The position numbers were made by a program, and so were the translations under genes. Below are positions 1 through 64,000 of a stretch of 64,000 nt of DNA, piece by piece. Location: NCBI RefSeq assembly GCF_013167455.1, contig NZ_CP038328.1. One strand, 5' to 3'. Below the pieces are notes generated by a model. The model made no database searches. It was not told where the DNA came from and saw only the letters and a program-made list of their open reading frames with translations. The first letter of the stretch is position 1. Each line of letters opens with the position of its first letter. This stretch comes from Escherichia coli O157:H7 (lineage in GTDB: Bacteria > Pseudomonadota > Gammaproteobacteria > Enterobacterales > Enterobacteriaceae).

Positions 1-231
1 CACCAGCACGACAAGATGCCGCATACTGCGCCCCAGTCGGTCCAGTTTCCAGACCACCAGCGTGTCACCTGCCGATAATGTCCTGAGCAGCTTTTTCAGT
101 CCTGGTCTGTCGGACTTTGTACCGCTTATCTTGTCTTCAAAAATCAGCTCACATCCTGCACACTCCAGCGCATTACGCTGTAATTCCGTATTCTGGTTAT
201 TTGTTGATACGCGGACATAGCCAATAAGCAT
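1..231 (-). CDS. Serine-recombinase DNA invertase (Pin/Gin/Cin/Hin family), 5' part only; gene runs off the left edge
   Basis: Partial, so absent from the ORF track. Minus-strand translation from ATG 231-229 gives MLIGYVRVSTNNQNTELQRNALECAGCELIFEDKISGTKSDRPGLKKLLRTLSAGDTLVVWKLDRLGRSMRHLVVLV. This is the resolvase/invertase catalytic N-domain (YVRVST). It lies next to an inversion cassette. Confidence 0.9.
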   Translation of the reverse strand, partial: MLIGYVRVSTNNQNTELQRNALECAGCELIFEDKISGTKSDRPGLKKLLRTLSAGDTLVVWKLDRLGRSMRHLVVLV

Positions 232-286
232 GAGCATTCCCCTGAGTAAAAACCGGGGATGATGCCAGTTAGCCATAATCTCTGCA

Positions 287-312
287 TTTTCTTAAACGTT
301 GGTTTGGGAGAA
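287..312. repeat. Invertase crossover site (hix/gix-like), left copy
   Basis: Reverse complement reads TTCTCCCAAACCAACGTTTAAGAAAA. Its first 14 nt are identical, in inverted orientation, to the site at 2178-2203. It resembles the remembered hixL sequence TTCTTGAAAACCAAGGTTTTTGATAA. Confidence 0.8.
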
Positions 313-672
313 GCGGCAAAACGGGATGTGGGGACAGGGGAAAATCAGATACCGGACATGGCCTCTTTTGCCAGTGGTGATGGATGGATGAAATTACCCA
401 ACGGGAAAATCCTGCAATATGGTCGTGGTGCGGTTACGCCGACATTATCGACGCAAACAATGAGAATTACATTCAGCATCCCTTTCTCCAAAAAAGCGGA
501 CTGCGCCATGCTTACTCATTCTGGTGATGGCGGTGCGCCTTTAGGCGCTGGGCGAGGGTTCGTGATGACTGCAGAAGGCCCAACGTTAACCGGCTTTAAT
601 TCTGCTTACAGAACGTCATCAACCAGCGACACGGTATCGATGAATTACAGTTGGTGGGCTGTTGGTGAGTAA
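295..672 (+). CDS. Alternative tail-fibre C-terminal segment (silent in this orientation; would fuse to the constant part after inversion)
   Basis: The 259-672 ORF shares the LGLGE junction with the expressed fibre and then diverges (AAKRDVGTGENQIPDMASFASGDGWMKLPNGKILQYG...). The upstream ATGs fall in or before the crossover site. Confidence 0.7.
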   Translation, partial: NVGLGEAAKRDVGTGENQIPDMASFASGDGWMKLPNGKILQYGRGAVTPTLSTQTMRITFSIPFSKKADCAMLTHSGDGGAPLGAGRGFVMTAEGPTLTGFNSAYRTSSTSDTVSMNYSWWAVGE

Positions 673-692
673 TTTTATTCAGGGTGATTTAT

Positions 693-1136
693 ATGAATGA
701 ATATGTTTATAGCGCAAGGCATAATGCTTTTTTCCCTGTGGATATGATTGATAAATATAAATCAGAGGGATGGGATTTATCAGACGCTAAGGAAGTAAAT
801 CAAAATATTATCAGTGAGTTTATGGCTGAACCGCCACAAGGAAAAATCCGTATTGCCGGAGATGATGGGCTGCCTGCGTGGGCAGATATTCCTCCACCCA
901 CGCATGAAGAACTTATTGAAATTACTGAATCAGAAAGACAGCTACTAATTAACCAGGCCAACGAATACATGAACAGTAAACAATGGCCCGGTAAAGCCGC
1001 TATTGGTCGTCTGAAAGGTGAGGAACTGGCGCAATATAATTTGTGGCTGGATTATCTGGATGCACTGGAGCTGGTTGATACCTCCAGTGCGCCAGATATT
1101 GAATGGCCTACGCCTCCGGCAGTTCAGGCCAGATGA
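693..1136 (+). CDS. Tail-fibre assembly protein (alternative copy, partner of 295-672)
   Basis: ORF 684-1136. The C-terminal motif ...DYLDALELVDTSSAPDIEWPTPP parallels ...LDYIDAVTATDTSTAPDVIWPELP in the 1108-1710 protein. Start chosen at ATG 693. Confidence 0.75.
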   Translation: MNEYVYSARHNAFFPVDMIDKYKSEGWDLSDAKEVNQNIISEFMAEPPQGKIRIAGDDGLPAWADIPPPTHEELIEITESERQLLINQANEYMNSKQWPGKAAIGRLKGEELAQYNLWLDYLDALELVDTSSAPDIEWPTPPAVQAR

Positions 1137-1710
1137 CATCCGGCGCGGTGCTGGTATCTGTTGCCGTCACCGCGTCAATGTAATCCAGCACAGCGTTAAG
1201 TCTGGTTGTTTCTGCCTGCGTCGGTTTACGTCCGGCCTGCAATTTCAGTTGAATCAGACTGATGGAAGCCATTGCTGCATCAATCAGTGACTGGCGCTGT
1301 GCTTCTGCCGCTTCTACTGCGGCACCGTGTTGTGCCTCAGTATCTGTCACCCATTTTTCACCATCCCATTTATCGAATGGCGTTAACGGGGCGATAGTGG
1401 TTGTATTTTCAGGATAATCACCCGGAGCTGTGATTTCTTTGGCGTCTCCCGTTTCGGTGTTATAGACGATTTCACCGCGATGGTCTGGCACATATTCCCA
1501 TGAGTTTAAATCCATCGAACGGCAGATAGCATAACCCGCCTTATGTATACCAGGTTCATCCAGACAGGAATATGCAGGGATACCGACACCAATGGCAAGA
1601 TATTCATTTGAAGTAGAAATATATTCCCGAGTTTTACCATCATAGTTATAGACGGTAATATTCCCCGCCTTCGTGGCAATAAGCTCGCTATTTAATACGG
1701 CGTTATCCAT
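1108..1710 (-). CDS. Tail-fibre assembly protein (expressed copy)
   Basis: 200-aa ORF that starts in the ATTATG overlap with the fibre gene stop. It has the conserved Tfa-type C-terminus. Confidence 0.85.
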   Translation of the reverse strand: MDNAVLNSELIATKAGNITVYNYDGKTREYISTSNEYLAIGVGIPAYSCLDEPGIHKAGYAICRSMDLNSWEYVPDHRGEIVYNTETGDAKEITAPGDYPENTTTIAPLTPFDKWDGEKWVTDTEAQHGAAVEAAEAQRQSLIDAAMASISLIQLKLQAGRKPTQAETTRLNAVLDYIDAVTATDTSTAPDVIWPELPEA

Positions 1711-2480
1711 TATGCAGCCCTCACGATATAGTTAAATGCAATATTTCGTGGACGGGTTTCACTCCCGCCAGTATTACCGATACTCCCTCGTGAATGAAGT
1801 GTCGGTGATGGGATCAGACTCCCTCCTGTATTTGTGGCATCAAGTCCCCGTCCTTGTGTGTATGTCTTTTTGAAAATCGTAGCCAGTTCCCATTCATCTT
1901 TTGTGTCGTAACCATCATTGGCAACAACAATATGGCGGTGTTTTTCCAGCATCCCTGTCTGAATGCTCAATAAAACACGTCCTGCATCAATACCGCGCCC
2001 GTCATCCCAGCCACGAATAAACTCACCACGTAAATCAGGCAATTTATTTGTCGGATAAGCCTTTGCCAGTTCCGGGTATTCTTCAGCAGAAAAAGCCGCA
2101 CCGTTGCATTTCAGCCAGCCTGTTGGCGGTGTGGCTGAAGGCCATGGAACAGGCACACCAACAGGTAATGCAGAGCCTTCTCCCAAACCAAGGTTTTCGA
2201 GAGCCGTTTGCACAGTGCCATCCGATTTGATATCGCCAAACGGATTCTTGCGGCTTAACAGCAGCGCGCGAAGTGCGGTAAGTAACTGGTCGTGCCGCCC
2301 CTTCTCCAGGCTGGCACCGGATGCCTCCACCACGCTGCAAAGTTCCTCCTGCAACATGTCAAAGTAGTCATCATCCAGATCGGTGGCAGGCGTGCCGGTC
2401 TGGGGGTTACCACGGGTAAAACCGTTCTTACCCGCGCCGAACTTATCCTTCTGCGCGGTTTTCGTGTCTATACGATGCAT
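1710..2480 (-). CDS. Tail-fibre protein (constant N-part plus currently expressed variable C-part)
   Basis: 256-aa ORF with a phage tail-collar-like C-part ([19 protein letters not shown]). The crossover site is embedded in it. Confidence 0.85.
2178..2203. repeat. Invertase crossover site (hix/gix-like), right copy, inside the tail-fibre gene
   Basis: TTCTCCCAAACCAAGGTTTTCGAGAG. It lies at the codons ...ENLGLGE of the 1710-2480 ORF. The alternative ORF at 295-672 carries ...NVGLGE at its copy. Confidence 0.8.
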
Positions 2481-2483
2481 GGA

Positions 2484-3068
2484 TTACTCCGGATATTTAA
2501 AAATTACGTAGGTTTGCGACGGGCAGAGTTTGTTAAGCACACACTCGACAACGGTGTCACCCCAGATACGCAGTGCGGAATCACAGGGATCGCCACATGT
2601 CATCCAGGTGGAGTTGGTGGTGGCTGGCATGTTGACCTGCCAGTAATACCGCCATTCCGGCGCATTCACCGCGTCAGTACAGGCCGATGAGCAGGTGAAA
2701 GTGCTTTTGTCGTATCGCGTGATGGTGGCATCTGGTCTGCCCAGGGCAGCAAGCTGTGCAAGATAAAAATCCTCGTTGATGCCGCCCGCCAGGTTAACCT
2801 TCGCATCCAGCCGTTGCTGACGCTGGCGAAGGGTCTGCGTTCCCGCCGGAATACATTCATCCGGCAGACCGCACAGACGCTCCCAGCGGTTTATCAGTTC
2901 AGTGGTGGTGCGAGGATCCAGCTCCCGCATCAGGGCATCCGCACGCTGATGAACACGGGTTAATGACGGTGCCGCACCGGCAATCGCCGGATCGCTGGCT
3001 GACCACGCCGGACCGGGCGGCAACAGTGCCGATAACAGGCGGATGTAATCATCGTTTGTCACGTCCAT
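2484..3068 (-). CDS. Baseplate/tail protein, Mu gp48-like (DUF2313, YmfQ-like)
   Basis: 194 aa, [18 protein letters not shown]-terminus. Sits after the baseplate J gene. Confidence 0.75.
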
Positions 3069-4117
3069 GAAATCGTCCCCAGTACCGCCAGTTCGTTTTT
3101 CGCAATGGAGATATTGTCCACCGGTGCAAGCAACTGATGGCTGTATTCCCCGTTCGCACCGGAAATCGCCTCACTGATACGCGATACCTTGAGTTCTCCC
3201 TGCGGATAACCATCACGCAGCAGGAACGAACGCAACTCCGCGGTAATGGCAGCCCGTATTTCCGGTGTGTCCGGCGTCACGCGGATATGAAAATCCACTT
3301 TATGCGCCACCGGCCTGAATACATACAAATCAGAGCCTGCCACCGGGGCCAGTGGCTCAATGTGTTGTCTTGCCGCCGTTTCCGTTGATTCTTCCGGAAT
3401 GGGATTAATCAGGTCACTGCTGGCAATCATCACACCGACAGTTCCCGTTCCCATCCAGTGACGGTATGTCCATGCGCGGGTAATGCCGGGCACTTCTTTA
3501 GCCCAGACAACATAGTCCCCGTCAGCCCCGCCCTGAGGCGTCCAGTAATACCGCTCAATGACGCGGGCGCGCCACGTTTCCAGATCTTCAGTATCGAATC
3601 CGCCAGTCAGGGTATCTGCAACACCGGAAGACGGCAGACCATTCACCGGCGTGACCAGGATTAATGCCGTACCGTCGTCAGCGTTACCGACCGCGCCTGC
3701 ACTTGAGCAGGCGATCGGCACGCGCAGGACACCACCGGAGCTGGTTGCATCAGCAGTTGCCGTGTACTGAACCAGGTCATCGCGCTGAATCACGCTCCCG
3801 GCGGTCACCTTCAGGCCATCGCTGACACCTTCCCAGCGCATATACCCGCTGGCAGCCGTGGCCCCCTTGCGCGGACACCGTTTCATCGCAGCATGTCGCG
3901 CCAGCCAGGACTCATCGCACAGGTCAGGCAGCATGTTCATTGCCAGATAATCGATGTAACCGTAAACCGTATGCAGCGCCGCCGCATACACCTTTGCCCG
4001 CACGTCTTCATCCATGCGCCGGAGCGTGTCGCTGACGTCCAGCCTGGCGAATAAATCGTTACGGAGCATACTGATATTTTCTGCCAGCGTCGGGCGCTGA
4101 AATTCACTGTCCGCCAT
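3059..4117 (-). CDS. Baseplate J-like protein (Mu gp47-like)
   Basis: 352 aa; placed by synteny in the Mu-type baseplate cluster. Confidence 0.8.
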
Positions 4118-4532
4118 GCGTTATCGCACTCCACAGATCATCAAAAGAAATCATTACCGGTCCGTCACGACGCCAGAGGGTGATACTGTTACCCAGCTCA
4201 TTAATCCCGGTGCGGCGGATATCCAGATCAATACGGGACACCACGCCGTCATCAATCATCCATTGCAGGCATTCGCGGATATACCCCCTTACTGTCTGCA
4301 CCAGCTGATTGGTCAGTTTGCTGCGCTGAAGCAGCCACAGTCGTGAGCCGTAACGGTCATTCTGTACCGCAGGCCAGGTATCCCCCCACCATCCCATCGG
4401 GACGTCGGCGTTGTCATCAGGCTCCGCCCGCCGCCAGGTAAACAGGGAAATCACCACGGCGCGGGTCAGCGGATCCAGCGGTGCGCTGGCGCAGGTGCGT
4501 TTACCGTTCACCGTCAGCCACAGTTCCATCAT
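4104..4532 (-). CDS. Baseplate protein, phage GP46 family (Mu gp46-like)
   Basis: 142 aa with the GWWGD...GSRLWLL motif. Confidence 0.75.
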   Translation of the reverse strand: MMELWLTVNGKRTCASAPLDPLTRAVVISLFTWRRAEPDDNADVPMGWWGDTWPAVQNDRYGSRLWLLQRSKLTNQLVQTVRGYIRECLQWMIDDGVVSRIDLDIRRTGINELGNSITLWRRDGPVMISFDDLWSAITHGGQ

Positions 4533-5077
4533 GCCTCCATCGCTTTATCCGGTTTGTCGGTGTTACTGCCCTGACCGTTCTCTCTGTGACGATGCCCGTT
4601 ATAGGCAAGCCGCATCGCTGACATGGTAGTGCCGCTGGAGTCGCACAGGTCTTTCACCTGTCCTGTCACTTCCAGGTCCATTTCAAAACGTGCTTTAGGT
4701 GAATTGCGAAACGTGATCGTTTTACCTGCACCGTCCACCACGATCCCCTCCCGGGTCAGCGTCACAGACTGCCCCTGATCGTCATAGACAGCCACCTCAC
4801 CCGTCTGCAACCCTTTCAGGCGGTAGCGCCGGTCCGACACCGTAACAACCACCGCATGAGAACGGTCGCCATCCGGAAACAACACCACCGCTTCCGCGCC
4901 GCTGTTTGCCCTTGCGGTAAAACCGTAGGGTTCAAGATGTTCAACCCCGGCTTTGGGTTCACCGGCAATCAGGGACACATCCACGGTCTGACATTTCGTG
5001 GCGGCACTGATGCTTTTCACCACTGCCCGCGCAATCAGGCCGAGAAGTTGTCGCTGCATGGCTTCAATCGTCCTCAT
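4529..5077 (-). CDS. Baseplate assembly / spike protein (Mu gp45, gpV-like)
   Basis: 182 aa, LEPYGFTA...DRSHAVVV motif. Confidence 0.75.
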   Translation of the reverse strand: MRTIEAMQRQLLGLIARAVVKSISAATKCQTVDVSLIAGEPKAGVEHLEPYGFTARANSGAEAVVLFPDGDRSHAVVVTVSDRRYRLKGLQTGEVAVYDDQGQSVTLTREGIVVDGAGKTITFRNSPKARFEMDLEVTGQVKDLCDSSGTTMSAMRLAYNGHRHRENGQGSNTDKPDKAMEA

Positions 5078-6156
5078 CAGAACGGGTCCTCCTGTACTCT
5101 GGCTTTTTTCTTTTTCCGCGCGCCGGGGGCTTCGGGTTCAGGCAGATAAGCATCAGGCGGGCCGACACGGATTTCCGTCAGGGTGCCGTTCTGGTCCTGA
5201 GTAAACGTGACTTCCGAGACAAGCAGTTCGGTATTGTCGAAACCACAGACTGGATCGAAGACAATCACCCGCTGGTTGGGCTGCCACAGCGTACCGTTAC
5301 CCTGTCGCCAGCCCTGCACCACATAGGTGGTTTCATCCGTCCGCGCCGCCCGTTGTCGGGCTTCAAAGTCAGCACGCGCAATACAGCCTGCCCCCGTGGC
5401 CTGCCCTGTCTGCCTGATATACATCGGACGGTAACGGGCAATAAATGCGTCCTCTGTGCGGGCCCGCAGCGCGGTGGTGGTGACCTCACCGAAATCATCG
5501 TCGTTTCCGGCACGCTGCCCCGCCACCTGGTAAACAGAAAACCGCTCCCGGATACTCTTCTCCGTATCACAGGAAAGGATGTTTTCCCCAAGTACCAGCG
5601 CGGTATGTGCCCGCGTTGAGCCAATACCGCCAATCACCAGCCTGCCGTGCGGATCGTCGTAAGCCAGCGCCTGCTGCTGACCGAGTATTTTGTTGATAAC
5701 CTCAATCACCGTTTCACCGTGATCAGGCTGAACATCAGGAATAACACCCGACGGCGCACCGCTGTTCACCACCTCAATGCCGAAAGGCGCAGCAAGCGCC
5801 TGCGCAATCTGCACCAGCGAGCGTCCGTTAAACTGTGTCGGTTCGGCTGCACAGTCAATCAGGTCAGCCGTCAGACTACGTCCGGCAATACCGGTGCTGA
5901 CCGAACGGGCATCGTAACGAACGGGAGTCGCCTCCACCCAGCCGGTGATCACCAGCTCATCACCAATCAGCACTTCCACTTTTGAACCGTTTTTAATGCG
6001 CGGCTGAAGCGTGGTGATACCCTCATCTCCCGGCCACTGGCGAGTGATCTCCACACTGAAATCCCGCGCCAGCCGTTCAATACCGGCACCGATGCGCACC
6101 GATGTCCAGCCATTCCACTCCCGGCCATTTACCCGTAGCGTGACATTGTCGTTCAT
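5077..6156 (-). CDS. Tail protein P (Mu gp44 / late control D-like baseplate hub)
   Basis: 359 aa; placed by synteny. Confidence 0.75.
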   Translation of the reverse strand: MNDNVTLRVNGREWNGWTSVRIGAGIERLARDFSVEITRQWPGDEGITTLQPRIKNGSKVEVLIGDELVITGWVEATPVRYDARSVSTGIAGRSLTADLIDCAAEPTQFNGRSLVQIAQALAAPFGIEVVNSGAPSGVIPDVQPDHGETVIEVINKILGQQQALAYDDPHGRLVIGGIGSTRAHTALVLGENILSCDTEKSIRERFSVYQVAGQRAGNDDDFGEVTTTALRARTEDAFIARYRPMYIRQTGQATGAGCIARADFEARQRAARTDETTYVVQGWRQGNGTLWQPNQRVIVFDPVCGFDNTELLVSEVTFTQDQNGTLTEIRVGPPDAYLPEPEAPGARKKKKARVQEDPF

Positions 6157-7481
6157 TGCACTGGCACCTTCAGAGGGATCACCGGCACAAAGCCGGGATG
6201 CGTAATGGCATTACGCCGGATAATGTCCGCGTCACGCGCCGCGTTATCAAACCAGGTAGCCGCCAGCACCAGCGCGGGTAAAACCTCATCCGGCGTGCGC
6301 TGAATGATCCGTGCAGACTGTTCAAGGCGCGTGTTGATATCCGCATTCAGATCTGCTTTCACCCGGCGCAGCGCCAGAAACAGCGCATCACTGGTTGTAC
6401 GGGACAACTCCTTATCAATTGCCGTATTCAGTGTGTCGCGAATGTCGGTCAGTTCTTCCCACGTTGGCAGGTCAACCGTGTTTTTCACCGCCGGTGCATT
6501 GTTCAGTGCCGGATGCGTGACAGAAGGCCAGCCGGTGCTCTGCGCGGGTGTTGTTGACTGCCCTACTGTGGCATTCTGCATCACCGCGGAAGTTGTGGGC
6601 GCAGGCAATCGTGTGACGGCATACGCCGCTTCGCTGATTGCGGTCGTACGAAGGGTGCTGGCAACCACGTTACGCTGCTGCGTCGCCGTGGCGGTAGTTT
6701 TACTGTCCGTTTTCCAGACGCCGCGCGGTTGCAGATCGCTGCCGAGGCTGACACCGGAAAGCGTTTTGATCATGGTGACCAGGTCGCTGGCGTTACCATA
6801 AAGGCGTTTCCCGGTACGCCACATTTTCTGCACCTGCTCAACGAAATTTTTGCCTGACGATGGTGGCGGCAGAAGTACCGAGATATCCCCCTGCAACAGC
6901 CTGGCGGCATCCGATACGGCAGAATCCACCACTTTCATCGCATCAGAAACATACCCAAGCATTGTGCTGGCATTACCGACGACGTCGTTCTGCACAAAAT
7001 CTGCCACGCCATCGATACTGAAACCACTGAAGCTGTCACTGATGCAGTCATCCAGTGCAGAACAGGATGACATCAGCGTCTGCGCCGTCGCCGCACCTGA
7101 AGTGGGGTAAGAGAGTTCTCCCGCTTCGACAAACTTCAGGTCAAAGCGGACAATACGCCCTTCACTCTTCGATGTGCTGACCCGAACTTCCCCGTCAACA
7201 CAGACTTTCAGCTCACCGTAAGTCGGATGGACAAGCGTGCCGGGACCGGGTTTATTCAGCGCGTCAATCAGGCGATCGCGCTGGTCAAAGCAGTCATCTC
7301 CCACCACATAAGCTGTGATGGACGGGCGGAAAGTGATTTTCCCCAGGTCTTCGGTATAGGGTTTGTCGCGGTTCGGGTATTCGTGCGTTTCCACACGACG
7401 ACCGGTTCCCGCACTTTCTTCTTCAACCTTAAACGGCACACCGCGAAATGACGCGTCCTGAAGTCTGTCTTTCCACGTCAT
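6153..7481 (-). CDS. DNA circulation protein-like tail protein (Mu gp43-like)
   Basis: Start moved to ATG 7481 (GGAG 6 nt upstream). N-terminus MTWKDRLQDASFRGVPFKVEEES...HEYPNRDKPYTEDLGK. Confidence 0.75.
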   Translation of the reverse strand: MTWKDRLQDASFRGVPFKVEEESAGTGRRVETHEYPNRDKPYTEDLGKITFRPSITAYVVGDDCFDQRDRLIDALNKPGPGTLVHPTYGELKVCVDGEVRVSTSKSEGRIVRFDLKFVEAGELSYPTSGAATAQTLMSSCSALDDCISDSFSGFSIDGVADFVQNDVVGNASTMLGYVSDAMKVVDSAVSDAARLLQGDISVLLPPPSSGKNFVEQVQKMWRTGKRLYGNASDLVTMIKTLSGVSLGSDLQPRGVWKTDSKTTATATQQRNVVASTLRTTAISEAAYAVTRLPAPTTSAVMQNATVGQSTTPAQSTGWPSVTHPALNNAPAVKNTVDLPTWEELTDIRDTLNTAIDKELSRTTSDALFLALRRVKADLNADINTRLEQSARIIQRTPDEVLPALVLAATWFDNAARDADIIRRNAITHPGFVPVIPLKVPVQ

Positions 7482-7541
7482 ATAAACTCCGTACATAAAA
7501 AATCCCACCGGAGTGGGACTCATTAACAGATTAATTTTTCA

Positions 7542-9377
7542 TTACCTGCCAAAGCGCGTATAGCCAACATCATGGCTGACATCAAAACCGCTGGATCGCG
7601 TTTCCATAACCCGCATACCCGGAGGCGAATTCACAAAAGAGACCTTGATCTCACCATCAACTTTTGGCGCAGAAGCTTTGTTAATCATGAAGGGATTCGG
7701 GCCTGTGGCACCGGAGGCGTTGTTTGACTGAGCCGGATCTACCGCCTGATAAGGTGTGTATCCCCGTGCCGGTATTCCCGTCCCATAAGCATCATAAGCA
7801 CCCGCGCCCCACTGCGCAGAGTTAATGGCATCGACCGTGTCACCGGAACTGTCGGTAAACCACTCAATAATTGGCTTCAGTTTGTCCCACATATCCTGAA
7901 ACCACTTAACAACCGGTCCCCAGTTATTGATTACCATCCCCAGCGGCGACCAGGCAAAAACCTTCTTCAGAAGTTCCCAGCCAGCCTCAAAATAAGGACC
8001 AATGGTTTCCCAGAGCTTCTTGAAATAAGGTCCGACAACATCCCAGTTAGTGATAATTAATCCCGCAGCCAGGGCTATCGCCGTCGCAATCATTCCAATC
8101 GGCGTCATCGACATGATCCTGCTGACAATACTGATGGCACCGCCAACGCCCATCAATCCCAGTTTCAGAATCGCAAGACCGGCAGCAAGCCCGACGACGC
8201 CGCGAATAACCCGGGGATTTTCATCCGCAAACTTCGTGAATTTTTCCCCTAACTCCCCCAGCCATTGCGTGATATTTTTGGCGTCACCAGAAAATGCGCC
8301 GCCAATAGCCGCAAGGCCGTTAGTTGCGGTCCCCGTCATTGCCTCCCACAGGTTGGACAGCGTACCAAGCTGGGCCTGAACACGTTTATTCAGGCTGGCC
8401 TGTTTATTCATCTTCTGCTGGATCTGATCGTAGCCATCCTTTCCTTTATCGATTAGTGCATTGACCACCTGAAGGGTTTCGGCATCATCACCAAATATTG
8501 CCTTAAGTACACCTGTTCGCTTAACGTCGGTCAGTTTTCGCAGCTTTGCCAGTTGCCTGAACATGTTATCAAGACCGCCAAAACTTCCTTTGCCGTCAGT
8601 AAAATCGAGCTGTACCCCGAGTTTCTGGCGGGCCATGATTTTATTGACGTCCCTGATTTTCTTAACGCTTAATCCGGACTGGATAACTTTTCGCAGGGCG
8701 TTACCTGCCGACTCCCCGTTCATCCCCATCTGATCCATCATGACGCTGATGGGGGCAAGGCTCTGTGCAGCCTGAAGACCGTCCTTGTTCACCATCTTCA
8801 GAACAGAGCTGGTTTTAGTGAAGAAGGACAACATGTTGGTATCGTCAACACCCAGATAAAACGCCTTCTGGATAGTGTCGAACAGCCCCATCATGTCTTC
8901 TGACGCCGTTCCGGTAGCATCCTGCATCTTTGCAGCAAACTCAGCAGCCGCTTCCGGTGTTTTTTTCAGTTGTACCGCAAGATAAGCTGTCGCTTTACCC
9001 ACACCGCCAAGAATGTTTTCTGCCGGGATCCCCTGACGCACCAGCATCTGCATCATGTTCTGGAAATCAGCCGTTGTACCGGGTAGCTGGTTACCCAGGC
9101 CAATAGCCAGTTTATTGATGTCCTGAAAGCTCTTTCCAACCTCGCCGTTCGCATCCATCATGGCGACTTTCAGCCCGGTGGCGGCGTTTTCCTGATCGGC
9201 ATAAGATTTCAGGGAAAGCGTCAGACCCGCTGCCAGTCCGCCACCAAGCGCCAGCCCACCCTGTGACGCTTCTTCCGCCTGGCGTTTAAATCCCCGGATT
9301 TTCTTTTGCATTTTCGACAGCGCGGGAGAAAGCCTGTCGACACCGGTGATCAACGCCTTAAGCTCAAATTCCGCCAT
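7542..9377 (-). CDS. Tail tape-measure protein
   Basis: 611 aa, Ala/Gly-rich with hydrophobic glycine-zipper segments. Lies downstream of the chaperone pair. Confidence 0.85.
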   Translation of the reverse strand: MAEFELKALITGVDRLSPALSKMQKKIRGFKRQAEEASQGGLALGGGLAAGLTLSLKSYADQENAATGLKVAMMDANGEVGKSFQDINKLAIGLGNQLPGTTADFQNMMQMLVRQGIPAENILGGVGKATAYLAVQLKKTPEAAAEFAAKMQDATGTASEDMMGLFDTIQKAFYLGVDDTNMLSFFTKTSSVLKMVNKDGLQAAQSLAPISVMMDQMGMNGESAGNALRKVIQSGLSVKKIRDVNKIMARQKLGVQLDFTDGKGSFGGLDNMFRQLAKLRKLTDVKRTGVLKAIFGDDAETLQVVNALIDKGKDGYDQIQQKMNKQASLNKRVQAQLGTLSNLWEAMTGTATNGLAAIGGAFSGDAKNITQWLGELGEKFTKFADENPRVIRGVVGLAAGLAILKLGLMGVGGAISIVSRIMSMTPIGMIATAIALAAGLIITNWDVVGPYFKKLWETIGPYFEAGWELLKKVFAWSPLGMVINNWGPVVKWFQDMWDKLKPIIEWFTDSSGDTVDAINSAQWGAGAYDAYGTGIPARGYTPYQAVDPAQSNNASGATGPNPFMINKASAPKVDGEIKVSFVNSPPGMRVMETRSSGFDVSHDVGYTRFGR

Positions 9378-9788
9378 GTGTGCGTTTCTCCTGCTCTATC
9401 CTGTTTGCCTGACTGACCAGCAAGGGAATTTCACTGATCGGCATATTCAGCAATTCGAAAGGATTAATGCGCCAGTAGCTGGCGCAGTCAAAGAAGCGAT
9501 CAGTGAGGTATTCAGCCGTCAGGCCTGGAGGAAAAAACCAGCCACAAGCCACGCCGCTGCATTCAGGTCTGCCGGAGACATCTGGTCGACAGAGCTTTGC
9601 GGCACTTTCGCCAGCCGCACAATGTATTTCGACACCACATGCGCCAGAAGTCTGACTGACTCATCCTGATTCATCTGGTAGGGATACCCCAGCTCGCGGA
9701 CATCCTTCCCGGTGGGTTCATCAAACTCCAGTACGGAGAGTGTCTCGCCATGAGCAGTAATCGGTTTCTTTAACTCAAGCTCTTTCAT
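9364..9788 (-). CDS. Tail assembly chaperone, -1 frameshift fusion product (GT-like)
   Basis: After a -1 slip at TTTTTTC, the reading continues F-F-P-P-G-L-T-A-E-Y-L-T-D-R..., which is the 9364-9552 ORF. Confidence 0.7.
9519..9788 (-). CDS. Tail assembly chaperone (G-like, zero-frame product)
   Basis: 89-aa ORF between the tube and tape-measure genes. It ends just after a slippery heptamer. Confidence 0.8.
   Translation of the reverse strand: MKELELKKPITAHGETLSVLEFDEPTGKDVRELGYPYQMNQDESVRLLAHVVSKYIVRLAKVPQSSVDQMSPADLNAAAWLVAGFFLQA
9531..9537 (-). other. Programmed -1 ribosomal frameshift slippery heptamer T TTT TTC
   Basis: Minus strand GGT TTT TTC CTC CAG GCC TGA in the zero frame. This fits the X XXY YYZ pattern, and the overlapping ORF is in the -1 frame. 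Confidence 0.7.
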
Positions 9789-10144
9789 TACTGGTAATCC
9801 CCTTCTTCACCGTGGAACTCAAGATCAACCGTGCCTTCTTCGGCATTATGGTTCGCTTCGCCGTGCAGCCAGGCAGACGACAGTACATAGACCTGACCGT
9901 TCGCCAGCTCGGCAGTGATGGTCATCTCATCAGACGAGGTGATTTTGCTTACCGGAAAATTCTTCGGCACCTTGAAGGTCCCTTTGACATAAGGCGCACG
10001 GTGAGTTTCCTTGCGGTCCACTGAACCGTCCAGGCCGATGATGTCATCGTTAACCGTTTTGTTCATGGGCACCTCAATGCCGCCGGTCAGCGATAGCTGC
10101 TGACCGTCAATTTTGAAATAACAGGTTCCCCCGATACGGGCCAT
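9788..10144 (-). CDS. Tail tube protein
   Basis: 118 aa, immediately after the sheath gene (ATTATG overlap). Confidence 0.8.
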   Translation of the reverse strand: MARIGGTCYFKIDGQQLSLTGGIEVPMNKTVNDDIIGLDGSVDRKETHRAPYVKGTFKVPKNFPVSKITSSDEMTITAELANGQVYVLSSAWLHGEANHNAEEGTVDLEFHGEEGDYQ

Positions 10145-11640
10145 TATGCAGACTCCTCTGAATACTGAAGACGGAACTGATTAACCACGGCAAAGACACG
10201 CAGCTGGTTAACATAGTCAGGCGGGAACAGCGTGTTCAGGCGGTTCGGATCGCTGGCATCACGCTCCACAACCAGGTACTGCTTAAACAGTTCGTAGTTT
10301 TCCACGATCCCCGCACGCTCAAGCTGACGGTAGGTTGCCAGCAGTTCCCCTTTGATCACCGCCGGGGTGACAATCGCCTGACCGGGACCAAAGCGGGTAC
10401 CGTCACTGGCAAGCTTGTGACGCCCGTACTTACTGGTAATGACGGATTTCAGTTTGCGCAGTACATACGCGCTGGTATGCAGCGTCTCACTGTCGAGGTA
10501 ACTGTTATCCGCAACCCCGTAAGCGTTTTTCCTGTACGTGGTGACATCACGCTGAATGCGTAGTACCCCGCTTTCGACATACGCCGTTGCCACGCCATGA
10601 GACAGCAGGGTCTGTTGTTCGGTCATCGTGAACCGTTTCCCCTTCGGCGCAGGCAGCATACCCACCAGCTCACCGGTCTGCGTGGGACGTGCCGGATCGT
10701 TGCGGATAAACACCGCTGCGCGGGCGGTACGGCTTGCCGCCAGCTCGTCGGCAGGCGTCTGGGTCTCTTTTTCGTACCCCGCCAGGGTAATGTGCTGCTG
10801 GTTAAACTGGTCACCTGCGGTCACCAGTTCTGACAGCGTGCCGATCTTTGCCGTATGCACATGACCATACAGCTGACGCGCATAGCTCCAGCGACCGCTG
10901 GTATCGTTCATCTCGGTCACCAGCGTGTTAACGGAGGCCGTGTCGTTGAACGGCAGGCCGATATAATCAAACGGCTCATCCGCCATTGCAGCCACCGCGC
11001 CGGTGAGAACCGGAGCACCCGTTCCGGCGGTACCCGTCGCCACGGCAATCTGTACGCCCGCTGGCAGCACTTCGCCCCCACCAAAGCCGTAGTAATTGAG
11101 GCTGACAGGAATTTCATTCCCACAAAGCCCCTTATGACGCGCGGTCAGTGTGACCACGCCTGCCAAAGATGAAGCCGTAAACGGCAGGGTCGGAACGGCA
11201 TTGATGGCATCCTGGATACTGCTGGCAATCATCGTGACGTTATCGCCGTTAGTCACCGGTGCCTGCACGCGGGTACGTCCTACATACACATTCACCGTGC
11301 CGGTTTCGGTTGCCGCCCCGGTCACCGTCAGCGTAACTGTTGCCGCCGCACCTGTGGATTCAGGAACGGCAATCACATACAGCTCGCCAAACGGGTCAGT
11401 CTGGCGATAAGCCTCGACCATACGCGCCAGCTGACTTCCCGCACCACAAATCTGGCGTGCATAGTCTGCCGACGACATCAGTACCAGACTGTTGGCAACA
11501 ATCTCTGCACCGTTATTGGCATGACCAATCAGCAGCGATGCTCCGCTGTCCTGTGCAGTATTCGCCGCCTGGTTATCCATTTCCGCATAAAACAACGGAA
11601 CCAGCGTATTCGACGGAATGGTGTTAAAGCTTATCGTCAT
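10144..11640 (-). CDS. Contractile tail sheath protein
   Basis: 498 aa, N-terminus MTISFNTIPSNTLVPLFYAE. Placed by synteny. Confidence 0.85.
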   Translation of the reverse strand: MTISFNTIPSNTLVPLFYAEMDNQAANTAQDSGASLLIGHANNGAEIVANSLVLMSSADYARQICGAGSQLARMVEAYRQTDPFGELYVIAVPESTGAAATVTLTVTGAATETGTVNVYVGRTRVQAPVTNGDNVTMIASSIQDAINAVPTLPFTASSLAGVVTLTARHKGLCGNEIPVSLNYYGFGGGEVLPAGVQIAVATGTAGTGAPVLTGAVAAMADEPFDYIGLPFNDTASVNTLVTEMNDTSGRWSYARQLYGHVHTAKIGTLSELVTAGDQFNQQHITLAGYEKETQTPADELAASRTARAAVFIRNDPARPTQTGELVGMLPAPKGKRFTMTEQQTLLSHGVATAYVESGVLRIQRDVTTYRKNAYGVADNSYLDSETLHTSAYVLRKLKSVITSKYGRHKLASDGTRFGPGQAIVTPAVIKGELLATYRQLERAGIVENYELFKQYLVVERDASDPNRLNTLFPPDYVNQLRVFAVVNQFRLQYSEESA

Positions 11641-11794
11641 CGGTGTTCACCTTTTTATTCACGCGCCGGATATCACCCGCTGCTTCACGGCGCAGCCAGT
11701 AGTTGTTCTCGTCAACATTTCGCCCTTCGGCGGGCAAAAGGTCGCCGCGGGCAGGGTCAGGCACTGACCGCCCTTTAACAGGTTTGACAAACAT
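11624..11794 (-). CDS. Small conserved tail-module protein (56 aa; DUF2635-like, tentative)
   Basis: Below the ORF-track cutoff. Hand translation: MFVKPVKGRSVPDPARGDLLPAEGRNVDENNYWLRREAAGDIRRVNKKVNTDDDKL. Overlaps the sheath start by 17 nt. Confidence 0.55.
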   Translation of the reverse strand: MFVKPVKGRSVPDPARGDLLPAEGRNVDENNYWLRREAAGDIRRVNKKVNTDDDKL

Positions 11795-11802
11795 GAGGAT
11801 CC

Positions 11803-12363
11803 TCAGGAAGGAAGGGTTATTTCGGTGTGATGTTCGATATCGCCGTCAGGCCCGTTACCGGGCTCGAGATAATCAACATCAATCGCCAGCGTTTGCAGTT
11901 CATCCAGACTGTTCAGATCATCCTGCTGGCGGGTATCGTCTTCAGTCAGCTCGCTGATGACCGAAAAATCGAACTGATAAATCAGCTCATGACGATTCAG
12001 ATCCAGCAGCGTGCCGCCGTCATAGGTAATCGGGTTACCGCACGCTTCCGGGTTCCAGCCCAGCAAGGCCTTAAAGAGCATCTGCCGGACATCGTCCACC
12101 ACATCATACGAAGCAAACTGACCGAGCTCATCACGCCCGTTACTCAGTATGACAACCACGGAGAAGCCCTCTTTCAGCTCCTGCCAGTAGTCGGTCTGGC
12201 TTTTGTTTTCTCCCGGAGAGTCATCACCCGGTACCACATACGCCGCCGGGAGTCTCAGCTTTCCGACCTCCGGCAGATTTTTGAACTGTGCCGCGCCTGC
12301 CACCCGGTTTTCAAAATACGGGCAGCGGGCACGCAGCGCAGCAATAACAGGCGTCAGTTTCAT
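11803..12363 (-). CDS. Tail completion / neck protein (Mu gp37-like, tentative)
   Basis: 186-aa ORF, coupled to neighbouring genes. Confidence 0.55.
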   Translation of the reverse strand: MKLTPVIAALRARCPYFENRVAGAAQFKNLPEVGKLRLPAAYVVPGDDSPGENKSQTDYWQELKEGFSVVVILSNGRDELGQFASYDVVDDVRQMLFKALLGWNPEACGNPITYDGGTLLDLNRHELIYQFDFSVISELTEDDTRQQDDLNSLDELQTLAIDVDYLEPGNGPDGDIEHHTEITLPS

Positions 12364-12866
12364 CTGCGTCGTCGCTCAGGCTTCAGTGATTTACGTAATT
12401 CTCGCGCCAGAAAATAGCGTGTCCAGCTGCGGTTCTTTTCAAGCGTTTCCACCATAAAGTTATTACGTGGAGCCAGCCGCCAGCCGCTGCCACCGGATGC
12501 ACCACGATGATGACTACGACGACGTTTTGCTCCTCCCCGGACACCAAAAAACAGAAACGCCGGATAGAAGTCACCAGAGATCATCCGGTTCCCCTTCCCG
12601 TTGCGCTGGTTAGGGGCAATGCGTGTCATAAAACCGGCTCGCTTTTTACTGGCTCTCGGCACCATGTAACCAATCGAACGAGCCAGGCGTCCGGTCTGAT
12701 AACCGGGGTTTTCACCCGGTGCCGACCGCGCACGGCGCATCACCAGCCGACGGGCATCACGCATATGACGCTGCCCAATCGTGACAAACGCCCGCCGGAC
12801 ACGGGCGCGGTTAAAGCGCATCTCGGCGGGCTGCTGAACATCAACGTGAAAAAAGGGAGTCGCCAT
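12360..12866 (-). CDS. HK97 gp10-family tail-completion protein
   Basis: 168 aa, basic, with the motif GENPGYQTGRLARSI. Confidence 0.65.
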   Translation of the reverse strand: MATPFFHVDVQQPAEMRFNRARVRRAFVTIGQRHMRDARRLVMRRARSAPGENPGYQTGRLARSIGYMVPRASKKRAGFMTRIAPNQRNGKGNRMISGDFYPAFLFFGVRGGAKRRRSHHRGASGGSGWRLAPRNNFMVETLEKNRSWTRYFLARELRKSLKPERRRR

Positions 12867-13251
12867 TGCTGCCTCCGTGACTCTGCGTAAATTCGCCCAG
12901 TTCCGTACACTCCAGCAGCAGAAAGCGCCGCGCCCCGTTCAGATCGCGCTGACGTTTCACCCGGTACACACTGTCATCACAGACCACCTCATAATCAGCA
13001 GTGATCCCGCGGCGGTAGCGAATGGTGATGTAATGGGTGATGGCGTCCCCGGTCTGCGCGGTTTCCTGCCAGGTGGTGGCACTGGTCTGGATAACCTTCG
13101 CCCATGCCCGGAACGCAACCGGGTATTGAGGCTCCACGCCAAAGTTATCCGCGGGCATATCCACCCGCTGGCGGATCAGGACGCGTTTATTCAGTTCGCC
13201 GGGGTCCGGCAGTATGTAGGTTGCGCTGGTCTGCGCCTGACGAATTTTCAT
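12841..13251 (-). CDS. Head-tail adaptor / head closure protein
   Basis: 136 aa with the pattern LNKRVLIRQ...AWAKV...ITIRYRRGI...YRV. Confidence 0.7.
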   Translation of the reverse strand: MKIRQAQTSATYILPDPGELNKRVLIRQRVDMPADNFGVEPQYPVAFRAWAKVIQTSATTWQETAQTGDAITHYITIRYRRGITADYEVVCDDSVYRVKRQRDLNGARRFLLLECTELGEFTQSHGGSNGDSLFSR

Positions 13252-13571
13252 AGTGGTATAAGGCGATAAGGAGCAACCAACCAGTTAAAACTCATTGGCA
13301 ACTCCATTTTCTCAACGTCTGTAACCGTTGAGCGGTTTTCGTAGAAATGGCTGACAAGTAGCAGAAGTGCCAGCTTCACATCATCAGATATCACAAGCCC
13401 ATCAGGATCATCCGCAGGCCTGTCATCTGCGGTTGCATACAACTTACGGTTAAGGAAGTTTTCCGTACGACTCTGAGCGGCCTTACCAAGCAGTTCAAGC
13501 AACTCATCTTCATCAGAGAAATCATCATCCAGACGGAGCTGAAGCTTAATCTCTTCCATTTTTAACAGCAT
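13248..13571 (-). CDS. Head-tail connector protein (gp6-like)
   Basis: Start moved to ATG 13571, preceded by AGGAGG. Acidic 107-aa protein. Confidence 0.7.
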   Translation of the reverse strand: MLLKMEEIKLQLRLDDDFSDEDELLELLGKAAQSRTENFLNRKLYATADDRPADDPDGLVISDDVKLALLLLVSHFYENRSTVTDVEKMELPMSFNWLVAPYRLIPL

Positions 13572-13603
13572 AAAACCTCCTGTGCCCGCCAGAACGCGGG
13601 CAC

Positions 13604-13623
13604 AAAAAAACCGCATTACGCGG
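13604..13623 (-). terminator. Intrinsic terminator/attenuator after the major capsid gene
   Basis: On the minus strand, hairpin CCGCGTAATGCGG is followed by T7. A second hairpin (13582-13603) precedes the next RBS. Confidence 0.65.
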
Positions 13624-13649
13624 CGTGCTGTATTACGTAAAAAGACTAA

Positions 13650-14879
13650 TCAACCACCAACGCTACCTTTCCCCACCAGCGCTTTAATGGCAGAGGTGTC
13701 TTCCAGGATACAGTCAAAACGATGGAAGGCCAGAAAACCGGTCTGATCATATTCCGCGTAACGCTCAACCAGACGTTTAAGAATCATGTATCGCACACGA
13801 CGGATAATGAAGCGATCAAAGTCACCACAGAACATGAATTTTTTACCCGCCCCGATATCATCAATTTCCTGATCAATGACATACGGTACATTCAACACTG
13901 AAGCAGGTGCCACACCAACAATATCCGGCAACCATAAAGGGCGTCCCTGACCGTCTTCCATCTCACTGATCAGTTTCAGCGTATTATCGTTAAACGCCAG
14001 GCGGAATTTCGGTCCGCGACGATATGCAGGATCAATGCTGTGTTTCAGAGCCAGAATTTCCTGCCACTTCACCGTATTTGCCGCGGCAGTCTGTGTTGTG
14101 CCGGTCACAGATGCGACCAGCCCTTTGGGTTGTTTAGGCGTACCAGCACCAGTTCCCTGAATCAGATAACGGGCTTCACCACGACCAATACGTTCAGCAA
14201 TGCGACGGGCAAGATAAGCTTCCATATCGATCGCACTGTCCTGCAGCAACTCATTAGACACACGAATTATTTTCGATGTCATTTTGAGCGCCCCAAGGCT
14301 TCCCATACCGAAATCGGTGTCTTCTTCACCGGCTTCTTCATTTTCGCCCAGCAGAACACCAACTTCGGAAGTACCATCAGCTGTTGCCCACTCCATAGTG
14401 CGACCGTCAGAAGTGGTAAGAATCTGCGCCACACTGGCGATGCCACCGTAGGATTTCATCTTCTCAACAACTTTCGCCAGGAATGTTTCTGGTACGGTAT
14501 ATCCGCCCTTTTCATCCTGAGCTACGCCCTGGGCACGAAGTTCACGCAACGCCTTTCGTTCTTCTGATGTCAGCTCACTGGCACCGTGACGCATCCACTT
14601 ATCAAAAACCTGAGCTCGTTTCTCATCCTGTTGTGGATTGTTTTCCGGATCAAGATTCTGACGCTGCTCTTCCTCATTGCTTTCAATGTACGCCTGATCC
14701 TGACGACGCAGTTCTTCTTCGCGTGCAATTCGTTCATCAAGCGCTTCCAGTTCGGATTTTGCTTTGTTCCACTCAGTGCGCTGCTCTTCCGTCCATGCGT
14801 TATCACCAATTTTTTCATTCAGGGCGCGCATGTCAGTTGCGATAGTATTACGTTTCTGTTTCAGTTCATGCAGTTTCAT
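13650..14879 (-). CDS. Major capsid protein, HK97 family
   Basis: 409 aa with a coiled-coil delta-like N-part. Lies downstream of the protease. Confidence 0.9.
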   Translation of the reverse strand: MKLHELKQKRNTIATDMRALNEKIGDNAWTEEQRTEWNKAKSELEALDERIAREEELRRQDQAYIESNEEEQRQNLDPENNPQQDEKRAQVFDKWMRHGASELTSEERKALRELRAQGVAQDEKGGYTVPETFLAKVVEKMKSYGGIASVAQILTTSDGRTMEWATADGTSEVGVLLGENEEAGEEDTDFGMGSLGALKMTSKIIRVSNELLQDSAIDMEAYLARRIAERIGRGEARYLIQGTGAGTPKQPKGLVASVTGTTQTAAANTVKWQEILALKHSIDPAYRRGPKFRLAFNDNTLKLISEMEDGQGRPLWLPDIVGVAPASVLNVPYVIDQEIDDIGAGKKFMFCGDFDRFIIRRVRYMILKRLVERYAEYDQTGFLAFHRFDCILEDTSAIKALVGKGSVGG

Positions 14880-14889
14880 GATGTTTCCT

Positions 14890-15492
14890 TTACGCGTTAA
14901 GAAGGGTCAGGACGCGTTCACGCGCCATACGTTGATTAATGGCTTTCTGTAGCGCGCCGCTGTTGCGCGCCTCCTGCCATGCTTTCATGGAGCGAACAGC
15001 CGAGTCAGCCTCCTGATAGGCAGGATATGTCACAGGACTGACATCCAGCAGACGGGAAAAGCGGGTTATCTCGCGAATAACAACCCCGTCCTCATCCTGA
15101 TACCACTCCTCGCCGTCACGGGCGACACGGAAAGCAAAAGATGACTGGTTAATATCTCCACGTTGCATCGGGGCCAGCACCAGATCACGAATGGTCTGTG
15201 TCTCCGGAGCCTGGATGTCATAGCGCAATCCGCGCTCATCAACTGAAAGATTCAGCGTGCCTGCTGCACTACGCCCAAGAATAAAATTAGGATCGTGGTT
15301 AAACAGTGCGCGTACATCATCACCAAGCACATCGTCAAAAGCGCCGGGCCGGATGATTTCGCGGAATGAACCAAATATCAGCTCAGAACGACAGTCAAAC
15401 ACCGATCCATAACCGATAATGTGCGCAGGGTTATCGTCATGCCGCTCAGCACGCACCTCACCGCTGTAACAACGGATTTCACGGTCATTCAT
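14890..15492 (-). CDS. Prohead serine protease, HK97 family
   Basis: Start set at MNDREIRC (ATGAATGA overlap with the portal stop). Confidence 0.85.
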   Translation of the reverse strand: MNDREIRCYSGEVRAERHDDNPAHIIGYGSVFDCRSELIFGSFREIIRPGAFDDVLGDDVRALFNHDPNFILGRSAAGTLNLSVDERGLRYDIQAPETQTIRDLVLAPMQRGDINQSSFAFRVARDGEEWYQDEDGVVIREITRFSRLLDVSPVTYPAYQEADSAVRSMKAWQEARNSGALQKAINQRMARERVLTLLNA

Positions 15493-16711
15493 TGGTTTTT
15501 CCCTCATCATTTTTTGGGGGCTTAAAATCTCCTGCCGGGTTAGCAGCATTCACGCTTACCAGCATCTCATCCAGCCCTTCAACCGGATTCATATCCTCGA
15601 ATGCGCGGGCTTCATTACGGCTCATCCATCCATCGGTAATAGCGAAGTGATAGAATTGCGCGCGCTCCTGCGGAGTTCCGCGTAAAAGCCCCGTCAGATT
15701 GAACCTAACGTAATACCCGGCGGCTAACTCAGCGCGGGTAAACAAGCGACGGTTAAGCTCCTGCTCCCAGTTCGTTACCCACGGCATCATCGTGTAGCGG
15801 ACAAACTGAATCGCCTGCGCAGAAATATTGGAGAAGGTGGCTTTTTCGAGGTCATTAATCATGTGCGCAGGAATATTGAAAATACCGGCAATCATTGAAC
15901 GGTTCAGTTTCATCATGTCAATGATCTGAGCGTCAACTGGCGACACAGTCAGTGCCTTGTAATCCAGATCGGCTGGCAGCAGCATGGTTTTGTTTTCCTG
16001 GCTGCGTAACGCCTGCGATGCCTTCTGCCACTGATCTTTAAGCCAGCCCCAGCTGTCCTTATTGAGTCCGCTTTTAACGGATACTATCCCCGCCGGACGG
16101 GCATTACCGCTGAAGAAGCTTTCTGTGTATTTCTGACCGCTCATCCCCATGCCTATTGTTTCGGCATGTTGCATAATCGGACTCAGCCCCATCTTCTGAT
16201 TATTACCCAGCGCACGGATGTGGATCATATCGTCGGGGCTGATCGCAAACGCCCCATATTCGTTGTACAAACCGTAGGTATATCGGCCACCAGTATTCAT
16301 CAGCGTCGTTTCCCACGGCATACAGCAATCCAGGGATATGACTTCACCGCGACGATTACGTTTCACCCAGGTATACCCATTCCCCCAGCCAAGGATGTGA
16401 CGTTGCTTCAGTTCGCGCCATTTGTAACTGGTTTGCCAGGTATTGGGCTCATCATGAACCAGATAAAACGCCGGATGATCGCGTGCGGGCTCAACCTTCC
16501 CATTGTGCCTGCGCATAACATGCAACGGCATCTGGGCAAGGCTGGAAGACAGGACATAGATACAGGAATACACCGCAGCCAGTTTCATCGCAGTTTCAGG
16601 ACTGACATAAACGTCTGTCCGGAACAGCCCATCAGTATCAACGGCATCCCCGGTTATCGGGGTGGAAGGATTCTCCAGTGATTTACTTCTGAACAGAGCA
16701 TCAAGCAGCAC
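15485..16711 (-). CDS. Portal protein, HK97 family
   Basis: 408 aa, GTG start. Confidence 0.9.
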   Translation of the reverse strand: MLLDALFRSKSLENPSTPITGDAVDTDGLFRTDVYVSPETAMKLAAVYSCIYVLSSSLAQMPLHVMRRHNGKVEPARDHPAFYLVHDEPNTWQTSYKWRELKQRHILGWGNGYTWVKRNRRGEVISLDCCMPWETTLMNTGGRYTYGLYNEYGAFAISPDDMIHIRALGNNQKMGLSPIMQHAETIGMGMSGQKYTESFFSGNARPAGIVSVKSGLNKDSWGWLKDQWQKASQALRSQENKTMLLPADLDYKALTVSPVDAQIIDMMKLNRSMIAGIFNIPAHMINDLEKATFSNISAQAIQFVRYTMMPWVTNWEQELNRRLFTRAELAAGYYVRFNLTGLLRGTPQERAQFYHFAITDGWMSRNEARAFEDMNPVEGLDEMLVSVNAANPAGDFKPPKNDEGKTNE

Positions 16712-16862
16712 GCGTCCCCCTTCTGGCCATAGCCAGTGCGCCCACCAGCAGTAAACCGCCGGACAGCATCAGAGCCGGAGCCATACCAAACTGCAGGTAA
16801 AACCCGCACGTAAGCAGGCCAAAACCAGCCAGCCCGATAACATCAGCAATTAGTGATTTCAT
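16701..16862 (-). CDS. Small hydrophobic protein between terminase and portal (53 aa)
   Basis: Hand translation: [57 protein letters not shown] overlap with the terL stop. Confidence 0.5.
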
Positions 16863-18592
16863 AGAATTAAGAGAGCATCGTCCGGATCAAGAGATGAGAG
16901 GAAATCGTCGGGTTCTTTGAGCATTGCCCGACCGATCGCCATAATCAGCGCAACCGCACCATCGATTTTGTTTTCCGCCTGCTCCTTGACAGGCTTCACC
17001 ACATCATCGTTACCCGGAATGGTTTTGCCGACCACGTTGCCGATACACCAGGTCATGATGGGATTGCCGTCATGATGAAAGCGCCCCGATTCAATCGCCG
17101 CTTCCAGCTCTTTCATCGGATCGGACATGTTGGTGTAGTTCTGAATGATGGTGATGGGGTTCAGGTCTTCATCAGCAAGGTCATGCGACAGCCCGGTCGC
17201 CCCGAAGGGGTCGATGGGTGACTCACTGACCGGGCTGATTTTGTTCGCCGCTTTGGCCTCCTCGAGGATGTACCGATAATCCACCTCCGCACCAGCGGTA
17301 ACAGTCAGAACGCCCATTTCCACCCATTTCTGAAAGCGTTCGGCTGTCCGGCGATCTTCATTTTTCTCGACGCTGTACACCGTGTCATACGGTACCCAGA
17401 AACGCGGGGCCACACTGTAGTAATGCGTTTTACCGTCAATCTCGCGGGTATAAAGTCGCGCCATGCTGTTCATATCCAGCTTACGCGCCAGGTCAAAGGC
17501 CAGAATGCACGGCTGCCCCTCGAACTGCTCAAGGGTCAGTGATTTATCCTCGCAGCTCTGCCAGCTCACCAGGTTGAAATACGCCGAACGCGCCGACACC
17601 CAGATATTGAGGTGTTTTGTTTTAAAGACGTTTGCCAGACGGGCGTTATTTTTCGCACGCTGCTGCTGACTTAACAAAAATTCGCGATAAACCGACACGC
17701 CAATATTTGGATTGGCTTTTTCCAGCACCTGCGGGTCGATCCAGTCGTCACCTTCATCAACGGTATAGATGATCCCGAACAGTTCATCGTTGGGTACCGA
17801 ACCGTTGAGCATCTCGATAACTTCCCGCCGCTTGTCGTAGCACGGCCCCTCAATGTTGTACCCGGCGGTGGTGATGGCCCACATCAGTGGCTGACGTCGC
17901 GCCCCCATCCCGGTAAGCATCGTGGTATAAAGCGCATCGGTGGCGTGCTCGTGATATTCATCCACCACCGCACAGTGGGGTGATGAACCATCACCAGGGT
18001 TACCGATCAGCGGTTCAAACCGCGCACCATCCTCCGGACGGTTCATGTTTGAGGCGTTAACCTCAATCCCGAACGCTTCCGTCAGCATGGGTGTGCGTTT
18101 ACACATCAGTCGTGCCGGACGAAAGACTTCCCATGCCTGTTTCTCCGTCGTGGCACCGGAATACACTTCCGCGCCGAACTCGTTATCACAGGCAAAACAA
18201 TACAGGGCGACACCGGCAGAGATTGCCGATTTGCCGTTCTTACGGGGGATTTCGGTATACACCTCCCGGAAGCGGCGCAGCCGGGAGCCTTTATTGACCC
18301 AGCCAAACGCGCAGCAGATCACAAAGAGCTGCCACGGCTCCAGCGTGATGGGCATCCGTTTGAATGCCCACTCACCCTTGGTGTGCGGCAACAGCTGAAT
18401 AAATTTCGCGGCCCGTTCAGCCAGGTCCTTGTCGAAGCGGTAACGAAACGACTTACTTTTTTCCGCCATCAGGTCATCAAGATGGCGCTGGCAGGCCTGA
18501 ATCACAAACTGGCAGGCCACAATCTTTCCGCGCACGACATCACGGGCATACTGATTTGCAGCATTTACGTTGGGGTAAGATTTCCGGCTCAT
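16859..18592 (-). CDS. Terminase large subunit
   Basis: 577 aa, Walker A-like PRKNGKS. Confidence 0.9.
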
Positions 18593-19092
18593 GATTCGAT
18601 AATTTTCAGAAACGGGTTAGTGGCTTTCTTCTGCCCCGCCAGGCCAATCAGACGCTGGCGGCTGCTGGGGTCGAGTCCGAGCATTGCCCCCGTACTGCTC
18701 ATCTCGGACTCCTGTTCTTTTTTGGCGGTCAGCTCCGGATTTTTGACCATGCCGCCCATTGCACCGGTGATGGTGTTGCCCTGTCTGGCAATATTTTTCA
18801 CGGCACGTCGCCAGAACTCATAGGCCACGCACCACCGCTCAAGCACCGCGAGGTCAGTCACGCACAGCAGGCCCTGACCGCAGAGTTCTTTGGTTGTCAG
18901 TTGCCACATGATCGTGGCGAGAGGGAGATCTTCTTCAGCGAACCACTCCGGTGGCTCAACACCTTTGATGGGCGTAAAAACAGGTTCATCTTTGTTCAGG
19001 GCTCGCTTGCCGGGGTTTCCGGCCAGCGCCTTGCGCGCCGTTGGCTTGGGGCGACGCCCGGAACGCCCCGCCGTTCCAGCCATATGCGGCAC
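18589..19092 (-). CDS. Terminase small subunit (P27 family)
   Basis: 167 aa, N-terminus [22 protein letters not shown]. Confidence 0.85.
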
Positions 19093-19133
19093 TCCTGGTT
19101 AAATTTCATTTTTCGCGGGTATAAAAAAACGAT

Positions 19134-19182
19134 GGGGCGGGCAGTCCGGAAGACGTCAGGTCACAGGGATTTGACCCGCCCC
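19134..19182. other. Candidate cos region
   Basis: GGGGCGGG and CCCGCCCC are inverted 8-mers 33 bp apart. They lie in the 116-bp gap between the HNH gene and terS, where HK97-type phages place cos. Confidence 0.35.
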
Positions 19183-19208
19183 TCCCCTCTGGCAGTGGGA
19201 ACTGGTTC

Positions 19209-19559
19209 TTACTTCAGCCGTTCACGGGCCGTCTTCGCCTTATGACACGGCCAGCACAGGCTCTGCAGATTGCTGTCGGCATCAGTGCCGCCATGCGCTT
19301 TAGGGATGATGTGGTCAACGGTTTTCGCCTCGCGCACCACACCGGCACGCAAACACAACTGACACAGGCCTTTGTCACGCTTTAGTACACGCCCCCGGAT
19401 AACATCCCATTTCGAACCATAACCGCGCTGGTGTCGGGACTGGCCTGGCTTGTATTGCTTCCAGCCCTCGCTTTTGTGGCTTTCGCAATAACCTGACGGG
19501 TCAGTCGTGGTATGGCGGCAGCCGCGAACTCGGCAGGCTTTTGGGGTTCGTGGTGGCAT
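19209..19559 (-). CDS. HNH endonuclease (packaging-associated)
   Basis: Start set at MPPRTPKACRV (GGAG upstream). Motifs CQLC...VDHIIP...N...LCWPCH. Confidence 0.85.
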   Translation of the reverse strand: MPPRTPKACRVRGCRHTTTDPSGYCESHKSEGWKQYKPGQSRHQRGYGSKWDVIRGRVLKRDKGLCQLCLRAGVVREAKTVDHIIPKAHGGTDADSNLQSLCWPCHKAKTARERLK

Positions 19560-19679
19560 ATGTACTCCAATGAAGAAGCTACCGACATAGCCTCCTCCAT
19601 TCGTCGTGAAACTATTTTCATCTACCCAGTAATGAATTCTTTGAAGAGTTGTAATCAATACAACTCGCTAATGGAGAGG

Positions 19680-19701
19680 CTTGTCTCACACGTGAGACAA
19701 G
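19680..19701. repeat. Perfect 10+10 bp palindrome CTTGTCTCAC-AC-GTGAGACAAG
   Basis: Read directly. Lies in the noncoding gap upstream of the HNH gene. Confidence 0.6.
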
Positions 19702-19781
19702 CTTCCTGTTTGATTTACTGGACACTATAGAAGGACAGAATGCCTTCCTCACTCGAATCACATCAATTAAGGAGGTTCAAC

Positions 19782-19904
19782 ATGTTTCATTCCACAAGTC
19801 ATCAGGCTGTAATTATGGCAGCATCAGTTTGTGCCACAGACCTTTTCCGCTTCACTTTGAGCCTGATTCATTTCTACCTGACCGGCTCGCCTCTATCTTT
19901 TTAA
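19782..19904 (+). CDS. Possible 40-aa hydrophobic peptide
   Basis: AAGGAGG lies 6 nt before the ATG. Hand translation: MFHSTSHQAVIMAASVCATDLFRFTLSLIHFYLTGSPLSF. Confidence 0.3.
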   Translation: MFHSTSHQAVIMAASVCATDLFRFTLSLIHFYLTGSPLSF

Positions 19905-20084
19905 TCCCCGCTTTATCCAAATTGCATTGCCAGAATGCCGACAACAGACTGACATTCAAATCCTGACTACCTCCAATAGTCTGACCGTACACCTATATAG
20001 TTTTAATTTTCATCAATCCATTTAACTATCGTTTAATTGTTGTCACATAGGATTCTGCCGTTTTTAACAATGCAGGATAATAAG

Positions 20085-20378
20085 ATGAAAAAAATGTTAT
20101 TTTCTGCCGCTCTGGCAATGCTTATTACAGGATGTGCTCAACAGACGTTTACTGTTGGAAACAAACCGACAGCAGTAACACCAAAGGAAACCATCACCCA
20201 TCATTTCTTCGTTTCGGGAATTGGACAGGAGAAAACTGTTGATGCAGCCAAAATTTGTGGCGGCGCAGAAAATGTGGTTAAAACAGAAACCCAGCAAACA
20301 TTCGTAAATGGATTGCTCGGTTTTATTACTTTAGGCATTTATACTCCGCTGGAAGCGCGGGTGTATTGCTCACAATAA
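20085..20378 (+). CDS. bor: Bor outer-membrane lipoprotein (serum-resistance moron)
   Basis: MKKMLFSAALAMLITGCAQQTFTV...EARVYCSQ. Lipobox LITGC. Nearly identical to lambda Bor as I remember it. Confidence 0.9.
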   Translation: MKKMLFSAALAMLITGCAQQTFTVGNKPTAVTPKETITHHFFVSGIGQEKTVDAAKICGGAENVVKTETQQTFVNGLLGFITLGIYTPLEARVYCSQ

Positions 20379-20409
20379 TTGCATGAGTTGCCCATCGATA
20401 TGGGCAGCG

Positions 20410-20868
20410 CTATCTGCACTGCTCATTAATATACTTCTGGGTTCCTTCCAGTTGTTTTTGCATAGTGATCAGCCTCTCTCTGAGGGTGAAATAATCCCGT
20501 TCAGCGGTGTCTGCCAGTCGGGGGGAGGCTGCATTATCCACGCCGGAGGCGGTGGTGGCTTCACGCACTGACTGACAGACTGCTTTGATGTGCAACCGAC
20601 GACGACCAGCGGCAACATCATCACGCAGAGCATCATTTTCAGCTTTCGCATCAGCTAACTCCTTCGTGTATTTTGCATCGAGCGCAGCAACATCACGCTG
20701 ACGCATCTGCATGTCAGTAATTGTCGAGTTCGCCAGCTTCAGTTCTCTGGCATTTTTGTCGCGCTGGGCTTTGTAGGTAATGGCGTTATCGCGGTAATGA
20801 TTAGCCCATGACAAGCAAACGATGATGCAGATAACCAGAGCGGAAATAATCGCGGTTACTCTGCTCAT
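20410..20868 (-). CDS. Rz: i-spanin Rz
   Basis: 152 aa with an N-terminal TM and a coiled coil. Lies downstream of R. Confidence 0.9.
20469..20651 (-). CDS. Rz1: o-spanin Rz1 (embedded in Rz, +1 frame)
   Basis: 60 aa, lipobox VVVGC, Pro-rich ([15 protein letters not shown]). Confidence 0.85.
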
Positions 20869-21341
20869 ACCTCAATCTCTCTGACCGTTCCGCCTGCTTC
20901 TTTGAATTTTGCAATCAGGCTGTCAGCCTTATGCTCGAACTGACCGTAACCAGCGCCCGGCAACGAAGCCCAGATATTGCTGCAACGGTCGATAGCCTGA
21001 CGAATATCACCACGATCAATCATCGGTAAAGCGCCACGTTCTTTAATCTGCTGCAATGCCACAGCGTCCTGGCTTTTGGGGGAGAAGTCTTTCAAACCAA
21101 GCTGTTTACGGTAAGCATCCCACCAACGTGAAAGAAGCTGGTAACGTCCGGCGGCTGTTGATTTGAGTTTGGGGTTTAGCGTGACAAGTTTGCGAGGGTG
21201 ATCGGAGTAATCAGTGAAGAGTTCACCACCGACAATAACGTCATAACCGTGGTTACGTGTCGGTTGTCGTCCGTTATCCGTTCCTTCTGACCAAGCCACC
21301 ATATCAAGGAAAGCTTTACGCTGGGAATTTAGTACCTGCAT
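20865..21341 (-). CDS. R: Endolysin, lambda R-type lytic transglycosylase
   Basis: 158 aa, [11 protein letters not shown]...[13 protein letters not shown]. Matches lambda R as I remember it. Confidence 0.9.
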
Positions 21342-21344
21342 AAA

Positions 21345-21680
21345 TTACTCCTTAGAGCCACCAAATTTGTTACCGATTACTCGCATTGCAGCCCCACGAA
21401 TAGCATCGACACCGATCAGCCCCACCCCACCACCAATGGCAACAGAAAGTGATTTAGGCCATCCGACATACTCAAGAGCGGATGCAAAGGTCAGCGTCAG
21501 AGCGCCACATAGCAAAATCTCGAGCGTTTTTCGCTTCCAGCCACCACCACCGCCAAAATAGGCGATGCGCAAACCAGCCATAACGATCGACATAATCACT
21601 GCACCCAGCGGTGTGTCTCCACGCCACCAGCTCTGAAACAACTCCAGCCAGTCCGGCCAGGTATTTGGGTTATGAGGCAT
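21345..21680 (-). CDS. Holin (putative)
   Basis: Start set at MPHNPNTW. Has hydrophobic helices and lies immediately upstream of the endolysin. Confidence 0.7.
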   Translation of the reverse strand: MPHNPNTWPDWLELFQSWWRGDTPLGAVIMSIVMAGLRIAYFGGGGGWKRKTLEILLCGALTLTFASALEYVGWPKSLSVAIGGGVGLIGVDAIRGAAMRVIGNKFGGSKE

Positions 21681-21816
21681 TTCGTCATCTCTCACCTCGC
21701 GATATTTGCGGGTGCTGTGTTGGAAATAAAAAGGCCACGCAACGTGGCCACCAGAATTATTTCCCCACCAGTTCACTTACCTCTTTCACCGTCTGATTAA
21801 ACCGCTCTGACTCAAG

Positions 21817-22131
21817 TTAAACACCTAACGCCCGACGCCCCAGCGCCATTGCTGCTTTTATTGTGGAACCGAATCCCATAAAGAAATCAGCAACCAGATC
21901 ACCAGGTCGACTACTGGCATTGATTATTTGCCTGAGCATATCCGCCGGTTTCTCGCACGGATGTTTACCCGGGTAGAACTGAACGGGCTTATGCGTCCTG
22001 ACATCGGTATAAGGCACGGAGACTGATACGGAGAAATAGCGCCGGTGAGATTTAAACTCATCCAGCAATTCAGAAGATTTGCAATTCAGTGAATCATGAG
22101 ATACCACCAACTGGTGGTAGGATTGTCTCAA
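21817..22131 (-). pseudogene. 5'-truncated DNA methyltransferase (C-terminal about 70 aa of an N6/N4 MTase)
   Basis: HPCEKPADMLRQIINASSRPGDLVADFFMGFGSTIKAAMALGRRALGV is the SAM-binding end of such enzymes. No DPPY-type half is present. The homology stops at an AT-rich junction at about 22132. Confidence 0.7.
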
Positions 22132-22305
22132 CTAGTGAGCTTTATACATTTAAGTGCGATGCACAGATAATAACCACGCCAATGGAATATCACACACAAA
22201 ATTGATAGAACACTAACAATAAGCCACAAAATAATTCACAATTTATTTTTACAGTGGATAAGTAGCAAAGTAGTGAATGTGAATAACGGCTAACTAAGAT
22301 GAAAC

Positions 22306-22329
22306 AAAAAGCCCCACAATATGTGGGGC
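22306..22329 (-). terminator. Intrinsic terminator closing the moron
   Basis: On the minus strand, hairpin GCCCCACA-TAT-TGTGGGGC is followed by T5. Confidence 0.8.
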
Positions 22330-22388
22330 TCCTTCGCGATTTATAGTAAAATAATCGATTCTCTAGCTGAAAAAATCTTTAAAAATTA

Positions 22389-22574
22389 TCAGCAATACGC
22401 AAGTTTTTTACCGTCATCCGGTACTAGTTTGATCACTACACCAGGATTCTTACGCTCTAACATCTGAGTTTGACTCCATGTAATACCAAAGGTTTCCATT
22501 GGAGATGCATTGCCAGCAAAGAGTTCGGCGACGACTTTAGCTGCCTCAATCTCTATCTGCTCATGATGTTTCAT
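22389..22574 (-). CDS. Hypothetical 61-aa protein (second gene of the moron)
   Basis: Start at MKHHEQIEIEAAKVV with AAGGGGA 5 nt upstream. No family recognised. Confidence 0.55.
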   Translation of the reverse strand: MKHHEQIEIEAAKVVAELFAGNASPMETFGITWSQTQMLERKNPGVVIKLVPDDGKKLAYC

Positions 22575-22765
22575 AAAAATCCCCTTGTTCAGCACTAAGC
22601 TGTAGTTGCTTCTTTGAAGCATAAAGGCAACAAAGTTTGTTACCTGAAGATGTATAAAGTAAAGCGTAGTACATTTTGTGTGTGCTTTGTGTGGATCCAG
22701 ATTGCATCAACTAAAAGAGGTTTTCAATACTTTTGTAATGATTCTGGAGAAATTAAGAATCTAAC

Positions 22766-23308
22766 TCACACTGATTGGTTAGGTAAAACGCTCCTAAGCA
22801 CCATTGCGCAACCACCTCGTTCGTAATCAGCAATGTACTCAAAACCACTTTCAGTATAGTATCTTATTGCCCCATCAACTGGACTAACTAAAGCTATCGA
22901 ATCAATAGATTCACCCTGAAGGTTCAGAAATCGTGCATATGCAGAGAAGCAATCCAAAACGATACCAAGCATCTGATGGTCTAGGTCTTCATGTGCATCA
23001 TTACGTTTTTCCATCCAGCAAATATGCACCGCATTTTTCGGCTTACAGTAACACCCAAATGCAAATCCAATAGGCTCCCCACGATAATAAACAACTAGTT
23101 TTATCGGGTGTTCTTCCATCATATCCATAAACACTCGCGACTTTAGTCCGGGATCCCACCGCAGTTTATTGTTAGCCTTGAGGAACTCCATATCTTTTAG
23201 TACCAGCTCGTCGGCATATACGAGCCCTAACGACTTATGAGGGAAGCGCCCTTTTAAATACTCTGCAACATTTTTAAATACTGCTGTTTGGAAGGCTTGA
23301 AACATCAT
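22766..23308 (-). CDS. GNAT-like (acyl-CoA N-acyltransferase fold) protein, tentative
   Basis: 180 aa. C-terminal ...GAIRYYTESGFEYI resembles GNAT motif B. No clear Q/RxxGxG/A motif, so the call is tentative. Confidence 0.6.
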   Translation of the reverse strand: MMFQAFQTAVFKNVAEYLKGRFPHKSLGLVYADELVLKDMEFLKANNKLRWDPGLKSRVFMDMMEEHPIKLVVYYRGEPIGFAFGCYCKPKNAVHICWMEKRNDAHEDLDHQMLGIVLDCFSAYARFLNLQGESIDSIALVSPVDGAIRYYTESGFEYIADYERGGCAMVLRSVLPNQSV

Positions 23309-23335
23309 GTCGATCCAGACGAGACGAAAGTTTAA

Positions 23336-23365
23336 ATTCTACCTACTCGCCGAATACCATTTCAA
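23336..23365 (-). promoter_or_regulatory. Sigma70 promoter of the moron
   Basis: Minus strand: TTGAAA, 18 nt, TAGAAT. The -10 ends about 27 nt upstream of the ATG at 23308. Confidence 0.6.
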
Positions 23366-23385
23366 TGCCACACATCTAAAATTCC

Positions 23386-23412
23386 GAAAAAAAACCCGCA
23401 CATCAGCGGGTT
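23386..23412 (-). terminator. tR'-like terminator downstream of the late promoter
   Basis: On the minus strand, hairpin AACCCGC-TGATGT-GCGGGTT is followed by T8. It also looks terminator-like on the plus strand. Confidence 0.8.
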
Positions 23413-23459
23413 TTCTACTTTTTATTAAAGCCGGACACACAATGCCTATCATTGAGAAA

Positions 23460-23488
23460 ATATTATCCATTTTTTTTGAAAAATGCAA
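23460..23488 (-). promoter_or_regulatory. Candidate late promoter pR' (Q loading region)
   Basis: Minus strand: TTGCAT, 17 nt, TAATAT. It lies just after the Q stop codon and about 50 nt before the terminator. Confidence 0.5.
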
Positions 23489-23519
23489 GCATCATGTCGC
23501 CATTTTCGTCGAAAATCAT

Positions 23520-24272
23520 TCATCTCGTCACTTTCCTCAATTGTGTCTCAGCATACGCTTCTTCCTGCCAGCACTTTGTAACCAGTTTATCAATGACATC
23601 TGCATATCCTTTGTACCACTGATAATCCGTCAGGTCTGGTACCAGCTTCTGGACATGAAGCCGCGCCAGTGTGGTTGGTAAACGGCTAAACCGGTTTCCA
23701 TTGCAACGCCCACAAACCTTATAAACAGGCGTGCCATGAAGCCTGGTTCTTTTTTCATCCAGGACAATACCTTTACCCTTACACCCTCTGCACGCTGTGC
23801 TGACTTCTCCCTTACCATGACAATGCTGACACAGTTCCTTCACCCACTCTTCCTTGATAACAGATTCCCCGCTTCTGGAGTGTTTCACCACCTCGCGCAA
23901 TACATCATGAAATCCAGTACCAGCACAATGCTCACAGCGAGCCTTACTTGCCGCAGACCTGGAATAATCAGCAAAGGCAAAATTCACAAGGTAAGGAATG
24001 ATCTGTAGCCGGGTTTCTTCACTCAATTTGTTCAATGTCGGGTTATCCAGTGCCATCGCGTAATTGAGCAGACCTTCAATCGCAAACTGAGGATCCTGAA
24101 CACCAACTTTTGCCAGGAATAAGGCAAACCCAAGCGGTGCTTTCGACTGCACCATCCCCTGCGCAGCCATTACATCCGTAATTGTTAAACCACCAGAGCC
24201 TGTCGCCGGTGCGTCATCGCTCAATTTTGGAGATTTTGGGGAGTAATATTTCGGTAAGGCTTCAAAGTTCAT
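23520..24272 (-). CDS. Late-gene antiterminator Q (large, zinc-finger type)
   Basis: 250 aa with repeated CxxCxGxG (CEHCAGTG, CQHCHGKG, CRGCKGKG, CGRCNG). Sits at the end of the NinR region, upstream of pR'/lysis. Confidence 0.75.
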   Translation of the reverse strand: MNFEALPKYYSPKSPKLSDDAPATGSGGLTITDVMAAQGMVQSKAPLGFALFLAKVGVQDPQFAIEGLLNYAMALDNPTLNKLSEETRLQIIPYLVNFAFADYSRSAASKARCEHCAGTGFHDVLREVVKHSRSGESVIKEEWVKELCQHCHGKGEVSTACRGCKGKGIVLDEKRTRLHGTPVYKVCGRCNGNRFSRLPTTLARLHVQKLVPDLTDYQWYKGYADVIDKLVTKCWQEEAYAETQLRKVTR

Positions 24273-24285
24273 GCTCGTTCTCCAC

Positions 24286-25281
24286 TTACGCCAGTACGCC
24301 TATTGCCAGCGCACGATCGATAAAACGAAATATCAGCTCCAGCTGGGAGCCATACTTCTCTTCAAATGCCACGGTATCCGCATGCAGCTCGTCGTGATGC
24401 TTTCTGCACAAAGGCAACACAAAGAGGTCATGCGCTTTTGTACCCATTCCTCCCTGACCGTGACCTATCAGGTGGTGGGGATCATCAGCAGGCTTTCCAC
24501 AACATGCACACGGCTGTGTCTTAACCCAGCGCGTGTACTTTTCATTAACCCAGCGGCGACGTTTTGGGCGTAACATAAAAGACTCCGGCGACTCAGGATC
24601 CACTTTCAGCGCCAGCACCTTTTTCGCTTTATCCTGGATGATGCTGGTGGCAGGAACCGAAGGCACAAGGTCACTTTCCCGGGTAACAGACGGCACAACA
24701 GGCTTCGGTAATCTAAGTGCCTTACGGGCTGCACTTTCCGGTAAGGCATCCGCCAGGTCATTACGAATCAGCCACCAGCACAGTTCCGGCATTGTCACAA
24801 CGTGACTGTCATCAAAACCGAGATCCCGACGCACAACAGACAACACCCAGCGGGCACAGTTATCCGTTGCCATTGATTCCAGCCGTTCCGTGAACTGATC
24901 GCGCAGCTGGTTATCGCAGTGCCAGCACAGACGGATTGCGCCCGGAGCGTGTCGCATTGTGGTCATGTTCTCGCTGTGCCAGTCGGAATGAGGCCACTGG
25001 CAGCCTTTTTCACGAAGTAACCAGCTTTCAAGACATTCCACGCCACCAGCACGACGGATCACTGCCTCATTGCGGAACACGGCCCGAACGGCAGGATCAT
25101 CCGCCAGCGGTTGTGATGCCGCCGGAACGGCACCACTGGCGAAAGATGAATAACGTTCCGGCTCAGGCTCCAGCAGGACACGCCCCTGCATAAACAGGGG
25201 CATCAGCTCTGAACCTGGCCTGAACAATACGATCCCCATACGCGGGGCAATTTCAGGAGTCAGTAGTGCTCTCACGGTCAC
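24286..25281 (-). CDS. DUF968-family NinR-region protein
   Basis: 331 aa. C-terminal CACCGKPADDPHHL...LCRKHHDELH is a Cys/His, HNH-like motif. Confidence 0.65.
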   Translation of the reverse strand: MTVRALLTPEIAPRMGIVLFRPGSELMPLFMQGRVLLEPEPERYSSFASGAVPAASQPLADDPAVRAVFRNEAVIRRAGGVECLESWLLREKGCQWPHSDWHSENMTTMRHAPGAIRLCWHCDNQLRDQFTERLESMATDNCARWVLSVVRRDLGFDDSHVVTMPELCWWLIRNDLADALPESAARKALRLPKPVVPSVTRESDLVPSVPATSIIQDKAKKVLALKVDPESPESFMLRPKRRRWVNEKYTRWVKTQPCACCGKPADDPHHLIGHGQGGMGTKAHDLFVLPLCRKHHDELHADTVAFEEKYGSQLELIFRFIDRALAIGVLA

Positions 25282-25282
25282 C

Positions 25283-26092
25283 TCAATGAACGGTATCGAG
25301 CAGCTTTAACAGCTCAGGGAATCGGGATTCGAAGAAATGCGGCTGCGTCTCGCGCGGATTTGCGGGACTGGTGATGTTCTTGCCGAACATGCAGCCTTTC
25401 GCTGTCAGCGACCAGAATTTTTTGATGTTGTTAATCGCAGTGCGGCTGTATCGTTCACGTTGTTCAACGATCCCCAGCTTCGCCATCTGGTGATATGCCT
25501 GATTAGCTGTCAGGCGGATACCATACTGCTTCAGCAGTGCACTCAATGATAGCGTGGGGCGGCTTGAGCCATCAGGCGCGTCAGCAGGAGCATCAATGGC
25601 ATAGCGCGGTGCCAGATTCGGTAAGCCAACAGCCTCCTGGAGTTTCTGACAGGCACCAAGCACTGAAGAGTTAGACAGGTTTAACTCCCGGCGCATAAAG
25701 TCCAGCAGGATCACGCCAGCCTGCATCTTGTCAGCAGCCTGTCCGGATAATTTTTCCGGTGCGCTGGTTACCATATCGAAAGTACGGATCACCTTCAGAT
25801 GGAATGACGGGCTGATCCACATTGCATAGGCATACACCAGTTCCTTGCAGACATACGTTCCCCGTTCATTTCCCCCATGAATCACACTCACCGGGTCAAC
25901 ACCCAAATTCTGGGTGTTGGTCAATTCATGAACAAGCTCAACAGTTTGTTGGCTGGAAAGAAACTTTCCCGGCTCCTTGGTTCTGGCATTTGCACCAGAT
26001 GCTACTGCTGCGCGATGCAGATCGTTCAGGCTGTAACGCCCATAAGCATCACGACGAACTTCAATACCATCAATGACCATCAGATTATTCAT
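25283..26092 (-). CDS. KilA-N domain DNA-binding protein (antirepressor-like)
   Basis: N-terminus ...YSLNDLHRAA...GTYVCKELVYAYAMWISPSFHLKVI. Confidence 0.75.
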   Translation of the reverse strand: MNNLMVIDGIEVRRDAYGRYSLNDLHRAAVASGANARTKEPGKFLSSQQTVELVHELTNTQNLGVDPVSVIHGGNERGTYVCKELVYAYAMWISPSFHLKVIRTFDMVTSAPEKLSGQAADKMQAGVILLDFMRRELNLSNSSVLGACQKLQEAVGLPNLAPRYAIDAPADAPDGSSRPTLSLSALLKQYGIRLTANQAYHQMAKLGIVEQRERYSRTAINNIKKFWSLTAKGCMFGKNITSPANPRETQPHFFESRFPELLKLLDTVH

Positions 26093-26111
26093 ACTTCGTT
26101 TCTCCTCTTAA

Positions 26112-26501
26112 TCAGGCGGCTGCACCCGCCGTTTTCTCGTACTTACTGATAGTGATCTCGACCTTCCCTTCCGGGATAACCGGTCCCCACTCCACCAGCA
26201 TTCTTTTCACCTGACTGTCGTCTTCCCACACACCCGCGTGGGTCAGGGCGTCAAACAGCGCCTTGTTATAGTTGTCCAGATCGCGGATCCGGTTATCCGG
26301 AGGAAACAACACGATCTCCACTGAAGCAGGTGCCGACGTTGGTTTCGGCAGACGACGTAACTGCTCAACTATTGCTGCGCACGCCGCGCTCTGGAATTTT
26401 CGCCCCGCCGCGCTTATCAGGCTCTTACCAGCAAACGCCCCTTTGTTGGGGTGTCGCCAGTACGTGTTCACGCTGGGCGGAAAAGGCAGGATCAGCTTCA
26501 T
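26112..26501 (-). CDS. rusA: RusA-family Holliday-junction resolvase
   Basis: MKLILPFPPSVNTYWRH...DLDN...K motif pattern. Confidence 0.85.
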   Translation of the reverse strand: MKLILPFPPSVNTYWRHPNKGAFAGKSLISAAGRKFQSAACAAIVEQLRRLPKPTSAPASVEIVLFPPDNRIRDLDNYNKALFDALTHAGVWEDDSQVKRMLVEWGPVIPEGKVEITISKYEKTAGAAA

Positions 26502-26824
26502 ACTTTCAGGTCCCTCTCATGTAACCAGTGGGTTGCACGCAGCCTTGCGTTTTCCTCACCGGCAAGCAGTGCGCGGATAATCCCGACCGCCTCGCTGTCG
26601 TCGTCCTTCACCGCGGTATGAAGCGTTATCCCCCGGGCCACGCCACGCTTTATCGTGATGACGCCTTTTTTCTCCAGTGCGCGAAGATGCTCCACCGCTG
26701 CATTCACTGAACGGTATCCCAGCATGGTTGCCACCTCCTGATTGGTTGGCGGGAAGCCACGTTCTTTCTGATAAGAAATCAGCATATCCAGCACCTGCTG
26801 CTGGCATTGAGTTAACGTCGTCAT
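26498..26824 (-). CDS. LexA N-terminal DNA-binding-domain protein (no peptidase domain)
   Basis: 108 aa. QQVLDMLISYQKERGFPPTNQEVATMLGYRSVNAAVEHLRALEKKGVI matches the LexA winged-helix pattern. No S24 Ser/Lys part. Confidence 0.7.
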   Translation of the reverse strand: MTTLTQCQQQVLDMLISYQKERGFPPTNQEVATMLGYRSVNAAVEHLRALEKKGVITIKRGVARGITLHTAVKDDDSEAVGIIRALLAGEENARLRATHWLHERDLKV

Positions 26825-27474
26825 GCCGCCATCTCCCTGACCAGTTTTTCTGCCTGCTGGCGAACCTGCGCCAGAAAGGCCTCACCACATGCCTCAAGTT
26901 CATAGCGCCCGATGTAGCTGATTGCCGGTCCCTTCCAGGTCTTGTCGAAAACAGCAATAGCACCAGCGAAGAAAGCGCCTGTCGGCACCTGCTTCTCATC
27001 CTTCGGGATAAACCAGGCAGGCAGTTCAAAACCAATACGCCCGCGAATAAAAGCAATATGATCTGCATCTTCCGGCCACCACACTTCGCTGGTGGCAGCT
27101 TTGATCAGGAAAACATAGCGCCCGCCTTTATCACGCATGGCACTGGCATGCTTCATGATGTAACGCATGCCGGTGATGTATTGCCCCTCATGCTGACTGG
27201 CGCGGCTGTATGGGGGATTACCAAAGGCAGCACCTTTAAGCTCCGCAAGACGTTCTGACCAGTCATGCGCCAGCGCGTTGTCTTCCGCAGTGTAATAAGC
27301 GGCACATTTGGCGTTATCACCGTCAGTGAACAGATCCAGAACAAACGGGCCAAACAGGGTGTTAATTCCCCAGAAAATGTTGTCCGGCGTGCGCCACTGA
27401 TCGCCCACTTCCTTCAGTTCATGGGCTGGTTTGTTCCGCAGCTCCACCAGCGCCTGGCAATATTTATTACTCAT
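26821..27474 (-). CDS. Phage N6-adenine DNA methyltransferase (Dam-type)
   Basis: Start at MSNKYCQ (TAATG overlap with the upstream gene). WRTP...DLF...NPPYS motifs. Confidence 0.8.
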   Translation of the reverse strand: MSNKYCQALVELRNKPAHELKEVGDQWRTPDNIFWGINTLFGPFVLDLFTDGDNAKCAAYYTAEDNALAHDWSERLAELKGAAFGNPPYSRASQHEGQYITGMRYIMKHASAMRDKGGRYVFLIKAATSEVWWPEDADHIAFIRGRIGFELPAWFIPKDEKQVPTGAFFAGAIAVFDKTWKGPAISYIGRYELEACGEAFLAQVRQQAEKLVREMAA

Positions 27475-27968
27475 TAAGCCCCCACGTAATTCCCTGACAG
27501 ATACCACTCTTCACCCGATACAGCGCGCTTGCTGCTTTTCCGTAAGCACCGCTCACGACGCGCCAGAAAATTGTTTCGTTCTGGCTGGGAGTGGCTTTCA
27601 CGGAATGCCGCCATCCACACCGTTGCAGCACGACGGTATAAGCCCCTGGACTCCAGTTCTTCAGCCTGGCGGGTCAGGCACAAAATCACCCGGGGATCGT
27701 TAGTGCCGACATAGAAATTGCGCACAGGTCTGGTTTCACGAACTGGTTGTGGTTCCGGCTCCTGCGCTCTCTCAGTCAGGCGCGGGAAATGTCTGCGTGT
27801 ATCCCCTTCACAACGGTGAGCCACACGCCCACTCTGACGTAACTTGCTTGCAGACTGCAGAACGCGCTGCCGTGAGTAACCTGCAAAAGCATCCGCAATG
27901 TCTCCGGAAGTACAGCCCGGATGGGCTTCAATGAATTTCTGAACGTCATTCAAAAGACTCATGCTCAC
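27474..27968 (-). CDS. PerC-family regulator with N-terminal winged-helix-like part
   Basis: 164 aa. EELESRGLYRRAATVWMAAF matches the PerC/Pch core as I remember it. Confidence 0.6.
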   Translation of the reverse strand: MSMSLLNDVQKFIEAHPGCTSGDIADAFAGYSRQRVLQSASKLRQSGRVAHRCEGDTRRHFPRLTERAQEPEPQPVRETRPVRNFYVGTNDPRVILCLTRQAEELESRGLYRRAATVWMAAFRESHSQPERNNFLARRERCLRKSSKRAVSGEEWYLSGNYVGA

Positions 27969-28906
27969 CCCCTGAATCCTGCCGGGATCTGGCTGTAGTC
28001 CACGTTGTCGTAACTGGCTTTGAAGTACGGGTCCTCGCGTTTTTCGGTGTACGTGCTGACGGACGGCGATAAGCGCAGGGAAAGCTCATCCCATTTTTCC
28101 CGCAGCTTCGACGGGCTGAGCACGTTACGGCACCAGAACGGATCGCGACTGACGCGGCTGTACATCTCGCAGATTTGTTTATGAGTACGACCATCCTGCA
28201 CACACATCAGGCGAATTTCGTTTGCCCAGGCTGTCCAGTTCGGTTCTTTGGGACGAACCACCTCGCCGTCACATTCGGCGGCATGCTCGTACAGGGCGAT
28301 GATTTTTTTCCAGAGCCACTGTGCACAGGTCAAATCATCCTGCGTCCCCCACTGGCGCTTTTTAGGGCTGAATACAACCGCATCAGGATGGCGAGTTAAA
28401 AAATCCTGTTCATCCGTCTGCGTGTCCGGTTGCGAAGCGTCCGGACGAGAAGGTTTTTTATCTGACGGATCATGTTTTGATTTTACTGACGGATCCCCGC
28501 CAGATTCTGACGGGTGAAAACCCGCTTTTTTGCCAGATTTCGACGCATCAAATTTTGACGGGTCAGATTTTGATGCGTCAGATTTTGACGGGTCAGAATC
28601 TGACAGTTGAGAAAATGCCGCTGCCTGAAGCTTCGCAACGTTAAGCTGATAAACATTCGACGCATTGCGGTTACCCTGGCGACGCGCCTTACGCGTTAAC
28701 CAGCCTTCTGCTTCCAGCCGTGCGATAGCCGTTCTGACGGTGCTCATCCCCGCGCCAATCTGGCGGGCAATGGTTTCAATTGATGGCCAGCACACACCTT
28801 CGTCATTACTGAAATCAGCCAGGCGGGCCATAATTGCCACGCTGGATAACTTCATGCCTGACGCAGCGCAACCATCCCATACATAGCCGGTTAATTTAGT
28901 GCTCAT
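27965..28906 (-). CDS. Replication initiator (O-like, N-terminal HTH)
   Basis: 313 aa, N-terminal wHTH. An internal low-complexity SDSDPSKSDASKSDPSKFDASKS is encoded by the iterons. Confidence 0.75.
   Translation of the reverse strand: MSTKLTGYVWDGCAASGMKLSSVAIMARLADFSNDEGVCWPSIETIARQIGAGMSTVRTAIARLEAEGWLTRKARRQGNRNASNVYQLNVAKLQAAAFSQLSDSDPSKSDASKSDPSKFDASKSGKKAGFHPSESGGDPSVKSKHDPSDKKPSRPDASQPDTQTDEQDFLTRHPDAVVFSPKKRQWGTQDDLTCAQWLWKKIIALYEHAAECDGEVVRPKEPNWTAWANEIRLMCVQDGRTHKQICEMYSRVSRDPFWCRNVLSPSKLREKWDELSLRLSPSVSTYTEKREDPYFKASYDNVDYSQIPAGFRG
28461..28606. repeat. Iteron array (candidate ori) inside the initiator gene
   Basis: About 7 imperfect 14-15 bp units, e.g. TCAGATTTTGACGGG / TCAGATTTTGATGCG / TCAAATTTTGACGGG / TCAGAATCTGACAG. 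Confidence 0.7.
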
Positions 28907-28915
28907 GACCGACCT

Positions 28916-29254
28916 CTATTTCCCTGAATTTACGACGAAACTGTTCGAGCGGGCTGAAGCACTCATGCTCATAGCCTTCGCGGAGGTAGATAACCCGTTG
29001 TGTTTCCGGTTCCCAACGAATGACTCTGACGGGCACTCCGTAGTGATCTTTGAACCAGCGGTTAACTTGTCGCAAAGGACTGTCTCCTTTTGCCTGTTGA
29101 AATCACCCACAGCCCACTCTGCAAAGCTGTGGGTTACAATTTCCCTGTCACCTGGTACATTCACTGCATAGCAATACTCCACCTTCGCTTTTCCACCCGG
29201 TACAGGAAGTGCAATCAGTTGCGAGCGACGGTAGTGTGTTGTTAAACTGTTCAT
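28916..29254 (-). CDS. Hypothetical early protein
   Basis: 112-aa ORF with its start overlapping the upstream stop. An antisense ORF (28899-29171) competes with it. Confidence 0.45.
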
Positions 29255-29802
29255 GCGTTAGTTTCTCCACAGTCACGACACGCCACGGCGCCCGGAGCTG
29301 CACACTCGCGGGCGTCATTACTTTCTGAAATGCAAAAAATTTTGTAGACCAGTGCTGCATGCTCCTGCAGCTTCGAAATTGAGAGGTACAGCTCGTCGTT
29401 AATTGCTGTCTTCTCATGCGGTTCCACTACACCGTCTTCAATTGCTGAACGAATCTGTTTTGAATAACTGCCGATCTGTTCAATGACCTCCAGCAGGCGT
29501 TGGTTGATATCGGCGTTGTCCACATCCTCGACATCAGGAAGAGACACAAAGACGCCATTTGCAGACTGCGCCACAGCGTCAGCAATGAAGTGAGTTCCAC
29601 CAGCACGTTGCAAAATCATTGCCCATCCCAGCGGGAAAATCTGATCGCCATCGGCACGAAGGCGGTTAAATAATGCGTTCTCTGTTACATCCAGCCAGTC
29701 AGCAGCTTCAGCGTACCCCCCCGGCAACGCTGCGATAGTTTTTCTGACAGCTTTCACGTACCACTCAGGCTGTTTTTCTACTTTCCAGTGATGCTTACCC
29801 AC
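29251..29802 (-). CDS. CII-like / YdaT-like early regulator (tentative)
   Basis: 183 aa directly after cro. [12 protein letters not shown] helix. Confidence 0.5.
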
Positions 29803-30055
29803 GGTTCACCTCCTGTTCCTGTGGTTTAAACCCATTCTGGTTTTGGCTAGATTGAAAACGTGCCGGATAAAGAATCTGCATTTCGCTGACTTCACCCTTA
29901 AAAAAATTGGCTAAACGTTCTGCAAGCTCGATAGATGGAATCTGCTCCAGCCTCTCAATACGACTCAACGTCGCTGGATTGACTTGAACACCCGCAGCAA
30001 CATGCTGCAAAGTGAAACCATGCGCCTTACGCACATTTCGTAATGGTGATTGCAT
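29795..30055 (-). CDS. Cro-like XRE-family HTH repressor
   Basis: 86 aa, GGAGG RBS, HTH FTLQHVAAGVQVNPATLSRIE. Divergent from cI. Confidence 0.8.
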   Translation of the reverse strand: MQSPLRNVRKAHGFTLQHVAAGVQVNPATLSRIERLEQIPSIELAERLANFFKGEVSEMQILYPARFQSSQNQNGFKPQEQEVNRG

Positions 30056-30152
30056 ACGCCCTCCAAATATTGCGCGTTATGCATGTTATTTCACGCAATT
30101 ATTTTGCGCAAGTTGATTTGCTTATCACGCAATAAAGAAATGTAATAAACGC
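30056..30152. promoter_or_regulatory. OR-like operator/promoter region (PR and leaderless PRM candidates)
   Basis: Three related 15-mers end in CGCAA or begin with TTGCG: 30070-30084, 30084-30098 and 30118-30132. TTGCTT, 17 nt, TGTAAT ends 6 nt before the cI ATG, which has no SD. Confidence 0.6.
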
Positions 30153-30845
30153 ATGAACATAGGAAACCGAGTCAGACAACTTCGCCAAGCGAAGAACATG
30201 AAAATCGCCGATCTCGCTGAAGCGATAGGAGTAGATGCGGCGAACATCTCGCGCTTAGAAACGGGTAAGCAAAAACAATTTACCGAACAAACACTGAGTA
30301 ATATTGCCAAGAGCTTAGGTGTTGATATTGCTGATCTCTTTACCTCTGCCCACAAAAGTAATACTGTATATAAAAACAGTAATAATGAGGATGTTGCGCA
30401 GGTGAAGGATGTGTTCCGTATTGAAATGCTGGATATCAGTGCCAGTGCGGGAAATGGCCTTATCCAGGGCGGTGATGTCATTGATGTGATTCATGCCATC
30501 GAATACAGAACTGATAATGCTGTATCAATGTTCGGCGGACGACCAGCCAATCACATCAAAGTTATCAACGTTCGTGGGGACAGTATGTGTCCAACCATTG
30601 AGCCAGGAGATCTCATCTTCGTTGATGTCAGCATCAATCAGTTTGATGGTGATGGTATATATGTCTTTGGTTTTGATGACAAAATATACGTTAAAAGACT
30701 TCAAATGATTCCTGACAAACTGCTGGTGATTTCTGATAACCAGATTTACCGTGAATGGGGAATTACTAGCGAAAACGAACACCGATTCATGGTCTTTGGA
30801 AAGGTCTTAATCAGTCAGTCGCAAACCCTTAAGAGACATAATTAA
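30153..30845 (+). CDS. cI: CI-type prophage repressor (XRE HTH + S24 LexA-like peptidase)
   Basis: 230 aa. HTH at the N-terminus; GDSM...KR catalytic Ser/Lys pattern. Confidence 0.9.
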   Translation: MNIGNRVRQLRQAKNMKIADLAEAIGVDAANISRLETGKQKQFTEQTLSNIAKSLGVDIADLFTSAHKSNTVYKNSNNEDVAQVKDVFRIEMLDISASAGNGLIQGGDVIDVIHAIEYRTDNAVSMFGGRPANHIKVINVRGDSMCPTIEPGDLIFVDVSINQFDGDGIYVFGFDDKIYVKRLQMIPDKLLVISDNQIYREWGITSENEHRFMVFGKVLISQSQTLKRHN

Positions 30846-30865
30846 CCTCAATATCCCATCCATCG

Positions 30866-30886
30866 GCCACCGAAAGGTGGCTTTTT
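30866..30886 (+). terminator. Intrinsic terminator after cI
   Basis: GCCACC-GAAA-GGTGGC followed by T5. Confidence 0.85.
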
Positions 30887-30898
30887 ATTACCTATAAA

Positions 30899-30936
30899 TT
30901 TGCATATCTCGCAAATACCACTTGCATATCTCGCAA
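30899..30936. promoter_or_regulatory. OL-like operators / candidate PL
   Basis: Two identical 15-mers TTGCATATCTCGCAA, 23 bp apart. They are 13/15 identical to the OR 15-mer at 30118-30132. The second TTGCAT plus 17 nt gives TATCTT. Confidence 0.6.
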
Positions 30937-31143
30937 TTTAATTTTATCTTTTATTCCAGACCAACTACAGGATTACAACAAAATCTGGTTGCAACACGGT
31001 GCATGTGTCGTAAGCAGTCAGTAAATGTCAAAAACGAACAGGCAGGACGCCCACGAAGTAGCCGCCTGGGGCATATGAAGTCCAGGATGATTCGTTGAGT
31101 CATGTTGTGCCACTAGGCACTCATGTTAAAGCAGGTGTATGAA

Positions 31144-31419
31144 ATGAAAGTCCAGATTTTAAACAATAACTGTGAAGTCGTTTGGTCATACGACATAGCC
31201 GCCCCTGTAGATCAGAGCGGCGATAGCTGGACCAATGGGAAACATCAGATTATGGCTGGAGTTGTGTTCTCTTTACGCCGTGCTTTAGAACAGGCTGAAG
31301 TCTTTCCATCAGACCCTGAATGGAAATGGCCTTTTTCTATTTGTCCAAATTCGGAGAGTACATTTCAGAAAATTGGTCAGAAAGTCGCACTCGAAGAGCA
31401 TCAGCCAACTGTTTCCTGA
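31144..31419 (+). CDS. Hypothetical protein (weak RBS; uncertain)
   Basis: ORF 31123-31419. Its 3' end overlaps the convergent 31337-31582 ORF by 83 nt. Confidence 0.35.
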   Translation: MKVQILNNNCEVVWSYDIAAPVDQSGDSWTNGKHQIMAGVVFSLRRALEQAEVFPSDPEWKWPFSICPNSESTFQKIGQKVALEEHQPTVS

Positions 31420-31582
31420 TTTTTTCAGGTAACTCGTCGGCATCGCAGAAACAACAACGCTCGATCATGTTGAAAGCCGATTCGTAGAACTGTTTTTGCT
31501 GAGTGTCGCTGAGACAGGAAAAGAGCGACGTTACGATGATTTTATTAATTGCATTATCAAGTTCTTTTTCATCAAAAGTCAT
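31337..31582 (-). CDS. Hypothetical 81-aa protein on the strand opposite to the early-left operon
   Basis: AAGGA lies 8 nt upstream of the ATG. AT-rich. No family recognised. Confidence 0.45.
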   Translation of the reverse strand: MTFDEKELDNAINKIIVTSLFSCLSDTQQKQFYESAFNMIERCCFCDADELPEKIRKQLADALRVRLSDQFSEMYSPNLDK

Positions 31583-31603
31583 TTGATTTTCCTTTTATGT
31601 ATA

Positions 31604-32058
31604 CGGGCTTAAAAGGATACCACCGAGCCTGAAGTGGTGAAAAGACAGGCACATAACAGCTAAGTATTTTCAACCAGAGAGAATCCTTAGCGTTGTGGTG
31701 AATGCGGCTCAGCGCACGCGGGTTAAGGTTGAGGCTGACAGTCGACCTTCTGTGGATACCCACCCGCCTGGTGTGCAACCTTCGCCAGGCACCGGGAGGC
31801 ACCCGGCACCACAACTTTATGCTGTGTGTAGTCTTAGCGGTACCAGCTTGTACCCTTGCTTCCGGCTGGTACCGTCCTTTTTACAAAACAGAGAAGAGCA
31901 TCACCGGACGACGGGCTCATAACCCAATCCATCCGGGCGGCTGCCACCGCAGGTGTTCTTCTCTGTTTTGTGGAGAAACTAACCGCCCCTACGGGGGCAT
32001 TTATGGAAATGTAATTGACTCAATAATCGCCGGACGGTGAGGGCTTCCTTTTACCCGA
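31604..32058 (+). ncRNA. Candidate large structured RNA (family unknown)
   Basis: No credible ORF. Nested helices: 31692-31700/31807-31815 (9 bp), 31838-31847/31865-31874 (10 bp, then TCCTTTTT), 31883-31900/31954-31971 (18 bp with one G-U), and a C(UACG)G hairpin at 31985-31998. A closing pairing joins 31604-31617 to 32047-32058. Confidence 0.45.
31838..31882 (+). terminator. Terminator-like hairpin inside the structured region
   Basis: CGGTACCAGC, 17 nt, GCTGGTACCG followed by TCCTTTTT. Confidence 0.5.
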
Positions 32059-32095
32059 ATTCAGCGCGGTGCAGCGCATATACGTGGAGAACAAA

Positions 32096-32632
32096 ATGTC
32101 ATTTATTAAAACTTTTTCCGGGAAGCATTTTTATTATGACAGGATAAATAAAGACGACATCGTTATTTACGATATCGCGGTTTCCCTTTCAAATATCTGT
32201 CGCTTTGCAGGACATCTTTCACACTTCTACAGTGTCGCCCAACATGCGGTGCTTTGCAGCCAGCTGGTGCCACAGGAATTTGCTTTTGAAGCTTTAATGC
32301 ATGATGCAACAGAAGCATATTGCCAGGACATCCCCGCACCACTGAAACGACTTCTTCCTGACTATAAACGGATGGAAGAAAAAATAGACGCCGTAATACG
32401 TGAGAAATACGGGTTACCTCCTGTTATGAGCACGCCAGTGAAATATGCCGATCTCATTATGCTGGCAACCGAACGCCGCGATCTCGGGCTTGATGATGGC
32501 TCTTTCTGGCCTGTACTGGAAGGTATCCCGGCAACAGAGATGTTCAAAGTGATTCCACAGGCACCGGGCCATGCCTACGGGATGTTTATGGAACGTTTTA
32601 ACGAGTTATCGGAGTTACGCAAATGCGCATGA
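32096..32632 (+). CDS. HD-domain phosphohydrolase (YfbR-like)
   Basis: Start at MSFIKTF (GGAG 7 nt upstream). H...HD metal motif (SVAQHAV ... LMHDATEAY). Confidence 0.75.
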   Translation: MSFIKTFSGKHFYYDRINKDDIVIYDIAVSLSNICRFAGHLSHFYSVAQHAVLCSQLVPQEFAFEALMHDATEAYCQDIPAPLKRLLPDYKRMEEKIDAVIREKYGLPPVMSTPVKYADLIMLATERRDLGLDDGSFWPVLEGIPATEMFKVIPQAPGHAYGMFMERFNELSELRKCA

Positions 32633-32985
32633 ATGTTTTCGAAATGGAAGGGTTTCTTCGTGGGAGATGTGTACCGCGAGATCTGAAAGTGAATGAAACA
32701 GATGCTGAATACCTGGTGCGTAAATTCGATGCGCTTGAAGCTAAATGTGCAGCACAGGAAAACAAAGTAATACCAGTGTCAACTGAACTGCCACCAGCAA
32801 ATGAAAGTGTTTTGTTATTCGATGCTAACGGAGAAGGCTGGCTAATTGGCTGGCGTTCTCTCTGGTACACCTGGGGACAAAAAGAAACCGGAGAATGGCA
32901 GTGGACATTTCAGGTCGGGGACCTTGAAAACGTCAATATCACTCACTGGGCAGTAATGCCAAAAGCACCGGAGGCTGGAGCATAA
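32623..32985 (+). CDS. DUF551-family phage protein
   Basis: 120 aa. C-terminal ...VLLFDANGEGWLIGW...ITHWAVMPKAP pattern. Confidence 0.65.
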   Translation: MRMNVFEMEGFLRGRCVPRDLKVNETDAEYLVRKFDALEAKCAAQENKVIPVSTELPPANESVLLFDANGEGWLIGWRSLWYTWGQKETGEWQWTFQVGDLENVNITHWAVMPKAPEAGA

Positions 32986-33290
32986 TGACCACTTTTACCG
33001 ACAAAGAACTGATTAAAGAAATTAAAGAGCGTATCAGCAGCCTTGACGTGCGAGACGATATTGAGCGCCGTGCTTATGAAATCGCACTCCTATCTCTGGA
33101 AGTAGAACCAGATGAACGCGAAGCTTATGAATTATTCATGGAAAAGCGTTTCGGTGACTTAGTAGATCGTCGGAGAGCAAAAAACGGCGATAACGAATAC
33201 ATGGCATGGGATATGACTCTCGGTTGGATCGTCTGGCAGCAACGAGCAGGTATCCATTTTTCAACAATGTCACAACAAGAGGTGAAATAA
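32985..33290 (+). CDS. Hypothetical early-left protein
   Basis: 101-aa acidic ORF, coupled (ATAATG) to its neighbours. Confidence 0.55.
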   Translation: MTTFTDKELIKEIKERISSLDVRDDIERRAYEIALLSLEVEPDEREAYELFMEKRFGDLVDRRRAKNGDNEYMAWDMTLGWIVWQQRAGIHFSTMSQQEVK

Positions 33291-33640
33291 TGGAGCCATA
33301 CAGCCTCACACTCGATGAGGCCTGTCATTTTCTCAAGATATCCAGACCGACTGCCATTAACTGGATACGCACAGGGCGTCTTCAGGCAACACGCAAAGAT
33401 CCCACTAAGAATAAATCTCCTTACCTCACAACACGACAAGCCTGCATTGCGGCTCTTCAGTCTCCGCTGCATACTGTCCAGGTGAGCGCGGGTGATGGCA
33501 TAACAGAGGAAAGAAAATGTCACTCTTCCGCAGAGGTGAAATATGGTACGCCAGTTTCACATTGCCGAACGGTAAAAGATTTAAACAGTCTCTTGGAACA
33601 AAGGACAAAAGGCAGGCGACAGAACTCCATGACAAGCTAA
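33290..33640 (+). CDS. xis: Excisionase (P22 Xis-like, HTH_17/AlpA type)
   Basis: [33 protein letters not shown]. 116 aa. Overlaps int by 124 nt. Confidence 0.75.
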
Positions 33641-34680
33641 AGGCTGAAGCATGGCGGGTCAGCAAACTTGGTGAAATACCTGATATAACGTTCGAGGAAG
33701 CGTGTGTCAGGTGGCTTGAAGAGAAAGCACATAAAAAATCGCTGGACGATGACAAAAGCCGGATCGGATTCTGGCTTCAACATTTCGCAGGAATGCAACT
33801 AAGAGACATTACTGAATCAAAAATTTATTCAGCAATGCAGAAAATGACGAACCGGCGTCATGAGGAAAACTGGAAACTCAGGGCAGAAGCATGCAGAAAA
33901 AAAGGGAAACCTGTTCCAGAATACACGCCAAAACCAGCGTCCGTTGCAACGAAGGCTACGCATCTTTCATTTATAAAGGCCCTACTAAGAGCCGCAGAGC
34001 GTGAATGGAAAATGCTGGATAAGGCACCAATTATTAAAGTGCCTCAACCAAAGAATAAACGGATCCGCTGGCTGGAGCCCCATGAAGCACAAAGGCTGAT
34101 TGATGAATGTCCGGAGCCATTAAAGTCTGTTGTTGAATTTGCACTGGCAACAGGCTTAAGACGCTCGAACATCATCAACCTTGAATGGCAACAAATAGAT
34201 ATGCAGCGCCGGGTGGCATGGATAAACCCGGAAGAGAGTAAATCAAACCGCGCAATTGGCGTTGCGCTGAATGATACTGCATGTCGCGTATTGAAAAAAC
34301 AAATCGGGAATCATCACCGTTGGGTATTTGTGTACAAGGAAAGCTGTACCAAACCAGACGGAACGAAAGCGCCAACAGTAAGGAAGATGCGGTATGACGC
34401 AAACACAGCCTGGAAAGCGGCGCTGAGACGGGCTGGTATTGATGATTTCAGATTTCACGACTTGAGACACACCTGGGCAAGTTGGCTGGTTCAAGCCGGA
34501 GTCCCGTTGTCAGTGTTACAGGAAATGGGAGGCTGGGAGTCTATCGAAATGGTTCGTCGATATGCTCACCTTGCACCTAATCACCTTACCGAACACGCAC
34601 GGCAAATAGACTCGATCCTGAACCCATCGGTCCCAAATTTGTCCCAGTCAAAAAATAAGGAAGGTACTAATGATGTGTAA
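33517..34680 (+). CDS. int: Tyrosine integrase (P22/DLP12/SfV type)
   Basis: 387 aa. [28 protein letters not shown]...; catalytic R...HDLRHT...Y pattern. Adjacent to the tRNA 3' end. Confidence 0.95.
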
Positions 34681-34694
34681 CTTATTGATTTTAA

Positions 34695-34770
34695 TGGTGC
34701 CGATAATAGGAGTCGAACCTACGACCTTCGCATTACGAATGCGCTGCTCTACCAACTGAGCTATATCGGC
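34695..34770 (-). tRNA. thrW: tRNA-Thr (anticodon CGU)
   Basis: Reverse complement: GCCGATATAGCTCAGTTGGTAGAGCAGCGCATTCGTAATGCGAAGGTCGTAGGTTCGACTCCTATTATCGGCACCA. Cloverleaf with CGT anticodon and encoded CCA. Confidence 0.95.
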
Positions 34771-34884
34771 CCTGAAAGGACATGTTCACGAACGTGAATC
34801 ACGGTGGACAAGGTTAAAACTAACCGGGCGATGCGTCAATGGCCTTGTGAATCAAACGGCTACTTTTGCATCACCCGGTTTTAT

Positions 34885-36138
34885 TTACGCACGAATGGTG
34901 TAATCACCAATGCCGATCCACTTGTAAGTGGTCAGTGCTTCCAGCCCCATTGGGCCACGCGCGTGGAGTTTTTGTGTGCTTACCGCCACTTCCGCACCCA
35001 GTCCAAACTGGCCGCCGTCGGTAAAACGCGTAGAGGCGTTAACGTAAACAGCGGACGAATCCACTTCGTTAACAAAACGCTGGGCGTTGCGCATATCGCG
35101 GGTCAGGATCGCATCGGAGTGTTGCGTGCCGTGTTCACGAATATGGGCGATGGCATCGTCAAGATCGCTGACGATTTTGACGTTCAAATCTAATGACAGA
35201 AACTCATCGTCATACTCTTCGGCTTTAACCGCCACCACCTTCGCAGGGCCTGTCTGCAACTGCGCCAGCGCAGATGCATCTGCGTGTAACGTCACGCCGC
35301 TTTCCGCCATTTGTTTGCTTAATGCGGGCAGGAAGCTATAGGCGATGTTTTTATTCACCAGCAACGTTTCTACCGTATTACATGTGCTCGGACGCTGAGT
35401 TTTCGCATTGACGATTACTTTCAGGGCTTCAGCAATCTCTGCACTTTCATCAACATAAATATGGCATACGCCTATACCACCTGTGATCACCGGGATCGTC
35501 GACTGCTCGCGGCACAGTTTATGCAAACCAGCCCCGCCGCGCGGGATCAGCATGTCGATGTATTTATCCATACGCAGCATTTCACTGACCAGCGCACGGT
35601 CAGGATTATCAATCGCCTGCACGGCACCCGCCGGTAAGCCACAGGATTTCAGGGCGTCCTGAATCACCACCACCGTTGCCGCGTTAGTGCGACAGGTTTC
35701 TTTGCCACCACGCAGGATCACCGCGTTACCGGTTTTCAGGCACAGCGAAGCGACATCAACCGTCACGTTCGGGCGCGCTTCATAAATCACGCCAATAACC
35801 CCCAGCGGTACGCGACGACGCTCAAGACGCAGGCCGCTGTCCAGTACGCCGCCATCGATTACCTGCCCCACTGGATCGGCGAGGTTGCACACCTGACGTA
35901 CATCGTCGGCAATGCCTTTCAGCCGTGCGGGCGTCAGTGCCAGACGGTCAAGCATCGCTTCGCTAAGGCCATTGGCTCGCGCGTCAGCAACATCCTGGGC
36001 GTTAGCGTTGAGGATGATTTCGCTTTGTGCTTCCAGTTCATCGGCGATTTTTTCCAGCACGCGATTTTTTTCGCGGCTGGAGAGTTGCGCTAATTTATAC
36101 GAGGCTTGCTTCGCGGCAATGCCCATTTGTTCCAGCAT
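34885..36138 (-). CDS. proA: Gamma-glutamyl phosphate reductase
   Basis: 417 aa; recognised sequence and synteny. Confidence 0.95.
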
Positions 36139-36149
36139 CAGCCTGCTCC

Positions 36150-37253
36150 TTAACGGGTGATCATGTCATCACGGTGAACGGCAACCGGGCCGTATTCATA
36201 TCCCAGTATTGCATCAATTTCTTGCGAGTGGTGTCCGGCAATACGGCGTAATGCATCGCTGTTGTAACGACTGACGCCGTGGGCGATATCGCGACCTTCG
36301 AGGTTACAAATGCGGATGACTTCACCACGCGAGAAGTTGCCAGTCACGCTTTTAATGCCTTTCGGCAACAGGGAGCTGCCGCGTTCAAGAATGGCGGCGG
36401 TTGCCCCTTCATCTACCGTGATTTCACCCGCAGGCGGCGCACCGAAAATCCAGCGTTTACGGTTTTCAAGCGGAGTCGCCTGGGCATGGAACAGCGTACC
36501 GACGGAAATGCCTTCCATCACATCACCAATAACGCCCGGCTTGCTGCCCGCGGCAATAATGGTGTCGATACCCGCACGGCAAGCCACGTCAGCGGCCTGC
36601 AATTTGGTACTCATGCCGCCAGTTCCGAGGCCTGAAACGCTGTCACCAGCAATCGCGCGCAGTGCGTCATCAATGCCGTAAACATCTTTAATCAGTTCTG
36701 CCTGCGGATTGCTGCGCGGGTCAGCGGTATACAAACCTTTTTGATCGGTCAGTAACAACAGTTTATCGGCACCCGCCAGAATCGCCGCCAGTGCAGAAAG
36801 GTTGTCGTTATCGCCGACTTTAATCTCTGCCGTAGCGACAGCATCGTTCTCATTGATTACCGGAACGATATTGTTATCGAGCAACGCACGCAGGGTGTCG
36901 CGGGCGTTCAGGAAGCGTTCACGGTCTTCCATATCAGCACGAGTCAGCAGCATTTGCCCGACGTGAATGCCATAAATCGAAAACAGCTGTTCCCACAGTT
37001 GAATCAGTCGACTCTGCCCTACCGCCGCCAGCAGTTGTTTCGAGGCGATAGTCGCTGGCAGTTCCGGGTAACCCAGGTGCTCACGTCCGGCGGCGATCGC
37101 GCCCGACGTCACAATAACAATCCGATGCCCGGCGGCATGTAACTGCGCGCACTGGCGAACAAGTTCAACGATATGGGCACGGTTCAGGCGGCGCGATCCG
37201 CCTGTTAGCACACTGGTGCCGAGTTTTACCACCAGCGTCTGGCTGTCACTCAT
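36150..37253 (-). CDS. proB: Glutamate 5-kinase
   Basis: Start at [14 protein letters not shown] (367 aa). The track ORF is over-extended upstream. Confidence 0.95.
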
Positions 37254-37441
37254 GATTCTCTGCCATTCAATTTTAGGAAAAATGATATCAAACGAACGTT
37301 TTAGCAGGACTGTCGTCGGTTGCCAACCATCTGCGAGCAAAGCATGGCGTTTTGTTGCGCGGGATCAGCAAGCCTAGCGGCAGTTGTTTACGCTTTTATT
37401 ACAGATTTAATAAATTACCACATTTTAAGAATATCATTAAT

Positions 37442-37460
37442 CTGTAATATATCTTTAACA
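37442..37460 (+). promoter_or_regulatory. Pho box upstream of phoE
   Basis: CTGTAATATATCTTTAACA fits the PhoB-box pattern CTGTCATA(A/T)A(A/T)CTGTCA(C/T). Confidence 0.55.
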
Positions 37461-37540
37461 ATCTCAGGTTAAAAACTTTCCTGTTTTCAACGGGGCTCTC
37501 CCGCAGAATATTCGCGCGTTAATTAAAATCAGGAATGAAA

Positions 37541-38596
37541 ATGAAAAAGAGCACTCTGGCATTAGTGGTGATGGGCATTGTGGCATCTGCATCCGTACAG
37601 GCCGCAGAAATATATAACAAAGACGGTAATAAACTGGATGTCTATGGCAAAGTTAAAGCCATGCATTATATGAGTGATAACGACAGTAAAGATGGCGACC
37701 AGAGTTATATCCGTTTTGGTTTTAAAGGCGAAACACAAATTAACGATCAACTGACTGGTTATGGTCGTTGGGAAGCGGAGTTTGCCGGAAATAAAGCGGA
37801 GAGTGATACTGCACAGCAAAAAACGCGTCTCGCTTTTGCCGGATTGAAGTATAAAGATTTGGGTTCTTTCGACTATGGCCGTAACCTGGGCGCGTTGTAT
37901 GACGTGGAAGCCTGGACCGATATGTTCCCGGAATTTGGTGGCGACTCCTCGGCGCAGACCGACAACTTTATGACCAAACGCGCCAGCGGTCTGGCGACGT
38001 ATCGGAACACCGACTTCTTCGGCGTTATCGATGGCCTGAACTTAACCCTGCAATATCAAGGGAAAAACGAAAACCGCGACGTTAAAAAGCAAAACGGCGA
38101 TGGCTTCGGCACGTCATTGACATATGACTTTGGCGGCAGCGATTTCGCCATTAGTGGGGCCTATACCAACTCAGATCGCACCAACGAGCAGAACCTGCAA
38201 AGCCGTGGCACAGGCAAGCGTGCAGAAGCTTGGGCTACAGGTCTGAAATACGATGCCAATAATATTTATCTGGCAACTTTTTATTCTGAAACACGCAAAA
38301 TGACGCCAATAACTGGCGGCTTTGCCAATAAGACACAGAACTTTGAAGCGGTCGCTCAATACCAGTTTGACTTTGGTCTGCGTCCATCGCTGGGTTATGT
38401 CTTATCGAAAGGGAAAGATATTGAAGGTATCGGTGATGAAGATCTGGTCAATTATATCGATGTCGGGGCTACATATTATTTCAACAAAAATATGTCAGCG
38501 TTTGTTGATTATAAAATCAACCAACTGGATAGCGATAACAAATTGAATATTAATAATGATGATATTGTCGCGGTTGGCATGACCTATCAGTTTTAA
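37541..38596 (+). CDS. phoE: Phosphoporin PhoE
   Basis: [21 protein letters not shown] signal peptide; porin ending MTYQF. Confidence 0.95.
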
Positions 38597-38603
38597 TGAT
38601 TAT

Positions 38604-38626
38604 TGCCGGATGTGATGCATCCGGCA
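38604..38626. terminator. Hairpin between the convergent phoE and crl genes
   Basis: TGCCGGATG-TGATG-CATCCGGCA. Confidence 0.5.
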
Positions 38627-38634
38627 CATTTCAC

Positions 38635-39093
<459 letters not shown>

Positions 39094-40338
39094 TTAACAC
39101 AAGCGTTTTTCGATCCAGTCGGTGATTTCCTGAAGACCTTTGTCAAAATTCCGATACACCGGGTTAAATGGGATCTCTAATAATTTACCGTCAGCAGATG
39201 ATGAGGTGATTAAGCGTGAGTCCTCTTCCGGGCTGAACGGATCGTTCTTCCAGTAGCCTGATAACATTGGCGTTGGGCATCGACGTCCCAGCAATCCTTG
39301 CACTTTTAATGAATAGCGATTCAGCTCCACGCGCAACGCTTCGTCGGAAGCATCATGCATCCCCAAACGACTCGCCAGAACGTCAAGATACATTTCCGGC
39401 ACCTGTTGCTGGCACTTAAAATCACTCAACAGGGTATGAACTACCGGACCAAGACAGGCAACCGCTTTCAGACGCGGCGATTCAAGATATGCCAGACGCA
39501 CGGCAACGTTAGCGCCGAAACGGAAACCAAAGGCCGCGACGCGAGTGTGATCCACCCACGGTACGTTAGGCAGAGCCTTTAAGACGCGCTGATGCAACAG
39601 GCAGGAGTCCTGGGTGAGCTTCCATTTTGAAGAAAAGCCCACCGACGGCATATCAATAGTCAGCATCGCAATGCCGCGCGGCGCAAAATAACGTTCATAC
39701 AGGCTGTAATAGTCCGTCTGCATCGCATCCAGACCACCACACATTAATACCGTCGGGAACGGGCCATCGCCTTTCGGCATATGCAAAAAGCCGGTGATGG
39801 GCGCACCGCCGGGTACGGTAAACTCCATCTGTCGCATCGTGCCCGGTAGACGCTGAGCGGCCTCTTCATAGGCGCGGTTTGACAAAGCCTGCGCTTGCTC
39901 GGCCAGGTCATCTCCTTTCAGATGAGGATAGGCGGCAATGTTGTACAACGTAGCCGCATGCAGCCAGTGACGACCACTGAGTTGCGGATCTTCTTCCGCA
40001 CAGGCTTTTTGTTGCCACACCATCGCCTGGGTGGCCCACTCATAAATCCAGTTGCCGCCACGGTAGCCAATCACCGTATCGTATAAATCATCGTCGGTAC
40101 GTTCGGCATCGCTCATCACAATACGTGCCTGGACGTCGAGGATTTCGCGTGGGTCAATGCCGCGCCAGATCCACATCAGACGGTTAATCATGCGATACCA
40201 GTGAGGGATGGTTTTACCATCAAGGGCCGACTGCACAGGCGGTTGTGCGCCGTGATTAAAGCGGCGGACTAGCGTCGAGGTTTCAGGATGTTTAAAGCGG
40301 GGTTTGAACAGGGTTTCGCTCAGGTTTGCCTGTGTCAT
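39094..40338 (-). CDS. frsA: Esterase FrsA
   Basis: 414 aa; recognised sequence. Confidence 0.95.
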
Positions 40339-40429
40339 GGATGCAGCCTCCAGAATACTTACTGGAAACTATTGTAACTCGCCTGAAGTTAAAAAGAACA
40401 ACGCCCGGCAGTGCCAGGCGTTGAAAAGA

Positions 40430-40888
40430 TTAGCGACCGGAGATTGGCGGGACGAATACGACGCCCATATCCCACGGCTGTTCGATCCAGGTATCTTGCG
40501 GGATATCAACAACATAATCATCAACCAGCGGACGACCAGCCGGTTTTGCAAAGATGGTGACAAAGTGCGCTTTTGGATACATTTCACGAATCGCAACCGC
40601 AGTACCACCGGTATCCACCAGGTCATCAATAACGATGAAGCCTTCGCCATCGCCTTCTGCGCGTTTCAGCACTTTAAGCTCGCGCTGGTTGTCGTGATCG
40701 TAGCTGGAAATACAAACGGTATCGACATGACGAATACCCAGTTCACGCGCCAGTAACGCACCCGGTACCAGACCGCCACGGCTTACGGCAATAATGCCTT
40801 TCCATTGTTCAGAAGGCATCAGTCGGCTTGCGAGTTTACGTGCATGGATCTGCAACATGTCCCAGGTGACGATGTATTTTTCGCTCAT
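40430..40888 (-). CDS. gpt: Xanthine-guanine phosphoribosyltransferase
   Basis: 152 aa; recognised sequence. Confidence 0.95.
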
Positions 40889-41148
40889 GTGAAGTGTCCC
40901 AGCCTGTTTATCTACGGCTTAAAAAGTGTTCGAGGGGAAAATAGGTTGCGCGAGATTATAGAGATCTGGCGCACTAAAAACCAGTATTTCACATGAGTCC
41001 GCGTCTTTTTACGCACTGCCTCTCCCTGACGCGGGATAAAGTGGTATTCTCAAACATATCTCGCAAGCCTGTCTTGTGTTGACAACATTTTCTGCTAACC
41101 CTGTGACCTGCAATACTGTTTTGCGGGTGATCGACAAGGAGACTTAAC

Positions 41149-42606
41149 GTGTCTGAACTGTCTCAATTATCTCCACAGCCGCTGTGGGATATTTTTGCCA
41201 AAATCTGTTCTATTCCTCACCCGTCCTATCATGAAGAGCAACTCGCTGAATACATTGTTGGTTGGGCAAAAGAGAAAGGTTTCCATGTCGAACGCGATCA
41301 GGTAGGTAATATCCTGATTCGTAAACCTGCTACCGCAGGTATGGAAAATCGTAAACCGGTCGTCTTGCAGGCCCACCTCGATATGGTGCCGCAGAAAAAT
41401 AACGACACCGTGCATGACTTCACGAAAGATCCTATCCAGCCATATATTGATGGCGAATGGGTTAAAGCGCGCGGCACCACGCTGGGTGCGGATAACGGCA
41501 TTGGTATGGCCTCTGCACTGGCGGTTCTGGCTGACGAAAACGTGGTTCACGGCCCGCTGGAAGTGCTGCTGACCATGACCGAAGAAGCCGGTATGGACGG
41601 TGCGTTCGGCTTACAGAGCAACTGGTTGCAGGCTGATATTCTGATTAACACCGACTCCGAAGAAGAAGGTGAAATCTACATGGGTTGCGCGGGGGGTATC
41701 GACTTCACCTCCAACCTGCATTTAGATCGTGAAGCGGTTCCAGCTGGTTTTGAAACCTTCAAGTTAACCTTAAAAGGTCTGAAAGGCGGTCACTCCGGCG
41801 GGGAAATCCACGTTGGCCTGGGTAATGCCAACAAACTGCTGGTGCGCTTCCTGGCGGGTCATGCAGAAGAACTGGACCTGCGTCTTATTGATTTCAACGG
41901 CGGCACACTGCGTAACGCCATCCCGCGTGAAGCCTTTGCGACCATTGCTGTCGCAGCTGATAAAGTCGACGCCCTGAAATCTCTGGTGAATACCTATCAG
42001 GAGATCCTGAAAAACGAGCTGGCAGAGAAAGAGAAAAATCTGGCCTTGTTGCTGGACTCTGTAGCGAACGATAAAGCTGCCCTGATTGCGAAATCTCGCG
42101 ATACCTTTATTCGTCTGCTGAACGCCACCCCGAACGGTGTGATCCGCAACTCCGACGTGGCAAAAGGTGTGGTCGAAACCTCCCTGAACGTCGGTGTGGT
42201 GACCATGACTGACAATAACGTAGAAATTCACTGTCTGATCCGTTCTCTGATCGACAGCGGTAAAGACTACGTGGTGAGCATGCTGGATTCGCTGGGTAAA
42301 CTGGCTGGCGCGAAAACCGAAGCGAAAGGCGCATATCCTGGCTGGCAGCCGGACGCTAATTCTCCGGTGATGCATCTGGTACGTGAAACCTATCAGCGCC
42401 TGTTCAACAAGACGCCGAACATCCAGATTATCCACGCGGGCCTGGAATGTGGTCTGTTCAAAAAACCGTATCCGGAAATGGACATGGTTTCTATCGGGCC
42501 AACAATCACCGGTCCACACTCTCCGGATGAGCAAGTTCACATCGAAAGCGTAGGTCATTACTGGACACTGCTGACTGAACTGCTGAAAGAAATTCCGGCG
42601 AAGTAA
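41149..42606 (+). CDS. pepD: Aminoacyl-histidine dipeptidase
   Basis: 485 aa, GTG start; recognised sequence. Confidence 0.95.
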   Translation: MSELSQLSPQPLWDIFAKICSIPHPSYHEEQLAEYIVGWAKEKGFHVERDQVGNILIRKPATAGMENRKPVVLQAHLDMVPQKNNDTVHDFTKDPIQPYIDGEWVKARGTTLGADNGIGMASALAVLADENVVHGPLEVLLTMTEEAGMDGAFGLQSNWLQADILINTDSEEEGEIYMGCAGGIDFTSNLHLDREAVPAGFETFKLTLKGLKGGHSGGEIHVGLGNANKLLVRFLAGHAEELDLRLIDFNGGTLRNAIPREAFATIAVAADKVDALKSLVNTYQEILKNELAEKEKNLALLLDSVANDKAALIAKSRDTFIRLLNATPNGVIRNSDVAKGVVETSLNVGVVTMTDNNVEIHCLIRSLIDSGKDYVVSMLDSLGKLAGAKTEAKGAYPGWQPDANSPVMHLVRETYQRLFNKTPNIQIIHAGLECGLFKKPYPEMDMVSIGPTITGPHSPDEQVHIESVGHYWTLLTELLKEIPAK

Positions 42607-42618
42607 TTATTTGATTTG

Positions 42619-42650
42619 CTGCCGGATGGCGTTTAATCGCCTTCCGGCAG
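42619..42650. terminator. Hairpin after pepD
   Basis: CTGCCGGA...TCCGGCAG followed by TTTC. Confidence 0.5.
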
Positions 42651-42662
42651 TTTCATCCTTCA

Positions 42663-43220
42663 TTATCCTTCGATAAAAGCCATCCCTGTGAACGTTCGTC
42701 GCGGGTTGCCACGTTCAATCTGGTGATGGAACATTCGCCGCTGCGATTTCAGCACTGCGCTATTTTCCTGTTGCTGCTGCTCCAGCTTCCAGGCAATCAG
42801 CAATCGCGCCAGCCGTTTGTTAGCATGCTGGCTGCGTTCTGACTGAACCTTCACGCTAATCCCGGTTGCCAGATGCGTGGCGCGTACCGCCGAGTCGGTT
42901 TTATTGACATGTTGACCGCCCGGCCCCGACGGACGCAGCGTCTCATAACGGATTGCATCCGATTGTTCCTGCTCATCAGCGGTAAAACGCCCAATGCCCA
43001 GAAACCAGTTTTTGCGCCCATGATGAGGCCGATACGGACTCAGACAAATCCACTGAATAGTGCCGCACCAACTTTCGCTTAACGCCCATGCGTTGTCGCC
43101 ATCCAGAGAAATCAGCGCCGAACGCAGCGTGTCAGAGTAGCGGCCCGTTTCTGTTTCCAGCACCGTTACCGCGACGTCTTGTCGGGTAAAAACGACCAAC
43201 TGAGAAGAACGCTGCGCCAA
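42663..43220 (-). pseudogene. prfH: Peptide-chain-release-factor homologue PrfH, 5'-truncated
   Basis: GGQ motif ([16 protein letters not shown]). The native N-terminus is missing and the reading frame enters from the rtcB remnant. Confidence 0.8.
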
Positions 43221-43398
43221 TCGGGTAGCCGCGTCCGGGGTGTAAATCTGGCATCCCCACTACGCGCTGCATGTTGGGTAAATTTGCCGTGGTGTGTAAT
43301 TGTTGGATCGCTAAACTCTCGATCCACAGGTCATCAGATGCGATGGTAAATACCGCATCGGATAAGGGACGAATATATTTGCCCATGTACCATTCCAT
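43132..43398 (-). pseudogene. ykfJ: RtcB-family RNA ligase remnant (first ~68 codons only)
   Basis: MGKYIRPL...[19 protein letters not shown] is an RtcB N-terminus. It then goes out of frame and is fused to the prfH region. Confidence 0.7.
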
Positions 43399-43399
43399 T

Positions 43400-43526
43400 T
43401 ATACTCGTCATACTTCAAGTTGCATGTACTGCGACTGCGTTCGTTCACCCCAGTCACTTACTTATGTAAGCTCCTGGGGATTCACTCGCTTGTCGCCTTC
43501 CTGCAACTCGAATTATTTAGAGTATA
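43400..43526. repeat. ERIC/IRU element (127 bp imperfect palindrome)
   Basis: Contains a near-match (one mismatch) to the reverse complement of the ERIC2 primer core and an exact ERIC1R core: CACCCCAGTCACTTACTT and ATGTAAGCTCCTGGGGATTCAC. Ends are TATACTC...GAGTATA. Confidence 0.85.
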
Positions 43527-43704
43527 TAAATATAAAAATCAGGAAATGGCAGACGAATCCAGGGCAAGAAAAAAAAGAATTAATCCTGGAAAGGTCTGCA
43601 AAGAGTCATTGATAAAGGATTTGTCATGATTTACCTCCTTGCAGTTTGTGGAATAAGAAAACGCGCACATACCAGGCGGGCGTTATTTTCATTGCAAGCT
43701 GGAT

Positions 43705-44157
43705 TTAATGTTGCGGTTTATATCGCATAGAAAAATTAGTAAACCACGCTCCCCGGCATTCAACGCGCTGCTGCTTAACTGTCTGAAAACCATAACGTTC
43801 AAAAAAGGGTTTTGCGGTTATGCTGGCGTCCACCGTAAGTTCGGATTCAGACTTAATCCAAGGTTTTAACAAAGCGCTGGCAACCCCACGGCGGGTGTAT
43901 TCAGGGTCAACAAATAACATATCGATATAATGTTCAATGCGGGAAATAAAACCAACCGGTTGTGCATTAATGACTGCAACCCGCACTTGTGATTTCGCGA
44001 GTTTCTCCTTCCAGCGAGATTCGTCAATCTGCGCCCAGGCGGCAATTTGTTGTGGTGAATAATGCTGACTGGCGGTCATCATAACCGCTCTAATGAAAAT
44101 AGCGCATAGTTGCTGAAAATCGCCAGGCTGATAGTTTCTTATTTGTATGTTATTCAT
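43705..44157 (-). CDS. yafP: GNAT acetyltransferase YafP (dinB operon)
   Basis: 150 aa; recognised. Confidence 0.9.
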   Translation of the reverse strand: MNNIQIRNYQPGDFQQLCAIFIRAVMMTASQHYSPQQIAAWAQIDESRWKEKLAKSQVRVAVINAQPVGFISRIEHYIDMLFVDPEYTRRGVASALLKPWIKSESELTVDASITAKPFFERYGFQTVKQQRVECRGAWFTNFSMRYKPQH

Positions 44158-44166
44158 AATATAAAT

Positions 44167-44565
44167 TCAAAAACGCATGCGAAACGCTTCTGCCATTTTC
44201 CCAATTTTATGCATTTGGTTGTTATCTCGAGCCAGTTTATGAGGTTCAGGTTTCAGAATGGCAATGAGCAACCATGCTTGCTCATCAAACGCACCCTGAC
44301 AATATACCAAATGCGATTCGTCATTCGTTCTGCTGAATTGGCGCAACTGTGGCGGAAATGGATTATTCACATTTGCCAGATGAATATGAGCAACTCGCTC
44401 AAATTTGATTAATGGCCAAGTAAACGAGTCGTCGTAGAGTGCATCGCGACCAAATATATCTGGCAAAACACCGTCACGCTTATAGGAAATAAAATCCGCC
44501 GTTAACGCATCAAGCTCCTCTGCTGTAAGTTGCAGGCGAATAAGTTTTGTTTTGAATACCCGCAT
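44167..44565 (-). CDS. yafO: mRNA interferase toxin YafO
   Basis: 132 aa; recognised. Confidence 0.9.
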   Translation of the reverse strand: MRVFKTKLIRLQLTAEELDALTADFISYKRDGVLPDIFGRDALYDDSFTWPLIKFERVAHIHLANVNNPFPPQLRQFSRTNDESHLVYCQGAFDEQAWLLIAILKPEPHKLARDNNQMHKIGKMAEAFRMRF

Positions 44566-44567
44566 CC

Positions 44568-44861
44568 TTATTCCTTAAAGTCATTGAAATCATCATCCGT
44601 CATATCATTAAGATATTTTTCAGCTCGGCGTGTAATTTCCTCTAATCTTGCAGCACTTGGACGGAAGCGCGCCTTTATGGGCTTTTTCTCCTCTTGTTCA
44701 GCAAGCATGTCCATTAACGCTTCGAATGCGCTGGCACTTAAGAGATATCCTGCGGGGCGATTATTAGAAAGAACCGCAACCGGTTGATCAATAAAGTATT
44801 TAGCTGGGTTTTTACGTAATTCAGTGATATTGACCGATTTTTCAGCGAGAATTCGATGCAT
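44568..44861 (-). CDS. yafN: Antitoxin YafN
   Basis: 97 aa; recognised. Confidence 0.9.
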   Translation of the reverse strand: MHRILAEKSVNITELRKNPAKYFIDQPVAVLSNNRPAGYLLSASAFEALMDMLAEQEEKKPIKARFRPSAARLEEITRRAEKYLNDMTDDDFNDFKE

Positions 44862-44912
44862 ACAGTGATCCCCTCATAATAATGCACACCAGAATATACA
44901 TAATAGTATACA

Positions 44913-45968
44913 TCATAATCCCAGCACCAGTTGTCTTTCCATTTGAGGGTCAAGCAACGTCACATGCAGCCCCACCAGTCGCACACCGCGCCCGCCGCGG
45001 CGTTCATCCCAGGTTTTACGCGCGGTGGCGATTAAGTCAGCTTTATTCAGCCGCGGCCAGACGTGCTCCTGGGTGGTTTGCTGAAAATCGTCGAACTTTA
45101 ATTTCACCCCCTGGCGAGCAATCAGTAAATCAGGTTTTACCTTTGCCAGACGGCGTTCAAGTTCCGGATACAGCCGCTCGATAATCGCTTCACATTCAGA
45201 CCAGTGATGAATATCTTCCGCCATCGTGCGTTCCACGCCGACGGATTTTCGTAACCGTTCGCTGTTAACGTCGCGCTCGTCAATCCCCTGACTACGCTCC
45301 CACAAAATGCGGCCAAATTTGCCAAAGCGTTTAAGCAGAATCACCAGATCACACTTTTGTACATCACCGCAGGTCCGCAGCCCCATCGCTTCCAGCTTTG
45401 CCGCTGAGACTTTGCCAACACCGGGAATTTTTGCCAGCGGTAAGGTTTGCAGAAATGCCGAAACTTCTGCCGGCGTAATCACAAACTGGCCGTTGGGTTT
45501 ATTCATGTCGGAGGCGATTTTGGCGAGAAACTTTACTGGTGCCACGCCCGCAGACGCCGTCAGTTGCAGCTCGCTGAAAATTGTCTGGCGGATTTCCTGG
45601 GCGATGAGGGTCGCAGAACCGTGGCAATGGACGCTATCAGTGACATCGAGGTAGGCTTCATCCAGTGACAACGGTTCAATACGCGAGGTGTAGCGCGAGA
45701 AGATTTCACGGATATGATTTGAGGCTTCTTTGTAGGCGTCAAAGCGCCCCGGAAGCAAGGTGAGATGTGGGCATAATTTGAGCGCCATCCCTGTCGGCAT
45801 AGCGCTGCGTACGCCAAATTTACGCGCGGGATAATTGGCGGTGCTGATCACCCCCCGACGTTCGCGGCTGCCGCCAATAGCAATAGGGATATCGCGCAGG
45901 GCGGGATTGTCGCGCATCTCCACTGCGGCGAAAAAGCAGTCCATATCCACATGAATGATTTTACGCAT
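44913..45968 (-). CDS. dinB: DNA polymerase IV
   Basis: 351 aa; recognised. Confidence 0.95.
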
Positions 45969-45984
45969 TACTCACCTCTCAACA

Positions 45985-45999
45985 CTGGTAAAGTATACA
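45985..45999 (-). promoter_or_regulatory. LexA (SOS) box of the dinB operon
   Basis: Minus strand CTGTATACTTTACAG fits the LexA-box type CTG...CAG and lies 17 nt upstream of the dinB ATG. Confidence 0.8.
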
Positions 46000-46038
46000 G
46001 TGATTTCAGGGTTTGAGAAATGCGTAAAGATTCAGCAT

Positions 46039-46790
46039 TTAGCGCGTTCGCTGCGAAAGCACCTGCTGCTTATCCAGCTTTTGCACCAGCGGCTGCACCA
46101 CTTTATCCCCATGCTGACCAAAGTATTGATACAGCGTATCGGACGCACTTTTGGTCAGCACCATAATCTCAATGCGTCGGTTGCCCGCGCTTTGCGGATT
46201 TTTCGCGTCCAGCAGCATCTGGTCCGCCATTGCGCTTACCTGCATCACTTTATCTTCCGGCATTCCGGCCTCTTCCAGCACCCGACGAGCTGAAAGCGCG
46301 CGATCGCCCGAAAGGTTCCAGTTGTTGTAGATATTGTTTTTGTAGGCCATCGCATCGGTATGCCCGGTAATAATAATTTTGTTATCGAGCGAGTCGAACA
46401 CTGGCGCGAGCTCCACCAGCAAAGTTTTAAAGAACGGCATAATCTGCGCGCTGCCGCGTTCGAACATATTGCGATTCTGGTCGTCTTTAATCAGCACGCG
46501 TAATCCCTGCGGGACAATCTCCATCTCCAGATTCGCTTCCATATGCGCATCACGGGCAATGGTGTTGATACTGGTTGCCAGCTCGCCAAGCTCGGTGGCG
46601 GATTTCTTCTTCAGCAGCGCCGTTTTCTCATTCACATCACGCGCTTTTTTCTCCGTCTCTTCCGGCACCGCCACGGTGGCAGGTTTTGGCGGATGAGACG
46701 GGCTGATTTTATTTAACGGCGACAGCCCACCACCGTTAAAAATCGACTGCCCGTGCAGCGCGGCGATAATGCTTTCACGCTCGGATTTAC
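46039..46790 (-). pseudogene. lafU: Lateral-flagellar MotB-like LafU, 5'-truncated (Flag-2 remnant)
   Basis: OmpA-like C-domain (NWNLSGDRALSARR...NRRIEI). The N-terminal about 45 codons of the track ORF are antisense lfhA sequence. Confidence 0.75.
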
Positions 46791-48508
46791 TGACGCTGTT
46801 GACAATCAACTTTATCGTCGTCACCAAAGGGGCCGAGCGTATTTCCGAGGTTTCTGCCCGCTTTACCCTGGATGCGATGCCCGGCAAACAGATGGCGATT
46901 GACGCCGATCTTAACGCCGGATTGATCAACCAGGCACAGGCGCAAACCCGGCGTAAAGATGTTGCCAGCGAGGCCGATTTCTACGGCGCGATGGACGGGG
47001 CATCGAAGTTTGTGCGCGGGGATGCCATCGCCGGGATGATGATTCTGGCGATTAACCTGATCGGCGGCGTCTGTATCGGGATATTTAAATACAACCTGAG
47101 CGCCGACGCCGCCTTCCAGCAATATGTGCTGATGACCATCGGCGATGGGCTGGTGGCGCAGATCCCTTCCCTCCTGCTCTCCACCGCAGCGGCGATTATC
47201 GTCACCCGCGTCAGCGACAACGGCGATATCGCCCATGACGTGCGCCACCAGCTGCTGGCAAGCCCGTCGGTGCTCTACACCGCCACCGGGATTATGTTTG
47301 TGCTGGCGGTGGTGCCGGGAATGCCGCACCTGCCGTTTTTGCTGTTCAGCGCCCTGCTGGGTTTTACCGGCTGGCGGATGAGCAAACAGCCGCAGGCGGC
47401 GGAGGCGGAAGAGAAAAGCCTCGAAACGCTGACCCGCACCATCACTGAAACCAGCGAGCAACAGGTCAGTTGGGAAACCATTCCGCTTATCGAGCCTATC
47501 AGTTTAAGCCTCGGCTACAAGCTGGTGGCGCTGGTCGATAAAGCGCAGGGCAACCCGCTCACCCAGCGTATTCGCGGCGTACGGCAGGTGATATCCGACG
47601 GTAACGGCGTGCTGCTGCCGGAGATCCGCATTCGGGAAAACTTCCGCCTCAAGCCCAGCCAGTACGCCATTTTCATCAACGGCATTAAGGCCGATGAAGC
47701 GGATATTCCGGCGGATAAACTGATGGCGCTGCCCTCCAGCGAAACCTACGGCGAGATTGACGGCGTGCTGGGGAACGACCCGGCGTACGGGATGCCGGTG
47801 ACCTGGATCCAGCCCGCGCAGAAGGCGAAGGCGCTGAATATGGGGTATCAGGTGATCGACAGCGCCAGCGTGATTGCCACGCATGTGAACAAGATTGTGC
47901 GCAGCTATATTCCTGATTTGTTTAATTATGATGACATCACGCAGCTGCATAACCGCCTGTCGTCGATGGCCCCGCGCCTGGCGGAAGATTTGAGCGCGGC
48001 GCTGAATTACAGCCAGTTGCTGAAAGTGTACCGTGCGCTGCTGACCGAAGGCGTTTCCCTGCGCGATATCGTCACCATCGCCACCGTGCTGGTCGCCAGT
48101 AGCGCGGTGACTAAAGATCATATTCTGCTGGCGGCCGATGTGCGCCTGGCGCTGCGGCGCAGCATTACCCATCCGTTCGTTCGCAAGCAGGAGCTGACGG
48201 TGTATACGCTGAATAATGAGCTGGAAAATCTGCTGACTAACGTAGTGAATCAGGCGCAACAGGGCGGTAAAGTGATGCTCGACAGCGTGCCAGTGGACCC
48301 GAATATGCTCAACCAGTTCCAGAGCACGATGCCGCAGGTGAAAGAGCAGATGAAAGCGGCGGGGAAAGACCCGGTGCTGCTGGTGCCGCCGCAGCTGCGC
48401 CCTTTGCTGGCGCGCTATGCAAGGTTGTTTGCGCCGGGGCTGCATGTGCTGTCGTATAACGAAGTGCCGGATGAGCTGGAGTTGAAGATAATGGGGGCGT
48501 TGAGTTGA
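46790..48508 (+). pseudogene. lfhA: Lateral-flagellar FlhA homologue LfhA, lacking the N-terminal membrane segments (Flag-2 remnant)
   Basis: Begins inside the conserved ...INFIVVTKGAERISEVSARFTLDAMPGKQMAIDADLNAG block. Confidence 0.8.
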
Positions 48509-48521
48509 TTGGCCTTTAAGG

Positions 48522-48640
48522 GGCGCATCCGGCATTGGTGCACAATTGCCGGATGCGGCGTGAACGCCTTATCCGGCCTACGGTTGAGTGCAGTTTTGTA
48601 GGCATGATAAGACGCGCCAGCGTCGCATCAGGCATCCGGC
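48522..48640. repeat. REP/BIME cluster
   Basis: GCCGGATGCGGCGTGAACGCCTTATCCGGCCTAC and TGTAGGCATGATAAGACGCGCCAGCGTCGCATCAGGCA units. Confidence 0.85.
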
Positions 48641-48652
48641 ACCAGCGCACAA

Positions 48653-49150
48653 TTATGAAATGATACGCTCCCCGGCACTAAAATCCGTTATGTCTCCCGC
48701 CCAATCAATGGGATATAACCCTCGCGCCACATCGCGATGGAACGTTGAGAATGGCCAATCACTCACTTGCTTTACCCAGCCATGTTTTACTGGATTTATA
48801 TAAATATAATCAACATGATGGCGATAGTCTTTGGTATTGCGGATGGTGTGCTCCTAAAAACGTGGTTGCCAGATATTTTTCAATCCACAAGCATGGGTGA
48901 ACTGCTTTTTAATCTCCCGCCAGCGGGAGGAAAAATCATCATCGCTTTCGGGTAATGTCCATATGCAATGCATATGCTCCGGCAAAACGACCCAGGCGTT
49001 AATTTCAAAAGGTCTGTCTCGCTTAACGTTAATAATGGCGTTACGGAGCATCTGGAACTGAGCGGTCAGAAGGTGGCTTCGACGATTTCGTAGGTTAACC
49101 GTGAAAAACCAGGTTCCCCCTTTGATGTAATACCGACGATATTCAGACAT
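48653..49150 (-). pseudogene. rayT: REP-associated tyrosine transposase RayT with an in-frame TAG at codon 99
   Basis: ...NIWQPRF-TAG-EHTIRNTKDYRHHVDYIYINPVKHGWV... continues in the same frame to TAA at 48653. Confidence 0.8.
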
Positions 49151-49244
49151 GGCAACTCCTTTTTCTCAACGGTAAGAAGAAAAGGAAAGGTCGGCAATGA
49201 GGTGATGGAATAACGGGAAAGCGGCTCGCAAAAACGCACAGATT

Positions 49245-49329
49245 TGTAGGCATGATAAGACGCGTCAGCGTCGTATCAGGCATCTGCGCACAACTGCCGG
49301 ATGCGGCGTGAATGCCTTATCCGTCCTAC
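49245..49329. repeat. REP/BIME cluster
   Basis: Same two REP types as at 48522-48640, in the opposite order, so rayT is bracketed. Confidence 0.85.
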
Positions 49330-50075
49330 AAAATCGTCTCTTCCGTCAAAATCCGGCGCGCGCCTAAAAAGTGATCCTGCCAGAAAGGTTCAGCTAACCG
49401 ACTTACCCGAATGGTTTCCCCGGTGCGCGGTGACTCAATAAACTGACCGTCGCCCAGATACACCCCCATATGGTCGGCAATCTCGCGGCTGTGGATATGG
49501 AAAAACAGCAAATCTCCCCGGCGCAGGTCGTTATTCGCCACAATCGTTGCCCGATGGTAGTGATACATCTCATTAGCCGTACGCGGGAGCTTCGCCTCGA
49601 GGATCTTGTTGTAGGCATAAAAAACCAACCCGCTACAGTCAAAGCCTTTATCAGGCCGCGTGCCGCCCCAGACGTAAGGCTTGCCAAGCTGCTGCTCCAG
49701 GCGGTGAATCGCCACTTCGGTAATGTTATGCAGATGGTCGCTGCTTAAAAAGTGGTTGTTTTCCGCCAGCGCCTGCCAGCGTCTGTCACTCGCCTTGAGC
49801 GGTGCAGGAAACCATTCTGGATGCTGTTTTATCTGTTCGCGGTTGTGCTGGCGTAGCGCCCTTCTGCTTTCGGCATTGCCTTCCACAATATAGCTGACCA
49901 GCTTTTTCAGATGGGTTTGGTACTGTTTTAATAAACGCGCACGGTTTTGCATCCGCTGGCGGGCGGCGTAGCTGAAAGAGATATGTGATGTGGTGGCGCT
50001 GGCAAATGAAGAAAACGGCAAACAAATCAACAGTAATCCCGACAATACAAAGGATGGAATCGACGGCAAGGACAT
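49326..50075 (-). CDS. yafL: NlpC/P60-family lipoprotein/peptidase YafL
   Basis: Start at MSLPSIPSF; FDCSGLV...H catalytic pattern. Confidence 0.9.
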   Translation of the reverse strand: MSLPSIPSFVLSGLLLICLPFSSFASATTSHISFSYAARQRMQNRARLLKQYQTHLKKLVSYIVEGNAESRRALRQHNREQIKQHPEWFPAPLKASDRRWQALAENNHFLSSDHLHNITEVAIHRLEQQLGKPYVWGGTRPDKGFDCSGLVFYAYNKILEAKLPRTANEMYHYHRATIVANNDLRRGDLLFFHIHSREIADHMGVYLGDGQFIESPRTGETIRVSRLAEPFWQDHFLGARRILTEETIL

Positions 50076-50284
50076 ACTCAATAATGGCTGGTCATGCATT
50101 GATGTTACAGTGTATCCCGGCCCGTACCTGAACAAACTTAATAAACCATTATTATAAAATTAATAAATATATTTCAGTTAATTATGTAAAAACATCCGTT
50201 TATTAAATTACTCATAGATTGTCGCTGTTGCTCATTTGAGCTACAATTCAAGCTGAATAAATATACAGCATAGGAGATATCCCA

Positions 50285-50545
50285 ATGGCTGCTAACGCAT
50301 TTGTTCGCGCCCGAATCGATGAAGATCTGAAGAATCAGGCGGCGGACGTACTGGCCGGGATGGGGCTGACCATCTCTGACCTGGTTCGCATAACCCTCAC
50401 AAAGGTCGCGCGTGAAAAGGCATTGCCGTTTGATTTACGCGAGCCTAATCAATTAACCATTCAATCAATCAAAAACAGCGAAGCTGGCGTTGATGTTCAT
50501 AAGGCCAAAGACGCCGATGATTTATTTGATAAATTAGGAGTTTAA
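50285..50545 (+). CDS. dinJ: Antitoxin DinJ
   Basis: 86 aa; recognised. Confidence 0.95.
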   Translation: MAANAFVRARIDEDLKNQAADVLAGMGLTISDLVRITLTKVAREKALPFDLREPNQLTIQSIKNSEAGVDVHKAKDADDLFDKLGV

Positions 50546-50547
50546 AT

Positions 50548-50824
50548 ATGATTCAAAGGGATATTGAACTCGGGACAATTTTCAAAGGATGTAAAACTTG
50601 CACAAAAGCGTCATAAGGATATGAATAAATTGAAATATCTTATGACGCTTCTTATCAATAATACTTTACCGCTTCCAGCTGTTTATAAAGACCACCCGCT
50701 GCAAGGTTCATGGAAAGGTTATCGCGATGCTCATGTCGAACCGGACTGGATCCTGATTTACAAACTTACCGATAAACTTTTACGATTTGAGAGAACTGGA
50801 ACTCACGCGGCGCTCTTTGGGTAA
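50548..50824 (+). pseudogene. yafQ: RelE-family toxin YafQ with a frameshift near codon 8
   Basis: ATG 50548 (AGGAG upstream) reads MIQRDIELGTIFKGCKTCTKAS and stops at 50614. The conserved SGQFSKDVKLAQKRHKD... frame is offset and is reachable only from TTG 50564, which has no SD. Confidence 0.75.
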
Positions 50825-50979
50825 AGCCCGCTGCCGATGAAATTTGTAAACCCTGCGCCGACAGGCTTGCGTAAAACTCTTTTGGTGATAATGTGAGCCT
50901 TCCCAATCCAGACTATTCCGATTTGGGATCCATTTTGCCGTCCTGGCGTGTGTAACCGTTTTATCAAGGAATAAGCAGT

Positions 50980-51720
50980 ATGCGTAAAATCGCATTAATT
51001 CTTGCGATGTTGTTGATCCCGTGCGTTTCGTTTGCCGGTTTGCTGGGCAGCAGTAGCTCGACCACGCCAGTGAGCAAAGAGTATAAGCAGCAGTTGATGG
51101 GATCCCCTGTCTACATCCAGATCTTCAAGGAAGAACGTACGCTCGATCTCTACGTCAAAATGGGCGAGCAATATCAACTGCTCGACAGCTATAAAATCTG
51201 TAAATATTCCGGCGGCTTAGGGCCAAAACAGCGTCAGGGCGATTTCAAAAGCCCGGAAGGGTTTTATAGCGTCCAGCGTAATCAGTTAAAACCAGACAGC
51301 CGTTACTACAAAGCGATTAATATTGGTTTCCCCAATGCCTATGACCGTGCGCATGGTTATGAAGGGAAATACCTGATGATCCACGGCGATTGTGTTTCCA
51401 TCGGCTGCTACGCGATGACCAATCAGGGCATTGACGAGATTTTCCAGTTCGTTACTGGCGCACTGGTATTTGGTCAGCCGAGCGTGCAAGTGAGCATTTA
51501 CCCGTTCCGCATGACCGACGCCAATATGAAGCGCCATAAATATTCCAACTTTAAGGACTTCTGGGAGCAACTGAAGCCAGGCTACGACTACTTTGAGCAA
51601 ACCCGTAAGCCACCGACCGTTTCTGTGGTCAATGGCCGTTACGTGGTCAGCAAGCCGTTAAGCCACGAAGTTGTGCAACCACAACTGGCATCAAACTACA
51701 CGCTCCCCGAGGCAAAATAA
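50980..51720 (+). CDS. yafK: YkuD-fold periplasmic protein YafK
   Basis: 246 aa; signal peptide; HG...C motif. Confidence 0.9.
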
Positions 51721-52458
51721 GCGCCATTCGCCTGGCATAATCTTTTGCCAGGTTTCATTGCCCGTCAGCGGCTGTGTCGCAATCACCGTGACCACATCAT
51801 TCGGTGTGGTCTGCGAGCTGAAGTCGATTTCCACATCCTGATCCAGCAACGTTGCCACGCCAAACGGCGCGCGGCGGGTGATCCAGTGCAGATTGGTCGA
51901 GCAATACGCCATTACATAGCGCCCATCCGAAAGCAGCATGTTGAAAACGCCCTTCTGCCGCAGTTCATCCGCCAGTGAGGCGATATATTTAAATACCGCC
52001 GCCATATTGCCCGGCGTACGCGGATAACGCTGCGTTAATTTATACAGCAGCCAGCAAAAGGCTTTTTCGCTGTCGGTTTTACCTACCGGGCGGAAGTTGC
52101 CGGTTTCCAGTGATTTATAGCCCGTCAGTTGTCCGTTATGGGCATAAGTCCAGTTACGTCCCCATAACTCGCGGGTAAACGGGTGAGTATTTTCCAACGC
52201 CACCTCGCCCCGATTTGCCTGGCGAATATGAGCCACAACCGAACAGGATTTTATCGGGTAGTCCTGAACAAGTTTGGCAATGGGGGAATTAAAGCTGGGT
52301 TGTGGATCTTTAAATGTGCGACAGCCTTTACCTTCGTAAAAGGTAATGCCCCAGCCATCTTTATGTGGCCCGGTTCCACCACCACGCTGCACCAGCCCGG
52401 TGAAACTAAAGCAAATATCGGTAGGGACGTTGGCGCTCATCCCGAGCAATTCGCACAT
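51691..52458 (-). CDS. yafJ: Class II glutamine amidotransferase YafJ
   Basis: Start at [10 protein letters not shown] (N-terminal Cys). Confidence 0.9.
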
Positions 52459-52520
52459 CGGTAACCCCCACAACAGCGGGAGCGCATGGCCCCCGGCGAA
52501 GATTGACTTAAGAATTTTCA

Positions 52521-52556
52521 GGCCGGATGCGGCGTAAACGCATTATTCGGCCTACG
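52521..52556. repeat. REP element
   Basis: GGCCGGATGCGGCGTAAACGCATTATTCGGCCTACG. Confidence 0.8.
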
Positions 52557-52562
52557 CCAGAC

Positions 52563-53141
52563 TTACTTAACCATCTCTTTTTCAATTAACTGGATCAGGA
52601 TATGGATCACTTTAATGTGAATTTCCTGAATGCGGTCGGCATAACCAAAATGTGGAACGCGAATTTCAATATCCGCCGTACCAGCCATTTTGCCGCCATC
52701 TTTGCCGGTCAGGGTAATCACTTTCATTCCCTTCTCACGCGCCGCCGCGATCGCTTTGATCACGTTTGCAGAGTTACCAGACGTGGAGATCCCCAGCAGT
52801 ACATCGCCTTCGCGGCCTACCGCTTCAACATAGCGGGAGAAAATATCATTGAAACCAAAATCGTTACCGACGCAGGAAATATGGCTGACGTCAGAGATGG
52901 CAATCGCCGGGTAGCCCGGACGGTTTTCACGGTAGCGACCGGTCAGCTCTTCGGCAAAGTGCATGGCGTCGCAATGGGAGCCGCCGTTGCCGCAGGAAAG
53001 CACCTTGCCACCGGCTTTAAAGCTGTCTGCTAACAGGACCGCCGCTCGCTGAATGGCGTGAATATTGGCGTCATCTTTTAAAAAGTTAGCCAGCGTTTCC
53101 GCCGCTTCGTTCAGTTCGTTACGAATAAGATCCTGGTACAT
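52563..53141 (-). CDS. gmhA: Sedoheptulose-7-phosphate isomerase
   Basis: Start at [15 protein letters not shown] (192 aa). The track ORF is over-extended. Confidence 0.95.
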
Positions 53142-53380
53142 GAGGATATCCTTCAGCATAAATGTAATAGACAAAATGCAGTGTACCGGATACCGCCAAA
53201 AGCGAGAAGTACGGGCAGGTGCTATGACCAGGACTTTTTGCCCTGAAGTGTAGATAAAAACAGCAACAATGTGAGCTTCGTTGTAATTATATTGTAAACA
53301 CATTGCTAAATGTTTTTACATCCACTACAACCATATCATCACAAGTGGTCAGACCTCCTACAAGTAAGGGGCTTTTCGTT

Positions 53381-55825
53381 ATGATGATTTTGAGTATTCT
53401 CGCTACAGTTGTCCTGCTCGGCGCGTTGTTCTATCACCGCGTGAGCTTATTTATCAGCAGTCTGATTTTGCTCGCCTGGACAGCTGCCCTCGGCGTCGCT
53501 GGTCTGTGGTCGGCGTGGGTACTGGTGCCTCTGGCCATTATCCTCGTGCCGTTTAACTTTGCACCTATGCGTAAGTCGATGATTTCCGCGCCGGTATTTC
53601 GCGGTTTCCGTAAGGTGATGCCGCCGATGTCGCGCACTGAGAAAGAAGCGATTGATGCGGGTACCACCTGGTGGGAAGGCGACTTGTTCCAGGGCAAGCC
53701 GGACTGGAAAAAGCTGCATAACTATCCGCAGCCGCGCCTGACCGCAGAAGAGCAAGCGTTTCTCGACGGCCCGGTAGAAGAAGCCTGCCGGATGGCGAAT
53801 GATTTCCAGATCACCCATGAACTGGCGGATCTGCCGCCGGAGTTGTGGGCGTATCTGAAAGAGCATCGCTTCTTCGCGATGATCATCAAAAAAGAGTACG
53901 GCGGCCTGGAGTTTTCAGCTTATGCCCAGTCTCGTGTGCTGCAAAAACTCTCCGGCGTCAGCGGGATCCTGGCGATTACCGTCGGCGTGCCGAACTCATT
54001 AGGCCCCGGCGAGCTGCTGCAACATTACGGCACTGACGAGCAGAAAGATCACTATCTGCCGCGTCTGGCGCGTGGTCAGGAGATCCCTTGCTTTGCACTG
54101 ACCAGCCCGGAAGCGGGTTCCGATGCGGGCGCGATTCCGGACACCGGGATTGTCTGCATGGGCGAATGGCAGGGCCAGCAGGTGCTGGGGATGCGTCTGA
54201 CCTGGAACAAACGCTACATTACGCTGGCACCGATTGCGACTGTGCTTGGGCTGGCGTTTAAACTCTCCGACCCGGAGAAATTACTCGGCGGTGCAGAAGA
54301 TTTAGGTATTACCTGTGCGCTGATCCCGACCACCACGCCGGGCGTGGAAATTGGTCGTCGCCACTTCCCGCTGAATGTGCCGTTCCAGAACGGACCGACG
54401 CTCGGTAAAGATGTCTTCGTACCGATCGACTACATTATCGGCGGGCCGAAAATGGCCGGGCAAGGCTGGCGGATGCTGGTGGAGTGCCTCTCGGTAGGCC
54501 GCGGCATCACCCTGCCTTCCAACTCAACCGGCGGCGTGAAATCGGTAGCGCTGGCAACGGGCGCGTATGCTCACATTCGCCGTCAGTTCAAAATCTCTAT
54601 CGGTAAGATGGAAGGGATTGAAGAGCCGCTGGCGCGTATTGCCGGGAACGCTTATGTAATGGACGCTGCGGCATCGCTGATTACCTACGGCATTATGCTC
54701 GGCGAAAAACCTGCCGTGCTGTCGGCTATCGTTAAGTATCACTGTACCCACCGCGGGCAGCAGTCGATTATTGATGCGATGGATATTACCGGCGGTAAAG
54801 GCATTATGCTCGGGCAAAGCAACTTCCTGGCGCGTGCTTACCAGGGCGCACCGATTGCCATCACCGTTGAAGGGGCTAACATTCTGACCCGCAGCATGAT
54901 GATCTTCGGACAAGGAGCGATTCGTTGCCATCCGTACGTGCTGGAAGAGATGGAAGCGGCGAAGAACAATGACGTCAACGTGTTCGATAAACTGTTGTTC
55001 AAACATATCGGTCACGTCGGTAGCAACAAAGTTCGCAGCTTCTGGCTGGGCCTGACGCGCGGTTTAACCAGCAGCACGCCAACCGGCGATGCCACTAAAC
55101 GCTACTATCAGCACCTGAACCGCCTGAGCGCCAACCTCGCCCTGCTTTCTGATGTCTCGATGGCAGTGCTGGGCGGCAGCCTGAAACGTCGTGAGCGTAT
55201 CTCGGCACGTCTGGGTGATATTTTAAGCCAGCTTTACCTCGCCTCTGCCGTTCTGAAGCGTTATGACGACGAAGGCCGTAATGAAGCCGATCTGCCGCTG
55301 GTGCACTGGGGCGTACAGGATGCGCTGTATCAGGCAGAACAGGCGATGGACGATTTACTGCAAAACTTCCCGAACCGCGTGGTTGCCGGGCTGCTGAATG
55401 TGGTGATCTTCCCGACCGGACGTCATTATCTGGCACCGTCTGACAAGCTGGATCATAAAGTGGCGAAGATTTTACAAGTGCCGAACGCCACTCGCTCACG
55501 TATTGGTCGCGGTCAGTACCTGACGCCAAGCGAGCATAACCCGGTTGGTTTACTGGAAGAGGCGTTGGTGGATGTGATTGCCGCCGACCCGATTCATCAG
55601 CGGATCTGTAAAGAGCTCGGTAAAAATCTGCCATTTACCCGTCTGGATGAACTGGCGCACAACGCGCTGGCGAAGGGGCTGATTGATAAAGATGAAGCCG
55701 CTATTCTGGTGAAAGCGGAAGAAAGCCGTCTGCGCAGTATTAACGTTGATGACTTTGATCCGGAAGAGCTGGCGACGAAGCCGGTAAAGTTGCCGGAGAA
55801 AGTGCGGAAAGTTGAAGCCGCGTAA
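53381..55825 (+). CDS. fadE: Acyl-CoA dehydrogenase FadE
   Basis: Start at [13 protein letters not shown] (814 aa). Confidence 0.95.
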
Positions 55826-55833
55826 TTGAATAA

Positions 55834-55858
55834 CGGAGCCGAAAGGCTCCGTTTCTTT
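55834..55858 (+). terminator. Intrinsic terminator after fadE
   Basis: CGGAGCC-GAAA-GGCTCCG followed by TTTCTTT. Confidence 0.8.
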
Positions 55859-55867
55859 ATCCGCTAA

Positions 55868-56341
55868 TTATTTAAAATTAAAGCCATCCGGATGGTTTTC
55901 CAGGCTGCCGGTCAACGCCGCGAACAGCACCGTTTTACCATCAATCGAAAGCGCATCGTTCACATTCAACCAGGTCAGTTTCTCTTGCGACGTTTTCTCA
56001 TCAATAGTCGAGAACAGCCCCGTCATCTGATTAGATTTCTCGGACCACATCACAGCGATACGTTGCGAGCCACAGTCATGCGGTTTGCACGCGCTCATCA
56101 CCTGATACGTCTCATCTCCCAACGTTACGGTTTGTGCAGGGGTATAAGTACCGCCTTTCATCACCCAGGCAGGCAGCTTATGCCCTTGCACCATCTGATT
56201 AAATGCAGCTTTGGTGGTTTCGCCCTTTGCAAGGCTGCTAATGGTTAAATCATCCTGCGCCATTGCACTGGTGGCGATGACCAGTGCGGCGACTGTCGTT
56301 ATTGCCTTAAACATCATTCCTCCCGAGCTTATCCTGCCCAT
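55868..56341 (-). CDS. ivy: Periplasmic inhibitor of vertebrate lysozyme
   Basis: 157 aa; recognised, including the CKPHDCG loop. Confidence 0.95.
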   Translation of the reverse strand: MGRISSGGMMFKAITTVAALVIATSAMAQDDLTISSLAKGETTKAAFNQMVQGHKLPAWVMKGGTYTPAQTVTLGDETYQVMSACKPHDCGSQRIAVMWSEKSNQMTGLFSTIDEKTSQEKLTWLNVNDALSIDGKTVLFAALTGSLENHPDGFNFK

Positions 56342-56494
56342 GTTATTAACCTCCTAAAGCCTGGCGATAACACGATAATTTGCAAATCAGATATTTCCAA
56401 TATCAGCATTTGTTATCAATTTATTCTGCGCTAAGGCAACTGCCTGATAAGGTGTTAAAGTTATAAAACCCTTCGCATAAAGGAGTTGTACACC

Positions 56495-57265
56495 GTGCCT
56501 GGTTTGAAGATTACGCTTTTGCAGCAACCACTGGTGTGGATGGATGGTCCTGCCAACCTGCGTCATTTTGATCGTCAACTGGAAGGTATTACCGGGCGCG
56601 ATGTGATCGTTCTACCGGAGATGTTTACCAGCGGCTTTGCCATGGAAGCGGCTGCTTCGTCGCTAGCACAAGATGACGTAGTGAACTGGATGACAGCCAA
56701 AGCGCAGCAGTGCAATGCGCTGATTGCAGGCAGTGTTGCATTACAAACGGAGTCTGGTTCGGTTAACCGCTTTTTGCTGGTTGAGCCGGGCGGCACGGTA
56801 CATTTTTATGATAAGCGTCATCTGTTCCGCATGGCAGATGAGCATCTGCATTATAAAGCGGGCAATGCGCGAGTGATTGTGGAATGGCGCGGCTGGCGTA
56901 TTTTGCCGTTGGTGTGCTACGACTTACGTTTTCCGGTGTGGTCGCGCAATCTCAACGATTATGACCTCGCCATCTACGTTGCCAACTGGCCTGCTCCGCG
57001 CTCTCTGCACTGGCAGGCATTGCTGACGGCCCGCGCGATTGAGAATCAGGCGTATGTGGCGGGATGCAATCGCGTCGGCAGCGATGGCAACGGCTGCCAT
57101 TATCGCGGTGACAGCCGGGTGATTAATCCACAAGGCGAGATTATCGCTACTGCCGACGCGCATCAGGCAACGCGCATTGATGCGGAGCTGTCGATGGTGG
57201 CATTGCGGGAATATAGAGAAAAGTTTCCGGCATGGCGGGATGCGGATGAGTTTAGGTTGCGGTGA
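56495..57265 (+). CDS. yafV: Nitrilase-superfamily omega-amidase YafV
   Basis: GTG start at (M)PGLKITLLQQ; E-K-C triad pattern. Confidence 0.9.
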   Translation: MPGLKITLLQQPLVWMDGPANLRHFDRQLEGITGRDVIVLPEMFTSGFAMEAAASSLAQDDVVNWMTAKAQQCNALIAGSVALQTESGSVNRFLLVEPGGTVHFYDKRHLFRMADEHLHYKAGNARVIVEWRGWRILPLVCYDLRFPVWSRNLNDYDLAIYVANWPAPRSLHWQALLTARAIENQAYVAGCNRVGSDGNGCHYRGDSRVINPQGEIIATADAHQATRIDAELSMVALREYREKFPAWRDADEFRLR

Positions 57266-57365
57266 GTGGGGGCTGTATTTAGGGCGGGGAATTCAGAAAG
57301 GGATGTTTAGTGTGCTGAGCGAGAGTTAAATAATAAAAAACTGGGAAGATTTAATAATCCCCCCG

Positions 57366-58670
57366 CAGGGCAAGAGCATGAATTAAATCTGTGTTAAATT
57401 TTTCATTTTGTCAGTTCGAAACCCAAGCTCTGAGCAGGATGCAAGCACTTCTTCTATATAACATGTGTTTAACGCAACCTTCTTTCTTTTCCTCTTCACC
57501 CCACCCTTAATGTCTTTGCAATCTCTTAATAAATTCAGTGCCATCTTCTTTATTCCAGATATTATTTCGGCTGCGTTTCCTCTTCTTATCCGGCTGGCAT
57601 CTTCATTCATTTTTACATCTAACACCCAATGAAGACTGTGCTCGATCAGCCAGTGCGCTCTGATAGCATGTGCAAATTCTTTAGCATCCATATCCTTTGA
57701 TGAAATATAATATCGGATGCTTACACCTTCTGCTGATTTATCTTCTTTCTTCTGCCTGAATGACAATGCTACACAAAGCTTTTTTAATCCCTTCCATTCG
57801 AATTCAAAATCACAAAATTCAGGCGTTACGTTACTGACAATATGCAAACGTGTTTCTTTTCTTCCATGACTTATCTCCTGCGTACTAAACGAATCGCCTT
57901 TATAATTAGAAAACACATTTACAGGAAATTTTTCCTCGAATGCATGATGTAATTTCCCCTGATTGCCTTTTACTGCCAGAAGATAATCTGCTTTTTTATC
58001 TTTGATCTTCGAAGCGATATCTTTCTGACAGCCCATAGCATCAATGGTTATCAAATTTTTCTTTAAATTCAGTAGGTTAAGCAACTCTGGAATGGCTGTA
58101 ATCTCATTACTTTTGGCTTCCGTTTTTACCTGCCCCAGTACAACACCATTTTCGTTCGAGAATGCACTCACCATATGGATTGCTCCTTTTCTTTTTCCCT
58201 TATCAAAGGAGCCTCTTATGGTCTTTCCATCTATTGCTATAATTTCACCATCAGTGATTTCATGGCACTCCTGCATCCATTCAATAAATATCTTTTCAAA
58301 GGCCAAACTGTCAATGTTACTCACAACGCGTGCAATGGTGTCATCGACCGGAATGCCATTATCAAAATCACCATATTTCTTTAGCCATTCAAGTCTTTCA
58401 TGTCCAAAATCTTCAATTTCCTGCCACTCATCGGCACCTGCAATTACTGCACATACGGTGAGAAACAAAATATCAGATAATTTATGTTTAACCTTTCCTT
58501 GTTGTCGTATATCAGGGATCACTGAAATATAATCAAGCAAACTTTGAATACTCACCTGGCGTCCTTTTTATCTTTTTAGTTATTCCAAAGGTTAAATTTT
58601 GATCACCTGTAGGCGTTAAAGCCAGGATGAAAATCGTGATTTACATCACGATTTTCATGATCTTGCCCTG
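57366..58670 (-). mobile_element. ISAs1-family (H-repeat) insertion sequence, copy 1 (about 1.3 kb)
   Basis: Terminal inverted repeats CAGGGCAAGAGCATGAA (57366-57382) and TTCATGATCTTGCCCTG (58654-58670), 16/17 complementary. Confidence 0.85.
57383..58555 (-). CDS. ISAs1-family / H-repeat-associated transposase
   Basis: 390 aa. IPDIRQQGKVKHKLSDILFLTVCAVIAGADEWQEIEDFG..., DDE-type. Confidence 0.9.
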   Translation of the reverse strand: MSIQSLLDYISVIPDIRQQGKVKHKLSDILFLTVCAVIAGADEWQEIEDFGHERLEWLKKYGDFDNGIPVDDTIARVVSNIDSLAFEKIFIEWMQECHEITDGEIIAIDGKTIRGSFDKGKRKGAIHMVSAFSNENGVVLGQVKTEAKSNEITAIPELLNLLNLKKNLITIDAMGCQKDIASKIKDKKADYLLAVKGNQGKLHHAFEEKFPVNVFSNYKGDSFSTQEISHGRKETRLHIVSNVTPEFCDFEFEWKGLKKLCVALSFRQKKEDKSAEGVSIRYYISSKDMDAKEFAHAIRAHWLIEHSLHWVLDVKMNEDASRIRRGNAAEIISGIKKMALNLLRDCKDIKGGVKRKRKKVALNTCYIEEVLASCSELGFRTDKMKNLTQI

Positions 58671-58735
58671 CCCCGTCCCTTGCTCTCATGTCTTTCTGTA
58701 TGTATTTTATATTTTTCTCTTTCTGGTGTTGTTCA

Positions 58736-59217
58736 TTATGACCATTTACCAATCCAGTCAAAAACTTCATTTTTCAAATTGTTATCATAATAATCAACAT
58801 CATAATAGTCTCCATAATTAATTATTTTATAACTAGCCTTCTTGTTTTTATCACTAAAATACACCCGTTGTTTTGTAGCGCAGAACTCCATATTCTCCAG
58901 TTTACTAATGTTTTTTAATCGCACGCTATAAAGAATATCATTGAAAAAATTAAGATTTATATCAACCACTCCACAGTGCGTCTTGTAATTATTAACCATT
59001 ATACTTATAAAATGACCATTCCCTCTACTAATTTTTTGGTCATTAATTATTTTATAAATAATATTTTTTCAGAAAGATATATCTCAACGCTCTTTGGTGT
59101 TTTATGTCCATAAAATACGATGTCAGAATTTGAATTGTTATCAAACCCAAGGTAAACAACAAATAAACAAAGGGTAATTAAAAAAATGACAAGTTTGCCT
59201 CTAATAATTTGAAGCAT
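58736..59217 (-). pseudogene. Putative Rhs immunity gene split by a frameshift in an A6 run
   Basis: A 56-codon ORF (59217-59047, [25 protein letters not shown]...) overlaps the rhs stop. The 87-aa ORF frame is open back to 59068. The two frames meet at GAAAAAAT (59064-59069). Confidence 0.6.

Positions 59218-64000: not shown

What the first reader, a model, noticed from the sequence alone, without database searches (positions are those of the whole stretch)
31583..32095. Half-kilobase GC-rich, hairpin-dense, ORF-poor island upstream of an HD phosphohydrolase: candidate large structured RNA of unknown family
**Setting.** The 513-bp gap between the 81-aa minus-strand ORF and the HD gene is far longer than any other intergenic gap in this tightly packed prophage. 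It is visibly more GC-rich than its AT-rich flanks. The only ORFs in it (31702-32040, 31695-31922, 31572-31814) have Arg/Cys/Pro-rich, non-protein-like composition.

**Stacked helices read directly from the sequence**
- GTTGTGGTG (31692-31700) pairs with CACCACAAC (31807-31815). This helix encloses three smaller hairpins: GCGGGT/ACCCGC, GCCTGG/CCAGGC and CCGGG/CCCGG.
- CGGTACCAGC pairs with GCTGGTACCG (31838-31874) and is followed by TCCTTTTT.
- An 18-bp stem joins 31883-31900 to 31954-31971. Its single non-Watson-Crick position is G-U on the plus strand and would be an A-C mismatch on the minus strand.
- A 5-bp hairpin at 31985-31998 is closed as C(UACG)G, a UNCG-type tetraloop only on the plus strand.
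- A long-range pairing CGGG-ct-TAAAAGGA (31604-31617) with TCCTTTTACCCG (32047-32058) brackets the whole region.

**Interpretation.** The strand-specific features (G-U pair, UNCG loop, T-run) argue for an RNA on the plus strand, the same direction as the early-left operon. The long stem-loop with flanking complementarity is superficially retron-msd-like, and a TTAGCG motif sits at 31687. However, no reverse transcriptase is encoded in the window, so it may work with the adjacent HD protein, act as an antitermination or processing element, or be something else.
Basis: partly seen in the sequence, partly recalled or inferred. Interest (0 to 1): 0.75.

Follow-up and report, generated by a model that had tools for sequence, protein, structure and literature searches.

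The report
Tandem prophage small RNAs, one tRNA-like
The "island" is not one big RNA but two small structured RNA modules in the early-operon leader of an E. coli O157:H7 prophage: a divergent copy of a known prophage small RNA (STnc100/PasD type), and an apparently undescribed RNA, present in about half of complete E. coli genomes, that carries an exact copy of the initiator-tRNA anticodon hairpin.

Summary
Window 31583-32095 is GC-rich, has no credible ORF and folds far better than shuffled sequence (z = -6.8 on the plus strand, -4.5 on the minus strand).

The region is a tandem of separately mobile modules, not one large RNA.

- **Module A (31662-31884, plus strand).** A full-length but sub-threshold match to Rfam STnc100 (43 bits against a cutoff of 47; E = 1e-7). 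This family of prophage small RNAs is expressed in EHEC, and its relative PasD is Hfq-stabilised in EPEC. A ends in a terminator hairpin of weak DicF resemblance plus a U-run. E. coli K-12 has the same kind of core directly after dicF.
- **Module B (31883-31979, plus strand).** A 97-nt three-way junction with strong covariation and no Rfam hit. One arm is capped by CGGGCUCAUAACCC, identical to the E. coli initiator-tRNA anticodon stem-loop. B occurs in 2807 of 5426 complete E. coli genomes, in at least 15 other genera of Enterobacterales and in phage P1. It usually follows a small-RNA terminator and precedes varied early genes.
- **31980-32095.** The 5' UTR of the yfdR-like HD gene.

The retron, decayed-gene and single-giant-RNA readings are rejected. 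The function of B is unknown; mimicry of the initiator-tRNA anticodon arm is the leading hypothesis.

The parts
30900..30951 (+). Context: candidate repressor-controlled early-left promoter (PL). Two identical operator-like repeats TTGCATATCTCGCAA lie at 30900-30914 and 30922-30936. A -35 TTGCAT, 17-nt spacer and -10 TATCTT overlap the second repeat.
   Evidence: Repeat family D1 also includes TTGCTTATCACGCAA at 30118-30132, between cro and cI. Sequence read. The promoter assignment is my inference; the consensus scan did not list it.
31028..31096 (+). Context: conserved two-hairpin leader element about 70 nt downstream of the candidate PL. It is a possible put-like (processive antitermination) RNA.
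   Evidence: The core matches at about 84-100% identity in phages of Escherichia, Salmonella, Yersinia, Klebsiella, Pantoea, Pectobacterium and Citrobacter. There are 59 distinct variants among held loci, with compensatory changes in stem II and in the outer CGAA/UUCG helix. No Rfam hit. Homology to HK022 putL is not shown.
31619..31638 (.). Hairpin ACCACCGAGCCTGAAGTGGT upstream of module A. Its role is unknown. On the minus strand it reads as a terminator-like hairpin followed by a T-run.
   Evidence: Terminator scan, minus strand. The hairpin and the following AAAAG.CAGGCACA.AACA are also present upstream of the A-type element of Cronobacter phage phiES15.
31662..31884 (+). Module A: STnc100/PasD-type prophage small RNA of a divergent subfamily.
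   Evidence: Rfam RF02076 STnc100, model positions 1-206 of 206, 43.0 bits (gathering 47), E = 9.7e-8 over 1.1 kb. Homologues score 39.5 bits in SfV, 35.1 in ST64B and 33.4 in P1, and 34.4 in K-12 Qin.
31692..31815 (+). Core of A: a closing helix (GUUGUGGUG/CACCACAAC) enclosing four hairpins. The junction GGUGAAU and the 3' element CACCGGGAGGCACCCGGCACC are near-invariant across the family.
   Evidence: 37 representative cores. Compensatory changes occur in the closing helix (U-A to C-G in P1/SJ46) and in hairpins 2 and 3. K-12 has CCUGG/CCAGG in place of CCGGG/CCCGG.
31816..31837 (+). Linker UUUAUGCUGUGUGUAGUCUUAG that the minimum-free-energy fold pairs with upstream sequence at about 31649-31655 and 31657-31658. 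If it is free in the processed RNA, it is a candidate seed of small RNA A.
   Evidence: UGCUGUGUGUAGUCUU is kept in phiES15 and phiNP. ST64B has a near-identical copy, UGCUGUGUGAAGUCUU. The pairing is from the fold. No convincing target in the window. The seed role is inference.
31838..31882 (+). Intrinsic-terminator-type hairpin (10-bp stem CGGUACCAGC/GCUGGUACCG, 17-nt loop) followed by UCCUUUUU. It is the 3' end of A and weakly resembles the DicF 3' hairpin.
   Evidence: Sequence. Included in the STnc100 alignment as the terminal hairpin. Weak DicF hit at 31823-31877, 13.5 bits, E = 8, which is not significant. The same hairpin follows DicF-like sequence in Stx2c phages.
31883..31979 (+). 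Module B: a three-way-junction RNA. It has a long outer stem containing the conserved GAGCAUCACC segment, arm 1 with the initiator-tRNA-like cap, a variable arm 2 (GCGG CUGCCA CCGC) and the conserved tail GUGGAGAAAC.
   Evidence: Model R1: 107.1 bits on the plus strand, 35.1 on the minus strand. Covariation: 95% of cells paired, 11 pairs changed on both sides, 0 of 500 shuffles as good, slid controls 40-51%. In a model-fitted alignment of the 25 best plus-strand matches from one-genome-per-species records (23 distinct sequences), 98% of cells are paired and 19 of 32 pairs are changed on both sides. No Rfam match at E <= 10 other than noise.
31912..31925 (+). CGGGCTCATAACCC: three G-C pairs closing the loop CUCAUAA, identical to positions 28-41 of E. 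coli initiator tRNA.
   Evidence: Single exact match in the window. The metZ sequence reads ...GTCGGGCTCATAACCCGAAG.... The loop is CUCAUAA in more than 100 of about 115 B elements that were selected by the outer stem rather than the loop.
31980..32095 (+). Locus-specific 5' UTR of the yfdR-like HD gene, with the c(UACG)g hairpin at 31985-31998.
   Evidence: Shared only with SfII, SKA5 and similar loci. SfV-type phages diverge after 31996. One variant has a UGCG loop. The HD gene is annotated as the 5'-deoxynucleotidase yfdR.

Best explanation
**What it is.** The island is the untranslated leader of the prophage's repressor-controlled early-left operon. This operon has the same layout as the dicB operon of Qin and the ban operon leader of P1. 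The leader consists of separately mobile RNA modules laid end to end.

**Module A (31662-31884)** is a divergent STnc100/PasD-class small RNA. It has a multi-hairpin core, a linker conserved in sequence (a possible seed) and its own hairpin-plus-U-run 3' end.

**Module B (31883-31979)** is a distinct, apparently unclassified tRNA-like RNA. It is a long helix carrying a three-way junction, and one arm of the junction reproduces the initiator-tRNA anticodon stem-loop.

**The last 115 nt** are the gene-specific 5' UTR of the yfdR-like HD gene.

**Proposed working (inferred)**
1. When the cI-like repressor is inactivated, the promoter at about 30922-30951 fires rightward.
2. Transcripts that stop at 31882 give small RNA A. 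Family precedent (PasD) suggests A acts as an Hfq-dependent base-pairing regulator.
3. Transcripts that read through carry B and the early genes. Read-through may be helped by the conserved leader element at 31028-31096.
4. B is then either excised as a stable RNA or stays in the mRNA leader. Its invariant cap engages a factor that normally recognises the initiator-tRNA anticodon arm: the 30S P site with IF3, MetRS, or an initiator-specific anticodon nuclease such as VapC. B would then act as a mimic or decoy.

**Shown:** the structures, homology, modularity, strand and distribution.
**Inferred:** the promoter, processing, Hfq dependence of this copy, and any function of B.
For: **Structure**
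- Fold z = -6.8 on the plus strand.

**Module A**
- Full-length STnc100 alignment with E = 1e-7.
- The family occurs in tandem arrays next to tRNA genes and isrI in other phages.
- EDL933 carries 11 annotated STnc100 copies, all with transcriptome reads, one confirmed by Northern blot (PMC5331693).
- The PasD relatives depend on Hfq for stability and have RIL-seq partners (PMC8550237). The PasD-STnc100 relationship is proposed in bioRxiv 10.64898/2026.05.13.724894.
- The core helices are kept through compensatory changes in P1, SJ46, ST64B, phiES15 and K-12.

**Module B**
- Covariation and strand asymmetry.
- The 14-nt identity with metZ.
- The loop is kept in elements chosen by their stem.
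- Present in 2807 of 5426 complete E. coli genomes and in at least 15 other genera of Enterobacterales.

**Modularity**
- Stx2c, mEp460 and cdtI phages have B but not the A core.
- Canonical STnc100 loci lack B.
- P1 has B-like followed by A-like units, repeated after tRNA-Asn and tRNA-Thr.
- In Klebsiella phages a short B abuts tRNA genes and ends in GGCC-ACCA.
- K-12 has dicF followed by an A-type core and then dicB.

**Context of B**
- 124 of 150 distinct contexts have a T-run just upstream of B.
- Downstream genes vary: YfdP-like, sb37-like, yfdR, RdgC-like and TerB.

**Promoter**
- Operator repeats lie downstream of cI.
Against: - A scores below Rfam's gathering threshold, and its first hairpin differs from the family consensus.
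- No sigma-70 consensus promoter was found on the plus strand between 30700 and 32300. Whether A has its own promoter is therefore open.
- There are no expression data for this particular locus.
- B has no D or T arm, and ARAGORN and the Rfam tRNA model do not call it. 'tRNA-like' therefore rests on one arm plus its association with tRNA genes.
- Most B sequences were collected with a pattern that includes the anticodon-like loop, so conservation of the loop is partly built in. The stem-selected sample consists of close relatives.
- The long, nearly perfect outer helix could simply be an RNase III site.
- The varied downstream genes fit a generic cis-acting leader as well as they fit a trans-acting decoy.
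Confidence: 0.65

Rival explanations
1. B, and possibly the A core, is purely a cis-acting leader element. It would be a processing or stability signal that separates the upstream small RNA from the downstream mRNA and sets the mRNA's 5' end or translation. Candidate enzymes are RNase III acting on the roughly 20-bp helix, or RNase P/E as for tRNA-like structures. On this view B has no function as a free RNA or mimic.
For: - B sits directly after a hairpin plus U-run and directly before the first protein gene in most contexts, whatever that gene is.
- In K-12 an A-type core forms the dicB 5' UTR without its own terminator.
- The outer helix is long, nearly perfect and covaries.
- From my own knowledge, DicF in the homologous operon is made by RNase III/RNase E processing and termination (Faubladier et al. 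1990).
Against: - A simple RNase III site would not need the invariant GACGGG-CUCAUAA-CCCAAUC arm, the conserved GAGCAUCACC segment or a three-way junction.
- Short B variants in Klebsiella phages lie inside tRNA clusters and end in ACCA, like a released tRNA-type product.
Confidence: 0.3
2. One reading: the whole 513 bp is one large structured RNA of an unknown family. It would be bracketed by the 31604-31617 / 32047-32058 pairing and possibly work with the HD protein.
For: - The MFE fold of the whole region closes its ends and has a strong z-score.
- A and B are adjacent in this prophage, in SfV, SfII and ST64B, and in the other order in P1.
Against: - The two halves occur independently.
- A hairpin plus U-run sits between them.
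- The bracketing helix is missing in SfV (no right arm) and in SfII (no left arm).
- The 5' half belongs to a known family of about 200-nt small RNAs.
- The HD gene is the gene downstream of B in only 9 of 150 contexts.
Confidence: 0.05
3. A decayed or unrecognised protein-coding gene lies in the island. RefSeq annotates a 'frameshifted hypothetical protein' at 31695-32014, and phage records carry 'hypothetical protein' calls there.
For: - The PGAP pseudogene call.
- 'Hypothetical protein' features lie under many phage matches.
- ORFs of 75-112 codons exist.
Against: - No Pfam family; the only PHROG hit is one 23-residue stretch.
- 44 variable sites among 30 distinct homologues fall 10/14/20 over the three codon positions. 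My chi-square estimate is about 3.4 on 2 degrees of freedom, which is not significant.
- Close homologues differ by indels of 1, 5 and 7 nt.
- Substitutions preserve base pairing instead.
Confidence: 0.03
4. A retron msr-msd, or a DNA-level element such as an operator, att site or origin, built from the inverted repeats.
For: An 18-bp inverted repeat could bind a protein as DNA.
Against: - The adjacent genes are an HD 5'-deoxynucleotidase and DUF551/YfdT-like proteins, not a reverse transcriptase.
- No Rfam family other than tRNA and naRNA4 reaches its gathering score in the window.
- The G-U wobbles would be A-C mismatches on the other strand, and plus-strand scores are three times the minus-strand scores. 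Selection is therefore on one RNA strand, not on duplex DNA.
Confidence: 0.02

Closest known systems
STnc100 (Rfam RF02076) and its proposed relative PasD, prophage-encoded small RNAs
   Same: Module A aligns to the whole model. It shares the closing helix, the GGUGAAU junction, the invariant CACCGGGAGGCACCCGGCACC hairpin, a terminal hairpin with U-run, and prophage location. Family members are expressed in EHEC, and PasD is Hfq-stabilised in EPEC.
   Different: It scores 43 bits, below the 47-bit gathering score. Hairpin 1 is GCGGCUCAGCGCACGC rather than CCCCC...GGGGG. It lies in the early-left leader next to the immunity region, not in the late region near stx, the lysis genes or nanS-p. This subfamily is shared with P1, ST64B, phiES15 and the K-12 dicF-dicB spacer.
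The dicF region of the dicB operon (Qin prophage, E. coli K-12) and the P1 ban-operon leader
   Same: The position is the same: downstream of a cI/DicA-type repressor and upstream of early 'host-takeover' genes. Small-RNA modules are embedded in an operon transcript. K-12 has dicF immediately followed by an A-type core. P1 has a dicF-like region, tRNAs, and then B-like and A-like units.
   Different: The window has no DicF by Rfam criteria (13.5 bits against 48). The module order and content differ. Module B is absent from Qin and from K-12 CPS-53.
Initiator tRNA (metZ/W/V, metY) anticodon stem-loop
   Same: 14 of 14 nt are identical, including the three consecutive G-C pairs and the CUCAUAA loop.
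   Different: There is no acceptor, D or T arm of tRNA type. The stem below the three G-C pairs opens into a conserved internal loop (C on one side, AA on the other) and continues as a covarying helix. Neither ARAGORN nor the Rfam tRNA model calls it.
Bacterial Y RNAs (YrlA), which are tRNA mimics on a long stem
   Same: The design is similar: the 5' and 3' ends form a long helix, and a tRNA-like module sits on top (PMC4201824).
   Different: No Rfam match at all. The Rsr-binding motif GNCGAAN0-1G is absent from the 5' strand of B. No rsr gene is nearby. The mimicked part is the anticodon arm, not the T and D arms.
Phage-encoded tRNAs proposed to counter tRNA-targeting defences, and the stable RNAs of unknown function in phage tRNA clusters (T4 species 1 and 2; own knowledge)
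   Same: B-type elements sit beside real tRNA genes in P1 and in Klebsiella phages. The idea that phage tRNA-like molecules evade or absorb anticodon nucleases has precedent (PMC10264068, listed).
   Different: B cannot be a functional tRNA, and no nuclease or binding partner has been linked to it.

Membership tests
STnc100 (Rfam RF02076) | Covariance-model score at or above the curated gathering score (47 bits) | tested here: not met
   43.0 bits, E = 9.7e-8 in a 1.1-kb search, model positions 1-206 of 206. Not listed in the gathering-threshold scan of the window.
STnc100 (Rfam RF02076) | Closing helix with the GGUGAAU junction and the 3' CACCGGGAGGCACCCGGCACC hairpin enclosing internal hairpins | tested here: met
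   Present at 31692-31815. The same elements are near-invariant in 37 representative cores.
STnc100 (Rfam RF02076) | First hairpin CCCCCuGuGCGGaGGGG | tested here: not met
   Replaced by GCGGCUCAGCGCACGC, which still forms a hairpin. cmscan marks non-standard pairs there. The variant is shared with P1, phiES15, ST64B and K-12.
STnc100 (Rfam RF02076) | Terminal hairpin followed by a U-run | tested here: met
   31838-31874 followed by UCCUUUUU, aligned to the model's 3' hairpin.
STnc100 / PasD | Expressed as a discrete small RNA; Hfq-dependent in the case of PasD | not testable with these tools
   Shown for other copies only.
DicF (Rfam RF00039) | Score at or above 48 bits; the 53-nt DicF sequence | tested here: not met
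   13.5 bits, E = 8 at 31823-31877. The K-12 control scores 76.7 bits.
tRNA | Cloverleaf with acceptor, D, anticodon and T arms | tested here: not met
   ARAGORN and the Rfam tRNA model find only tRNA-Thr at 34695-34770. B has only an anticodon-arm look-alike.
Initiator-tRNA anticodon-arm mimic (a descriptive class, not a curated family) | Three consecutive G-C pairs closing a CUCAUAA loop | tested here: met
   Identical 14-mer in metZ and at 31912-31925. Conserved in the family.
Initiator-tRNA anticodon-arm mimic (a descriptive class, not a curated family) | Binding to, or cleavage by, a factor that recognises the initiator anticodon arm | not testable with these tools
Retron msr-msd | An adjacent reverse transcriptase gene | tested here: not met
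   The neighbours are yfdR (HD), DUF551/YfdS-like, YfdT-like, xis and int. The rest of the window was not scanned protein by protein.
Retron msr-msd | Conserved a1/a2 flanking inverted repeats | tested here: not met
   The proposed bracket is absent in SfV and SfII.
Bacterial Y RNA (YrlA) | Rsr-binding motif GNCGAAN0-1G near the 5' end, T- and D-arm-like hairpins, and an rsr gene nearby | tested here: not met
   The motif is absent from ACAAAACAGAGAAGAGCAUCACC. No Rfam hit. The definition is from PMC4201824.

The most novel reading that the evidence does not exclude
Module B would be a widespread, previously unrecognised phage RNA that mimics the anticodon arm of initiator tRNA. It would be made early after induction or infection and titrate an initiator-specific factor. 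One candidate is a VapC-type nuclease that cleaves tRNA-fMet, which would make B an RNA decoy against toxin-mediated abortive infection. Another is the 30S P site with IF3, or MetRS, which would make B a host-translation takeover device. More broadly, phage early-operon leaders would contain arrays of tRNA-derived 'cargo on a long stem' modules. P1 and phiNP carry T-arm versions, which would make this a new class of phage tRNA mimics.
Probability: 0.2. Interest if true: 0.85.

Novelty: new variant of a known kind. Interest (0 to 1): 0.6.

Why it matters
- Module A extends the STnc100/PasD family to a divergent subfamily that Rfam's threshold misses. That subfamily includes the spacer between dicF and dicB in E. 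coli K-12 and part of the ban operon leader of P1, so current annotation under-counts the family.
- Module B is present in about half of complete E. coli genomes and across Enterobacterales prophages. In the records seen here the feature under it is 'hypothetical protein', a pseudogene, or nothing.
- B has clear covariation and an exact copy of the most distinctive part of initiator tRNA. If that cap is functional, it would be a new way for phages to touch translation initiation or to absorb anticodon nucleases. It is directly testable with loop and stem mutants in SfII, SfV or O157 lysogens.
- The analysis also shows that the leaders of dicB-type early operons are built from exchangeable RNA cassettes.

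Tried and rejected
- **Retron.** No adjacent reverse transcriptase, and the bracket is not conserved.
- **Protein-coding remnant.** No Pfam family, only one 23-residue PHROG stretch, no codon-position bias, and indels of 1, 5 and 7 nt.
- **Cluster of independent terminators.** Only one hairpin in the island (31838-31874) is followed by a U-run on the plus strand.
- **B as PasA/PasC.** The PasA and PasD1 sequence fragments in the supplement of PMC8550237 do not resemble B.
- **B as a Y RNA.** The Rsr motif is absent and there is no Rfam hit.
- **Literature search by sequence strings of A and B.** No paper found. A search for an initiator-tRNA mimic in prophages found only toxin-antitoxin reviews.
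- **Leader element 31028-31096 as HK022 putL.** BLAST against the HK022 immunity region gave only chance-level matches. The shared ACGAAC and CAGGAUGA strings were seen by eye only.
- **Target of the A linker within the window.** None above chance.
- **B in K-12.** Not found upstream of yfdP in CPS-53 or in the dicB region.
- **B motif outside Enterobacterales.** A few convincing extended hairpins occur in Acidobacteriaceae, Saccharibacteria and Bdellovibrionota MAGs. I estimate about 17 chance matches in 596 Gb, the neighbouring genes are unrelated, and I did not pursue it.
- **MAFFT alignment of A cores.** It failed to align the variable inner hairpins, so I compared single-sequence folds instead.
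Full report
**Setting.** The window is identical over the query to E. coli O157:H7 chromosomes such as FRIK944. The finding lies in an SfV/SfII-like prophage integrated at tRNA-Thr(CGU) (34695-34770). Reading rightward, the local order is:
- cro-like (minus strand) and cI-like repressor (30153-30845);
- a terminator (30865-30882);
- a small ORF;
- the island;
- a yfdR-type HD 5'-deoxynucleotidase (32096-32632);
- DUF551/YfdS-like and YfdT-like genes, then xis and int.

**Candidate promoter.** Two identical operator-like repeats (TTGCATATCTCGCAA at 30900 and 30922) resemble a repeat in the cro-cI spacer. They overlap a plausible -35/-10 pair. I read this as the repressor-controlled early-left promoter, which makes the island part of its leader. 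This is inference, because the consensus promoter scan did not list it.

**Checking the observation.**
- GC rises to 0.54-0.575 between AT-rich flanks.
- The plus strand folds at -210.7 kcal/mol against -164 for shuffles (z = -6.8). The minus strand gives z = -4.5.
- The exception in significance is the long-range 'bracket' 31604-31617 / 32047-32058. SfV has the left arm but diverges after 31996. SfII has the right arm but its similarity starts at 31616. The bracket is therefore not conserved.
- ORFs in the island have no Pfam family, and the only PHROG hit is one 23-residue stretch.
- RefSeq nevertheless annotates a 'frameshifted hypothetical protein' there.
- Among 30 distinct close homologues, 44 variable sites fall 10/14/20 on the three codon positions, which is not significant. 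Indels of 1, 5 and 7 nt occur. Coding is therefore rejected.

**Module A.**
- A permissive Rfam scan gives a full-length match of 31662-31884 (plus strand) to STnc100 (RF02076). The score is 43 bits against a 47-bit gathering score, with E = 1e-7, which explains why the default scan missed it.
- The match comprises a closing helix (31692-31700 / 31807-31815), four internal hairpins, the family's near-invariant GGUGAAU and CACCGGGAGGCACCCGGCACC elements, a linker conserved in sequence (UGCUGUGUGUAGUCUU) and a terminal hairpin with U-run.
- The first hairpin differs from the consensus. The window shares that variant with P1, SJ46, ST64B, phiES15 and the spacer between dicF and dicB in E. coli K-12, where the core scores 34.4 bits and runs into dicB.
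- Compensatory changes keep the closing helix (U-A to C-G), hairpins 2 and 3, and in K-12 the last hairpin (CCGGG/CCCGG to CCUGG/CCAGG).
- Canonical STnc100 copies occur in tandem arrays next to tRNA genes and isrI in other phages.
- Eleven copies are transcribed in EDL933, one confirmed by Northern blot (PMC5331693).
- The related PasD RNAs are Hfq-stabilised with many RIL-seq partners (PMC8550237; the relationship is proposed in bioRxiv 10.64898/2026.05.13.724894).
- A is therefore a divergent member of a known class.

**Module B: structure.**
- Alignment of 22 diverse copies gives a consensus of outer stem, arm 1 and arm 2. It has 95% of cells paired and 11 pairs changed on both sides. None of 500 shuffles reached the observed percentage paired, number of doubly changed pairs or covariation score, and slid controls pair at 40-51%.
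- The best 25 plus-strand matches from the one-genome-per-species collection contain 23 distinct sequences. In an alignment fitted to the model, they give 98% pairing and 19 of 32 pairs with double changes.
- The model scores the plus strand at 107 bits and the minus strand at 35. G-U pairs are common.
- Rfam has nothing for it.

**Module B: the cap and the distribution.**
- Arm 1 is capped by CGGGCUCAUAACCC. This is identical to positions 28-41 of E. coli initiator tRNA, including its hallmark three G-C pairs.
- In about 115 copies chosen by their outer stem rather than the loop, more than 100 keep CUCAUAA. The rest differ by one or two bases.
- Copies found by BLAST alone keep UCAU: Klebsiella phages, ST64B and P1.
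- B is in 2807 of 5426 complete E. coli genomes, with up to five copies per genome.

**Modularity and context.**
- Stx2c, mEp460 and cdtI phages have B preceded by a DicF-like sequence instead of the A core.
- Canonical STnc100 loci lack B.
- Of 150 distinct contexts, 124 have a T-run just upstream of B. The upstream module is A-type in 35 and DicF-like in 24.
- The downstream gene varies: YfdP-like, sb37-like, yfdR, RdgC-like or TerB.
- In P1 the C1-controlled ban operon reads: dicF-like region, tRNA-Asn, tRNA-Thr, then three units of a B-like long stem followed by an A-like start, then tciABC, tRNA-Ile and ban. The first B-like unit carries a true T-arm sequence. The units overlap the annotated minus-strand plp and upl ORFs.
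- In Klebsiella phages a short B abuts tRNA genes downstream of Q and ends in GGCC-ACCA.
- Citrobacter phage phiNP has about 1 kb of such modules between its repressor and its first early gene.
- The island is thus one instance of a cassette-built leader.

**How it probably works.**
- *Shown:* two conserved plus-strand RNA structures, their homologies and their arrangement.
- *Inferred for A:* on derepression the early-left promoter transcribes the leader, and stops at 31882 yield small RNA A, an Hfq-type regulator by family precedent.
- *Inferred for read-through:* read-through yields B and the early genes. A conserved 68-nt two-hairpin element at 31028-31096 sits where HK022 has putL and may make RNA polymerase terminator-resistant. 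It has 59 variants with covarying stems and occurs from Yersinia to Pectobacterium phages. Homology to put is not demonstrated.
- *Preferred reading for B:* the stems covary while the anticodon-like arm stays invariant. This argues that the cap is read by something that recognises the initiator anticodon arm.
- *Candidate readers of the cap (own knowledge):* the 30S P site with IF3; MetRS; and VapC toxins of Shigella and Salmonella, which cleave tRNA-fMet in this loop. The decoy concept for phage tRNAs has precedent (PMC10264068).
- *Main rival for B:* it is only a cis-acting processing or stability element, such as an RNase III or RNase P site.

**Verdict.**
- A is a new, sub-threshold member of a known family.
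- B appears to be an undescribed, very common tRNA-like RNA of unknown function.
- The single-giant-RNA, retron and decayed-gene readings are rejected.

Noticed in passing
window 31028-31096 (+): A 68-nt element just downstream of the candidate early-left promoter: ACGAACAGGCAGGACGCCCACGAAGUAGCCGCC-stem II-GGAUGAUUCG. It is conserved in temperate phages of Escherichia, Salmonella, Yersinia, Klebsiella, Pantoea, Pectobacterium and Citrobacter. Stem II and an outer helix show compensatory changes. There is no Rfam hit. Its position and size recall HK022 putL, but homology was not shown.
   Followed up: partly
window 30900-30936 and 30118-30132: Operator-like repeats: TTGCATATCTCGCAA twice downstream of cI, and TTGCTTATCACGCAA between cro and cI. 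They suggest OL/PL and OR sites for the cI-like repressor.
   Followed up: partly
L004 (phage P1, AF234172) 1926-2630: The stretch annotated as the minus-strand genes plp and upl is covered on the plus strand by three units of a B-like long stem followed by an A-like 'GUGGUGAAUGC' start. The first unit contains a canonical T-arm, GGGTTCGAATCCC. The ORF calls may be spurious, or they may overlap RNA genes.
   Followed up: partly
L275 (E. coli K-12 Qin) 2433-2642: The spacer between dicF and dicB is an STnc100-like core (34.4 bits, E = 2e-5) of the same subfamily as the window's module A. It has a compensated CCUGG/CCAGG last hairpin, and it forms the dicB 5' UTR.
   Followed up: yes
window 31695-32014; L274 2713-3032: RefSeq/PGAP annotates a 'frameshifted hypothetical protein' pseudogene across both RNA modules. 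Many phage records have 'hypothetical protein' calls there. These are probably annotation artefacts spread by homology.
   Followed up: yes
window 31123-31419 (+) and 31337-31582 (-): Two overlapping ORFs on opposite strands each match a PHROG family of unknown function over its full length. RefSeq keeps only the plus-strand one. Which of the two is real affects the left boundary of the non-coding region.
   Followed up: no
L236 (Citrobacter phage phiNP) 1740-2725: About 1 kb of non-coding sequence lies between the repressor gene and the first early gene. It contains the conserved leader element, a long-stem module carrying two T-arm-like hairpins (GGTTCGATTCC, GTTCAATTC), a DicF-type hairpin and a B element.
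   Followed up: partly
L016, L026, L035, L073, L091 and others: Canonical STnc100 elements occur as tandem arrays of two to five copies, spaced about 250-500 nt apart, adjacent to tRNA genes and isrI.
   Followed up: partly
L295, L296, L289 (Acidobacteriaceae, Saccharibacteria and Deltaproteobacteria MAGs): The 19-nt motif ACGGGCUCAUA(A/U)CCCAAUC also caps 9-10-bp helices in a few distant phyla, next to unrelated genes. I estimate about 17 chance matches in the 596-Gb collection, so the significance is unclear.
   Followed up: partly
B arm 2 and the hairpin downstream of B in many loci: Hairpin loops of the form UUGCAG, GUGCAG or UGGCAG recur in arm 2 of B and in the hairpin just before the downstream start codon, in several lineages. 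The window's own copy has CUGCCA and UACG instead.
   Followed up: no
L001, L002, L003 (SfV, ST64B, Stx2c phage), about 2.5 kb upstream of the island's homologue: These relatives carry C4 antisense RNA and isrK (P1/P7-type immunity) beyond cro. The window's prophage has neither at Rfam gathering score.
   Followed up: no
window 49249-49326 (-): A match to naRNA4 (RF02564, 64.8 bits), a REP-derived nucleoid-associated RNA. It lies outside the prophage region under study.
   Followed up: no
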